Source: Macrostomum hystrix (lineage: Eukaryota; Animalia; Platyhelminthes). From it: DNA of 64,000 nt. The notes beneath the pieces are model-generated. The model saw only the letters and a list, made by a program, of their open reading frames with translations. It was not told the DNA's origin and made no database searches. Shown one piece after another: positions 1 through 64,000 of this stretch. The position numbers and the translations under genes were made by a program. How positions within the stretch are numbered: the stretch's first letter is position 1; each line of letters opens with the position of its first letter. The DNA is taken from assembly GCA_950097015.1 (NCBI GenBank), contig CATNEN010000011.1, positions 2,232,001 to 2,296,000 of the forward strand, in the 5' to 3' direction.

Positions 1-39
1 CTGAGGGTGCCAAGTGAGTTGCTATGCTCGTTCTGTCAG

Positions 40-300
40 AACAGAATTCTTACCTGTTCTTTGGTTACCTGCTAGTAATTTAGGTTTACCTGATAGACCA
101 TTGGATCTAACTGAAATCTATTTAGAGTTACCTGGTAGTCTTTAAGGGGTTACTTGTAAACAATTTAGGGTTTACTGTTAGATATTTAGGGCTACCTGTT
201 AGACATTTAGGGCTACCTGTTAGAAAAAAGAACGACCTGTAGGACACTGAATCACCTGTTAGACAGTGAATCACCTGTTAGACACAGAATCACCTGCTGC
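40..300. repeat. Degenerate array, core (T/C)ACCTGTTAGA
   Basis: Repeated ttacctg/acctgttagaca units. Confidence 0.7.
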
Positions 301-327
301 TGTTTGCCTGTTTTTTTTGTCAAACAG

Positions 328-3300
328 GCAAGCTATGCTCATTCTGACGGAGCAGATCAACTCATTCCTAGCCACGGAGACTGGCCAGTCCCCAATGTCC
401 GTCGAAAAGGTGGCCCTCGGTTTTATTCGCGTTGCCAACGAATCCATGTGCCGGCCCATCAGAGCCCTGACGCAGGCCAAGGGTCACAACACCGGCCTGC
501 ACGCGCTGGCCTGCTTCGGTGGCGCCGGTGGTCAGCACGCCTGCGCCATCGCTCGAAGCCTCGGCATGTCGCGAGTCTTTGTGCACAAATACTCTGGAAT
601 TCTCAGCGCCTACGGCCTGGCTCTGGCCGATGTGGTGCACGAAGCTCAAGAGCCGTGCGCTCTGGAGTACTGCCCAGGTTTGACTTGAAATTGAGTCTTT
701 GTCTTTTATAGTAGTCTTTGTCTTTTTAATATTTCATTGTCTTTGCAATTAGTATTTTTCTTTAATATTGTCGTTTTCGTACATAGTTATCTTTGAATTT
801 ATGTTAGTCTTTGTCTTTCGAAGCAGTATTTGTCTTTCGAAACAGTCTTTATCCGAAGCAGTCTTTGTCTTTCGAAACAGTCTTTATCCGAAGCAGTCTT
901 TGTCTTTCGAAGCAGTCTTTATCCGAAGCAGTCTTTGTCTTTCAAACAGTCTTTGTCTTTCGAAACAGTATTTTTATTTTAAAAAGTCTTTGTCTTTTAA
1001 TACATTCTCGGATTCTCAACAAAGTCATTAATTTCATAAAAATGTCCTGACATTTTTCAATTTTTTTTCACATTTTTCCTCAGAAAATTTTACCACAATC
1101 GAAGATCGCTTTAAGCATCTCGAGCGCGAATGCTTCAACAAGCTGACTCGACAGGGCTTCGAGCAGTAAGATTTTACACATATTTTATTGCTCTAGCATA
1201 CTTAATTGCATGCATTAAAAGTTCGTTGTTAATTAAGGTTTTCACCATAGACAAAAAGAAAAAAATAATTTAATAGAACACAACGAAGCGCAAAACGCAT
1301 TATGAACAATCTGGTTGCTGAAAAAACCATTCGGAATTCAACTATGTCTAACAAGAACAATAAAAAAGAATCCATAAGCTTTGGTTCTAATCGACGATAT
1401 CGCTATTTTCCGACGGAATCCGGCCAATTACCGGCAACTTCAAAGCTAGCTGCACCGCACATACCAAAATCTGTCCATTGTCCAGCTGTACTGAATCCGT
1501 TCGGTCGGGATGACTACTTTCCATTTAAACCGGTTGAAGATGATGACTTCTGCTGGTTGGATAGGCAGATCAATAATAACTCCGGCGAGAGCAGTTCAAG
1601 AAAGATCGCCTCCAAGGAGGTTTCAAAACGCGAAGTTGAGAATTGGTTTTTTCTGTACTTTCGATTTCGTAGGGAAGGCTACCAGTCCATTGTTAACGCC
1701 ATCAGACAGTCAGCCGTAAATGAAAGCATATTCAACGAGGATAACATTGAAAAGTGGACTTTTAAGATGCGGTTTCGGATAAGAAAATCGGCGCCTTTGA
1801 AGGTAAGAGGTTCGATCCGTCCGCACCCCGGGTGTTTTATTTTGCCTTCATCCCCTCCACACCCGGGTGTTTTAATTGGCTTTCAACCCCTCCACAGCCG
1901 GGTGTTTTAATTGGCTTTCAACCCCTCCACAGCCGGGTGTTTTAATTGGCTTTCAACCCCTCCACATCCGGGTGTTTTAATTGGCTTTCAACCCCTCCAC
2001 AGCCGGGTGATTTAATTGGCTTTCAACCCCTCCACAGCCGGGTGATTTAATTGGCTTTCAACCCCTCCACAGCCGGGTGATTTAATTGGCTTTCAACTCC
2101 TCCACACCCGGGTGTTTTAATTGGCTTTCAACCCCTCCACACCCGGGTGCTTTAATTGGCTTTCAACCCCTCCACACCCGGGTGTTTTAATTGGCTTTCA
2201 ACCCCTCCACAGCCGGGTGTTTTAATTGGCTTTCAACCCCTCCACAGCCGGGTGTTTTAATTGGCTTTCAACCCCTCCACAGCCGGGTGATTTAATTGGC
2301 TTTCAACCCCTCCACACCCGGGTGTTTTAATTGGCTTTCAACCCCTCCACAGCCGGGTGTTTTAATTGGCTTTCAACCCCTCCACAGCCGGGTGTTTTTA
2401 TTGGCTTTCAACCCCTCCACAGCCGGGTGTTTTAATTGGCTTTCAACCCCTCCACAGTCGGGTGTATAAATTGGCTTTTAACCCCTCCACAGCCGGGTGA
2501 TTTAATTGGCTTTCAACCCCTCCACACCCGGGTGTTTTTTCCAATTTCTTAATGACCTTTTAAATATGGTGAATGAAACACACGTTGTGTATTTCTCTTA
2601 TTCCTCCGGCACACAGAGGGCCCTCATCGCCTGTTCGTCTCGTCTAGGTCTGGAATTCGATCCCGATGTGATATTTTGTTTGGACGGTTTCTATGGCGAC
2701 AGCGTTACGGGTCGTTTGCATAATTGCAACGAAGTTCCAAATCAGGTTGTCATAGCAACGAGAAGTTGTCGCGCTCTGGGCCTGATCAACGGCTGCTGTC
2801 TATTCGTTAGTCGCGCCTCCGCGAGTGAAAGAAAAAATGCCGCAACACAGTCTAAGCAGGATATGCTTGAGGTGTGCGATTTTGAAGAACCCGAGGACAC
2901 CATCGAGTCTGACGACGACGGCAATTTTGGCGCACTCCCGGGCGCCGGGAAGACATCAACTGACATTGCACCACAGCGGGTGTCTCAGAACATTGAGAAA
3001 TTCCCAAGTGACCAATCTTTATCTGAGCGTTCGTCAGTCGACTATACTATCGACCGGAGCTGTTCAGAAATTATTTCACAATGAGAAGAAGATGTTGATT
3101 TTAGTAGAAAGACGGGAGTGAACTAGTTCAGCAGAGTTTTATTTTATTTTATTTAAGAAACCTTCGAACCCAGTGCGTTTTCTTAGTATCATTTCTAGCG
3201 TTTATTAACTCAGTATCTAGTACCTGGCGTTTATCCTAGCTTAGTAATAGCAAGTGTACATGTCAGTGAAGTTTAAGTTTTTTAAGTACAAAGTGTGTTT

Positions 3301-6300
3301 ACTCGTGCTGCTAGCTTGTCTCTTCTCCGAGACTTTAATAATTGTTTATGCTTTTTGTGCTATGAATTTTGCAGTGTAGCATTAAAACTTATCATGTTTA
3401 AAAATCATGTAGTTGTAAAAGTTGTAAAAACTGTCAGGTGTAAAAAAGTGTCAGGTGTAAAAACTGTCAGGTGTTATAATTGTCAGGTATAAAACTGTCA
3501 GGTATAAAAACTGTCAGGTGTTAAAACTGTCACGTATAAAAACTGTCAGGTGTTAAAATTGTCAGGTATAAAACTGTCAGGTATAAAAACTGTCAGGTGT
3601 TAAAACTGTCAGGTATGAAACTGTCAGGTGTAAAAAGTGTCAGGTGTTAAAACTGTCAGGTATAAAAACTGTCAGGTGTAAAAACTGTCAGGTGTAAAAA
3701 CTGTCAGGTGTAAAAAGTGTCAGGTGTTAAAACTGTCAGGTATAAAAACTGTCAGGTGTTATAATTGTCAGGTATAAAACTGTCAGGTATAAAAAGTGTC
3801 ACGAGTTAAAACTGTCACGTATAAAAACTGTCAGGTGTTAAAATTGTCAGGTATAAAACTGTCAGGTATAAAAACTGTCAGGTGTAAAAAGTGTCAGGTG
3901 TAAAACCTGTCAGGTAATCGTCTCCCATTTCCCTCCCATTCTCCTATTCAACTCCAAAGGTCGCGCATCCGTTTTGAGCGCTATCTTCATCTGCGCTACG
4001 AGGGCACTGACTGCGCCGTTATGTGCCGTCGCAGAGACGTCGCAGACACTAACCTGGACGGCGACTACCTGGCCGTGTTCGTGAACAGATACCGCACGGA
4101 ATTCGGCTTCACGTTGGAGGGTAGGCGGGTCCTAGTCGACGATGTTCGCGTCCGCGGCGTCGCTTCCTCGGGCGCGGACGTTCCTGCTGGCCTTGAAGCC
4201 TTCGAAGAAGACGACGAAGCGATCGGGGCGGTGGCGCCGGAGCCAGTCGCGAATAATCAAGTGTACTTTGAAGAACAGGGCTGGCAGACGGTATGGGTCA
4301 GGATTTTCAAATCCCAAACTGTGAAGTTTAGAGTTGACTGCCAAACGGAATCGGGGAGTTTTTACAGATTTCTAATTAGGAAGAGACCCCGTATAAATAA
4401 AATATCTCAAATAGGGAAGAAATCTCAAAACGAGAAGAGATCCGAAAAATGGAAATAATCCCAAAAGGGAAGGATCCCAAAAAGGGAAGAGATGCTAAAA
4501 AGGGAAGAGATCCCAAAAAAGGAAGAGATCCCATATGGTAAAAAGATCCCAAATGGTAAAAAGATCGCAAATGGGAAAAATATCCCAATTGGGAATAAGA
4601 TCCCAAATAGGGAAGGCAACCCAAATGGGGAAAGATCTAAAATCAGTCAGAAATGCCAAATACAGAAGAGAACTAAAGTTAAGCAAACTGTCAGCAAATT
4701 TCGTCGCAATATTTTATTCCCCCCCAGGTGGGTGTCTATCGACTGGACAGCCTGTTGCCAGGCCAGTGCATAGAAGGGCCAGCAGTGGTGCTGGATCAGA
4801 ACAGCACGGTGCTGGTGGAGCCGGAATGGCGGGCCAGGCTAACTCGGCGCTGCGACCTTCTGATCAGTCGCAAGGCGTCCGCCGCCGCAGCTGCTGTCGC
4901 AACCGAGGTGCGCGAATCTGAGGTTCAGGTTGACAGCATCCAGTTGAGCATATTCTCGCATAGGTTCATGTCCATTGCTGAGCAGATGGGCCGGGTTCTG
5001 CAGCGGACCAGCATCTCAACTAACATCAAAGAGAGGCTGGACTTCAGCTGCGCATTGTTCGGCCCCGACGGCGGCTTGGTGGCCAATGCGCCACACATTC
5101 CTGTTCACCTGGGTGAGTCTGCCGCGATGTTTTAAATCCCTGAGCCAATGGGATAAGTTTTCTAGGAAAAATATGAATGACTTTAAATCCATGTTCTTAA
5201 ATCCTCAAGAAATAAAAATCCTTACATTTTAATTCTCAAGGAGTTAGAATCCCAATTCTTAAATCCTCAAGAAGTTAAAATCCCGATTATGAAATACCCA
5301 AAGTATAACAAATTAATCCTCAAAGATTTTTAATCCCCATTCTGAGATCTTCGGAGGTTTCGAATTCCGATTCCGAAATTCCCCATCCTTGAATCCTCAA
5401 GGATTTAGAAATCCCATTAAAAATCTTCAAGAATTTTAAATCCCACTCTGGAATCCTTAAGGATGTTGGATAAAATTTTTTAATTCCAAAAAATCTAATC
5501 CTTAAGAATTTCAAATTTCAATCCTAAAAAATTTTCCTAAATTCCTAAATCCTCAAGAATTCCCCATTTTCCGAAATCCCATTCAATCTCCCCAGGCGCC
5601 ATGCAGGAGACAGTTCGTTACCAGATGCAGCACTGCCAGATGCTGCCTGGCGATGTCATTCTGGCCAATCATCCGCGCGCCGGCGGCAGCCACCTGCCAG
5701 ACCTGACTGTCATCACGCCGGTGTTCCTGCCGCACTCACAGACGCCGATTTTCTTCGTGGCAAATCGCGGCCATCACGCCGACATCGGCGGCCGGACGCC
5801 CGGCTCCATGCCGCCCGACTCGCACAGCATCCTGGAGGAGGGCGCCGTGTTCCGCTCCTTCCACCTTGTCCGTGCTGGGAAATTTCGCGAAGCCGAAGTC
5901 ACCGAGGAGCTGATGGCTCCGGCTAAGCTTCCAGGCTGCTCTGGAACCAGAAATCTCGGCGACAATCTGAGCGACCTCAGGGCCCAGGTGGCGGCCAATC
6001 AGAAGGGCGTTGCCTTGGTTACGGCGCTAATTGAAGAGTACAGCCTAGGGGTTGTACAGGCCTATATGCGATTTATTCAGGTGAGTTTAATTGGAACTGC
6101 TGGAAATAGAGATGTTGTTAGAAATCACGACTTAAAGGTCGGAGGTTCGATTCCCGGCTCCACTGCCACAATTTGTGTCCTTTAGCAAGACACTTTGGCA
6201 AGCATTGCTTCAGTTCACCCAGCTTCCCCTATGTCCATGGAAATAGGGGAAGACACATTGGGTAGATAGGAGAAGACACATTGGGTAGATAGGAGAAGAC

Positions 6301-9300
6301 ACATTGGGTAGATAGGAGAAGACACATTGGGTAGATAGGGGAAGACACATTGGGTAGATAGGAGAAGACACATTGGGTAGATAGGGGAAGACACATTGGG
6401 TAGATAGGGGAAGACACATTGGGTAGATAGGGGAAGACACATTGGGTAGATAGGGGAAGACACATTGGGTAGATAGGGGAAGACACATTGGGTAGATTAG
6501 AGAAGACACATTCATCGGGTAGGTGGGGTAAGATACAGGGGGTAGACAAGGGAAAACAGGGAAGACGCTGTACCGTCCTGAACCCGCAGGCCAACGCCGA
6601 GACGGCAGTTCGCGACCTGCTTCGCCGAGTTGGCGCGGACGCCAAGGCTCGCACCGGCAGTTCTCGCCTTAGCTTCGCCGACAGTCTAGACGAGGGCTCG
6701 GATATTCGCCTAACCGTAGACATTGACTCATCAGCCGGCGGAGCCATCTTCGACTTCGCCGGAACCTCCCTGGAGAGTCACGGCAATCTCAACGCGCCAA
6801 GAGCTGTGACAATGTCCGCCCTGATCTACTGCCTCAGGTGCATGGTGCCTTACACAATACCCCTTAACCAGGGCTGCTTGGCGCCTATAGAGCTTCGACT
6901 GCCCGAAGGCAGTTTGCTGAGTCCGTCGGACGAAGCAGCCGTTGTTGGAGGAAACGTGCTCACCTCCCAGCGCATTGTGGATGTCATTCTCGGAGCATTC
7001 GGCGCCTGCGCCGCCTCACAGGGCTGCATGAACAATGTGACGTTTGGCGATGAGACCGTCGGATACTATGAGACTGTTGCTGGCGGCTCTGGCGCGGTGA
7101 GGCAACAATGAATCCCGTTGCTATGGCAACGCAGAGTTTAGGATTTTCTTTCTTTGTTCTTATTTTCATTGTTTTTTCTTAGAAACATGGATTCCATTCT
7201 TAGAAAGTCCTTCACAATAGCTGAAGTTTGTCAAGTTTTTTTATAGAAACTGGTTATCAAATTCGGCTTGAACAAATGATCATTATATTCCTAGAATAGT
7301 AATTTATTGCACCTGCCCCGATTGGGTCAGATGTGCAGCCGACAGCACAGCCACAGCTATTGCGCGGCGCATCTGAAGGCTGCGTACGGCTGTTCAGTCC
7401 ATGGACTGTGGGGACACTACACCCACCCTCAATTACCCCAGCTAATGCTGGTACCCATTTAACAGCTGGGTGAACTGTATAGCAGTGCAGAGTTAAGTTT
7501 CTTGCTAAAGGCTACAAATTGTTTCAATGGAGTCGGGAATCGAGCCTCCGACCTCCAAATCGTGAGTCAGACCCTCTAGCCACTAGAAATAATTTGCCAA
7601 TAGCTGCTAAAAAACTAAATCGATTGCGCCTAGTTACATACCTAGAAATCAGTTGCCATTAGCAACTGAAAAAAATAGTTTTTTCTTAGAATTAGTTGCA
7701 ATTATATTTTTAGAAATGTGTCGTCGTCTATAACAAAAGACGTTAATTATCGTTACATTCTAACAAAATTGGTTGCTATTGACAGCAAGAAACGCTTCCC
7801 GATCCGCTCGCATTGCTCAGGGCCCGAGCTGGCACGGTCGCAGCGGTGTTCACACCCACATGACCAACACTCGAATTACTGATGTTGAAATTCTTGAGAG
7901 GCGGTGAGTGCCTAAACTGGCTCTAATTTGGCTTCTAATTCTAGTTATTACGATTAAAAAAATCACAGTTTTCTTAAAACTATTTTTATCTTATCTCGAA
8001 ATGATTTTATTTCTTTGGTAATTCCATCTATTTAATTGAAAAATTTCCTGCATTGATTTTCAAATTTTTTTTTGTAATCAAGTGATAACTTCGCTCAGAT
8101 GGTGACCCGTCTATCACCCTCGATCACAGTAGGAAAGTCACCCTGTTTAATCGGGAAATCCATACAATCAATTGGAAAACCAGCGCAATTATTTAGGGGA
8201 AATCCCTATAACCCTTAGGAAATTCGATTAATTTTATAAGGAAATCCCTCAATTTCGTAGGTAAATCCCTCAAAAAGAGAAATTCCTCAATTATATCAGA
8301 AAACCACTCAATTTAACAAGGAAAGCCCTTAATTTGATATAGAACTCCTTCAATTAGGAAGGGAAATCCCACAATGTTATAGGTAAATCCCACAATTTTA
8401 TAAGGAAATCCCACAATTTTATAGGGAAATCCCACAATTTTATAGGGAAATCCCACAATTTTATAGGGAAATCCCACAATTTTATAAGGAAATCCCACAA
8501 TTTTATAGGGAAATCCCACAATTTTATAGGGAAATCCCACAATTTTATAAGGAAATCCCACAATTTTATAAGGAAATCCCACAATTTTATAGGGATATCC
8601 CACAATTTTATAAGGAAATCCCACAATTTTATAGAGAAATCCCACAATTTTATAGGGACATCCCACAATTTTATAGGGAAATCCCAATTTTTTTAGGGAA
8701 GTCACATAATAGTATTGGCAAATCCCTCAATTGTATTCGGAAATCTCAGCTTAATATTTTAGAAAAAAATCGCTGAATTTACGGAAGTCTTTCAATTGTG
8801 TTGGAAAATCCATCATTTTTATAGGGAAATACTAAAATTTTACTTGGAATAGGGAAATCCTCAATTTTACTAGGAATAGGGAAATCCCAAATTTTTTCTA
8901 GGATTAGGGAAATCCTCAATTTTATAGGGCAATCCCTTTACTCCTTAGCTACCCGGTGATCGTGGACCAGTTCTCCCTCTGCCCCGGCACCGGAGGTCGC
9001 GGCCAGTACAACGGCGGCGACGGCATCTTGCGAGTGCTGCGCTTCCGCAAAGATCTCACCCTGTCTGTGCTCACCGAGAGGCGAGTTCACGCGCCATACG
9101 GACTCAAGGGTGAGTCCTTATTTTGCGATTTTGGACGCAACATTTCGATCGAAACAGTGAAAAGTTACGCTAGAAAAAAACGCTAGTGCATTTTTCCGTG
9201 AAAATCTGCCTAGTTAATAATTTTTCCAAGAAACAAAGTGTCCCGTCGTTCTTCTTCTAGTGGTCTCTGTGAAACAACAACTCTCCAACACTTCCTTCCT

Positions 9301-9666
9301 TGAAACAACGTCCTTCTTGTGGTCCTTGGTGGCACACTGGGCAGTGGGAGGCTTTAGCCCATAGACAATCGAAAGGCAAACAGTTCTGCATAGAGGCTAA
9401 TCGTCTCTCTCTCTCTCTCAGGCGGTCGGCCCGGCAGTCGCGGCAGCAACATCCTGGAGGTCGCTGCCACCGGCCGTCGTGTCAACCTCGGCGGCAAGAC
9501 CTCCGTGAATGTGAGGCCGGGCGATCGTTTTCAACTGCGCACTCCTGGCGGCGGCGGATTCGGCGAGTCGACAGCGGCCGAAAATACCGGCGAAAAGCAG
9601 CAGCAGCAGCCGACAGTCCTGCGTGGAAGCCTGGTTGACTACCAGCAGATGCAATTCTCGGCTTGA
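328..9666 (+). CDS. OPLAH: 5-oxoprolinase (hydantoinase A/B family), 3' part, 9 exons; 5' exons lie outside the window
   Basis: Exons 328-677, 1084-1165, 3960-4290, 4728-5112, 5596-6080, 6590-7096, 7821-7903, 8949-9109, 9422-9666, all GT-AG with matching phases. Motifs [86 protein letters not shown]. Confidence 0.97.
690..990. repeat. Array built on gtctttgtctttcgaaacagtctttatccgaagca
   Basis: Direct inspection; fills OPLAH intron 678-1083. Confidence 0.8.
1302..3084 (+). CDS. Candidate nested two-exon gene (about 322 aa) with a SUMO/ubiquitin-like segment, inside the OPLAH intron 1166-3959
   Basis: Non-repetitive ORF 1302-1802 ends at a phase-0 donor AAG|GTAAGA. A pyrimidine-rich phase-0 acceptor (tttctcttattcctccggcacacag|) at 2617 joins the second ORF to stop 3084. 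The junction reads [13 protein letters not shown]|[24 protein letters not shown]. The intron is filled by a 35-bp array. Confidence 0.55.
1822..2537. repeat. 35-bp minisatellite ccgggtgttttaattggctttcaacccctccacag
   Basis: About 20 near-identical units, period 35. Confidence 0.97.
3418..3915. repeat. 15-16-bp minisatellite aaaactgtcaggtgt
   Basis: Direct inspection. Confidence 0.95.
6110..6225 (+). mobile_element. tRNA-derived SINE family 1, partial copy
   Basis: B-box GGTTCGATTCCC followed by ttgtgtcctttagcaagacact...cagttcacccagct, matching the reverse complement of 7310-7586 and 23771-24056. Confidence 0.7.
6228..6500. repeat. 23-bp minisatellite gaagacacattgggtagataggg
   Basis: Period 23, about 11 units. 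Confidence 0.95.
7310..7586 (-). mobile_element. tRNA-derived SINE family 1, near full-length
   Basis: Close match to 23771-24056 over about 280 bp; tRNA-like head at the right end; central cagttcacccagctgttaaatgggtacc. Confidence 0.8.
8340..8700. repeat. 21-bp minisatellite cccacaattttatagggaaat, with degenerate flanks to about 8150-8935
   Basis: Period 21. Confidence 0.95.
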
Positions 9667-9744
9667 TTCTGCATCGAGAGTATGAAACACATTCAATGTC
9701 GAACAGCTATTTGGAATGTGTGTTAGCTCGGGCATATAATAGGC

Positions 9745-10612
9745 TAGTGTCTAACAGGCTAGCCCCTGTATCTTGTGTCGAACAGGTTAGCTCTCGTGTC
9801 TAACAGGTTAGTCCTTGTGTCTAACAAGTTAGTTCTCGTGTCTAACAGGTTAGCCCCTGTGTCTAACATGCTAGCTCTTGTGTCTAACAGGTTAACTCTC
9901 GTGTCTAACAGGTTAGCTCTCGTGTCTAACAGGTTGGCTCTAGTGTCTAACAGGTTAGCCCCTGTGTCTAACAAGTTAGTTCTCGTGTCTAACAGGTTAG
10001 CCCCTGTGTCTAACATGCTAGCTCTTGTGTCTAACAGGTTAACTCTCGTGTCTAACAGGTTAGCTCTCGTGTCTAACAGGTTGGCTCTAGTGTCTAACAG
10101 GTTAGCACCTGTGTCTAACAGGTTAGTTCTCGTGTCTAATAGGTTAGATCTCGTGTCTAACAGGTTAGCTCCTGTGTCTAACAGGTTGGCTCTCGTATCT
10201 AACAGGCAAGCTCCTGTGTCTAACAGGTTAGCTCTCATGTCTAACAGGTTAGCCCCTGAGTCTAACATGCTAGCTCTTGTGTCTAACAGGTTAACTCTCG
10301 TGTCTAACAGGTTAGCTCTCGTGTCTAACAGGTTGGCTCTAGTGTCTAAAAGGTTAGCCCCTGTGTCTAACAGGTTAGTTCTCGTGTCTAATAGGTTAGA
10401 TCTCGTGTCTAACAGGTTAGCTCCTGTGTCTAACAGGTTGGCTCTCGTATCTAACAGGCAAGCTCCTGTGTCTAACAGGTTAGCTCTCATGTCTAACAGG
10501 TTAGCCCCTGAGTCTAACATGCTAGCTCTTGTGTCTAACAGGTTAGCTCTCGTGTCTAACAGGTTAGTGCTCGTGTCTAACAGGTTAGCTCTCGTGTCTA
10601 ACAGGTTAGCTC
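9745..10612. repeat. 21-bp minisatellite gtgtctaacaggttagctctc downstream of the OPLAH stop
   Basis: About 41 units with higher-order variant patterns. Confidence 0.97.
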
Positions 10613-11584
10613 TGGGGATTATTTGAATAAAAGTTACTGTTTTAAGTTTTGCAATTTTGGTAGCATTGCACTTCAATATTTATTCTAGAATATTTTTAAT
10701 TTTCCTCTTAGCCCCAAAGGCTTGACTAATTATTTATATAGTTGCCTACTATACTAGTAGATTAGACTAGATTTTAATATTCGACACTATGCCATTTGCA
10801 ATCATTTATGTAGCAGTAGTAACTATTGATCCTTTACATAAATTTTCAAACCATCTTTCAGGGTGCTTTGTCAATATAAATCGAGAAACTTTTTTAGCAT
10901 TCGTGATCGCAACTTCTTTTGATTGTATGCTTCTAAAATAAAAATTAAAACAAAAAACAAGCACTGGTTGTGGGAAATCGGAATTTAATTGACCAAATTA
11001 AATTTAATTGAATTTTATTTTTCTTTTACTTTCTAAGTTAGGTTTTATACAAAAGCGATCGAATGCATTTAATTAAATGACTGTAATTTTATTACTGTTG
11101 TAGCGCCTCTATCACTATTACTCTTAAACACAATTAATAATTCGTTGAATTAACGGGTTAATTTAACTTCATGAAACACCTCTAGTTTATTTATACTAAA
11201 ATTTTATCGAATACGCCGTGTATTCTAGTGACGTTAAACAAAGACATTATATGAATATTCGTAGCAAACAAAAATAACTTGCGCACCAATTTGAATTAAA
11301 AATTGAGGTCCATCACAATAGTAACGATTGTCAAGTTAGCAAGGACGACTCTAGTAACGTATATTCTTACGTAGTCCTCGCAAGTAGCTGTCTAGTGCAA
11401 TTGCAGACGCAAATGTATGTATAGTACAGCTTTTGATTTAGTTTTTGTGTGGCTTAAGTTAAAGGCTGCATAGTTTCCCGAAGCTTGAGAAAGTTTAAGC
11501 AGTCTGTTCATCAGTTAGTTTAAATGTTATTCCAGTGAAAATTTATCCTCATTTTGGCAGCCGTGGTGACGACACTTAGGCTAC

Positions 11585-11967
11585 ATCGAACATGCGTGAC
11601 GGTCGCCTAATAGGCAACTCCGAACATGTTCTTTGTTCCGAGAACATGTTCTTTTAAATTAATAAGGCTACTTAATGTATATTAAATACGGCTAGGTACT
11701 GAACACGCGATAATATGCGCTGTTGAAAAAAAATATTGGTGGCTAATATTTAGGCTAAATGCCGGTATGCAGATTTTACAGACTTTACAGTAAATTACAG
11801 ACATTGTAAGCCCCAGTTATCTTTACCATTATGTCTTCTTTTTTATTTTTATTATTTTTTTTTATCTTTTTTTTCATTACGAAGCCTTTTAAATTAAAAA
11901 GAACATGTTCTCGGAACAAATAACATGTTCTGATTTGCCCATTAGGCAACCGTCGCGCATGTTCGAT
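11585..11967. mobile_element. MITE with about 85-bp terminal inverted repeats
   Basis: 11585-11669 is the reverse complement of 11883-11967 with few mismatches; AT-rich non-coding centre; TAC on both flanks (possible 3-bp TSD). Confidence 0.85.
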
Positions 11968-12929
11968 TACCGTTTCTTAGACCCTATCTCTGTCAACACG
12001 GGTGATTTTAGGAGTTTTTAAGACGAGTCGTCGTTGTCACGCAGGTTTTTTCCCTTTTCAAATCGGCATTTTTCCAAGAAACGTTAAGCAAATTTCATCG
12101 TGACACGCTGCTTGCCGTTTGGGGGTTAGTTTTCTCGCGCAAAATCTTTGGAAGTACGAGTTTATGCACAATCTCACAGGAAATGAGATTTGAGATATGC
12201 ATGGTGCATCGTGTATAATGTAGATAGCATATAGATTAAAAATGATTTTTGTTTTTAATGTTGACTAGGTTAGGGAAGTACTTGTAGTACTTACTAGCTT
12301 GTAATCTTATTTAACTTTTTAAACTTCAGAATTGCTACTAGCTTTTTCGTTATAGAAGTGACATTAGGTAATTTCTTTAAAATAGTGAAGGAAAATTTTT
12401 TGCTGGACTTTAGAAAAGTTTTTCTATTTTTGTATCAGAATATTTTCCTCCAAATGCTAGCTCTAGACTCTAGAGTCTAGTATAGCTTGTAAGTTAGATG
12501 AGTTCCATTTTTGTAGCAATTTTAAATGCATTCGGTAATAAATTTTAGTAAACCTCAAATTCTGACATAAATAAGTATTACTTCTAAGCAATTGAATTAA
12601 AATAATTGTCTTACACAGTGTAGAGGCAGTTTCACTTCTGCACTAGACAAATAAAATATACTTGAATGTCATGTATTTATTGAATCTAAAAGTCCATGAA
12701 CACTTAAAATCTAGTTTTAATAGTTGTTTTTGATGTTTTCTTCTGGAAAATTCTTAAAGTGCATTCAAATTATTCCTTTTTTAGGAAAAAAGCAAATATA
12801 TATATTTTTTGAATAACTATAAGGCTAACTATTTAGTTTGTAGAAAATAGCTTTTAAAGATTCATATTGTATTATTAATATTTGACAATATATAAAAATA
12901 ATTTTAATTGCAGATAAAAAACAAGCCAA

Positions 12930-15866
12930 ATGATGCATGAAAAACACACACTTAAGAAAAATGCCTTCTTTATAATTCTGCTAATAATATTAGTGCCTCA
13001 TTGCACAAGTGGAGATAGCACTGTATCTGGCTACCTTCTCTATTGCCCATGTATGGGCCGTTTTGGCAATCAAGCTGAACAATTTCTTGGTGCCCTGGCA
13101 TTCGCTAAAGAGTTGAGGCGAACTTTGGTGGCTCCACCTTGGATATCCTATACAGCGCCTGGAGCAGGAATTGAGCTTATACCAGTTAGCAGGCATTTCA
13201 ACTTGACTCTATTGGATAGCTTCCATCCAACTGTGGATATGCAGCAGTTTATGGACAAGTTGGCCCCAGTAGTTTGGCCCACTGGCAGTCGGGTGGTGTT
13301 TTGCCATTCTCCTAGAGAGGATGGAACTTGTCAGGTAAATCATTCAGCAGCCTGTTCTAACCACCTGTTCGAGTACCTGTTCTAACCACCTGTTCGAGTA
13401 CCTGTTCTAACCACCTGTTCGAGTACCTGTTCTAACCACCTGTTCGAGTACCTGTTCTAACCACCTGTTCGAGTACCTGTTCTAACCACCTGTTCGAGTA
13501 CCTGTTCTAACCACCTGTTTGAGTACCTGTTCTAACCACCTGTTCGAGTACCTGTTCTAACCACCTGTTCGAGTACCTGTTCTAACCACCTGTTCGAGTA
13601 CCTGTTCTAACCACCTGTTCGAGTACCTGTTCTAACCACCTGTTCGAGTACCTGTTCTAACCACCTGTTCGAGTACCTGTTCTAACCACCTGTTCGAGTA
13701 CCTGTTCTAACCACCTGTTTGAGTACCTGTTCTAACCACCTGTTCGAGTACCTGTTCTAACCACCTGTTCGAGTACCTGTTCTAACCACCTGTTCGAGTA
13801 CCTGTTCTAACCACCTGTTCGAGTACCTGTTCTAACCACCTGTTTGAGTACCTGTTCTAACCACCTGTTCGAGTACCTGTTCTAACCACCTGTTCGAGTA
13901 CCTGTTCTAACCACCTGTTCGAGTACCTGTTCTAACCACCTGTTCGAGTACCTGTTCTAACCACCTGTTCGAGTACCTGTTCTAACCACCTGTTTGAGTG
14001 CCTGTTCGAACAACCTGTTCTAACCTCCTGTTCGAGTACCTATTCGAGTACCTATTCGAGTACCTGTTCGAGTGCCTGTTCTAACCACCCGTTAAAGTAC
14101 ATGTTCTAAACCACCTGTTCCAATGTCCGTTGTCAGGCAAAGTTCGGCAATCCTTTCGGCCCATTCTGGGACGCATTCGGTGTGAATTTCGATCGCGAAG
14201 AATTCTACTCTAAAACGGCCGGATCGTTGCTAGACAACGCCGGTGCCTGGCGACGCAACTACCCCAGCAACCGGTGGCCGGTGTTGGCCTTCATGGGTGC
14301 GCCCGCATCGTTCCCTGCTCAGCCTCAGCACGTGGGCTTGCACAGCCACCTGGCATTTAATGCGGACTTTGTGCAGACAATGAATGATTTCATGGCCGCT
14401 TATGCCTTCCAGCGTGAGCTTACCCGCTGTACTTCTACTGTACCCTCCCTTCATCTTCCATTCCCTCTCTCCCTTCATCTCCCTTCATCTTCCATTCCCT
14501 CTCTCCCTTCATCTCCCTTCATCTTCCATTCCCTCTCTCCCTTCATCTCCCTTCATCTTCCATTCCCTCTCTCCCTTCATCTCCCTTCATCTTCCATTCC
14601 CTCTCTCCCTTCATCTCCCTTCATCTTCCATTCCCTCTCTCCCTTCATCTCCCTTCATCTTCCATTCCCTCTCTCCCTTCATCTCCCTTCATCTTCCATT
14701 CCCTCTCTCCCTTCATCTCCCTTCATCTTCCATTCCCTTTGTCGCTTCATCTTCTATTCTCTCCACACCTTCATCTTCCATTCCCTCTCTCCATTCATCT
14801 TCCGTTCCCTCTGTCCCTTCATCTTCCATTCCTTCTCACCCTTCATCTTCCATTCCCTCTCTCCTTTCATCTTCCATTCATTCTCTCCCTTATCTTCAAT
14901 TCCTTCTCTCTCTTCATCTTCCATTCCCTCTCTCCCTTCATCTACCATTCTCTCTCCCTTCATATTCTATTCTCTCTCCCTTCATCTTCCATTCCCTCTG
15001 TCCCTTCATCTACTATTCTCTCTCCCTTCATATTCTATTCTCTCCCCCTTCATCTTCCATTCCCTCTCTCCATTTATCTTCCATTCCCTCTGTCCCTTCA
15101 TCTTCCATTCCCTCTGTCCCTTCATCTTCCATTCCTTCTCACCCTTCATCTTCCATTCCCTCTCTCCCTTCATATTCTATTCTCTTTCCCTTCATCTTCT
15201 ATTCTCTCTCCCTTCATCTTCCATTCCCTCTGTCCCTTCATCTACTATTCTCTCTCCCTTCATATTCTATTCTCTCTCCCTTCATCTTCTATTCCCTCTC
15301 CCTTCATCTTCCACTATCTATTTTCCTATTCCCTATTTCCTAACTCTATTGTTCCGGGCCCTATAAATCTGTGAAACCACGCAGGTCCCATTCTGGCTAT
15401 TCACCTGCGAAACAACGTGGACTTCACTCGTGCCTGCTCGAGCTTGCTGCCTCAAATACCCAAGGGTGGCGGCTTATTCTCAAGCTACCAGTGCTTCGGC
15501 CCTTCTAGTCAAATTGGCCAACTGTCCATGGACACCTGTGCGCCGAGTGACGCAACTATAAGAGCCGATGTCAGTCGCATTGTGCAACAGTTCAATATCA
15601 GAACAATATTTGTTGCCAGCGATTACGATGCCAAGCTCACAGTGATGAAGCAGGCAGCTCCAACTGTAGAAAAGTTGACCAGCACCGAGTTGTTGAGCAC
15701 GGGTGTGTTCCAGGATGTCGGCCTGATGTCCCTGGCCGATGTGGCCCTGTTGAACTGCGCTTCCAGTCTGAGTGCGTTTGTTCGGCGAAGCCGCGACTCG
15801 GCCGGCCTGCCTAGCGAATACCTGGGACTGGGTGGCGCTGCGGCCTGGCAACACGATGAGCTCTGA
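12930..15866 (+). CDS. POFUT1: GDP-fucose protein O-fucosyltransferase 1 (387 aa, 3 exons)
   Basis: Exons 12930-13334, 14137-14413, 15385-15866. Hydrophobic N-terminal signal, YCPCMGRFGNQAEQFLG, KFGNPFGPFWD, GAPASFP, IHLR, DYDA, SSLSAFVRRSR and C-terminal HDEL ER-retention signal. Confidence 0.95.
13352..14120. repeat. 25-bp minisatellite gagtacctgttctaaccacctgttc (POFUT1 intron 1)
   Basis: Highly homogeneous, period 25. Confidence 0.97.
14440..15345. repeat. Pyrimidine-rich minisatellite cttcatcttccattccctctctcc (POFUT1 intron 2)
   Basis: Direct inspection. Confidence 0.93.
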
Positions 15867-15984
15867 TTGATGATGAACTTTAGTTCAACCAGCCCCACAG
15901 TTTTGTACTCATTCTGCTCCTAGAATTTAATTTCCACACATCTTGCCAAAATTTCACACCTTCAGCTGAAAATATTCGCCACTA

Positions 15985-16450
15985 GTTGGAATTAAACACC
16001 TCTTGGTATAACTAAACACCTCTAGCTTAAAACAAACACCTCTAGCTTAAAATAAACACCTCTAGCTTAAAATAAACACCTCTAGCTTAAAATAAACACC
16101 TCTAGCTTAAAATAAACACCTCTAGCTTAAAATAAACACCTCTAGCTTAAAATATACACCTCTAGCTTTAAAAAACACCTCTAGCTTTAAATAAACACCT
16201 CTAGCTTAAAATAAACACATCTAGCTTTAAATAAACACCTCTAGCTTAAAAAAACACCTCTAGCTTAAAATAAACACCTCTAGCTTAAAGTAAACAACTC
16301 TAGTTAAAATTAAATTGCTGAAATTAAACACGTCTTGGTAGAACTAAACACCTCTAGATGAAAAAGCACCTCTGGGTAAAAATAAACACCTATAGCTTGA
16401 AATGAACACCTCTAGTTGAAAATTGAACACACCCACCTGAAATGAAACAC
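15985..16450. repeat. 20-bp minisatellite taaacacctctagcttaaaa downstream of the POFUT1 stop
   Basis: Period 20; unit junctions create AATAAA. Confidence 0.93.
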
Positions 16451-17058
16451 ATTCAATGTACAAATTTCACTCCTCTATTTGAAAACTAACGTACTATTGA
16501 CTCGCGCCATGGTAACTCCTAGTAATAGAAAAACTAAATAATTTTTTTCAAGTATGAAATGATTTTGTACGCATGATATTGATAAAAGTTATCGCAGTTT
16601 AACATAATAGTTTTAAATTTTGTTATATTTAACTGATGAAAATAGATCAGCTGATGTGACAAACAAACCATTTGTAAACATTTTGTTTTACTAGGCTTAT
16701 TCATTTTTTTGCTTTTTATTATGTAAAAAAAAATTTTTAACAGTAGCCAGACCACGGGGTATTTAGAATCGCTTCGAAAAATATATTGCTGTTGTTCTAG
16801 TTTTTTTGTTACCAGGGTCTTCGAGCGGAAAAATTTGATCACCGTAATTGGTGGACTTTCACGGTCATCGGTCATTCGGTTTGGGAGCTGTCGTGAAGTG
16901 GGCAGCGGGTATTTAAAATAGCCTCCGTGGTCTTCCCCCGGGGGGGAAATTATATTGTGTTCTGTTTACTGGTGAAGTAAGTTACCGCACATTATTATTC
17001 ACAACACGCGCACGCGCACATGACATGCGTTAAAATTTGACCGGGTAAAATATTTGTT

Positions 17059-18729
17059 TTAATCGTCTTCTTTGAGAACGCCAATGATGTCAACGTAGGT
17101 TGGTTCCTTACGTTCCTCCTCTTCGCCATTGTTGAATGAATCACGATTCGAAGTGTCTGCAGCCGGCGCATTTTCGACAGACATGCCTGCAGCCGTGGCG
17201 CCACCAGGCTTTTCTGACTGGCTCCGTGAAGACTGCTTCTTTTCCTTATTGGGCTTGTTGAGAGCGTCAACATCGAGCGTGGCGTAGGCGCACTCGTTTT
17301 CGTTCCACACGTCTTCTGTCTGGCTGCCCTCCACGTTGGTCGCTTCGATTGGTGGGGCCGAAGGCTTCGGCTTCGTCGACTTCGTCGGCTTCGTCGACTT
17401 CGTCGGTTTCGTCGACTTCGTCGGCTTCTCGGCTTTCGGTGGCTTCGCTTTGGGGCTCTTAACGCTGGAAGCTGTCCCCGCCGAGGTAGTCGGCTGCGAG
17501 CTGCCTGCGTTGCTGTAAACGCATTCCTCAATGGGCCCCTGTGGTGACTGGCTGGAATGCGAAGTCGCATTTGAACCGTGCAGGAATTCGTTGATCTTCT
17601 CGAGTGTCAGCGTCATCATGGCATTGTCGTCGATTTCAGCCATTGCGCTTCGAGAGCCTTTCATCTAGGTAGGACAATGCGCGATTACACTGCTTCACTG
17701 CTTTTAGACAAATGTCTAACAGGTTACTCAGTCATGTGTCCAATATATGTAACTCAGACACTTGTCTAACAGGTTTACCAAGACTAAGGTTGCTAAGTAT
17801 CAGGTTACTTGGCCAGCTGTCTAACAGGTTACTGGGCCACTTGTCTAACAGGTTACTTAGCCAGTTGTCTAACATGTTACTTGGCCAGCTGTCTAACAGG
17901 TTACTTGGCCAGTTGTCTAACAGGTTACTTGGCCAGTTGTCTAACATGTTACTTGGCCAGCTGTCTAACAGGTTACTTGGCCAGTTGTCTAACATGTTAC
18001 TTGGCCAGCTGTCTAACAGGTTACTTGGCCAGTTGTCTGAGACACTAACAGGTTACTGAGACACTTGTCTAACAGGTTTACCAAGACTAAGGTTGCTAAG
18101 TAACAGGTTACATGGCCAGCTGTCTAACAGGTTACTTGGGCAGTTGTCTAACAGGTTACTGAGACAGGTTACTGAGACACTTGTCTAACAGGTTACTGAG
18201 ACAGGTTACTGAGACACTTGTCTAACAGGTTACTGAGACAGGTTACTTAGCCAGTTGTCTAACAGGTTACTGAGACACTTGTCTAACAGGTTACTTAGCC
18301 AGCTGTCTAACAGGTTACTGAGACAGTTGCCTAACAGGTTACTTGGCCACTTGTCTAACAGGTTACTTGGCCAGTTGTCTAACAGGTTACTGAGACAGTT
18401 GCCTAACAGGTTACTGAGACACTTGTCTAACAGGTTACTGATACTGTTGCCTAACAGGTTACTTAGCCAGTTGTCTGAGACAATAACAGGTTACTGAGAC
18501 ACTTGTCTAACAGGTTTACCAAGACTAAGGTTGCTAAGTATCAGTTTACTTGGCCAGCTGTCTAACAGGTTACTTGGCCAGCTGTCTAACAGGTTACTGA
18601 GACAGTTGCCTAACAGGCTAACAGGTTAACCAAGAATATTATAAATATGAATACCTTATTCATTTTGAAAAGACGGCCACACGAATTACTATCGCGATGC
18701 TTCTCTTCTGAGTTCTTAGTCTTTGGCAT
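17059..18729 (-). CDS. Unknown disordered tyrosine-motif protein A (about 226 aa, 2 coding exons)
   Basis: Exon 18729-18655 (MPKTKNSEEKHRDSNSCGRLFKMNK, donor AAG|GTATT) spliced in phase 0 to the acceptor cctacctag| at 17664. Terminal exon 17664-17059 has CVYSN, CAYATLDVDALNKP, PTYVDIIGVLK. An upstream 5'UTR donor GTGAGT lies at 18799. Confidence 0.65.
17705..18630. repeat. 24-bp minisatellite gttacttggccagttgtctaacag (intron of gene A)
   Basis: Period 24 with variant blocks. Confidence 0.93.
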
Positions 18730-20059
18730 TGCCTGTAGAAATTGCAGAAAAATTATAAAGAAATCATGGTACTCCGGATGTCACACTGAGCCAACTCACT
18801 TATTCTCTGCTTTCGGGTTAAAAAAAGCAGAAACATGGCTCCACAATAAACTGTACATTCAACTCGCACAGCGGCGCAGAGTACAGCGCGGGGGCAGAAA
18901 CTCGCGGCTCAAAATTGATGTAGACTCTGTGCCTTGAAATTCTTTGCATCTCAGATACTAAAAAATCTCTTTCTACTCATTCGTCATGCCTAATGTAAGT
19001 GCAGCAGTGTGACTAGCTAGTTTTTCTAGATGTGCATACGTGAATAAATTAATTACGCGAGAGCGGTTGTTGACACGAGATAATATCCGCCCAGAAGCAA
19101 TAAGGTTTGCTTTGACAATCGACGAGAAAAACAAATGGAACACACAAATATTGTTCCAGTAAATTTAGTTTTATAGGACATTTTCTAAGAAAACTTTCTT
19201 AAAAAAAAAACTACTGCTTTAGCTTTTGTAAGTAGTATATTGTGTTTTACAATTAAACGTTTAGAAAAAAGACAAGCACTAGAGTATAAATTATTAAAAG
19301 TGTTTAACAATAATAAAAAAACAACTGAGATATACAATGCGTCATATTACACCACACTACACCAGGCTTAGATTAGCAAAACGAAACGAGTGAAAAGTGT
19401 GAATTTTGTCATCAGAAGACTAAAACTAATTAGCACCTCGCATAGTGGCTGGAGAGTGAAATTCTGGCAGCGTGAATAAAATGCAGACAGCAAAAATATT
19501 TTATAAACATTTGTAAAAAAACATAGGATTCGTTAGTTAATTAGTTTTCATTCGTTACTTACGAAATGACGTTACTTTTTAAACCACTGTACGATAGCTT
19601 TATTGTACATTTAGCGCAAATAGAACATTTCGTTACTTTTAAGAAGAAACGAATAAATAAGATTCGTTATTTATGTGTTTCTAACTTTGACGTTCAAACT
19701 GCGCTACGATAGGTTTTCGAGGACACGTTTCAACAATTTTAGAATCTATTGAGAAACTACTTGAATTTAAAGGCTTCATAAAAAATAGACTTATGAGTAG
19801 TATGAGTAGCATATAACGCATTTTCTTTAAAAGAACAACAAAGAAACAAACAAGCAAAACAGTTTTAAATGGCAAATGCGGGCGAGGATTACGGAATAAG
19901 AAGCTTTCTATCCTGTAATCCTTAATCCTTAACGACTGAAAACTTGCCAAGATTCTAACGTGTTACCAAATAGCAATTCATACTAGAAAGAGCATTGCAT
20001 TACGCGTGTGACATCACTATCAGAAAGCAATAAAAAAATTTACTAGTCTGCTCGAACAT

Positions 20060-21315
20060 CTACTGTTTGAGCACGCCAATAATATCTGAGTAGATGGGAT
20101 TCAATCTTTCATCATCTTGAACTATAATTGCTGCCGATCTGTCCAAAGTTTGAGAGGCCTGACTACCTTCAGCAGTTTCAGTAGCGGTGGCAGCAGCAGC
20201 AGCACCAGCAGCAGTAGCACCAGCAGTAGTATTAGTAGGCTGCTCAGACACGGGAGCCATTGGTTTACTCAGACTATCGATATCGAGTATGGCGTATGCA
20301 CAGTATCTGGGATCTCCTCCATAATACTCCCCGTCATCATCTGGTGGCGCTGGGGGCAGTCGAGTTGGCATCGAGGCTGGCGGTGGCGGCGGCAGTTGCT
20401 GATGATGCTCCAGTGAAGGCCTGAACCTAATAGACTGCGGCACTTCATCAGGATCAACATAGATATTCTCCTCGGATTTGACAACAGCCAGACTGTGTCT
20501 GCTGCCGTTGACCCGATTCGGTGCGTGCCACTCCATGTACTCTTCGTTGACCGCGGTGGCGCCATCGCCACGATTCTGGGATGGGATAGATTGTATTGGG
20601 ATTTCAGGTGACTGGATGGATTGGAATGGGATTTCAGGTGACTGGATGGATAGGAATGGGATTTCAGGTGACTGGATGGATAGGAATGGGATTTCAGGTG
20701 ACTGGATAGATCGGAATGGGATTTCAGGTGACTGGATGGATTGGAATGGGATTTCAGGTGACTGGATGGATTGGAATGGGATTTCAGGTGACTGGATGGA
20801 TTGGAATGGGATTTCAGGTGACTGGATAGATAGGAATGGGATTTCAGGTGACTGGATAGATTGGAATGGGATTTCAGGTGACTGGATAGATTGGAATGGG
20901 ATTTCAGGTGACTATAGATTGGAATGGGATTTCAGGTGACTGGATGGATAGGAATGGGATTTCAGGTGACTGGATGGATAGGAATGGGATTTCAGGAGAC
21001 TGGTTAGATTGGAATGGGATTTCAGGTGACTGGATGGATAGGAATGGGATTTCAGGTGACTGGATAGATTGGAATGGGATTTCAGGTGACTGGATGGATA
21101 GGAATGGGATTTCAGGTGACTGGATGGATTAGAACTGCAATGAAATATAATTAGACAGGAACATTGGTTTATAACAAGATGAGCAGTAGAAAAAGAGTGA
21201 AACATTCAAGTGACTAAATTCGTGATAACTGTAAGAAATAGTTGTTTAATTAAATAAAAGCAGCAGCCAAGCTTACCCGATTTCGAGAATTTTTTATTCG
21301 AAAACAGCACCGCAT
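20060..21315 (-). CDS. Unknown disordered tyrosine-motif protein B (about 184 aa, 2 coding exons), paralogue of A
   Basis: Exon 21315-21277 (MRCCFRIKNSRNR, donor CGG|GTAAGC) spliced in phase 0 to the acceptor atcccatcccag| at 20575. Terminal exon 20575-20060 has EEYMEW, NIYVDP, EYYGG, CAYAILDIDSLSKP, PIYSDIIGVLKQ. Confidence 0.65.
20578..21132. repeat. 30-bp minisatellite ggaatgggatttcaggtgactggatggatt (intron of gene B)
   Basis: Period 30. Confidence 0.95.
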
Positions 21316-22975
21316 TTGATTAGATTTTCTGCAGTTTAGTTATCTTTGATTCTGGTATCCGTGGAGCTTGTTAGTGTCAATTAGCGTGTCGAAACACTGA
21401 GTTTTATCGGACTATTTTAAGCCAATTAACACTTAAAATTCTGAAATGCGAAATTAATAATCCAATCTTGATTAAATAATGGAACCCAAAAGCTATTGGC
21501 AAGGAAATTGTAACAAAATTATAATTACTGGTTAGGCACCATGCTTAGTAAAGACGAACATGAATTTAAACCAAAACAGGTCAATACAAGCAGAAACTTC
21601 TTGCTTTATAAACAACTAAAATTGACTGCACAAATGCTGGGCACAGGTAGAGAGAAGAATCTGAGTGGAGGTGGGTGGCTGCAGCAGTCTAGCATTACAC
21701 TTAATTCTAATGAGTTATTAAAAAACGTGACCCCATTCCAAATTATTTCTTTTTAAGTTGAGTTGACTCAAAAATTAATTAGACTACGCTAAGCAGACGG
21801 GAAGTACAGCTGGGTGAATTCATATATTAAACAAAAATATTGTAAATAAAAAATCATGTTTGTAATTAGTTGCAAAGAGGTCACAATGGGTTAGTGACTA
21901 ACGAGTGATAGATCAAAGTGTGATTTTGGATATTAGTCTCTAAGGCAAGTGTTTATTAGTACTAAAGCCTTTTAGAATGAAATCGTAAAATAGTTAATCT
22001 AATAATAACAGAGTAAATATAAGCTTCACTGTATGCTTTACTAAGATTGGCTGTTCCAAGATTGACACTAAATTTATATAATATAAACAAGCAAGAGCTT
22101 GCAGCAGATGATTATCTTCAGGTCTGAACAATCCATTTTGCCCAGTAATTTAATAAACTAATCGCTCATTTACATCAGCGCATCAGTAAGAGAATTTTCT
22201 GGACAGGCAACTGGACATCTTTCAGATAAAGCTTATTATGTGGACAGCCATTGGCATCCTCCTGGTAAACATATTTATGTAGTCGTGGCTTTGCTGCTGG
22301 GGCGAATGCAGGTTCAACTGGTGCCATGGATGTTGCCACATTTTTTGCCTTATCTCAGTGCTGAGCGGGAAGCGAAAAGCTATTAGAACCTTTAAAACGG
22401 CCCTTCTCAGGGTCACCACATTGAACCAAAACTAGTAAATTGTACTCGTATATTCAAGAGAAGAAGTAAATCTGAACATTCATCAGACTTAATGAAGCAA
22501 ATAGTATACAAGCGTGGAATATTTATTGTGTTATCAAGATGAGATCAAAACCAATGAATCTTGTTGATCACAAAAAAGTGTATATTCTTTTAAAGTGACC
22601 TATTTCATATGCATAGGTGGAGCCTTGTCTGGTTAAGTGCACAGGGAGGTGTACACTGCCTGTTAATGAGAAAGTCAGTGCCACACCTGTAAAGCATCTG
22701 TGCGCCTGTGTCCTCAGACTTGCCTCCTTGCCGGCTGATGGTCTAGTAGCACTAAATTATTAAGGAAGTATTATTAATTATCATAAACAAAGTCACATTA
22801 AATGTTACATTAAGCTTGTAGGGTCCCATCTCAAAGCATTTGCCATTAACTATTGCTACTGCTATACACCAAAATTGCCATATGATCTACAAGAGTTGAC
22901 TAAGTGCACATGCACTGTTTAACTTAACATCTGTCTGGCTGCAACTCCCTAGTGAGAACAAGCCAAACAACACTA

Positions 22976-23215
22976 GCTACAAGTTGGAAATGATAACAAC
23001 CCCAAGCATCTGATAGCAGCAGCCAATCAGAGACAACGTGACCACTGGCCAATTGCTACAAGTTGGAAATGATAACAACCCCAAGCATCTGATAGCAGCA
23101 GCCAATCAGAGACAACGTGACCACTGGCCAATTGCTACAAGTTGAAAATGATAACAACCCCAAGCATCTGATAGCAGCAGCCAATCAGAGACAACGTGAC
23201 CACTGGCCAATTGCA
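22976..23215. repeat. 79-bp unit, 3 copies
   Basis: Starts at 22976, 23055 and 23134; each has a gccaatcag CCAAT motif. Confidence 0.92.
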
Positions 23216-23744
23216 AGTACAATGTCATTTGTATGTCCTCAACCAGAGCAATTAGCACTTGTCAGCTCAAGATGTTACAGCACTGACAATACTAGCTTGG
23301 TGAGGTTGTCTTGCTTTAACACTCTGCAGTTTATTGGTAGAAGGCCTATCTGGCAATAATTGGGTTTGCTTGCTTTAGTTTCTAGAAATTAGAGAAGGGT
23401 TATCTTTCTCTGCTTTGTGACTAATTAGTATTGCTATCTTTGACCTATTGCATTTTATCTTAATCTAGGAAAACTTACCTGACATATAGAAACTAAGGTT
23501 GATGGAAAAGGAAAACTACATTTGACCATAGGGTAATGTATCATTAACCAAACAGTGTATCTTCAAACCGAACAAGAATTTTTGTCTCCTTCCTTGGTCT
23601 CATGCAAGATAGAAACAAGCTATTATGCTTCACAGAACAACTAATTTGAAAGTCAAAGAAATTATCTACAAGCTAAGGCATGACATGCAATGAAGCATTA
23701 AGAGGAAAGAAGGATATAGACTTTTCAGAGAAATTTTATTGCAA

Positions 23745-24056
23745 ATAATAATAATTAATAATAATTGATTACACCTGCCCCAATTGGGTCAGATGTGCAG
23801 CCGACAGCACAGCCGCAGCTAATGTGTGGTGCATCTGAAGGCTGCGTACAGCTGTTCAGTCCACGGACTGGGGGGACGCCACACCCACCTTCAATTATCC
23901 CAGCTGATGCTGGTACCCATTTAACAGCTGGGTGAACTGTATAGCAGTGCAGAGTTAATTTCTTGCTAAAGGCTACAAATTGTTTCAATGGAGTCGGGAA
24001 TCGAACCCCCGACCTTCAAGTCGTGAGTCCGACGCCCTAACCACTAGGCTACAACC
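23745..24056 (-). mobile_element. tRNA-derived SINE family 1, full-length with (ATT)n-like tail
   Basis: Reverse complement begins GGTTGTAGCCTAGTGGTTAGGGCGTCGGACTCACGACTTGAAGGTCGGGGGTTCGATTCCCGACTCCA (A and B boxes, weak anticodon stem) and ends in an att/tta run at 23745-23770. Confidence 0.82.
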
Positions 24057-24629
24057 TCTGCAAAGCTCGTTTTTTAAGCAAGCAAGTTCGTTTATTGCAA
24101 AGCTTACTTTTTAACATTTTTTCAGCATGTACTTTAGACTAAGTATGCTGTTGCTTTATAATTAAAAATGACCATAAATGTAGTTATTTATACAGTATGA
24201 AAAATGCTTTCAAATGACATTTGTAAAAGTTCACTCCTTAAAATAAGATTAAACCATGAAAATCATTGTTTGGTTTTAGATGGAAAACACAAATAACATT
24301 TTTTCTTTTTCACAAAATAGCAAAAGCAGATACTTAAAAATCCTATATAATGTCAGTTTTCTATAACTTGGCTTTTGATTAATCATCATATCTTAAATAG
24401 AAAATCTGTAGCTTAGGTTTGAAGTTAAAAAAATACACATTCTTGTTTGGTTGATGATACATTACCCTAATAACAAGTGCCATAACAATCAATACCAACA
24501 ATAACAACCAACAACCAAATCTAAATAAATTTAGATTTAGTGAGTTAATTAGACTAGGCCTACTTCTTAATAGCATAGGCCTAAGTAACAAACAAAAGTA
24601 GACAAATAAGCAGATTGAAGGATTTAGCC

Positions 24630-24990
24630 AATTGGATGAAGCCAATTGGCATGCTTTAAAGTTTGGTCAGTTTGTCTACTAATAACAAGCAATCAAGTTT
24701 GTCATCAATAAAGTGAGGGTGGGGTGGCGGGGCAAAGGTGTGAACACACTTCACACTAAATTGTCAAAAAGAGGTGTCAAAACTGATTTCATTATAAGAG
24801 TTGAAAGATAGGTGCCAGCACAAAGTGAGGAGGGGTGGGGAGGGGTGGTTCTGTTCTAACATAGAAAACTTTTGTTTTATAGATGACAAAGTGTCAACAA
24901 GTCTGTCTCTTCGTCATCCACCCTCTAAGATAGGCCTATTGGACAGATCGTCATCTGGATGACAAAGTTGTAAGATGACAAAGTGTGACA
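24630..24990 (-). mobile_element. Non-autonomous TIR element ('GATGAC' family), uninterrupted partial copy, inverted relative to 29350-30401
   Basis: The reverse complement aligns to 29357-29618 plus 30241-30335. Confidence 0.75.
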
Positions 24991-25274
24991 CTTTGACTTC
25001 ATCTTCCTCTACTTCTACTGACTTAGGTAAGTGGACTGTCTACACCACTCACCACTGTACTGCACTCATGCTGTAATGCACTTACACTATAGTCTAAGTC
25101 TACAATCTACCTACCACTACCAGTGGTCAGTGGACTGTCACGACTGTGGACAGAACAGAAAGAAGTGCTTTTATTGACTTTTATTGACAGAAGACAGTAT
25201 TATTATTATGCCATTAGCCTTTAGGCTTTACTGTAAGGCAGTTAGGCAGGCTTGCTTATGTAATATGTAATTAT

Positions 25275-25526
25275 TGTAACAGGGCTTATGACTCTACTTT
25301 TCTCTCTCTTGGTAGCGTATCTCTTGGTACAAGCGGCTTATCCTTCTAAGGCACTGGTCTCTTATTGTCCAGTCTTTGCTAGGCGTTTTCCATGGATCAG
25401 AGGGTCACAGCCTCAAATAACCAACTCAACACTTGAACACTTTCTTACTCAGCTATAGCTTATTTGCTTTTTGCCACACTGGCACGTTGCTTTGTCTCAC
25501 AAGAATTGCACTCATTTATTTACACA
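25275..25526 (+). repeat. About 250-bp dispersed repeat with TG...CA ends (possible solo LTR); inverted copy at 57642-57887
   Basis: tgtaacagggc...ggatcagagggtcacagcctcaaataaccaactcaacact...tacaca matches the reverse complement of 57642-57887. No TSD found. Confidence 0.65.
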
Positions 25527-26389
25527 AAAAAGTTTGTTTAAATGAATGAATTTGACAGAATATTTATAATATTTTACATATAAAAATATTTTGCGCATTT
25601 AAACTAAGAGCATAGGTACGAATTTGACTTTAAAAATGATAAAAGCATCCCTACTACATTATGTTATATCTTATAGATGTTGTCTTACAAAGTTACAGAC
25701 TAATAAGAGTAATCTACCTTGTGAGATGTAAGCCATAGGCTTTTTTATAGCCTGCCTAATAACTTCCTAAGGTCTAAGGAGTCAAGGAAATAAGTTAAGC
25801 CTAATGTGCGAGCAGAGCAGGTCCTAGTCCTAGCTGATAGTCCTAATTTTAACTTCCATAGTTTGTTGAGTAATTATTGTCATTTGTCTATGCCAATGCC
25901 AATGACAATGCCAATGAATGACAGACTGACAGTGGCTATACTATAATGCCCATAATGTATATATGTATAAATGTTGTCAATGTATGTCAATGTCTACAAG
26001 TAATCAAGTATTACTTTTTGTAAACTAAACTGCTTTGAAACATTAAAATATATAGAATACAATACAATTTACACAAACATAATTTTACACATAATTTCTA
26101 GCTAACACTTGTTGCTATTATATTATATTGTGTTTGTATTTGTATTGTATTGTATCATTTATAATTGTAATTGTATGTTTACTGTATAAAACACAATATT
26201 TTACTATTTTCCAAAATGAATATAAATATGTGACTATGTCCCATGTCTGGGACTCTAGGCTAACAAATTAATAAGAAAGTTTGTCAAAAGTTAGGCCTAG
26301 TTCTGAATGTTTTTATGTATTTTTTATCTTTGGTATTAAAGTTTCACTTTTTTCCATTACCTTTACCATTCTACAGGGACTACAGATAG

Positions 26390-28252
26390 GGACAGAGGTA
26401 TAGCCACAGTGTCAGCTCTGAGCTCTAGCTCAGTGGCAGCTGTAGCTTGGACAAAATTATTTTCCAATTCAAAGAAACATCAATCTACTGAAGCTAGTGC
26501 TAGTGGTGGCTCAAGCATTAAGCATTTCAAGCGACAAACAGTATAGGATATCCACAACTGCCTAATATGTCTATGTTCTGGAACTGCTCTACAGAAGTGC
26601 CAAGTGTACCATGGGGATTCATCTAGCCGGATGCGCCATAAGAAAAGGCAGCACAAAAACAACAAGGACCCACCTGAGTTTGCTCGCCATGATTGTATTA
26701 GATCATGTCGCCAAAAGCTAGAATTCATCATCCCAGTGTTGATCATGATGATCATTCGGAGCCAGGGGAGGAGGGACAAAACTCTCCACTGGAGATTGGT
26801 CATGGTCAGTCTGACAATGAGGACCATCTGGAACTACCACAGCCTTTGCATGATCATGAGAATATTCAGCAGCAGGTGTAGGTTGACAACCTAGAGTCGG
26901 TGCCTACTTTAAAGGGTCCCAGGTCATTTCGGTGACAAGACATTTCGGTGACACAATTGGTCAGATTGGTGACAACTATTTTTGCACCTAAATATGCTAA
27001 AAAACAGCCTTGCATTTTAACTATGCACACATATAAAATATTATTTAAATAATGCTAAAAGTATTAATAGGAAGCTGCATCGCTATGTTAAAGTCTGGGT
27101 TTTAGTTTTACTTTAAATGAGCAAAATTATTAAATTATTTAATGAGTAGTCAATAGTTTCAATAGTTATTCATTCCTAATTAAATGTGTATAATAATCAT
27201 TTTTCAAGTTTTGGATTGACAAGGCGAGGCGAGTGCAGGCTTTAAGCAGCTGCTGGATCGTGGAAGGCTAAATATTCTTAGCATATTTAGGTGCAAAAAT
27301 AGTTGTCACTGAACTGACCAATTCTGTCACCGAAATGACTGTCACCGAAATGACTTGTCACCGAAATGACCTGGGACCCTTTAAAGTCATCTGCATAACT
27401 GGTTTTGGCCACATCTCCTGAAATTCAGGGCATGCAGAACCAATTGAACTGCCTTGTGCAGATGGTCAAAGAATTGTCTCTCTTCAGTAGTGGTACTGCT
27501 GAACGTGGCAATGAGCTACCTCGGCTATGGTGGAGTTCCATTCGTTAAGTCTGATTAAGTCTCATATAAGTCTGATTACTGCCAAGACCATGTCTAATCT
27601 GTTGCAGAGCAAGTATTTGGCTGTCGCTCCCTGTGGCGAAGACCACATTTTTTACTGTGTTCCATGTTTCAAACTACGGACAGAGTCTCGTCCACTGCCA
27701 ACAAAATACACTGTGGCTGATGTGCATCGCTTGCTGTAAGTGACCCTTCTCAAATCTCATTCAGTTTATTTACTAACTGCAGAGTATGATAAAAAATAAA
27801 TTCATACACCCCTTTATTGCTACACAGGAATCCTGGGTCAAATGGTACTATCGGCAGTGGACTTTTTGTAACTAATGAGCGGATGGTGGCTCTTCTTCAG
27901 GGTGGCGAGGCTTTTCACAAGTTTAGAAATCATGTTTCTGAACACTGTTCAATGGGCAAGTCACACTTGGCAGCGGTGCAAGTGTTCAACAAGAACAAGG
28001 AGTACAAGACCCAGCAGGGAAAAGCTGTCCGTGCTCAACTTCGCTGTGCCATTGCAGATGTCGAGATGGCTGCCGCCGGTTTGCACTTTGAGACGCTGAT
28101 CAGTTTGTTGGTGGTATCTGGCTCTGACGTTGGGCAGATTGGGCATTGGCGTACAATTATTTTGTGCTGAAATACATTGGCGTATAACGGCATACATTAC
28201 ATTTTATTTTACTTTCTGCCTCCGGCGTACACATAGCATGATCGAGACTATG
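26390..28252 (+). pseudogene. Decayed intron-containing hAT-type transposase N-terminal fragment (ZNF862/KIAA1586-like); catalytic core absent
   Basis: FYCVPCFK ... EHCSMGKSHLAAV zinc-finger-like segment, then LHFETLISLLVVSGSDVGQIGH. Upstream frames carry stops and frameshifts. The 3' end ccggcgtacac..gatc..gactatg resembles the TIR of 29619-30240. Confidence 0.55.
26913..27380. mobile_element. MITE with TTAA target duplication and AGGG termini (Kolobok-like)
   Basis: TTAA|AGGGTCCCAGGTCATTTCGGTGACAAG ... CTTGTCACCGAAATGACCTGGGACCCT|TTAA. The inverted match extends about 90 bp, and removal restores the reading cct act tta aag tca tct of the host transposase remnant. Confidence 0.88.
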
Positions 28253-28935
28253 GGAAGTGTCCAGGTACCATCTTATCTACTGTAAAAAATCAATAGAAAG
28301 ACTAAAAACTTGAACAGGCAAATCAGCAAAGAATATACATTTTTTAAATATTAGCCTACTTTAGGTCTTTCTACATTGATACTGGCAGTGCCAAGTCGTC
28401 TTGTCTTTACGCATACCAGATCTTTTTATTTATTGATGAAATCTTGAATTGAGCATCCAGTTTTAAAATGGGTTTGGAAAGAAGTTTTTAAAGCTTAAAA
28501 ATTATATTTGCCCTTTCAGTTTTTTAGTTAATTGCACTGAGTGTTTAACAAAAAACTTACCTTGACAATTTTTTAAATATGTGCAAAGGCGTCTACATAA
28601 ATGAAACAATTTGTTTATATTTCGACGAACAAGCCTTTCTTCGAAATCAAAAAGCGTAATTTTCATAAAATATAATTCGACGGTTTCAATATGACATTTT
28701 ACGACTACAAAACTAACATAACAAGTTAACTTGACTCTTTAAGTTATTTTCATACGAGTCTCATCAATTTTAAGGGAATTGTTTTAGTTCAAGATTCAGA
28801 GAAAAAAAGGACTGATAATTTTTGTATAGTTTAATTAGATAGTTCTTTTTTTAGTACTGCAATAGTAATTACTTAAATATACTTAATTAGTTCAAGACCT
28901 AAGTAGGCCTAATAAGCTTTCTTGATTTAGGCAAA

Positions 28936-31900
28936 ATGGCTGAGTATCTGGCTTCAATATTTGGAACAGAAAAGGACAAGTAAGTAACTAGCTTTTTCTT
29001 TTTTAACTATCATCTCAACTTGACCATAGCCATTAAAAGGCTTAATTGTATTTAGGCCTAAGTAAAGTTTTTTTGAATTGTCATTGGCTGGCTATCTTAT
29101 TGACATTTGAGGGCTGAAATTGTTTTGGGAAAAACCTTTTATTGTCTTATCACATAATCCCATAATTATGATTAAAATTTAATGGGTATATAGCTATCAG
29201 TTTCAAAGGGTTATACTTTTTTACAATTTTCTTTTTAATTTCCTAGCTATCCTATAGAAGCTGCGGACACTCCTGCAAGGCAAGCAAGTGTGCAGTTGGT
29301 TTCAAGAAAAAGAGCGCAGATGTGCAATTGCTATACAGTCTATATATATCGATACCTGGACACTTCGTCATCTTACAACTTCGTCATCCAGATGACGATC
29401 TATCCAATATCTCAGAGGGTGGATGATGAAGAGACTTAGACTTGTGGACACTTCGTCATCTATAAAAAATTTTTTTTAAAGTTTGAACAGAACCACCCCT
29501 CCCCACCTCCTCACATCATCTTGGCACCTATCTATCAACTCTTATAATGAAATCAGTTTTGACACCTCTTTTTGACAAGTTAGAGTGTGAAGTGTGTTCA
29601 CACCTCTGCCCCACCACCCCAGTGTCAGGATCGTGTACTGGTGTACGCCGGAATGAAATTTGATTCCCTAGCTCCTGTACACCAATGTACGCCAGCAGAT
29701 TTATGTCGCTCACGAAAATACGCCAAGCAAAATTTGCACTTACATTATGTTCTCACTCCCACAGAAATCAATTTCAATTTCAACGGTGATGGAGTAACGG
29801 AATTATAAAGTCTATTAAGTTTACGACCGACAGACCAAAACTGATTTTGAAAAAATAATGTTGATTAACAATATTAAACAAAGTGTTGACAGTAAAAATT
29901 TAATTTACCAAAGAAGACTTTTGTCTTTCAAACATTGTATATTTAAATAATAAATAAAAGGCTTAAAGAAAAATTTTAAGCAATTGCTAGTACTGCACTT
30001 TTGAAAATTGACCTGATGTTGTTTGCAGAGTGGTGGAATTTTGAGAAATATTACGCTGTTTGCTGTTAATGTTATGCAGTAAACGCCTTACGCCATGTTA
30101 CGCCATTAACGCCATACGCCAAGTTACGCCGTTACGCCAGAGATGGGTATACGCCAAGGCGGGTGTACGCCAACGGGGTATGCCAGACCCCTCTGTACGC
30201 CAGAATTTTCCGGCGTACATGTATACCATCCGGAGTCTGGCCACCACCCCACCCTCACTTTATTAATGACGAACTTGATTGTTTGTTATTAGTAGATGAC
30301 AAACTGACCAAACTTTAAAGCATGCCAATTGGCTGGATGATGAAGTGTCCTACCTTCCAAGTGGATGACAAAGTTGTAAGATGACGAAGTGTCTAGGATC
30401 CTATTTATCTTCAGTCTCACTCAACATAGTGATTGATTTTGCAAAAAATGTCAAAAGACCTTTTTTGATCTCCATAGTGTATTTCTAAAAATAGAACAGC
30501 TATGTAGTGATTTTGCAAAAATATGGACACATACCAAATGACCTTTTTTGATCTCCATTGTGTATTTTGCTAATTAAATTGCATAAATATTTTAAACATT
30601 TTTTCTTCTTTGGCCATTATTTAATAGATCACAGTTTTTACGTTAATAGTCTACTTATTAGCTTTAATATAACTAGTAACCACAATCTAACGCAATAATA
30701 AGCTTACTAAGTATTTCCCATCTTACTGCTTAGCATAACAAAAATATAAAGCATGTAAAGATAATTAAGCAAGGAATTCTTGAAAATTGCCCAAATACTT
30801 TAAGCATTTAATTGCTAAATTTAAACATATAAAATTTGGAATTTTAATTTGAATTAAAAAAAGGAAAAATGTTATTATGCTGCTGCCAATAAATTACTTT
30901 CACTCTGGTTTAAATAGTTCAGTTGCAATTTAAAATTCCAAAAAATGGGACATATTGTGAGCCTACTGAAATTGTTGTTCTCAAAGTTTTTTGTCATCAC
31001 AGTTCATTTGTATACCAAATACTATTTATCCCTAAAATGTAAAAATACAAAACAAGTCAAAAAGCAATATGTTACAAATGAAAAATATTTAGCAAACAAC
31101 TTTTGGATTCATTCAACAATTTTCACAGTGGCACATTGTCACTAAGTTTAAGTTTATGTAGAACAAATATTGTATAAAAGACTTATAATGAAGTGCTACT
31201 TATTTTTTATACAGCAAAGGTACAAGAATTGTACAATATGATTAAACCTTTTGACTAAGGTGGCAGCAGCCCTACCATATATTTTAATTATTAGTTCTTT
31301 TATCTTTCATTCACCTCATAGCTCTGAACTAAAGCCTCACACTTATCACCCATATTTTATCTTTTATCAGCTTAATGCAATAGTAAACTAGATGGGAACA
31401 CCACAGTATCATTGATTTAAAAACATTTCTGATTATCACTTTCAAGTAATAGTTCTTCATGTTTTCTAATGCTGTTAGTTACAATAATTAAAACTAGTTT
31501 AGGTACACAGCATGTGTAATCAAATATTAATAATACTAATATCACGAATCCCACTATTATTTTTTAGGGTGAACTGTTCCTTCTTCTACAAGATTGGCGC
31601 CTGCAGACATGGTGAACAATGCTCCCGTCTGCACAATAAGCCAACTTTTAGTCAAACTGTTGTGCTGCAGAATCTGTACATTGCGCCGGCTAATACTGCT
31701 CAAACTGCCGATGGATCGCATAGTGAGTTCGTCTATTATTTTGCTGCGCATTTATTGATGCTTCTAATGTAAACAGTAAATAAACACCAATCCCATTGTT
31801 CAGTCACCACTAGCGAAGTTGAGCAGCAGCAATTCTTTGACGACTTCTTTGAAGAAGTCTTTGTCGAAGCCGAAGAGAAATACGGCGAAATTGAAGAGAT

Positions 31901-33155
31901 GAACGTATGCGACAATCTAGGCGATCATCTTGTTGGCAATGTCTACGTCAAATTCCGCTTCGAGGAGGACGCCGACAAGGCTGTTCAGGACCTCAATAAT
32001 CGCTGGTTCGGCGGCCGACCTGTTCACGCCGAGCTGACGCCTGTGACTGACTTTCGCGAGGCTTGCTGTCGCCAGTACGAGATGGGCGAGTGTACCAGGT
32101 GAGTCTGCGAACTCAGTTACAACTGCTGCTGCTGCTTTGAGAGGGGTCATATTGCAAGATACTTATTGCTCACATATATGGAGGGTAATTGTTTACAGAT
32201 TAGGTGGGTAAATTCTGACAGATTTAGTGGGTAAATTCTGACAGATTTAGTGGGTAATTTCTGACAGATTTAGTGGGTAATTTCTGACAGATTTAGTGGA
32301 TAATTTCTGACAGATTCAGTGGGTAATTTCTGACAGATTGAGTGGGTAAATTCTGACAGATTGAGTAGGTAATTTCTGACAGATTCAGTGGGTAATTTCT
32401 GACAGATTAGGTGGGTAAATTCTGACAGATTTAGTGGGTAATTTCTGACAGATTTAGTGGGTAATTTCTGACAGATTTAGTGGATAATTTCTGACAGATT
32501 CAGTGGGTAATTTCTGACAGATTGAGTGGGTAAATTCTGACCGATTGAGTGGGTAATTTCTGACAGATTAGGTGAGTAATTTCTGACAGATTTAGTGTCT
32601 AATTTCTGACAGATTGAGTGGGTAATTTCTGACAGATTTAGTGGGTAATTTCTGACAGATTTAGTGGATAATTTCAAAAAGATTTAGTGGGTAATTTCTG
32701 ACAGATTTAGTGTGTAATTTCTGACAGATTGAGTGGGTAATTTCTGACAGATTTAGTGGGTAATTTCTGACAGATTTAGTGGGTAATTTCTGACAGATTT
32801 AGTGGGTAATTTCTGACAGATTTAGTGGGTAATTTCTGACAGATTTAGTGGGTAATTTCAAAAAGATTTAGTGGGTAAATTCTGACAGTGGCTAGTTGGT
32901 AGTAACTAGGCGTATTCGTAAAATATTTAACAGTTGCTATGCATCCTCCTATAACTTAGGGGCGGATTCTGCAACTTCATGCACCTGAAGCCGATCTCAC
33001 GCGATCTACGCCGCCGGTTGTACAACCGCAGCCGTCGCAAGCACAACGCTGGTTCGGGCGTCGGCTCCCGGCGCAGCCGCAGCAGAAGCCGCGAAAAGTG
33101 GGAGCGGGAACAGAGGGAGAAGCGACGCAGACGGGATCGCGACAGTCGGCATTGA
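28936..33155 (+). CDS. U2AF1: Splicing factor U2AF small subunit (U2AF35), 229 aa, 4 exons
   Basis: Exons 28936-28979 ([15 protein letters not shown]), 31568-31722, 31804-32098, 32960-33155. CCCH finger [43 protein letters not shown], second finger [25 protein letters not shown], short RS tail. Confidence 0.97.
29350..30401 (+). mobile_element. Non-autonomous TIR element ('GATGAC' family) in U2AF1 intron 1, interrupted by a nested MITE
   Basis: Left end cctggacacttcgtcatcttacaacttcgtcatcca and right end tggatgacaaagttgtaagatgacgaagtgtctagg are inverted repeats. No clear TSD. Confidence 0.8.
29619..30240. mobile_element. hAT-like MITE with 8-bp TSD nested in the GATGAC element
   Basis: ccaccacc at 29611-29618 and 30241-30248; imperfect TIRs CCAG..C.GGAT.GT.TAC..TGTACGCCGGA; repeated TACGCC subterminal motifs. 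The empty site is seen in the copy at 24710-24740. Confidence 0.85.
32200..32890. repeat. 23-bp minisatellite aatttctgacagatttagtgggt (U2AF1 intron 3)
   Basis: Period 23. Confidence 0.95.
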
Positions 33156-33272
33156 GGCGCGATTTATCGACCGCGATAAACTATCGACTTTGCTCCTGTT
33201 GTTGCAAGTTTTTAATAACTTTTTATGTTGTGGCTCAGCATTCTTTGTTTATCATTTTACCACTCATCCACG

Positions 33273-34156
33273 GTGTGTTTAGGTCGGTCATTACCCCAAT
33301 CCCTCAGTGTGTTTAGGTTGGTCATTACCCCAATCCCTCAGTGTGTTTAGGTCGGTCATTACCCCAATCCCTCAGTGTGTTTAGGTCGGTCATTACCCCA
33401 ATCCCTCAGTGTGTTTAGGTCGGTCATTACCCCAATCCCTCAGTGTGTTTAGGTCGGTCATTACCCCAATCCCTCATTGTGTTTAGGTCGGTCATTACCC
33501 CAATCCCTCAGTGTGTTTAGGTCGGTCATTACCCCAATACCTCAGTGTGTTTAGGTCAGTCATTACCCCAATCCCTCAGTGTGTTTAGTTCGGTCATTAC
33601 CCCAATCCCTCAGTGTGTTTAGGTCGGTCATTACCCCAATCCCTCAGTGTGTTTAGGTCGGTCATTACCCCAATCCCTCAGTGTGTTTAGGCCGGTCATT
33701 ACCCCAATCCCTCAGTGTGTTTAGGTCGGTCATTACCCCAATCCCTCAGTGTGTTTAGGCCGGTCATTACCCCAATCCCTCAGTGTGTTTAGGTCAGTCA
33801 TTACCCCAATCCCTCAGTGTGTTTAGGTCGGTCATTACCCCAATCCCTCAGTGTGTTTAGGCCGGTCATTACCCCAATCCCTCAGTGTGTTTAGGTCGGT
33901 CATTACCCCAATCCCTCAGTGTGTTTAGGCCGGTCATTACCCCAATCCCTCAGTGTGTTTAGGTCAGTCATTACCCCAATCCCTCAGTGTGTTTAGGTCG
34001 GTCATTACCCCAATCCCTCAGTGTGTTTAGGCCGGTCATTACCCCAATCCCTCAGTGTGTTTAGGTCAGTCATTACCCCAATCCCTCAGTGTGTTTAGGT
34101 CAGTCATTACCCCAATCCCTCAGTGTGTTTAGGTCGGTCATTACCCCAATCCCTAG
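33273..34156 (+). repeat. 34-bp minisatellite gtgtgtttaggtcggtcattaccccaatccctca, exactly 26 units
   Basis: 884 bp = 26 x 34; the last unit ends ccctag. Confidence 0.97.
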
Positions 34157-34704
34157 GTTAGTTTTACCTTATAATCCCCGAAACAAAAGCAGATTTTTAA
34201 TGAATAGGTTTTCGTAATTAATACTAAATTTTGCATTGAATATTTGCGTGTTTAAAAAGTTAAAACTTGAAACCTAATGTGCGTACAAAATATAACAATA
34301 TCGTACAATGCCGACTTGCATCTGTAATGCTATTTATAGCTAAATTAACAGAATAAGCATTATATATTAGTGTATGTTAACTTGATATTTGTTAGTTATG
34401 TACAGGAATTTGACTAAATTAGTTTAGTCGGTTTGAGAATAGGAAAGCTTTGCTGGAACGATAATAAAAATGATTTTATTAAATGCTTGTAATAAAAATA
34501 AAATAATTATATTACCTGTTACGTTCAGCTTGTTCGCTTCTGTTGACAAGTTTTCAATGACAGCCGACAAAGTTTCGCGCTCTAGATACTTTGAAGCGTT
34601 GCATGTTTCTTGAATGTTTTAATAATACTTTTACTTTGACAACTTATGTTAAAGAAACACTTATTCTGTGAGGTTTCTTTAATTCCCGTCCTTAATAAGG
34701 ATTT

Positions 34705-35680
34705 TACCTCAATCCTTCAGGATTCTACAATCTACCCCTATGTTTAAGGATTCTACCCCTTTGCTTAAGGATTCTACACCATCCTTAAAGATTCTACTCC
34801 AACCCTTCAGGATTCTACTCCTATCCTTCAGGATTCTACTCCTATCCTTCAGGATTCTACTCCTATCCTTCAGGATTCTACTCCTATACTTAAGGATTCT
34901 ACTCCTATCCTTCAGGATTCTACTCCTATCCTTAAGGATTCTACTCCTATCCTTCAGGATTCTACTCCTATACTTAAGGATTCTACTCCTATCCTTCAGG
35001 ATTCTACTCCTATCCTTCAGGATTCTACTCCTATCCTTCAGGATTCTACTCCTATCCTTCAGGATTCTACTCCTATACTTAAGGATTCTACTCCAACCCT
35101 TCAGGATTCTACTCCTATCCTTCAGGATTCTACTCCTATCCTTCAGGATTCTACTCCTATACTTAAGGATTCTACTCCTATCCTTCAGGATTCTAACCCT
35201 ATTCTTCAGGATTCTACCCCAATTCTTCAGGATTCTACCCCTATGCTTAAGGATTCCACCCCTATTCTTCAGGATTCTACCCCTATCCTTCAGGATTCTA
35301 CTCCTATCCTTAAGGATTCTACTCCTATCCTTCAGGATTCTACTCCTGTCCTTCAGGATTCTAGTCCTATCCTTCAGGATTCTAGTCCTATCCTTAAGGA
35401 TTCTACCCCTATCCTTCAGGATTCTAACCCTATTCTTCAGGATTCTACCCCAATTCTTCAGGATTCTACCCCTATGCTTAAGGATTCCACCCCTATTCTT
35501 CAGGATTCTACCCCTATCCTTCAGGATTCTGCCCCATCCATAAAGATTATACTCCTACCTTTCAGGATTCTACTCCTATCCTTCAGGATTCTACCCCTAC
35601 CATTCAGGATTCTACCCCTATGCTCAAGGATTCTACCCTATCCTTGAAAATTCTACCCTTATCCCTCAGGATTCTTCCCC
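34705..35680. repeat. 21-bp minisatellite ttcaggattctactcctatcc between the U2AF1 and SLC6 3' ends
   Basis: Period 21. Confidence 0.95.
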
Positions 35681-35976
35681 AGTGTCTTTGACTTTCAACA
35701 AAATTCTTAGTGTATTTTTAGCCGTGGTTACAAGGAAACTGACAAAGAAAACTCTAAGCATTAACTTAAAGCTGTCACAGCACTAGTTGTCAAAGATATG
35801 AGCGTAACGCCGCAGTTTATTAGTTATTATGTGTATTGGTGTATTTAGTATTCAGAATGATACTGCATTAGGCTGAGTAGGTAGTTAAAGTGGCGCTAAA
35901 TATGTTATAGTTCTTTATATTTTATTTAGCAAGCTATAAATAGTTTCTGACAAAGGCGTTTAATGAGCGTTAGGCG

Positions 35977-38900
35977 TCAGAGCCTCATGCCATCGTCAAC
36001 TTGGAACGCTTCGTTCTGAAATTGTGAATTTTTTCATATTGTTTGTTTTGCTGATTGTGTTTAAAGTAACAGCAAAGGTTATTTTTAATGGTACTTTTAG
36101 GCGTTAAAACTTGGTTAATCCCAATGGGATTTTATATTGATTAGTTATGATAATGTTATTTTAACAGAGGATAATCCTGATTAGGATTTTTTATTATTAG
36201 ATAAATGGGGAATTCTCAAATTGCCTAAGTAATGGGATTTCTTAGAGATTATATCTAGGTAATCCTTAGCCTTCAGTTAATCCCTAAGAAATCGATAAGG
36301 ATTATTGATTTGCCTAGAGATAATCCCTAGGAAATCGATAAGGATTATTGCCTCGAGTTAATCCCTAAGAAATCGATAAGGATTATTGCCTCGAGTTAAT
36401 CCCTAGGAAATCGATAAGGATTATTGCCTAGAGTTAATCCCTAGGAAATCGATAAGGATTATTACCTAGCGATAATCCCTAAGAAATCGATAAGGATTAA
36501 GGAACTACCCTAGGTTCATGGACTCACCACTTTAAACTTGGCCACCAAATTCGCTGTCTTTGTTTCTCTGCTGCCCATAGCATCAGCAGCGGCAGCAGCC
36601 TCGGTGTCAAACCCTGAAGTCGATTTCTCACCGTCATCGCCTCGACCCCAAGGGTCCACCTCGAAGCCGGGCACATAGTCGACCTCGCGTCGAAATCTCA
36701 CTAGGGCCGGGCCCCAGAATCTGGTTGGCCTCAGCAGCTGCCGCGGGTCGTGACGCAGTCGCCACACGGAGACGCCCGACCAGCCGAACAGGCCCGCCAA
36801 GACACTCAGAGTCAGGACCCAGCCGAAGGCCTGGCCGCCAATAGGCAGGACGGTGTCACCGTAGGATGACGGCTTGAACTTCACCCAGGAAAATATCAGA
36901 GTGATCTGCGAGCGGCGATAGAAAATTAAAGTACACTTTGTTGGATAAGGATCTGACAATGTAGAATGAGTCAGAACGACAACTACTATCTATCTATCTG
37001 TTTGCAGGGGGGCCCGGGGCACTTGTCGCACAAGCGACGGAGCGGCACGCCCCCAGACCGGCGAACTAGGCGCTTTTGCGCCCATCGCGCCGCCTCCCCT
37101 AAGCAGGCACCACACACAGCAGCACAGACCAGCCGGGGAGGGCAGGAGGCACCCAGAATAGGCAGCAGTGCCCCCCACCCCAGCCCCACACGCACATAGC
37201 AGACCAAGGCGGAAGGCTGATAAGAAATCAGTTCTCAGGGGGGGCCGCGTGATGAGTGTACACTTATCCAATCGCGCTGACGGAAATCCAGAAAGCGCGC
37301 GGCGGTGTACACCCGCCCTCCAGCCCCCGCAGGGCCTCACGCCCCAGCGCCAACGCACACAACTCACACAACGCAGAACAGGCACACAAAAAGGTAGGAG
37401 GTAGGAGGTAAAAGGTAGGCGAAGCTATTATTTCAAGCTTTGATTGCACGAAATATGCACCTCCGCCGGTCGCTACTGTCCAAACACGAAATTAATCGTG
37501 ACTTGAAGGGTAAATCGAACTAGCGTCCTTTGGAGTGCGAGGCAGCGACGTTAGCCGCTGACCCACTCGCCCCTTCAGAACGACAACAATTATTTTTATT
37601 ATTATCCAACAACACGAAATCCTATTTAATTAGAAAACTCTGTTTTAAACACAAACATTATTGAACTGCATAATAGAAATATAAATAATTGCAGAAGGGC
37701 TGCGGGCAATGGCACATCATTTGGTTGACACTAGACCCAGAGCCAGTGAGGAGGCAATTCTGCCCATTTCGCTGACTCCTGAGCACACACGCACACAGAT
37801 ACCGTACCTGTGTGATACACGCTCACACAGGTGTGTACATCTGCCCTGACTTTCTCATTGTCAGGCAGTGTACACTTTCGCTGTGCCTTTTGGAGGCTGG
37901 CCCTCAAGGGCGTCAATTGCACGATAAGCCCCCAAGCCTTCTTGTTGTGCGTCAAGCACTCTTTTCATTCCACTCAGTTTCAGCCGCCCACCAATCCATT
38001 TGTTGATGTGTGCCCTTGTTCTCACCCTCAGTCGACAACGCTGTCTTCCATACATAACACTTCTCTCCGCGGCTGCGCCCCAAATTAATGTGGCCTCATC
38101 GCTGAATCGAGCTCAGGGACCTTGGTGCGAGAGGCTAACCCTCCATTTAGATCCATAAAAGCCAAACATTAAAACACGAATCCCATCTACGAAAATACAA
38201 ATCCCATCCATTGAAACACAAATCCCATCCATTGAAACACAAATCCCATCCATTGAAACACAAATCCCATCCATTGAAACACAAATCCCATCCATTGAAA
38301 CACAAATCCCATCCATTGAAACACAAATCCCATCCATTGAAACACAAATCCCATCCATTGAAACACAAATCCCATCCATTGAAACACAAATCCCATCCAT
38401 TGAAACACAAATCCCATCCATTGAAACACAAATCCCATGCATTAAAACACAAATCCCATCAACGAAAACACAAATCCCATCCATTAAAACACAAATCCCA
38501 TCCATTGAAACACAAATCCCATCTACGAAAACACAAATCCCATCCATTGAAACACAAATCCCATCCATTGAAACACAAATCCCATCCATTGAAACACAAA
38601 TCCCATGCATTAAAACACAAATCCCATCAACGAAAACACAAATCCCATCCATTAAAACACAAATCCCATCCATTGAAACACAAATCCCATCTACGAAAAC
38701 ACAAATCCCATCCATTGAAACACAAATCCCATCCATTGAAACACAAATCCCATCCATTGAAACACAAATTCCATCTACAAAACACAAATCCCATACACAA
38801 AAACACAAATTTCATCTACAAAATACAAATTCCATCTACAAAAACACAATTCCCATCCATTGAAACACAAATCCCATCAACGAAAACACAAATCCCATCC

Positions 38901-41900
38901 ATTAAAACACAAATCCCATCAACGAAAACACAAATCTCATCCATTGAAACACCATCCCATCCATTGAAACACAAATCCCATCCATTGAAACACAAATCCC
39001 ATCCATTGAAACACAAATCCCATGCATTAAAACACAAATCCCATCAACGAAAACACAAATCCCATCCATTAAAACACAAATCCCATCCATTGAAACACAA
39101 ATCCCATCCATTGAAACACAAATCCCATGCATTAAAACACAAATCCCATCAACGAAAACACAAATCCCATCCATTAAAACACAAATCCCATCCATTGAAA
39201 CACAAATCCCATCTACGAAAACACAAATCCCATCCATTGAAACACAAATCCCATCCATTGAAACACAAATCCCATCCATTGAAACACAAATTCCATCTAC
39301 AAAACACAAATCCCATACACAAAAACACAAATTTCATCTACAAAATACAAATTCCATCTACAAAAACACAATTCCCATCCATTGAAACACAAATCCCATC
39401 AACGAAAACACAAATCCCATCCATTAAAACACAAATCCCATCAACGAAAACACAAATCTCATCCATTGAAACACCATCCCATCCATTAAAACACAAATCC
39501 CATGCATTAAAACACAAATCCCATACACAAAAACACAATTCCCATCTACAAAAACACAATTCCCATCTACAAAAACACAATTCCCATCTACAAAAACACA
39601 ATTCCCATCTACAAAAACACAAATCCCATATACTCGTACAAAAACACAAATCCCATCTACAAAAACACAAATCCCATCTACGAAAACGCAATTCCCATCT
39701 ACAAAAACACAAATCCCATATACTCGTACAAAAACACAAATCCCATCTACAAAAACACAAATCCCATCTACAAAAACACAAATCCCATCTACGAAAACGC
39801 AAATCTCTTCTAAAATTGAAATTATTGTGAAGAAGTCAATCTCTAAGATGGCATGTCATCTCACCCCAACTGTGACGGGAGTCAGGAAGCACCAGCAAGC
39901 CATCCACCACCATCGAAAATAGCGCCACGGTAGGCAGCCGGCAATCTTGGGTCCGGTCATGAGTTCGATGTCCTTGGTGAATCGCTGAATGCCATAGACA
40001 TAGCCGATGCAGGTGCACTCTAAGATGGTAATGACCATCACATTCCAAGCGCCGCTGTAGTCATCGAAAATGGTTAGCAGGTGTGGTCCGCCAGGTGCGC
40101 ACATAGACAGTCCGAGTAAGAATACCACAATGCAGAAGCCCAAAATCATCTTGGTTTTGTGAGGCCTCAGATGCGGCCACTGGTCAAGGATGCTTGTGAC
40201 TGCCGTTTCAACAAAGGTGAATTGCGAATCTAGACCCAGCGTGATCAGCATCAGGAAGAATAGAATGGCCCAGAATGTTGAACCTGGCAGCTTCATCAAC
40301 GCCTGGGGATAAACTATGAAAGCTAGGCCAACACCTGCAGATTTGGGATGCAGCGGAGTTGCTAATCTGATCAAGATGGATTGCTAATCTATGAAGATGG
40401 ATTGCTAATCTATGAAGATGGATTGCTAATCTATGAAGATGGATTGCTAATCTATGAAGATGGATTGCTAATCTATGAAGATGGATTGCTAATCTATGAA
40501 GATGGATTGCTAATCTATGAAGATGGATTGCTAATCTATGAAGATGGATTGCTAATCTGATCAAGATGGATTGCTAATCTGATCAAGATGGATTGCTAAT
40601 CTGATCAAGTTGGATTGCTAATCTATGAAGATGGACTGCTAATCTATGAAGATGGATTGCTAATCTATGAAGATGGATTGCTAATCTATGAAGATGGATT
40701 GCTAATCTATGAAGATGGATTGCTAATCTATGAAGATGGATTGCTAATCTATGAAGATGGATTGCTAATCTATGAAGATGGATTGCTAATCTATGAATAT
40801 GGATTGCTAATCTATGAATATGGATTGCTAATCTGATCAAGATGGATTGCTAATCTGATCAAGATGGATTGCTAATCTATGAAGATGGATTGCTAATCTG
40901 ATCAAGATGGATTGCTAATCTGATCAAGATGGATTGCTAATCTATGAAGATGGATTGCTAATCTATGAAGATGGATTGCTAATCTATGAAGATGGATTGC
41001 TAATCTATGAAGATGGATTGCTAATCTATGAAGATGGATTGCTAATCTATGAAGATGGATTGCTAATCTATGAAGATGGATTGCTAATCTATGAATATGG
41101 ATTGCTAATCTATGAATATGGATTGCTAATCTGATCAAGATGGATTGCTAATCTGATCAAGATGGATTGCTAATCTATGAAGATGGATTGCTAATCTGAT
41201 CAAGATGGATTGCTAATCTGATCAAGATGGATTGCTAATCTATGAAGATGGATTGCTAATCTATGAAGATGGATTGCTAATCTATGAAGATGGATTGCTA
41301 ATCTATGAAGATGGATTGCTAATCTATGAAGATGGATTGCTAATCTATGAAGATGGATTGCTAATCTATGAAGATGGATTGCTAATCTATGAAGATGGAT
41401 TGCTAATCTATGAAGATGGTTTGCTAATCTATGAAGATGGATTGCTAATCTATGAAGATGGATTGCTAATCTTTAGAAGCACGCACCGCTGTCAACCACA
41501 TTGGTGACTTCAGTGTTGAGCTCGTGAGCCAGGTATCCCAGAAAGCTGAACACCACAAAGCCGGCAAACACGGAGGTGGCGCAGTTGCAGACGCTGATGA
41601 GCATGCCATCCCGGATGCAGTCAGTCTTGAACCGGTTGTAACTGGCTAGAGTGATCAGGCCGCCCCAGCTGCTTGACAGCGAGAAGAAAATCTGCACAGC
41701 GGCGTCCTTCCACACGCCAGAGTCGGCCAGTCTGGACACATCCGGCGTCAGGTAGAATTTTAATCCGTTCCAGTAGCCAGGTAGGGTCACACCCCGGATT
41801 AGCAGGATAATTAGCACCACGTAGGGAAATAAGGCGGTGAAATAGACAACCTGGGCATGGATGATGAGAGAATGTACAGTGATTAAATTTGGTCATTCTA

Positions 41901-44900
41901 CTAAGCTTTCGTCATAATTCATAATATGTTCATTCCTTGGCATTTTGGTCATAATTCAAAACTGGTCATTCCTTGACATTTTGTTCATAATTCAAAACTG
42001 GTCATTCCTTGGCATTTTGTTCATAATTCAAAATTGGTCATTCCTTGACATTTTGTTCATGATTCTAAACTGGTCATTCCTTGACATTTTGTTCATAATT
42101 CAAAATTGGTCATTCCTTGACATTTTGTTCATGATTCTAAACTGGTCATTCCTTGGCATTTTGGTCATAATTCAAAACTGGTCATTCCTTGACATTTTGT
42201 TCATAATTCAAAACTGGTCATTCCTTTACACTTTGTTCATGATTCTAAACTGGTCATTCCTTGGCATTTTGGTCATAATTCAAAACTGGTCATTCTTTGG
42301 CATTTTGTTCATAATTCAAAACTAGTCATTCCTTGACATTTTGGTCTTAATTCAAAATTGGTCATTCCTTGACATTTTGTTCATGATTCTAAACTGGTCA
42401 TTCCTTGGCATTTTGGTCATAATTCAAAACTGGTCATTCCTTGACATTTTGTTCATAATTCAAAACTGGTCATTCCTTTACACTTTGTTCATGATTCTAA
42501 ACTGGTCATTCCTTGGCATTTTGGTCATAATTCAAAACTGGTCATTCTTTGGCATTTTGTTCATAATTCAAAACTAGTCATTCCTTGACATTTTGGTCTT
42601 AATTCAAAACTGGTCATTCCTTGACATTTTGGTCATAATTCTAAACTGGTCATTCCTTGGCATTTTGGTCATAATTCAAAACTGGGCATTCCTTGGCATT
42701 TTGGTCTTAATTCAAAACTGGGCATTCCTTGGCATTTTGGTCATAATTCAAAACTGGTCATTCCTTGGCATTTTGGTCATAATTCAAAACTGGGCATTCC
42801 TTGACATTTTGGTCATGATTCTAAACTGGTCATTTCTTGGCATTTTGGTCATAATTCAAAACTGGTCATTCCTTGGCATTTTGGTCATAATTCAAAACTG
42901 GGCATTCCTTGACATTTTGGTCATGATTCTAAACTGGTCATTTCTTGGCATTTTGGTCATAATTCAAGACTGGGCATTCCTTGGCATTTTGGTCATAATT
43001 CAAAACTGGTCATTCCTTGACATTTTGGTCATAATTCTAAACTGGTCATTTCTTGGCATTTTGGTCATGATTCAAAACTGGTCATTCCTTGGCATTTTGG
43101 TCATAATTCAAAACTGGGCATTCCTTGACATTTTGGTCATGATTCTAAACTGGTCATTTCTTGGCATTTTGGTCATAATTCAAAACTGGTCATTCCTTGG
43201 CATTTTGGTCATAATTCAAAACTGGGCATTCCTTGGCATTTTGGTCATAATTCAAAACTGGGCATTCCTTGACATTTTGGTCATAATTCTAAACTGGTCA
43301 TTTCTTGGCATTTTGGTCATGATTCAAAACTGGTCATTCCTTGGCATTTTGGTCATAATTCAAAACTGGTCATTCCTTGGCATTTTGGTCATAATTCAAA
43401 ACTGGTCATTCCTTGACATTTTGGTCATGATTCTAAACTGGTCATTCCTTCACACATTGATCATGATTCTACTAAAAGTCGGTCACTGCCTTCTGTGCTA
43501 ACCTTGCCAGAACTTTTGATTCCCTTCGACAGTGCCAGGAACACAATGACCCAGGCTAGGAGCAGGCAAAGTGACATGTCCCAGCGTAGCGGTCCCATGT
43601 TGGACAGACTGCCAAGCTTGTCCTGCAGAGCGACGTAGCTGCGGAATCGGAATCAGTTTCGATGGGTTTGTGTGCATCTGTATCTACTCTACCCTTTCAT
43701 ATCTACTTTACACTTCTGTATCTATTCTACCCTTCTGTATCTACTCTACCCTTCTGTATCTACTCTACCCTTTCGTATCTACTCCACACTTTCGCATCTA
43801 CCCTACCCTTCTGTCTCTACTCCACCCTTTCGTATCTACCCCACCCTTCTGTATCTACTCTACCCTTTCGTATCTACTCCACCCTTTTATATCTACTTTA
43901 CCCTTCTGTATCTATTCTACCCTTCTGTATCTATTCTACCCTTCTGTATCTACTCTTCCCTTCTGTATCTACTCTACCCTTTCGTCTCTACTCTAACCTT
44001 CTGTATCTAATCTACCCTTTCGTATCTACTCTACCCTTCTGTATCTACTCCACCCTTTCGTATCTACTCCACCCTTTCGTATCTACTCTACCCTTTCGTA
44101 TCTACTCTACCCTTCTGTATCTATTCTACCCTTCTGTATCTACTCTACCCTTCTGTATCTACTCTACCCTTCTGTATCTACTCTACCCTTTCGTATCTAC
44201 TCTACCCTTCTGTATCTTACCTTCTCTTATCTTCTATGACCAATCTATTAGTCTATTTATCTATCAGTCTATAAACCTATCAATCTATCAAGCATCAAAG
44301 AGATAGGCATATTGAGTGCTCAACAGCTCACTTCATGTACTCATTGCTGGAAGTTCTGGCTGAAACACCGTGCAGTTTAGCCAGGCTGGTATTGTAGATG
44401 CCGTACAGGTAGCTGATTGCGCTGCCGTTTGAGTCCAGGCCAGTCATCCAGCAGGTGCCATTTGAGTGGGCTGTTAGACTTGGCAAATTGTTGCAGCTTG
44501 CGTTCACAGAATGAAGCCGACCGCTGCAAACTGCGGGTGAAACCGTGGGACTAGATGCCAGGGCGAGAGTAGATATCAGACTGGGGTGAGACAGGAGAGT
44601 ATGTATCAGACTGGGGTGAGACAGGAGAGTAGATATCAGACTGGGGTGAGACAGGAGAGTAGATATCAGACTGGGGTGAGACAGGAGAGTAGATTTCAGA
44701 CTGGGGTGAGACAGGAGAGTAGGTATCAGACTGGGGTGAGACAGGAGAGTAGATATCAGACTGGGGGTGAGAGTAGATATCAGACTGGAGGTGAGAGTAG
44801 ATATCAGACTGGAGTTGAGAGTAGATATCAGACTGGAGTTGAGAGTAGATATCAGACTGGAGTTGAGAGTAGATATCAGACTGGGGGTGAGAGTAGATAT

Positions 44901-47900
44901 CAGACTGGGGGTGAGAGTAGATATCAGACTGGGGGTGAGAGTAGATATCAGACTGGGGGTGAGAGTAGATATCAGACTGGAGGTGAGAGTAGATATCAGA
45001 CTGGATGTGAGAGTAGATATCAGACTGGGGATGAGAGTAGATATCAGACTGGAGTTGAGAGTAGATATCAGACTGGGGGTGAGAGTAGATATCAGAATGG
45101 AAGTGAGAGTAGATATCAGACTGGAGGTGAGAGTAGATATCAGACTGGGGGTGAGAGTAGATATCAGACTGGAGGTGAGAGTAGATATCAGACTGGATGT
45201 GAGAGTAGATATCAGACTGGATGTGAGAGTAGATATCAGACTGGGGATGAGAGTAGATATCAGACTGGAGTTGAGAGTAGATATCAGACTGGGGGTGAGA
45301 GTAGATATCAGAATGGAGGTGAGAGTAGATATCAGACTGGAGGTGAGAGTAGATATCAGACTGGATGTGAGAGTAGATATCAGACTGGGGATGAGAGTAG
45401 ATATCAGACTGGAGTTGAGAGTAGATATCAGACTGGAGTTGAGTATAGATATCAGACTGGGGGTGAGAGTAGATATCAGACTGGGGATGGGAGTAGATAT
45501 CAGACTGGAGTTGAGAGTAGATATCAGACTGGGGATGGGTGTAGATATCAGAATGGGGGTAGAGTGCTCACGTTGTGTACTCCAACTGCCGCAGGTGGCC
45601 CAGGGCAGCGGGTTGCTGAACGAAGCGAACAGATACCACAGTGACCAGCTGATGATGATGTTGTAATAGATTGCCGCCAGGCTGGACACGAGCACCATGC
45701 CTACACCGATTCCTGTGTGACGGAACCGCGGTGAGACTGCTCAGACTGAAAAACTTGAAAAGACTCCAAGCATTACCTGCATTGAAAGGGAAATCCAAAA
45801 CACCTCAAGCAGAAGGGTAATCACAAGCCTCTGGGGCAGAAGGGATATCCCAAATCGTTTGAGCAGAAGGGAAATCCAAAATCTCTAAGTCAGAATGGGA
45901 ATCGCAAACCTCTTGATCAGAAAATAAATCCTAAACCTCTATTGTGAAAGGAAAATCCACACGCTTAGAGTATAAGGGAAATCCCAAACCTCTAACACAG
46001 AAGGGAAATCCCTACCTCTAATCCAGAAGGGAAATCCCAAACCTCTTACAAGGAAGGTAAATCACAAACCTCTAACACATAAAAGGGAATTCCCAAACCT
46101 CTAACAAAGAAGGGAAATCCCAAACCTCTAACAAGGAAGGTCAATCACAAACCTTGAAGAACACATAAATTGGAAATCCCAAACCTCCAACACATAAATG
46201 GGAAATCCCAAACCTCTAACTCAGAAGGGAATTCCCAAATCTCTAACAATGAAGGGAAATCCCAAACCTCTAACACGGAAGGAAAATCCCAAACCTTGAA
46301 GAACACATAAATGGGAAATCCCAAACCTCCAACACAGAAGGGAAATCCCAAACCTCTAACAAGGAAGGTCAATCACAAACCTTGAAGAACACATAAATTG
46401 GAAATCCCAAACCTCCAACACATAAATGGGAAATCCCAAACCTCTAACTCAGAAGGGAATTCCCAAACCTCTAACAAAGAAGGGAAATCCCAAACCTCTA
46501 ACACGGAAGGAAAATCCCAAACCTTGAAGAACACATAAATGGGAAATCCCAAACCTCTAACTCAGAAGGGAATTCCCAAACCTCTAACAAAGAAGGGAAA
46601 TCCCAAACCTTGAAGAACACATAAATGGGAAATCCCAAACCTCTAACTCAGAAGGGAATTCCCAAACCTCTAACACGGAAGGAAAATCCCAAACCTTGAA
46701 GAACACATAAATGGGAATTCCCAAACCTCTAACAAAGAAGGGAAATCCTAAACCTCTAACACAGAAGGGAAATCCTAAACCTCTAACACAGAAGGGAAAT
46801 CCTAAATCTTGAACACATAATTGGGAAATCCTAAACCTTGAACACATAATTGGGAAATCCTAAACCTCTAACACAGACGGGAATTCCCAAACCTCTAAGA
46901 CAGAAGGGAAATCCTAAACCTCTAGAAATAAAAAAGCCCTTATAAATCATAGACTTTTAGGTCAAAAGGGGAAATTAAAAAACTTCCTTGAAATTGAAAA
47001 CTTTCCATTCCAAAATGATACACAAAGAATTTATTCACAAATAACGAAGGCGAAATCCTTATGTCACGGCCGAATTAACAATGATCTCAAATGCTGCTCA
47101 CCACGAAACAGCGGAGCGCACTCCCAGCAGGTGAGCGGCCCCGCGCTGCTGAACTGCCCGATGGCCAGCTCCATGCAGAACACCGGCATGCCGCATAGAA
47201 ACAGAAAGATGCAGTACGGAATGAAGAATGCGCCTGCGGTGGGCGAATTTTAATGTATTCAATCTAATGTTCCCTCTCTAATAATTATCTTCTCTGTTTA
47301 TCGTCTTCTCTTCTCATCTTCTTTTCTCTTTCTAACCTATCTACCCTCTTTCAATATTGCTTCTACCCTTTCTTGCCTCTCCGAACTCATTCTCAAGGAC
47401 CAATGGTAGTTAGCTACTAGTTGTGGTCTACTATATTAATAGTCCTTACTCTTTCTAACCTTCCTCTCCTCTCCGAACTCTCTCTACCCTTCCTGCCCTC
47501 TTTCTTCCCGTTTTTCCAACTCTTTCTACCTTTCTACCTCTCTTGCAACAATTTTCTACTCTTTCTACCCTCTCCAAACTTTTTCTACCCTCTACAAACT
47601 CTTTCTACCCTCTCCAAACTCTTTCTACCCTCTCCAAACTCTTTCTACCCTCTCCAAACTCTTTCTTCCCTCTCCAAACTCTTTCTTCCCTCTCCAAACT
47701 CTTTCTACCCTCTCCAAACTCTTTCTACCCTCTCCAAACTCTTTCTACCCTCTCCAAACTCTTTCTTCCCTCTCCAAACTCTTTCTTCCCTCTCCAAACT
47801 CTTTCTACCCTCTCCAAACTCTTTCTACCCTCTCCAAACTCTTTCTACCCTTTCCAAACTCTTTCTACCCTCTCCAAGCTCTTTCTACCCTCTCCAAACT

Positions 47901-49268
47901 CTTTCTACCCTCTCCAAACTCTTTCTACCCTTTCCAAACTCTTTTTACCCTCTTTACCCTTTTTACCTTTCTACCCTTTTCAAACTCTTTTTACCCTCTC
48001 CAAACTCTTTCTACCCTCTCTAAACTCTTTCTACCCTCTCCAAACTCTTTCTACCCTCTCCAAACTCTTTCTTCCCTCTCCAAACACTTTCTACCCTCTC
48101 CAAACTCTTTCTACCCTCTCCAAACTCTTTCTACCCTTTCCAAACTCTTTCTACCCTCTCCAAACTCTTTCTACCCTCTCCAAACTCTTTCTACCCTGTC
48201 CAAACTCTTTCGACCCTCTCCAAACTCTTTCTACCCTTTTCAAACTCTTTTTACCCTCTCCAAACTCTTTCTACCCTCTCCAAACTCTTTCTTCCCTCTC
48301 CAAACTCTTTCAACCCTCTCCCTTTCTACTCTTTCTACCCTCTCCAAACTCTTTCTACCCTCTCCAAACTCTTTCTTCCCTCTCCAAACTCTTTCTACCC
48401 TCTCCAAACTCTTTCTTCCCTCTCCAAACTCTTTCTACCCTCTCCAAACTCTTTCTACCCTCTCCAAACTCTTTCTTCCCTCTCCAAACTCTTTCTACCC
48501 TCTCCAAACTCTTTCTACCCTCTCCAAACTCTTTCGACCCTCTGCCTTTCTACTCTTTCTACCCTTTCAACTACTTCTATCCTTTCTCCCCTCAGATTAC
48601 TATATTTCTACCAGATTTTTCCCAGAAATCTAGTTTTATTTTTCCCAAAAAATTCTCCCAAAAGTTGCGCCGAGTCTCACCGCCTCCATTTTTGTAGCAC
48701 AGATACGGGAATCGCCAAACATTCCCCAGTCCCACAGCGTAGCCGAGGCAGCTGAGAAAAAAGTCCAGCTTCCCGCTCCAGTTGCCGCGCTCCTGATTCT
48801 CGTCCTTCGGCGAGGATTCGGCGACAGTCTCGCCGTTGCCCACCAAGCGATCGCGCAGCTGAGTTCAAATGTGAATCGGAGTTTGATAGACTGATTTGAG
48901 CAAATCAATGGACCAGGGGAGAGATGAGACACGGGAGAGATGAGACAAAGGAGAGATAAGACAGGGTACTGTACGAGTCCGACTCGTAGGTCGGGAGGGG
49001 CAACAGGCCGGATTTGGGAGCTTCGAGCGCCGCATCTGGCCCGCACGCCGGCCGACCCGGCCCCTGCTCTAGTCCATGGACTCGGGGCAGGTGTAAATAA
49101 TGATTTTATATTATTATTATCAAGTAGTATAGTTACGAAGTATAGTTAATCTTGAAGTACATTTAACAATTATCACTATCAAGAACTTACCCAAATCGCA
49201 GCCTGCCCAACTCTAGCCCGCAATCTGGCAGCTTTGATGCAAGAACCATCACCAATGACACTGTCCAT
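35977..49268 (-). CDS. SLC6 Na+/Cl- dependent transporter, amino-acid subfamily (glycine/proline transporter-like), about 704 aa, 10 exons
   Basis: Exons 49268-49191, 48858-48681, 47233-47102, 45712-45572, 44530-44332, 43638-43503, 41850-41487, 40334-39865, 36905-36528, 36015-35977, phases consistent. [37 protein letters not shown] has Gly rather than the monoamine-transporter Asp in TM1. Also [46 protein letters not shown]. First and last exons are the least certain. Confidence 0.93.
36265..36510. repeat. 38-bp quasi-palindromic minisatellite taatccctaagaaatcgataaggattattgcctcgagt (last SLC6 intron)
   Basis: Period 38; internal TAATCC...GGATTA inversion. Confidence 0.88.
36984..37574 (-). 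mobile_element. tRNA-derived SINE family 2, intact insertion with 13-bp TSD
   Basis: Perfect direct repeat tcagaacgacaac at 36971-36983 and 37575-37587. Reverse-complement head ggggcgagtgggtcagcggctaacg...agttcgattt, GC-rich body and (GATA)n tail. Confidence 0.8.
37730..38150 (-). mobile_element. Dispersed repeat, probable SINE family 3; second copy at about 22620-22750 (+)
   Basis: gtgtacactgcctg..aatgagaaagtcag...cacacctgt...ttgcctcct...ggtctag is shared between 22650-22748 and the reverse complement of 37732-37875. A degenerate B-box (gagctcgattc) lies near 38105-38115. Confidence 0.5.
38155..39810. repeat. 21-bp minisatellite aaacacaaatcccatccattg with a 522-bp higher-order duplication
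   Basis: Identical translated variant blocks at 38627-38815 and 39149-39337. Confidence 0.96.
40350..41472. repeat. 21-bp minisatellite gattgctaatctatgaagatg
   Basis: Period 21 with recurring ctgatcaag variant units. Confidence 0.97.
41935..43470. repeat. 36-bp minisatellite ggtcattccttgacattttgttcataattcaaaact
   Basis: Period 36. Confidence 0.96.
43672..44225. repeat. 19-bp minisatellite tctactctacccttctgta
   Basis: Period 19. Confidence 0.93.
44565..45560. repeat. 24-bp (30-bp at the left end) minisatellite gagagtagatatcagactgggggt
   Basis: Six 30-bp units followed by 24-bp units. Confidence 0.96.
45785..46925. repeat. About 27-bp minisatellite agaagggaaatcccaaacctctaacac with higher-order blocks
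   Basis: Direct inspection. Confidence 0.9.
47500..48575. repeat. 20-bp minisatellite ctctttctaccctctccaaa
   Basis: Period 20. Confidence 0.96.
49068..49122 (+). mobile_element. SINE family 1 3'-end fragment
   Basis: agtccatggact..ggggcaggtgtaaataat followed by an attattatt tail matches the 3' end of the copies at 7310 and 23771. Confidence 0.45.
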
Positions 49269-50087
49269 GACACTGCAGTGAGCGGTGCAGGGAATGCTCA
49301 ATGCCTGTTGAGAGCGGGCTTCCGATATTTCCTGCCCCCCAGAAAAGTCGTTCCCATGGATATATATATTGAGGCAGTGTTTTCACTAATGTCAGTGTGT
49401 CTTAGAATTATAAATTCTTTTCGAGGTCCAGCCTGGCCACTAGCGTTTCGGTTCATTCATTGCGACTTTGTTTTATTATTATTATTATTATCATATTCAT
49501 TAGTTTAGCTGAATGGCGATATAAACTAATTCTGAATTTATGTTTCTTTTCAAACTTCCGGTGCTGTTATTACTCGTATAATTATATGTTTCTGATTCAA
49601 TTATCCAACATGTTTTTTAGCGGATAGAATATGCTAATAAGCATAGACCAAATGCAGGTGAAAAATGTGACATTTCTTACATTCCAATTTTAGTAGAAAA
49701 AAGCTTTTGTTGCACAATTGCGCAATTGTCGCGAAACTGTTATATTAATTATAATTATAATTTTTAGTCAACTTATTACTACTTCAAGGATATTAGTGAA
49801 AGAGGCATTTGACATTAAAAAAACTATTTTAATTGTTTTGCATAGACAAAAAAGACACAGAAGTTTCATAGCCAGTAGTATGGACAGAATATGACAACAC
49901 AAACACGGACAGGTTACAGACAAACAGCACAAAAACATATTCGTAACAATGGATTTATTTTAAAAAATGCGAATAAAAAATTCCCCGCGATGCAACCAAA
50001 ATGAGCTTTTTTCTGAAAAAGCAAAATTTAATTTTGTTTCAAAGACAGCAAAAAATACAGGAAAAAATTGATCATATACGATGATTA

Positions 50088-50668
50088 CTGTAATTGGGGT
50101 ATAGGGGTAATGACCGACCTAAACACACTTAGGGATTGGGGTAATGACCGACATAAACACACTGAGGGATTGGGGCAATGAATGGCCTAAACACACTGAG
50201 GGATTGGGGTAATGACCGACATAAACACACTGAGGGATTGGGGTAATGACCGACATAAACACACTGAGGGATTGGGGTAATGACCGACATAAACACACTG
50301 AGGGATTGGGGCAATGACCGGCCTAAACACACTGAGGGATTGGGGTAATGACCGACATAAACACACTGAGGGATTAGGGTAATGACCGACCTAAACACAC
50401 TGAGGGATTGGGGTAATGACCGACCTAAACACACTGAGGGATTGGGGTAATGACCGACGTAAACACACTGAGGAATTGGGGTAATGACCGACCTAAACAC
50501 ACTGAGGGATTGGGGTAATGACCGACCTAAACACACTGAGGGATTGGGGTAATGACCGACCTAAACACACTGAGGGATTGGGGTAATGACCGACCTAAAC
50601 ACACTGAGGGATTGGGGTAATGACCGACCTAAACACACTGAGGGATTGGGGTAATGAACGATCTAAAC
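50088..50668 (-). repeat. Second array of the 34-bp family, inverted relative to 33273-34156
   Basis: gggattggggtaatgaccgacctaaacacactga is the exact reverse complement of the U2AF1-downstream unit. Confidence 0.97.
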
Positions 50669-50725
50669 CAAAGATAATAGTAAGTTAAGTCAAGCCAGCA
50701 AAGGCAAGAACCCAAGGTCATCAGG

Positions 50726-53700
50726 TCACTGCCCAGATCCTGCACCGGGAGACACCAGCAGGTCTTCAATGTCCAGCCCGGCACCGTCGCGGCTTCCGCG
50801 AAAGATCCAGTCCAAGTTCAGGCCACTGTCGCCCAGACACACCTGCCGCAGCCGTCCGGCTCGCTGCTTGTAATAATAAAAGAAGAAGAACAGGACGCAG
50901 TAGAACATATTCCTGCTGCCGGGGACAATGTCCATGCAGGTGAGCAGCTGCTGCTGCTGCTCTTGCTGACGATGAACAGACAGCAGAAGTAGCTGATAAT
51001 GCGGTGGCTGCCTACAGCTAGACAAGATTCTCATCTCCACACCAGCTGAAGCGGACGAGACAGCCGATGCCGCCATTGTCATTGCTAGATTAGTTGCCGA
51101 ACCGGCGCTTCCAGTCGTCGCTGACGGCCTACTGGCCGCGGTCCCGGAGTCAACATCGCCAGAGCCGGCTGCTGATGTCAAAGCTGGCGTCAATGAATCT
51201 TTGCCATCGGTGGCTGCGGCGGCGGCGGCGGCACTGCTCACCAAGAATACGGAGCTGAACGGGCGCTGGTTGCCAGGCAACGGCGGCAGGCAACGATCCA
51301 GGTAAGCGGCAAGCAGAGACATCACCAAGCGAGCGTCGCTAGGATGCCGGTCAATTATCCAACGATCTGGCGAGCCGGCGTCCCAGTGATAGGCGCGTAG
51401 GCAGGGCAGGCTGCGTGTCAATGGAGGTTGGAATTTTATCACAGCTGGGTGAACTGAAGCAAATACTAATTTTAAGTGTCTTCATCAAAGAAACGAGGAA
51501 GTTTTCCTGGCTGAGATTCGAACTCGTGACCTCTCGAAATAAAGTAAAAGATCTAATCATGAGGCTAAATGATACACATAGGTTACAAAAAAGGTCATTA
51601 ACAGCCTCAGACTACAAGAATCGGTCATTGCCTTCACCCATAGACTACAAGAATCCGTCATTGCCCTCACCCATAGACTACAAGAATCCGTCATTGCCCT
51701 CACCCATAGACTACAAGAATCCGTCATTGCCCTCACCCATAGACCACAATAATCCGCCAATTATCTCACTCACAATATCCTGACGTATTCTAGCGGAAAA
51801 CATACTTTTCGTAAAGCCGACTACTGCTAGTAGAGTAATTTGCGCATCGAACTAAAAGACGCAAATTATCATTATTCTACCGAAATATAAAACTTAAAAA
51901 AAATAAGCGCGAGGGAGGGTGGTGACGGTTCGCTCTTGCTGTCTTGCATCTCTTATGCCCCCCTCTGAATCTATACCCCAGCTATGTGTTCATCATACAG
52001 TACAAACATACTTGTGAGCTTGCGTACCTGTGCTAATGAAATGTTTATGTTGCCTAGCAGAAATATTTATACTTAAAATATTGTTATTACACAAACTGTA
52101 AAAAAATTATTTTTCTACTTCTATTTCTATCTCTCTTTTAACCCCACTATGCAATTACCATAATACTGAATGCTAAATTCAAAATACCCATGTTCTAACC
52201 ACTTTTAACACCATGGCTCAGTGCCCAAATATTCATTGCCTAGTTACTTGATTTACCTATCGCAAATTTTCCCTCGATCTATTTCTTTTTTTATTCGATA
52301 TTTTTTCGAACCCAAAATTCGGACCTTCTAAAATTTATAAATTTCTAAATTACTATTTTTTACTTTTATATATTTTTTAATAGAAATGTTTTAATACAAG
52401 TATAGAAAATATATACAGCAGTAGAGCCCCCACAAAGGGCTGACCTGCAGTCCAGATTGGACGAGGCCGTTTAACAACAACAATTATCTCACCCATAGAC
52501 TACAAGAATCCGTCATTGCCCTCACCCATAGACTACAATAATCCGTCAATTATCTCTCCCATAGACTACAAGAATCCGTCATTGCCCTCACCCATAGACT
52601 ACAAGAATCCGTCAATTATCTCTCCCATAGACTACAAGAATCCGTCATTGCCCTCACCCATAGACTACAAGAATCCGTCATTAATCTCACCCATAGACTA
52701 CAATAATCCGTCAATTATCTCTCCCATAGACTACAAGAATCCGTCATTGCCCTCACCCATAGACTACAAGAATCCGTCAATTATCTCTCCCATAGACTAC
52801 AAGAATCCGTCATTGCCCTCACCCATAGACTACAAGAATCCGTCATTAATCTCACCCATAGACTACAATAATCCGTCAATTATCTCTCCCATAGACTACA
52901 AGAATCCGTCATTGCCCTCACCCATAGACTACAAGAATCCGTCATTGCCCTCACCCATAGACTACAAGAATCCGTCATTAATCTCACCCATAGACTACAA
53001 GAATCCGTCATTATTCTCACCCATAGACTACAAGAATCCGTCATTAATCTCACCCATAGACTACAAGAATCCGTCATTAATCTCACCCATAGACTACAAG
53101 AATCCGTCATTAATCTCACCCATAGACTACAAGAATCCGTCATTAATCTCACCCATAGACTACAAGAATCCGTCATTAATCTCACCCATAGACTACAATA
53201 ATCCGTCAATTATCTCTCCCATAGACTACAAGAATCCGTCATTGCCCTCACCCATAGACTACAAGAATCCGTCATTAATCTCACCCATAGACTACAATAA
53301 TCCGTCAATTATCTCTCCCATAGACTACAAAAATCCGTCATTAATCTCACCCATAGACTACAAGAATCCGTCATTAATCTCACCCATAGACTACAAGAAT
53401 CCGTCATTAATCTCACCCATAGACTACAAGAATCCGTCATTAATCTCACCCATAGACTACAAGAATCCGTCATTAATCTCACCCATAGACTACAAGAATC
53501 CGTCATTAATCTCACCCATAGACTACAAGAATCCGTCATTAATCTCACCCATAGACTACAAGAATCCGTCATTAATCTCACCCATAGACTACAAGAATCC
53601 GTCATTAATCTCACCCATAGACTACAAGAATCCGTCATTGCCCTGACCCATAGACTACAAAGTAGTCCTAGAAATGAGCTAGGACAGTGCAACCAACCTT

Positions 53701-56459
53701 GCCAATTCTGACAGTCTCCTAACCAGATAACTCTGATCATCGCAGGCCTGCAGGTAAGGCAGCAGGGGTGTCAAAGTTTTAGACCAAGGCGAAGTAGCAT
53801 TTGAACAAACGGCCTGCAGTTGAGGTAAACTAGCTTGGCCTAGCAACATGTCGGGCGAAGCGCCGGCCTCTCTTAGTCGAGCATTGGCTAGTTCAATATC
53901 GCGATACAGTGGCTCAATGAGGGTGCCGTGAAGCCATACCCGAATGCCCTGCAGCCAGCCATCTAGGCCGCGTGGAGTACAGGCCAATTCTAAATCGATG
54001 CCTAGAGCTCTAGTTGTCTGCTCTGAAGTCAAGCGAGTCACAGACGACGATTTCAAATTAGAAGCGGAATCTGATTTTCTCTGCTGCTGCTGCTGCTGTT
54101 GTTGTTGACTTTCATCGGTTAGATAGGGCGAATTCGAAATAACAGCCGAGGTTCGACTTCGATTTAATTGGCGACTTGGCGACGGTGTGCCAAGCTGGTA
54201 GCGAAGTCGAGACAGATAGCTAAAGTCGTCTAGCTGCTGATTGTGACTGTTGGCACCGCTGCCACCGAGAAGTAGCGAGGCGGAAAGTGCGGACAGGTTT
54301 CTGGAGGAGTTAAAGGTATAATGAGATCTAATCTAATCACAGATCTACTCATATATATCTAGTATAATCATAAATCTATTCATCTAGATCTATTCTGATC
54401 CCAAATCTATTCATTTAGATCTAGTCTAATCACAAATCGAATCATCTAGATCAAGTCTAATCACAAATCGAATCATCTAGATCAAGTCTAATCACAAATC
54501 GAATCATCTAGATCTACTCTGATCCCAAATCTATTCATCTAGATCTAGTCTAATTACTAATCTACTTCTCTAGATCTAGTGTAATCCATATTATAGTCAC
54601 TAATTAATTCTTAATTCAAACCTTGGCGGAGAAAAATATGCCGAAAAGTCGCCGGAAGCCCCAGAAGAACAGCTGTTGAAGCTGGTCACCTGACGGTTTT
54701 GCCCAGCGCCACCACCGCTGCCACCAATGATGAACTTTGCCGACTGAGCTAATTGGCTAAGTCCGCTACTCAGTTGTCTATTAAACTGCTGCTTCAGCTG
54801 CTGCTGTCTAGCAGAGGCTGGCGACGCCGACGGCAGGTACATTGTGTCCAACAGACTGGGCGTTCTAGGCGACGATGTCGACGGCAGCATCAGCGAAGGC
54901 GGCGGAGTGAGGCGAGCAGTAGAGGGTGGCGATTTTTTCACGCTAGTCGGCGAAGACACAGGAGATGTAGCTGGCCGTACAGTCAATAGATTTGAGCCTG
55001 TTGAAAATATAAGCTTTATTTTTATTAAAGACAGCAACCTATTAATTAAAGACAAACAGTAATAACAATTACTTACAATGAAAGCTTTTTGTCAGGCGCA
55101 TCTTCTCCTCTTCGCTGTTGACAATAAATTTTCTACTCAGTCTGTAGCAGCAGAGCACATAGCGTATGCCAAACTCTAGTATGTTCCAGCCAAGCAGTGC
55201 AATCACAGCCAAACCTAGCAATGAAGGAAGTTTTATATATTATCAATTAGGATCTGAGTAAATCAGTTTTATGAGCAGTGAGTAATAAAACAGAATTACT
55301 TACAGATCTGTGAATAATAGTGGCCATACTTTGCTAGCACTGGAAAAAGCCATAGAAGACACTGCCAACGTCTAAAAATGAAAAGCTTTCTTTTGAATTT
55401 TTCTTCTTTTTTTTATTTAATTTTTTACCACCAGGCCTAATTATATCATTTATGTTGCAGTGGCCTTTTTACAAATTGAAAATTCAAATTGGTTGAATAA
55501 AATAGATCTATAATTTTATATAAAGATTTGTATATTTAAAAAAGTATCAATGAGTTGTTGTAAATGTAAGTTAAATTGATTGTTATAGTTGATTATTAGT
55601 TACAAAAGTATAATTAGTTTTGATATTTGTTCTTTTAACTATCAAAAACAAATTTATCTACTGTATAGGAATATATGTAAAGTTTGTGCAGATAGGTGAC
55701 AGGGGTGGTCTTAAATGTTATAAGCCCAACTAAAATTACCAAGATGTCTAACAAAAAACTAAAAAGTATGCATTTAAGAAACTAGTAAATTTTTATTGCT
55801 GTGAAAAAACTGATGTGATTATTAAAGTGCAACAGGCTTGGTGAAAATGTAACAGACAAGTGTTAGTGAAATTTTTATATATTCTAATTAATTCTAATTA
55901 ACTAAGGTTAATCTAATGAACTGTTGTTTATACTATTTTTAGATAATGACTTTCATACTTAATGATTGTAACAAATAACTGACTAATAAAGTACTAGGTA
56001 GCTAAACCCAACAGTAGGCCAAGGCCAAGCTAAAAAGTATGAATATTAAACTGACTGGCTTGCTAGGCCTAACAATATACTCCTAGTCCTAACCTGTTTG
56101 CAAACAATATTATAAAGCAGCTCTAAAATACACATCTGAAAAATTTAGTTAGCAAATAGCTATTTATTGCTTTAACTTAAAAGTTTAAGGCTTATATGCA
56201 AAAAACTTAGGGCCTTAGCTAGAAAATTGAAATGTAGGCCTAGCTAACTTGCCAATTACAAGACACTAAAGTGATTTTTTTTTCTCATTTATAAAATTTA
56301 AAAAAGTTAGTAGGCCTACCTTTCCGAAGCAACAACGAGAAGAACCAAGATGTTAATAAGAACATTCAAAGCTGCCCTACTTCTAATCCAGCGAATATGT
56401 TGCTGGAAAGTAAAATATTTTAGAAAAGGGCTCTGCCAGATGTGAACATGAGAGTTCAT
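50726..56459 (-). CDS. TMEM209: Transmembrane protein 209-like nuclear envelope protein (about 669 aa, 6 exons)
   Basis: Exons 56459-56320, 55371-55304, 55214-55077, 54997-54622, 54300-53698, 51410-50726, phases consistent. Two N-terminal hydrophobic segments, S/P-rich middle, LRYQL, IRVWLHGTLIEPL, QSYLVRRLSELA, PSDARLVMSLLAAYLDRCLP, PPHYQL, GSRNMFYCVLFFFFY. Confidence 0.85.
51430..51560 (-). mobile_element. Diverged SINE family 1 fragment
   Basis: cagctgggtgaactgaagca...aagtgtc...gagattcgaactcgtgacct matches the family core and B-box in reverse. Confidence 0.55.
51600..53660. repeat. 33-bp minisatellite ctcacccatagactacaagaatccgtcattaat in two blocks (51600-51770, 52483-53660)
   Basis: Period 33; last TMEM209 intron. 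Confidence 0.95.
51770..52482 (+). mobile_element. Probable retroposed insertion with (AAC)n tail splitting the 33-bp array
   Basis: A non-repeat block lies between the two halves of the array, ends ...gaggccgtttaacaacaac, and is flanked by caattatctcac on both sides (also array-like, so the TSD is not independent evidence). Confidence 0.45.
54320..54590. repeat. About 31-bp array tctaatcacaaatcgaatcatctagatcaag
   Basis: Direct inspection. Confidence 0.8.
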
Positions 56460-58202
56460 TTTCTGTCCTTGACCTTGACTTAAAAACTGCCGATTTTATT
56501 TTCAAATGACGTGAATAAGTACACATTAAAGAAAAATTATTTTACAACAGAAACATTAGAGACGTGCTTGCAGCTCAAGGCTAGAGTAGAGCTGAAGTTC
56601 TGCTGTGTGGACCCTGATTTTCAGTGAATCAACCGGCGCATGATTGGGATTTGAAATTAGAAAATAAACAAAACAAGTAAAAAGCTTTTAGCGCCTTATA
56701 TGGTGAATTTCTTAAACATCTAATTCAAATGTGACGTAATATATCTAGATATGCCTAGTTATATAAAATATGTATAAAACAGCACTAAAGAATTATCACT
56801 GCGATAAACTAAGGCGCAGTTTTGAATCTTGGAAAAAATTAAAAAGTTGTCAAAGCATCGAGGATCCTGCGTAGAGTTCATAATTGCGTTTACTTAATAT
56901 ATTTTTATAAACCATCTCAATCGGCACATATTTACACAACGGTCTGTCATATAGCTTAATTTTTATATAGCTGCACTCCGCTACTTTAACGGTTTATTGG
57001 TGCAGTGTCATTTTGAATGTATATATATAAAGATTGGTTGCTAGATAACAACAAACCAATATAATTATTTAGAAACCTAATAGGCTATTAAAAAGTGGGT
57101 AAAAGCAATGTGAAATTAGTTTTAACCTGCTTGTTTTATCGAACTTATGAAATCAAATAAGCTTTTATGAAACTGAAATATGTTAATTTTAACCAATTGT
57201 ACTTTCAACCAATCTTTTAAATCCATAATCTGAAACGAAATTCACCAACCTAGATAGCAAGCAAAAAACAGCAATTATTACTTGCTTTTATCATAAATAT
57301 TAAGTATATCATTTTCATACAACTTAGATGGCTATAAAAAGTTGAAATAATTCTTTTGATGATACAACATTTTTTAAAACTTTTTTTGAAGCTTCAGTGT
57401 TCAATGAAAATAATAAATCACAACTACAGGACCTATTTAGAATATTAACTTACATATTTTTTGTAAAAATATATAAGTTTTATCTTAGGAATGTTTTTAT
57501 ATTGTAGTAGGGATGCTTTTATTATTTCTTTAAAGTCAAATTCGTGCCTATGCTTTTTGTTTGAATGCGCTAAATATTTTTTATATGTAAAATATTTTAA
57601 ATATTTTGTCAAATTCGTTTACTTTAACAAACATTTTCTTTTGTGTATATAAACGAGTGTAATTCAGTTGAGACAAATCAACGTGCCAGTGTGGCGAAAA
57701 GCAAATAAGCTATTACTGAAGAAGAAAAGTGTTGAGTTGGTTATTTGAGGCTGTGACCCTCTGATCCACAGAAAAACGCCCAGCAAAGACTGGAGAATAG
57801 TAAGCCAGTGCCTTAGAAGGTTAAACCGCTCGTGCCGAGTGATACGCTACCATTAGAGAGAAAAGTAGAGAGACAAGCCCTGTTACAATATGATTATATT
57901 AAATTCAAATTACATTTTTGTGTTTTAAAGTTACTTCTTATGATTTCATGAAAAATAAATTTGCTCAAACCCAAGTACTTGTTTTTTTCTAAATGTCTTC
58001 TAGGTTGGAAGGGTTTTTATTAAAAAAAAATTATCAATTCAATACAAATAAATATTTAGATTGATAACTAAATAATAATATTTACTAATAACTGTTATTG
58101 CAAACTAAAATAAAATGTTCTGAATCTTGGAAATATATATTTTTCAGAGTGTCTGCCCTGAACGATATCAGGCTTGTGCTAGCTGTTATACGAGCTATAA
58201 GC
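56460..58202. promoter_or_regulatory. Probable bidirectional promoter region of head-to-head TMEM209 and TMEM184
   Basis: Divergent start codons 1.74 kb apart; AT-rich; no specific element identified. Confidence 0.45.
57642..57887 (-). repeat. Second copy of the 250-bp TG...CA repeat, in the TMEM209/TMEM184 divergent intergenic region
   Basis: Reverse-complement alignment to 25275-25526. Confidence 0.65.
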
Positions 58203-60906
<2,704 letters not shown>

Positions 60907-61109
60907 TAAGTGTAAAATGCTATACAATCTACTAGACTTAGTGTAGTAGTGTAGTTTGCCGTGCTTTTTTGTTTTTATTCCCACTGTGAAACTTTTCAAT
61001 TTTAGTCGTTCAATAGATTTCTTAGAATGTACGGACTTTTGTTATGCTATGGTAGCATTCAAACAATAAATCTGGCAGAATTTCAGATGGGGCAGAAATT
61101 TTGCTTGGA

Positions 61110-62125
61110 GTCTCTCGAACACTCGTCTTTTCGAAGAAATACCACTCTCTCACTCGAACACTCTTCTTTCCCTAAAATTTCACTCTTTCTCAAACACTTT
61201 CCAAGAAATGTCACTCTCTCTCTCGAACACTAGTCTTTCCAAAGTAGTATGCAAGAGGGGCTATCTGGGACAAACGTTAACGCAGTCTCCATAATCCCCA
61301 ATCTGTTAACTTTATTATTCCCTAAAGAGATCAGGATGTTGATGTGCTAAGTTTTTTGTGACTGAAGTTTAATGAGAAATCCCATTTCGTCGAAAGTTGT
61401 GATTCGTAGAACTATGAGTGTTCGATAGAGAGCAATTTCTTGGAAAGAAGAGTGTTCGAGAGTGATATTTCTAGGAAAGACGAGTATTTAAAAGAGTGAT
61501 ATTTCTAGGAAAGACAAGTATTTAAAAGAGTGATATTTCTAGGAAAGACGAGTGTTTGAAAGAATAATATTTCTTGGAAAGTCAAGTGTTTGAAAGAATA
61601 ATATTTCTTGGAAAGTCAAGTGTTTAAAAGAGTGATATTTCTTGGAAATACGAGTGTTCGATAGAGTGATATTTCTAGGAGTGACGAGTTTGCGAGAGTG
61701 ACATTTCTAGGAAAGACGAGTATTTAAAAGAGTGATATTTCTAGGAAAGACGAGTGTTTGAAAGAATAATATTTCTTGGAAAGTCAAGTGTTTAAAAGAG
61801 TGATATTTCTTGGAAATATGAGTGTTCGAGAGAGTGATATTTCTAGGAAAGACGAGTTTGTGAGTAATTTATATTTTTTGGAAAGACGAGTGTTCAAGAG
61901 AGTGATATTTCTTGGAAAGACGAGTGTTTGAGAGAATGATATTTCTTGGAAAGACGAGTTTGCGAGTAATTTATATTTTTTGGAAAGACGAGTGTGCAAG
62001 AGAGTGATATTTCTTGGAAAGACGAGTTTGCGAGTGAATGATATTTCTTGGAAAGACGAGTGTTCAAGAGAGTGGTATTTCTAGGAAAGACGAGTGTTTA
62101 AATGAGTGATATTTCTTGGAAAGTA
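61110..62125. repeat. About 32-bp array gagtgatatttctaggaaagacgagtgttcga present in both orientations
   Basis: 61110-61245 is the reverse complement of the units at 61410-62125. Confidence 0.85.
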
Positions 62126-62449
62126 GTATGCAATTGGGGCTATCTGGGAAAACTTTTACGCAGTCTCCATGATCGCCAATCTGTTAACTTTATTATTCCC
62201 GAAGAGATCAGGTAAAAAATGGTCCTCGCCTCTCCAAAAGTCTGTCTCTAAATTCTAAATTCTCCACTTCATTTTTAAAGTACATATTCCACAAAATGTA
62301 CTTAAAATGGGTCAATATCTTTCCGAGTCGTATTCTTTGAGTAAACTATTCTAGGACAAACATTATTGCAGCCTCCATATTAACATTATTATTATTCCCA
62401 AGGAGATCAGGAACAAGGGTACCTGCCTCGCAAAAAAGCTGTCTCTATT

Positions 62450-64000
62450 GTCTTAACTGATTATTCTGAGGAAATATTGGCCCAACGTTGATATCAATGT
62501 CCGTAACATTAATCTAACAGTTAAGAGTCCCTGGTTTCATAAGTATGGAGTAACCATAAAGGACTATGACAGCTACTATAAAATTTTGCTGAAATCATTA
62601 AGCAATTGTAATTTTTCTCTCACATACTCTCAATGATCAACGTCAATACAAAATCTTCATTGTTGAAATCAATATTCCAACACCATCTTCCCTCTCAAAC
62701 TGCAGCACAATCTCGTGAATCACCTTATTACTCAATACAACTCATCTATTATTCTTATCCGGTGTTGTATTGTTAACGACAATCGTTATTGCTCATGTGC
62801 TATTTTGTTCTAGAATTATCTTCGCGGCAGTTCCACAGCAATCCAAATTCATGAGTTATATGTATTACACAATCTATAAGGAGGCAGCCTCCAACTTGTC
62901 CTGTCGAATTAAACAATGTCTCAAGAGTTGACTTCAGAGCTATCTGAGCGGTTACAATCAACGGAGGATATTAAAACCGTTTTTCGACGCATTCTGCAGG
63001 AGTTTGTGCCTGTCGAAAAGCAAGATGAATGTGTAAGGCCATGATTGATAAACTCTATTTACGCTATCCCCCATCGGCTACATCTGCAGCAGACTTTGCC
63101 GCCCGTCTTAAGGAAAAATTGAAAATCATTCTCGAATGAAAGTCACCTTCCTGCCACCACCACATGAAAAGCTTAGAAAGCATTCTACAGTCTGATGCTG
63201 ACTTCTGGCGCAACACGTGAACTTTTAGACTGCTTGCTAACTGTTCCGGCAGATTTTTTTACGTTGCTAGGCAACCATAATTCCCCATTGAGAGGCACAC
63301 GAGCAACCCCCCTATACCAAACTATTGATTTTTGGCGCGCGGTAAAAATTTCTCTAATGAATTTGGACAAGTATACAAACAGCTGTGACTGACTGTATAC
63401 GTTCATTTTTAATTGCTCAGCCAGTAGAGTTAAATCAAGCACTAAGCCTTCTCAACTCCCAGTTCTTTCAGAAGAATTCAAAGTTTTTTATTTGGCGCAT
63501 GCAATACAAAGCCTGCCCCATCTCCCAAACAGCCACCAATCCCCAACCCAAAATTTGACTTACAAAAAATAACAGCTTTAACTGGCTTCCGCGCGAGCGA
63601 CTCCTTCCATGCCCACTCGACGCCCCCATATTGTCTAGCATTCTGAGCATTTCTTTATCCCAGCGAGTCTTCCCCTCTGGAGAATCCCTATACTTAATGT
63701 CATGCCACACAGACAGAGTCTAGCTCATTCACAGGCTCATGTCCAGGATTTGGATTATCGTTTTTATCTATAGCTGTATTTCAAGCGGATTACCGCCAGA
63801 GCGTGGTAAAAATTGACAGATCAGAAACTTCAAAAGCTCTACTACGACGACAAAGGATTCTTTGTAGGAAAAAAAATGCAGTCACCAAACTCGCAGAAGT
63901 AAGTAATGAATCAAAACAAACAGTTGAAAGTTGGCTCTCTAAGCCTAAGGAATCATGAACTTTGACCCTGCAGAAAAACCTATAGGCTCTCATTGGGTCT
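62450..64000. mobile_element. Degenerate Maverick/Polinton-like remnant (integrase N-terminus and adenain-type protease motif)
   Basis: From 63813, LTDQKLQKLYYDDKGFFVGK then (frameshift in the A8 run) NAVTKLAEVSNESKQTVESWLSK. From 63949, GIMNFDPAEKPIGSHWV. Other broken ORFs lie at 62916-63139 (+) and 63185-63710 (-). Confidence 0.5.

Follow-up and report, generated by a model that had tools for sequence, protein, structure and literature searches.

A second gene lies within an intron of the 5-oxoprolinase gene

The stretch of DNA analysed here, referred to as the window, comprises 64,000 nucleotides of contig CATNEN010000011.1 of Macrostomum hystrix; it is rich in intronic minisatellites and reads as a eukaryotic locus. 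Near its start it carries exons of the gene for 5-oxoprolinase (OPLAH) and, between two of them, a further gene on the same strand, with the following features:

335-676, + strand: host hydantoinase exon further upstream (Pfam Hydantoinase_A, 9e-29)
1083..1165, + strand: host OPLAH exon, ending ..GAGCA/GTAAGA, phase 2
1166..3959, + strand: host intron, 2794 nt, GT..AG, phase 2, enclosing the whole nested gene
1302..1802, + strand: coding exon 1 of the nested gene, 167 codons (ORF, and paralogues at E 1e-27 to 2e-9)
1803..2616, + strand: intron of the nested gene, 814 nt, GTAAGA..CACAG, phase 0, with a junction backed by intronless paralogues
1828-2538, no strand: 35-bp minisatellite, 20.3 copies, 95% matches (Tandem Repeats Finder)
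2617..3084, + strand: coding exon 2 of the nested gene, 155 codons and stop (ORF, and paralogues at E 9e-24 to 3e-9)
3381..3386, + strand: ATTAAA, candidate poly(A) signal, the sole one from the stop codon to the next minisatellite (pattern scan)
3423-3915: second minisatellite of the host intron, 16-bp repeat (Tandem Repeats Finder)
from 3960, + strand: next host exon, 70% identical to the M. lignano OPLAH model P0017

Two open reading frames on the + strand account for the coding exons. The first, 1302..1910, starts with the ATG at 1302 and runs for 202 aa to its first stop at 1908-1910, and the second, 2506..3084, encodes 192 aa and closes with the stop codon at 3082-3084. The minisatellite between them occupies 711 of the 814 bases of the nested gene's intron, leaving unique stretches of 25 and 78 bases; the only related array detected in the genome is inverted, 74-77% identical, and situated 2.2-3.8 kb upstream. 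An earlier reading of the window, made from its letters and ORF list (hereafter the sequence-only reading), had proposed a gene made of two ORFs flanking a 35-bp minisatellite, and both the ORF list and Tandem Repeats Finder agree with this description in every detail. Direct inspection also recovered the phase-0 donor at 1803 and the pyrimidine-rich phase-0 acceptor at 2617 that it had named: the donor reads TTGAAG/GTAAGAGG at 1802/1803, in the frame of the exon 1 ORF, and the acceptor reads TTTCTCTTATTCCTCCGGCACACAG/AGGGCC at 2616/2617, in the frame of the exon 2 ORF. The predicted spliced product thus counts 167 + 155 = 322 codons, with ..SAPLK/RALIAC.. at the junction.

From its ORF to its candidate poly(A) signal (1302-3386), the nested gene sits wholly inside one host intron, the host exons ending at 1165 and resuming at 3960. 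The identity of the host is given by the Hydantoinase_A exon and by the two flanking exons, the translation of 1083-1165 being 59% identical to the first 27 residues of the M. lignano model P0008 and the exon at 3960 matching P0017 at 70%, which establishes the proposed location in an OPLAH intron, on the same strand. In the M. lignano models P0008, P0011 and P0017, nested-gene sequence likewise lies between homologues of the same two host exons. Since the M. lignano orthologue occupies this position, the nesting is older than the split of the two species. The sequence-only reading had noted that the nested gene is AT-richer than its host, and this is the case (GC of 0.43 and 0.50 and GC3 of 0.46 and 0.50 in the nested exons, versus GC of 0.61-0.62 and GC3 of 0.73 in the host exons). 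Its suggestion of a later insertion needs a qualification, since the insertion is old and not recent: the comparison with the same intron of a sister species, a check that the reading had itself suggested, places the orthologue between the same host exons of the M. lignano models.

Intronless paralogues confirm the splice junction

The search for paralogues that the sequence-only reading had proposed was run with each exon separately against the window's own assembly, and naturally contiguous relatives were used to test the junction. Each exon alone matched at least seven paralogous loci (E 1e-27 to 1e-9), and the set of loci was the same for both. In paralogues on contigs C39, C31, C1 and C3, the exon 1 and exon 2 matches fall on adjacent codons of one uninterrupted ORF, and in a multiple alignment of the family (A1) the end of the window's exon 1 and the start of its exon 2 occupy consecutive columns, with neither gap nor overlap. 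The M. lignano orthologue P0008 also continues across the equivalent junction, reading ..SSPLK and then TALVAC.., where the exon 2 homologue begins. Another M. lignano model, P0010, has its sequence in common with P0008 as far as ..SSPLK and differs from there on, which points to a donor at that very position in M. lignano as well. Introns are found close by in other family members: a tandem pair on contig C7 has a 141-nt GTAAGC..CCAG intron one codon downstream of the window's junction, and the copy on contig C34 has a minisatellite-filled intron four codons upstream of it.

Because the two halves are co-linear in intronless paralogues and the M. lignano models diverge exactly after PLK, we conclude that the junction 1802/2617 is real; it is confirmed by comparison rather than by RNA. 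The intronless paralogues and the M. lignano orthologue likewise bear out the view that this is a genuine two-exon gene whose motif appears only on splicing, and they dispose of the possibility that the two frames are chance ORFs. A splice prediction made from raw sequence can thus be verified without RNA, by means of intronless paralogues.

Possible expression from an own start or as a fusion with the host

An in-frame stop at 1266-1268 precedes the nested ATG, and the 135 bases from the host donor to the ATG have a GC content of 27%. Between this stop and the ATG stands a single AG:

1275..1276, + strand: candidate acceptor AG, with a weak pyrimidine tract

This dinucleotide could act as the acceptor in spliced-leader (SL) trans-splicing or, alternatively, receive the host exon in cis, a join that would keep the frame of the nested ORF. 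Trans-splicing of a spliced leader concerns 10-21% of M. hystrix genes (PMC10468722). The nested gene would be expressed from its own start in the 135-bp AT-rich upstream stretch, or by SL trans-splicing.

The cis join leads to another reading, in which the ORFs are not, or not only, an independent gene and would serve as alternative terminal exons of 5-oxoprolinase; splicing from 1165 to the AG at 1275-1276 would cut the enzyme short and continue it in frame into the SUMO-like protein. With the host exon ending in phase 2, this AG restores the exact frame of the nested ORF, but such a match is expected by chance 1 in 3 times, and the acceptor's pyrimidine tract is poor and A-rich. The M. lignano models of the direct orthologue, which are automatic and UniRef-only, are all fused to or interleaved with OPLAH exons: P0008 opens with the homologous host exon and runs on in frame into the nested protein, and host and nested sequence are likewise mixed in P0011 and P0017. 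However, these models show obvious faults (start codons are missing, beta5 is skipped in one, and frameshifted stretches occur in one), and same-strand nested genes are routinely fused by gene predictors. A word search with P0008 returned three automatic UniRef models and no transcript-based NCBI (PAA) model of the direct M. lignano orthologue, and the record searched thus holds no separate transcript-based orthologue, as a fusion would have it. Against this, all other family members are stand-alone genes at unrelated loci and have N-termini of their own, whose alignment to the window's exon 1 starts close to the ATG. We retain the fusion as an alternative on account of the in-frame AG and the fused M. 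lignano models, and consider it unlikely; the reading that we prefer is an independent nested gene.

A probably constrained member of a Macrostomum-restricted family

A family-profile search identified about 14-15 family loci in the M. hystrix genome, of which C39:6755k, C39:11599k and C41 carry stops. Elsewhere, word-based and profile searches, the latter against 1.84 billion representatives, found relatives in M. lignano only, plus one Logan contig, and the profile search recovered the orthologue P0008. The M. lignano members include the hypothetical proteins BOX15_Mlig010594g3, Mlig022411g1 and Mlig022324g1 and others, with E values of 1e-134 to 1e-10 against the family profile, and UniProt gives one of them the label "Rad60-SLD domain-containing protein". 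The M. lignano homologues are already in public databases as uncharacterised proteins, and a literature search found no paper on Macrostomum SUMO-like proteins or on six M. lignano gene identifiers. A transposon-borne ORF was considered and found no support: Pfam searches of the family ORFs and the family profile gave no transposase or RT domain, and the M. lignano copies are annotated as hypothetical proteins at separate loci.

Exon 1 is 49% identical to P0008 overall and about 67% identical over its last 54 residues; exon 2 is 76% identical to the orthologue over residues 2-46 and 52% identical over beta5, helix and tail. The domain is thus 67-76% identical to its M. lignano orthologue, a level comparable to that of the host exons (59-70%), and the N-terminus and the tail are much less conserved. 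In the family alignment A2, the window copy keeps all near-invariant residues of the family, namely the R of YFR, WT, R-x-G, DGF-G and P. Homology over both halves, together with these residues, places the window protein in the Macrostomum-restricted SUMO-like family. The domain, its insertions and the near-invariant residues are common to the window copy and the M. lignano members. The window copy is unlike the others in its sense nesting inside OPLAH, and its intron, swollen by the minisatellite, lies at the beta2/alpha1 junction, where most paralogues have none.

We also considered that the locus might be a silent or decaying duplicate, with frames that stay open by accident. Several other family loci in the genome carry stops, as listed above, and GC3 is low relative to the host, both of which a pseudogene would account for. 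It would not account for two exons open over 322 codons with canonical splice signals, for the retention of every near-invariant family residue, or for an orthologue in the same M. lignano intron with a domain as conserved as the host exons, and we regard decay as highly improbable. The combination of a conserved domain, a divergent N-terminus and tail, and retained key residues speaks for a protein under constraint and against decay of the copy. In two recent C7 duplicates, dN/dS is about 1.2-1.4, estimated from 15 and 26 changes, which are too few to interpret and say nothing on the window copy; they give no sign of purifying selection at those loci.

The family is predicted to adopt a divergent SUMO-like fold

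The sequence-only reading had recognised a segment of the SUMO or Rad60/NIP45 type across the splice junction. For the two exons taken separately, four paralogues from the same genome and ten M. lignano members, Pfam gave no match to Rad60-SLD (PF11976) or to ubiquitin (PF00240) even with E allowed up to 1-10, and phmmer found no match to exon 2 alone among PDB sequences. When the profile built from alignment A2 was run against all PDB sequences, SUMO/Smt3 chains made up 59 of the 60 matches listed, with weak scores (best, a di-SUMO-2 chain at E 7e-5; single SUMO chains at E 0.02-0.1). What aligns is exactly the junction-spanning motif, with a co-linear beta5 region. A protein-language-model search ranked a Rad60-SLD cluster first (0.87), which we take as a lead only.

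Structures were also predicted for two relatives. M. lignano P0005 is the orthologue of the contig C7 paralogues and the closest complete natural relative, and its AlphaFold2 model has pLDDT >90 over residues 140-285. The Foldseek matches to this model are almost all SUMO (TM 0.74-0.86 on the target), with NIP45 SLD2 among those listed, and VIA-align superposes it on SUMO-2 with Z 8.9 and an rmsd of 1.4 Å over 76 of 76 SUMO-2 residues. A second AlphaFold2 model, of the contig C1 paralogue, whose domain is encoded without an intron, has the same topology. Compared with 48,161 chains in a search independent of Foldseek, it ranked SUMO chains at positions 1-13 (Z 10.4-8.7, 19-23% identity), followed by NFATC2IP (Z 8.6), ubiquitins (Z at most 8.5, 7-10% identity) and Rad60 SLD2 (Z 7.9). 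Overall, the models superpose on SUMO with Z 8.9-10.4 and an rmsd of 1.3-1.5 Å over 73-77 residues, the whole SUMO chain. Identity to the window's exons is 42-48% and about 30% in the two folded relatives, whose fold is carried to the window protein by homology.

Taken together, these models indicate that the predicted domain is SUMO-like rather than generically ubiquitin-like, and this fold assignment, modelled on two relatives, is the main solid result of the analysis. As the Pfam Rad60-SLD and ubiquitin models are without match, it is to be described as a divergent SUMO-like fold and not as a demonstrated Rad60-SLD member. The SUMO-like part of the original proposal thus holds, on the models of two relatives and weakly on the profile, and membership of the Rad60-SLD or ubiquitin Pfam families does not.

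Positions of secondary-structure elements in the window protein were transferred from the two models through alignment A2. Exon 1 would encode an N-terminal region with short conserved motifs, then beta1, a two-helix insertion, beta2 and the start of alpha1, the predicted SUMO-like domain beginning at about 1638. Exon 2 would complete alpha1 and continue with beta3 (carrying the DGFYG motif), a long inserted loop and beta5 (about 2797-2814). Behind beta5 would come the C-terminal helix (about 2818-2871), then an acidic segment (about 2878-2919) and finally the tail. In the predicted 322-residue product, an N-terminal part of little order, in which a few short motifs are conserved, is followed by a single divergent beta-grasp domain of the SUMO-like kind, and the protein ends in an acidic tail.

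Comparison with SUMO and with Rad60, Esc2 and NIP45

According to the two relatives' AlphaFold2 models, the family has in common with SUMO-2, Smt3 and SUMO-1 a beta-grasp over the entire SUMO core. The beta2-alpha1 pattern, the R-x-G at the end of alpha1, the F-x-x-D-G after beta3 and the G-x-x-x-[GD]-x-x-I/L-F/x-V pattern at beta5 are shared as well. The family differs from SUMO in an extra two-helix insertion of about 30 residues in the beta1-beta2 hairpin, an extra loop of about 20 residues before beta5 and an N-terminal extension of 110-140 residues; identity is about 20%, and Pfam gives no match.

The most consequential difference lies behind beta5. Conjugatable SUMO has a di-glycine a few residues after this strand, which is needed for processing and conjugation. 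Family members have no such C-terminal di-glycine: after beta5 comes a helix, then an acidic tail of low confidence. No GG occurs within about 30 residues after beta5 in any family member aligned in A2, where both models place a helix, and none occurs anywhere in the exon 2 translation of the window, in line with the earlier statement that a terminal di-glycine is missing. The description of an acidic, disordered C-terminus also stood, the tail being acidic in the window and predicted to be disordered in the relatives. With a helix in place of the di-glycine tail, the protein cannot be processed or conjugated in the way that SUMO is.

Outside this family, the known carriers of SUMO-like domains are a handful of conserved factors of genome stability, Rad60, Esc2 and NIP45 among them. 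Rad60, Esc2 and NIP45 (NFATC2IP) likewise contain a non-conjugatable SUMO-like domain inside a larger protein, and the resemblance extends to structure (NFATC2IP Ubl, Z 8.6 and 23% identity; Rad60 SLD2, Z 7.9 and 18% identity). These proteins have two tandem C-terminal SLDs, whereas the Macrostomum family has a single beta-grasp domain with insertions, both relatives' models consisting of this one domain with the rest low in confidence or helical. They also match Pfam PF11976, unlike the Macrostomum family, which is found in Macrostomum only. What is new here is a variant of the SUMO-like domain that is confined to one genus, bears insertions and occurs singly.

A putative non-covalent SUMO mimic

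The interpretation that we favour, and hold to be probable, is that of a genuine gene, with two coding exons joined at 1802/2617 and sense-nested in a 2.8-kb 5-oxoprolinase intron, whose non-conjugatable SUMO-like product would act non-covalently as a SUMO mimic. The overall interpretation of the sequence-only reading is thereby supported, with three qualifications that concern the fold class, the age of the insertion and the independence of the transcript.

The likeliest activity, by analogy with the SUMO-like domains of Rad60 and NIP45, would be binding of SIM-bearing proteins and/or of the SUMO E2. In SUMO, beta2 and alpha1 form the groove that binds SIMs, and the Rad60 and NIP45 domains bind SIM-bearing partners or the E2 (Ubc9) non-covalently. 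The family comes closest to SUMO in the beta2 and alpha1 segment, where basic residues alternate, together with the R-x-G and F-x-x-D-G hallmarks; the invariant D of DGFYG is the counterpart of the acidic residue in the SUMO motif F-[DE]-G. Since the best match to SUMO comprises its SIM groove and these hallmarks, we infer SIM or E2 binding by resemblance in sequence and from what is generally known of SUMO. The surfaces through which SUMO interacts could, however, be covered by the two insertions.

These insertions also bear on a different view, that the gene and its beta-grasp are real and the domain acts outside the SUMO system, as a lineage-specific interaction module whose partners are unrelated to SIMs, Ubc9 and SUMO proteases. 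The low identity to SUMO (only about 20%), the lack of a Pfam match, and the two large insertions and added C-terminal helix are consistent with it. So is the genus-restricted, expanded family, with dN/dS near 1 or above in recent duplicates, a pattern that fits fast-evolving functions of a single lineage better than core factors of the SUMO pathway. By contrast, conservation with SUMO is best precisely in the groove segment of beta2/alpha1 (alternating basic residues, R-x-G, D-G), and SUMO chains rank higher than all other ubiquitin-like folds, in Z as in identity. We therefore judge a role outside the SUMO system to be fairly unlikely and prefer the non-covalent SUMO mimic.

A more elaborate version of the mimic is suggested by a conserved, acidic-flanked F-x-W-[LC]-D motif, situated about 30 residues before the domain and reading EDDD-FCWL-D in the window. 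In both relatives' AlphaFold models, this motif forms a short beta-strand, an island of higher confidence within the disordered region. The family members might be self-regulated SUMO decoys, in which the F-x-W motif would dock in cis, in a SIM-like manner, on the beta2 edge, giving auto-inhibited mimics that would compete for SIM readers, Ubc9 or SUMO-type proteases, possibly including the Ulp1 domains of the genome's many Foldback/Mutator transposases. This model is speculative, and we would be surprised if it proved correct in this form.

With this locus, a family of about 15 insertion-bearing, non-conjugatable SUMO-like proteins that is known from Macrostomum only and was missed by Pfam gains a member nested in an intron. 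Since RNAi and transgenesis are available in M. lignano, Macrostomum offers a tractable system in which the function of the nested gene is open to direct test. A lineage-specific expansion of SUMO-like domains would represent an unusual route to tune or subvert SUMO recognition.

Exon structure of the family and its annotation

The N-terminal part of exon 1 of the nested SUMO-like gene (window 1302-1640) carries short conserved motifs within an otherwise predicted-disordered region. These motifs, R-R-x-R-Y-F, [HY]-[VI]-P-x-S-[VI]-x-C-P..L-[NS]-P and a third of 10 letters, are common to the copies in the window and on contigs 7 and 3 and to their M. lignano orthologues. The contig 39 paralogue possesses an additional upstream coding exon, as confirmed by the 372-aa M. 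lignano protein P0001, and N-terminal exon structure therefore varies between family members.

Exons of the contig 39 paralogue
L006 503-931 and 1072-1839 (G000:C39:5,775,476-5,776,812)

In three public automatic M. lignano models, P0008 (the orthologue of the nested gene), P0011 and P0017 (UniRef A0A1I8FDV8, A0A1I8IZ64 and A0A1I8JR28), exons of the host gene OPLAH are fused or interleaved with the nested gene. These models look chimeric or faulty, and their UniRef names, 'HELICc2 domain-containing' and 'Decapping nuclease', are unrelated.

Minisatellites around the nested gene

A genome search with the 35-bp minisatellite of the nested gene's intron (window 1828-2538) returned a single other match, an inverted array of about 1.65 kb with 74-77% identity, located 2.2-3.8 kb upstream of it and presumably lying within one of the preceding OPLAH introns. 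Within the pre-mRNA these arrays could pair with each other, bracketing host exons and nested exon 1.

Inverted array related to the 35-bp minisatellite
G000:C11:2229991-2231644, minus strand, 0.4-2 kb before the first base of the window

Throughout the first 8 kb of the window, nearly every intron contains a separate minisatellite whose period lies between 16 and 35 bp. Intronic minisatellites thus seem to be a general feature of this genome rather than something specific to the nested gene.

Intronic minisatellites in the window
3423-3915
163-296
694-997
4404-4632
6243-6512

Intron positions at the beta2/alpha1 junction

A phase-0 intron interrupts the gene in three paralogue lineages close to the beta2/alpha1 junction, the point of the SUMO-like domain where the exons of the nested gene meet. 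Its position is a different codon boundary in each lineage, always within five codons of that junction; unrelated minisatellites fill two of these three introns.

Phase-0 introns
Window 1802|2617, nested gene, offset 0 codons
L003/L002 1359|1501, contig 7 tandem copies, offset +1 codon
L014 1731|about 2624, contig 34 copy, offset -4 codons

Four paralogues (C39a, C1, C3 and C31) have no intron near this junction. The differing codon boundaries in the three lineages, and the lack of an intron there in these four, mean that the intron has either slid or been gained more than once at a hot spot.

Follow-up and report, generated by a model that had tools for sequence, protein, structure and literature searches.

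Docking proteins of the FRS2/FRS3 (SNT) type are mostly disordered chains that carry an N-terminal lipid anchor on a myristoylated Gly2, an IRS-type PTB domain and, in the disordered tail, Grb2 and SHP2 tyrosines. The Grb2-type sites of FRS2 read pYVNT and pYENI, and its SHP2-type tyrosines include Y436 (NpYIQVDLE) and, near the C-terminus, Y471 (RTELpYAVIDIE). Sites of the form pY-φ-x-φ-D-φ are also found in Gab1 (pY627, QVEpYLDLDLD), IRS-1 (pY1172, SLNpYIDLDLVK) and PZR (VIYAQLDHS, with VVYADIRKN as its second site), each of which has two sites per chain; Gab and IRS proteins carry PH and PTB domains, and PZR (MPZL1) is a transmembrane Ig receptor. The specificity of the N-SH2 domain of SHP2 (PTPN11) has been given as pY-φ-x-φ-[D/E]-φ (PMC3514216, Table 3), and the FRS2 Y471 peptide was not scored positive for PTPN11_N in a peptide array (PMC3514216). 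The RasGAP SH2-binding sites of Dok1 are LpYAEPLDS and LpYSDPLDS (PMC3514216, Table 1), and Dok, too, has PH and PTB domains. The adaptors LAT, PAG/Cbp, SIT, NTAL and LIME are short, disordered and palmitoylated beside the membrane, with several SH2-docking tyrosines, a transmembrane helix and an extracellular stub. Inhibitory receptors bear the ITIM, [S/I/V/L]-x-Y-x-x-[I/V/L] (PMC11085718), in the cytoplasmic tail of a transmembrane protein. Finally, the N-terminal acylation motif of GAP-43 reads MLCCMRRTKQVEK (PMC2994833), and the EPIYA-C/D segments of Helicobacter pylori CagA, by which the bacterium mimics SHP2 docking sites, include EPIpYATIDDL and EPIpYATIDFD (PDB 5X7B, 5X94, as cited in PMC7916045).

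We have analyzed two neighboring genes, A and B, of the flatworm Macrostomum hystrix within a 64-kb window, by which we mean the whole stretch of DNA under study. Both are encoded on the minus strand where a preliminary description had placed them, and its account of two genes with the same two-exon architecture and a phase-0 minisatellite intron is confirmed by spliced, exon-only transcript contigs from two studies (run X1 from the second study, X2–X4 being the other transcript runs); the preliminary description had made its proposal depend on the existence of such transcripts. Exon 1 of gene A (18655..18778) consists of a 5' UTR and, from an ATG at 18729, 25 codons (MPKTKNSEEKHRDSNSCGRLFKMNK) ending in phase 0. 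The intron that follows (17665..18654; 990 nt, GT..AG) is mostly a 24/48-bp minisatellite, detected by TRF at 17801–18617, and exon 2 (16870..17664) is coding over 17059–17664 (201 codons, with the stop at 17059–17061) and continues into a 3' UTR whose true end may lie beyond 16870, because the contigs stop at a repeat there. The A joint (17664->18655, CT..AC on the plus strand and hence GT..AG on the minus) is present in contigs of runs X2, X3 and X4. Gene B is built likewise: exon 1 (21277..21441) has a 5' UTR, an ATG at 21315 and 13 codons (MRCCFRIKNSRNR) ending in phase 0; the intron (20576..21276; 701 nt, GT..AG) is filled by a 30-bp minisatellite of 18.4 copies (20584–21134, TRF); and exon 2 (19221..20575) is coding over 20060–20575 (171 codons, with the stop at 20060–20062), followed by a 3' UTR of ~840 nt. 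The B joint (20575->21277) occurs in contigs of runs X1–X4. The proteins are thus 226 (25 + 201) and 184 (13 + 171) residues long, and we conclude that A and B are real, independently transcribed, paralogous genes. Minisatellite introns are not peculiar to them, as TRF finds ~30 tandem-repeat arrays in the window.

By BLASTP, A and B align over their last ~80 residues only (E 6e-9, identity 34%), and the three tyrosine blocks that had been reported in both proteins are all present, in order and as they were written. In A, motif 1 (ECVYSN, 17509..17526, minus strand) has the YxN core of a Grb2-type site, motif 2 (CAYATLDVDALNKP, 17251..17292, minus) fits pY-φ-x-φ-[DE]-φ, and motif 3 (PTYVDIIGVLK, 17071..17103, minus) lies near the C-terminus; the only three tyrosines of A exon 2 are those of the motifs. 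In B, motif 1 (ENIYVDPDEVPQSIR, 20426..20470, minus), whose tyrosine block reads ENIYVD, is of the YxxP type and resembles the Dok1 RasGAP sites; motif 2 is CAYAILDIDSLSKP (20261..20302, minus); and motif 3 (NPIYSDIIGVLK, 20066..20101, minus), which contains the C-terminal block PIYSDIIGVLK, is followed by a glutamine and the stop, and has an NPxY that overlaps its YxxI. Motifs 2 and 3 are both of the form YxxΦ. When motifs 2 and 3 were written as degenerate DNA patterns and sought in the 220-Mb genome, a check that the preliminary description had proposed, these two copies alone were returned.

In Macrostomum lignano the same tandem pair lies in the same, collinear neighborhood (U2AF1 – B – A – O-FucT), where its two members have been called as separate genes that encode 181 and 228 aa. 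Identity to these orthologues is 42% for B (E 2e-30) and 34% for A (E 2e-8), and is concentrated in the motifs; the ORFs, exon structure, intron phase, gene order and motifs are all kept. The survival of the tyrosines in further homologues, on which the earlier proposal had also hung, is complete in this comparison of two species and four sequences (12 of 12 positions), and the same invariance is seen in the C-terminal GVLK and in the xLxKP tail. The M. lignano counterparts of the individual motifs are EPVYAN for motif 1 of A, ENLYIDPDEVPESIR for motif 1 of B and GLYAVLDIESLSKP for motif 2 of B, the last to be compared with ELYAVIDIE at FRS2 Y471. By regular expression, YxN occurs in both A orthologues, and Y.[DE]P.[DE] and NPxY in both B orthologues (as NPIY in each); NPxY is absent from the A orthologues, which have EPTY and HPVY instead. 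When profiles were searched against 1.84 billion and 5.8 billion proteins, Pfam and the PDB, relatives were found in M. lignano only, and no homology to any characterized family. Hence the lineage restriction suspected earlier holds, and the pair is a well-supported, genus-restricted, conserved gene family. Beyond the three tyrosine motifs, a short helix in A and, in B, an N-terminal cysteine cluster with basic residues, the proteins appear from these alignments to preserve little.

The tyrosine motifs had been likened to ITIMs and ITSMs. They are real and conserved, but the strict form of that comparison fails, since a regular-expression scan with the ITIM consensus and with T-x-Y-x-x-[V/I] for the ITSM matched none of the four proteins: at −2, motif 1 carries C, P or N, motif 2 C or G and motif 3 P, whereas an ITIM has a hydrophobic residue or Ser at this position. 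Motif 2 is better described as a candidate SHP2 N-SH2-type site, like FRS2 Y471, Gab1 Y627 and IRS-1 Y1172, with YxN in A and YxxP and NPxY in B as further candidate sites. If Ala is counted as φ, as in the YAVIDI of FRS2, motif 2 falls within the SHP2 N-SH2 class in three of the four proteins (M. hystrix A and B, M. lignano B); the M. lignano A motif has Thr at +5 and lies outside it. Shuffling puts the chance of such a fit at 0.7–5% per protein; the specificity classes were picked after the sequences had been seen. The genome encodes an SHP2 orthologue (an SH2-SH2-PTP open frame that aligns to residues 5–527 of human SHP2, E 2e-107) and has 62 SH2 matches. The conserved DIIGVLK and xLxKP extend past the range that an SH2 domain reads, a hint of additional or different partners, and a Y-x-x-hydrophobic sequence after acidic residues is also legible as an AP-2 or Atg8 (LIR) ligand.

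The MRCCF with which B was said to begin is found at 21301..21315 (minus strand) and is a putative dual S-acylation signal. Its M. lignano counterpart starts MLCCCF (MLCCCFRNGKWRPR), and in both species the cysteines at positions 3 and 4 are followed by basic residues, as they are in the M-x-C-C of GAP-43, a protein otherwise unrelated to B (it carries an IQ motif but lacks tyrosine docking sites). As the cysteine cluster is conserved, the idea of a GAP-43-like acylation survives for B only; in A an N-terminal cysteine is not conserved and no obvious membrane-targeting signal is present. Neither protein has a signal peptide or a transmembrane helix, in keeping with the preliminary description, since no 19-residue window exceeds a Kyte–Doolittle value of 0.7. 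AlphaFold2 yields no fold (mean pLDDT 56 and 52, pTM 0.17 and 0.11, for A and B, respectively). The sole predicted helix covers residues 13–29 of A exon 2 (DNAMMTLTLEKINEFLH, 17578..17628, minus strand), has an EKI core that is kept in M. lignano and, like the C-terminus, a slightly raised pLDDT (71–75 in the helix).

Set beside the described systems, A and B resemble FRS2 in being mostly disordered, in the lipid anchor (putative in B) and in the placing of SHP2-type sites toward the C-terminus. At the level of motifs, the Grb2 and SHP2 tyrosines of the FRS2 tail have counterparts in the YxN of A (YSN, or YAN in M. lignano) and in YA[VIT]LD[IV][DE] in three of the four proteins, and the FRS2 Y471 peptide matches QTGLYAVLDIE of M. 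lignano B at 8 of 11 positions. In contrast to FRS2, A and B are much shorter (184–228 aa) and lack the PTB domain: a search of A, B and five M. lignano proteins with Pfam IRS (PF02174) gave no match at E<=10, no PTB domain was found in PDB profile searches or in the AlphaFold2 models, and none of the six IRS matches in the genome falls on this contig region. Two M. lignano UniRef entries are labeled "IRS-type PTB domain-containing", which the Pfam search did not reproduce. Nor does any of the four proteins have a Gly2 (M-R-C-C in B, M-L-C-C-C in M. lignano B, M-P-K in A, M-R-K in M. lignano A), and B would have to rely on Cys acylation alone. Without significant sequence similarity to FRS2, homology is unproven; a descent of A and B from an FRS2-type protein whose PTB domain disappeared in the Macrostomum lineage before a duplication, B keeping the acylated N-terminus and the Y471-type SHP2 site and A the YxN, seems to us decidedly improbable. 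Were it true, A and B would be scaffolds that reside constitutively at the membrane, work independently of receptors and set the tone of SHP2/Ras signaling, and would represent a minimal docking protein built of linear motifs alone. The two-site arrangement of Gab1, IRS-1 and PZR is shared by A and B (with a spacing of 63–77 residues), and motif 3 (Y[VAS]DI) resembles the second site of PZR; the PH, PTB and transmembrane Ig parts of those proteins are not shared. Unlike LAT, PAG/Cbp, SIT, NTAL and LIME, which A and B recall in their shortness, disorder, several putative docking tyrosines and, for B, putative acylation, they have neither a transmembrane helix nor an extracellular stub, and a Pfam SIT match to residues 87–137 of A (E 0.37; 11.8 bits, where the cut-off is 27.6) is not significant. 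Motif 1 of B (N[IL]Y[VI]DPDE) resembles the Dok1 sites at Y-x-[DE]-P-x-[DE] only, and B has neither the PH nor the PTB domain of Dok. The CagA peptides cited above have YAT[IL]D in common with motif 2 of A (YATLDVD), and with motif 3 they share [EN]P[IT]Y; the origins being unrelated, this likeness is one of motifs only.

That conservation is almost limited to three tyrosine motifs, one of them similar to an SHP2 site, makes it probable that A and B are an undescribed, genus-restricted docking pair. In its full form, as receptor-less phosphotyrosine docking proteins of which B is palmitate-anchored, this explanation stands, on the sequence comparisons, at about an even chance. A and B, small and intrinsically disordered, would then be cytoplasmic proteins, and their role would be that of FRS2, Gab and Dok without the PTB or PH targeting domains. 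B would be tethered to the inner leaflet of the membrane through S-acylation of Cys3 and Cys4, as GAP-43 is, and tyrosine kinases would phosphorylate the motifs of both proteins. Motif 2 (pY-A-x-L-D-φ) would recruit the N-SH2 domain of the worm SHP2/Corkscrew orthologue, and motif 3 (pY-x-D-I) may join it as a two-site ligand for tandem SH2 domains. The YxN of A would add a Grb2-type partner and the Y-x-D-P-x-E of B one of the RasGAP, Crk or Nck type, while the NPxY of B could also serve a PTB domain.

The preliminary description had offered the alternative that the long exons are alternative last exons, and hence cytoplasmic tails, of a longer receptor gene upstream, and had pointed to an acceptor near 21329 that might lengthen B. 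No splice is seen there; the exon continues to a good acceptor (tttcag|a) at 21441/21440, and B contigs of three runs carry 21 extra unaligned 5' bases, of the same length in three assemblies, that have no place on the 5.9 kb examined. Both observations could suit an upstream exon, but three in-frame stops lie in the 5' UTR between the acceptor and the ATG, so that no such exon can lengthen the protein, and the constant length of the extra bases, together with 256 places in the genome that match the 3' portion of the Macrostomum spliced leader, whose last bases are ATG, makes a spliced leader their likelier source. The A contigs of X2 and X3 terminate at 18778, directly followed in X2 by Illumina adapter; upstream of this point the genome has no AG, and an in-frame stop lies at 18781–18783. 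The M. lignano genes, moreover, were called separately. The receptor-tail alternative is refuted by these stops, 5' ends and start codons, and we give it hardly any credence; with the transmembrane helix also absent, the proposal that A and B contain no receptor part, unlike ITIM-bearing receptors, is upheld. Just as remote is the idea that the ORFs are chance open frames in noncoding transcripts: the low-complexity sequence, the failure to find a domain and the want of relatives outside the genus might suggest it, but not the retention of gene structure and motifs in M. lignano at 34–42% identity.

A different use of the same tyrosines deserves more weight, although we think it rather unlikely: that they form phosphorylation-independent linear motifs (YxxΦ for AP-2 μ2, a LIR for Atg8/LC3, or an NPxY read unphosphorylated by PTB or FERM domains) in trafficking or autophagy adaptors. 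An acidic run, the usual context of a LIR, precedes motif 3 in all four proteins (EEEERKEPTYVDI, EDDVIEHPVYADI, QDDERLNPIYSDI, DEEERLNPIYSDI), and the YxxΦ form of motifs 2 and 3, the NPxY of both B orthologues and the conservation of IIGVLK past the SH2 contact positions would follow equally well. LIR and AP-2 sites, however, normally accept F or W, or differ in the residues around the core, whereas Tyr is strictly kept here; the Asp at +4 and hydrophobic residue at +5 of motif 2 fit SHP2-class ligands specifically, and the cargo on which AP-2 signals act is membrane-borne, whereas neither protein has a transmembrane segment. Unlikely, too, is some unrelated role, for example that of a disordered protein, regulatory or structural and restricted to the taxon, which uses its DIIGVLK C-terminus and its EKI helix to fold on a partner, the tyrosines being ordinary interface residues. 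The lack of characterized homologues, the invariance of GVLK and xLxKP and the raised pLDDT at helix and C-terminus speak for it, but it leaves unexplained why each of the three conserved islands centers on a Tyr, why each matches a different SH2 or PTB ligand class and why B has a GAP-43-like N-terminus.

Should the docking interpretation prove wrong, the pair remains a conserved, genus-restricted gene family without a function. If it is right, few known docking proteins would be as small as A and B, which would consist of an acyl anchor and three to four motifs for SH2/PTB domains, without any folded domain for targeting, and which would provide a clean case of scaffold evolution as strings of linear motifs that are invisible to sequence searches. 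Macrostomum is a genus of regenerating flatworms, and RNAi and transgenesis can be used in its model species, M. lignano; the pair would offer there a simple system for the wiring of SHP2, Grb2 and RasGAP recruitment outside the vertebrates and insects.

The three tyrosine blocks remarked on in the preliminary description lie within two minus-strand open reading frames, one at 17059-17664 (201 amino acids) and the other at 20060-20536. Public contigs from two studies were aligned to positions 16700-22600. Those of runs X2-X4, all from the same study, cover the exons alone, and those of X1, from the other, give partial coverage. The contigs contain two exact joints, from 17664 to 18655 (skipping 990 nucleotides) and from 20575 to 21277 (skipping 701). 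Both joints read CT..AC on the plus strand, that is, GT..AG on the minus. Although not recorded as such, the runs are taken to be RNA in view of their small contig sets, the zero depth over introns and intergenic DNA, and the exact removal of canonical introns. Gene A, on the minus strand, consists of exon 1 at 18778..18655 and exon 2 at 17664..16870 (25 + 201 codons); gene B, on the same strand, has its exon 1 at 21441..21277 and its exon 2 at 20575..19221 (13 + 171 codons). The spliced contigs thus confirm two real transcribed genes, each with a short first coding exon, a phase-0 intron and a long last exon; searches and folding were done on the spliced models exon by exon. The A contigs end at 16870 because of a short repeat at 16849-16920, in or just past the A 3' UTR. 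This repeat, found again at 22392-22425, is present in many different transcript contigs with a summed depth of ~2000 and loose ends on both sides, and is probably a small mobile element that is transcribed in abundance.

It had been proposed that A and B might be alternative last exons of a longer receptor gene, and that an acceptor near 21329 might extend B. The contigs show no splice at 21329, and the 5' ends of both genes refute the receptor reading. The A contigs end at 18778, with Illumina adapter immediately after in X2; this point is not preceded by an AG, and an in-frame genomic stop stands at 18781-18783. Exon 1 of B begins at a good acceptor, tttcag|a (window 21440-21443, minus strand), and three in-frame stops separate this acceptor from the B ATG, so nothing spliced upstream can lengthen the B protein. 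In all three long contigs (X2, X3 and X4), exactly 21 extra bases that do not align to the window precede the B acceptor. The Macrostomum spliced leader is 35 nt long and ends in ATG (PMC8629364), and the 21 bases are probably part of it. Joined to the B exon, the leader's ATG would open only a five-codon upstream frame (ATG AAT TTT AAG TGT TAA). At three mismatches or fewer, the 3' part of the leader has 256 matches in the genome, of which many are dispersed. Exact copies recur at ~11.6-kb spacing on three small contigs (C15 9730-33042; C17 2765-120870; C42 14534-73851) and look like tandem SL RNA gene arrays within a longer repeat unit; a search with the nematode SL1 model (RF00198) gave no match.

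A word-index search of 5.8 billion proteins with B returned a single relative, the hypothetical 181-aa M. lignano protein P0001 (E 2e-23), and the same search with A alone found none. The M. lignano contig carries, in order, a U2AF1-like gene (-), the B orthologue (+), a 228-aa gene (+) which is the A orthologue, and an O-FucT gene (-). Tblastn with all open frames of this locus reveals the mirror order in the window: O-FucT at 12.9-15.9 kb (+), A (-), B (-) and U2AF1 at 28.9-33.05 kb (+). The same tandem pair with the same neighbours is therefore present in both species, and the pair predates the M. hystrix / M. lignano split. Identity to the M. lignano orthologue is 42% for B (E 2e-30) and 34% for A (E 2e-8), and in both it is clustered in a few islands; at 34-42% protein identity, synonymous sites between the species are saturated. 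Older M. lignano gene models (among P0003, P0005 and P0006) merge pieces of B and A into proteins of 318 and 373 aa.

The family is undescribed, its M. lignano members being annotated as "hypothetical", and the identifier Mlig024206 had no mention in the literature searched. The M. lignano orthologues carry the identifiers BOX15_Mlig024206g1, Mlig014716g1, Mlig031284g1 and Mlig012887g1. A profile of the four sequences matched only M. lignano in a word search at E<=10, and when 1.84 billion representatives were searched with a full HMMER profile, every match was an M. lignano protein except for one of low complexity (P0004). In the PDB, profile and single-sequence searches alike yielded low-complexity matches only, and the ESM Atlas no usable match. 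In the M. hystrix assembly (220,453,370 bases in 42 contigs) no third copy was found, the weak matches (L003-L007) being low-complexity. As far as sequence searches reach, relatives thus occur only in Macrostomum, as the suggestion of a lineage-specific family would have it. Pfam, searched with A and B and with five relatives from M. lignano, produced only a sub-threshold SIT match on A (E 0.37). A PTB remnant was considered because UniRef names two M. lignano entries (among P0003, P0005 and P0006) 'IRS-type PTB domain-containing', and was dropped for want of any Pfam or PDB signal for PTB; those names are automatic, and the IRS matches in the genome lie elsewhere, in talin-like, FERM and IRS-like genes. 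Both proteins are disordered: AlphaFold2 with the four-sequence alignment gave pLDDT 56 and pTM 0.17 for A, with a single helix at residues 13-29, and pLDDT 52 and pTM 0.11 for B. The absence of a membrane segment is upheld by Kyte-Doolittle means over 19 residues, whose maximum is 0.7 or less in both.

The minisatellite-filled introns that had been described as part of the shared architecture do exist, but they are not particular to these genes. TRF finds ~30 separate arrays in the 64-kb window, situated in introns, UTRs and intergenic DNA. Their units are 16-36 bp long and repeated as many as 78 times, and for some arrays longer periods, reaching 79 bp or more, are scored as well; such filling is a pervasive habit of the genome. 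In M. lignano, tandem repeats likewise fill the intron of the B orthologue (NIVC01001157.1, 10960-11800), though their sequence is unrelated, and the intron of the A orthologue is a plain 171 nt (16269-16439 of the same locus); the filling of introns with repeats is thus something that recurs and is not inherited. On the transcribed strand, each 24-bp unit of the A intron array (17801-18617) offers a sequence like a splice donor, AAGTAAC, and one like an acceptor, TGTTAG; despite this, only the outer splice sites are used in the contigs.

In the four-way alignment of A, B and both orthologues, the motif tyrosines are invariant and the blocks keep the order first noticed in A and B. The invariant columns are E-x-x-Y in motif 1, Y-A-x-L-D-x-[DE]-x-L-x-K-P in motif 2 and P-x-Y-x-D-I-[IV]-G-V-L-K in motif 3, and the three tyrosines of M. 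hystrix A exon 2 each fall inside a motif. The B proteins of the two species share two further features, the block RG[DN]G..AVN.EYM and the run LPPPP. The N-terminus of B, MRCCFRIKNSRNR in M. hystrix versus MLCCCFRNGKWRPR in M. lignano, matches the acylation motif of GAP-43, MLCCMRRTKQVEK (PMC2994833). A begins with a basic stretch in M. hystrix and M. lignano alike (MPKTK / MRKAK), with no cysteine conserved between them.

The label ITIM/ITSM-like proved too specific, since in a regular-expression scan none of the tyrosines fits either consensus as given in PMC11085718. Motif 2 does fit, in three of the four proteins, the specificity that physiological ligands define for the PTPN11 (SHP2) N-SH2 domain, pY-phi-x-phi-[D/E]-phi (PMC3514216, Table 3); shuffling at the same composition yields a match of this type in 0.7-5% of sequences. 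The motif classes were picked post hoc, and this fit, like those that follow, is a resemblance rather than a test: M. lignano B (QTGLYAVLDIE) is identical to FRS2 Y471 (RTELpYAVIDIE) at 8 of 11 positions, and motif 2 is close to the SHP2 ligands FRS2 Y436 (NpYIQVDLE), IRS-1 (SLNpYIDLDLVK), Gab1 (QVEpYLDLDLD), PZR (VIYAQLDHS) and the EPIYA-C/D sites of CagA (EPIpYATIDDL / EPIpYATIDFD). For motif 3, Y[VAS]DI, the similar site is the second one of PZR (VVYADIRKN). In the A proteins of both species motif 1 is a Grb2-type YxN; the two B proteins have Y[VI]DPDE there, similar to the RasGAP-binding sites of Dok1 (LpYAEPLDS and LpYSDPLDS).

Candidate partners exist among the 62 SH2 matches of the M. 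hystrix genome. One open frame on contig 1, at ~10614977-10616617, has SH2-SH2-PTP organization; it aligns to human SHP2 residues 5-527 (E 2e-107) and is, by its sequence, the SHP2 orthologue. A second locus, at ~6.34 Mb on contig C11 (6341046-6347651, minus strand), has two SH2 matches with PTP-domain exons ~5 kb downstream, and may encode another SHP-type phosphatase.

We propose that A and B would work like the FRS2, Gab, Dok and LAT-type docking proteins, although, having no PTB, PH or TM part, they belong to none of these four groups. B would be tethered to the membrane through S-acylation of Cys3/4, as its N-terminal sequence suggests; the recruitment of A, which has no evident anchor, may depend on its helix or on its basic N-terminus. 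The motifs would be substrates of tyrosine kinases, SHP2 would dock on motif 2, perhaps together with motif 3, and motif 1 would dock Grb2-type partners in A and RasGAP/Crk/Nck-type partners in B. That the two are phosphotyrosine docking proteins, with B acyl-anchored, is a reading in which our belief and our doubt are about evenly balanced. The motifs could instead act independently of phosphorylation, as LIR, AP-2 or unphosphorylated NPxY signals (motif 3 of B does overlap an NPxY); we consider this unlikely. That the proteins have some other role altogether seems to us similarly improbable. The docking-protein hypothesis, built on four sequences and motif resemblance, is a testable one, in a genus with a tractable model species.
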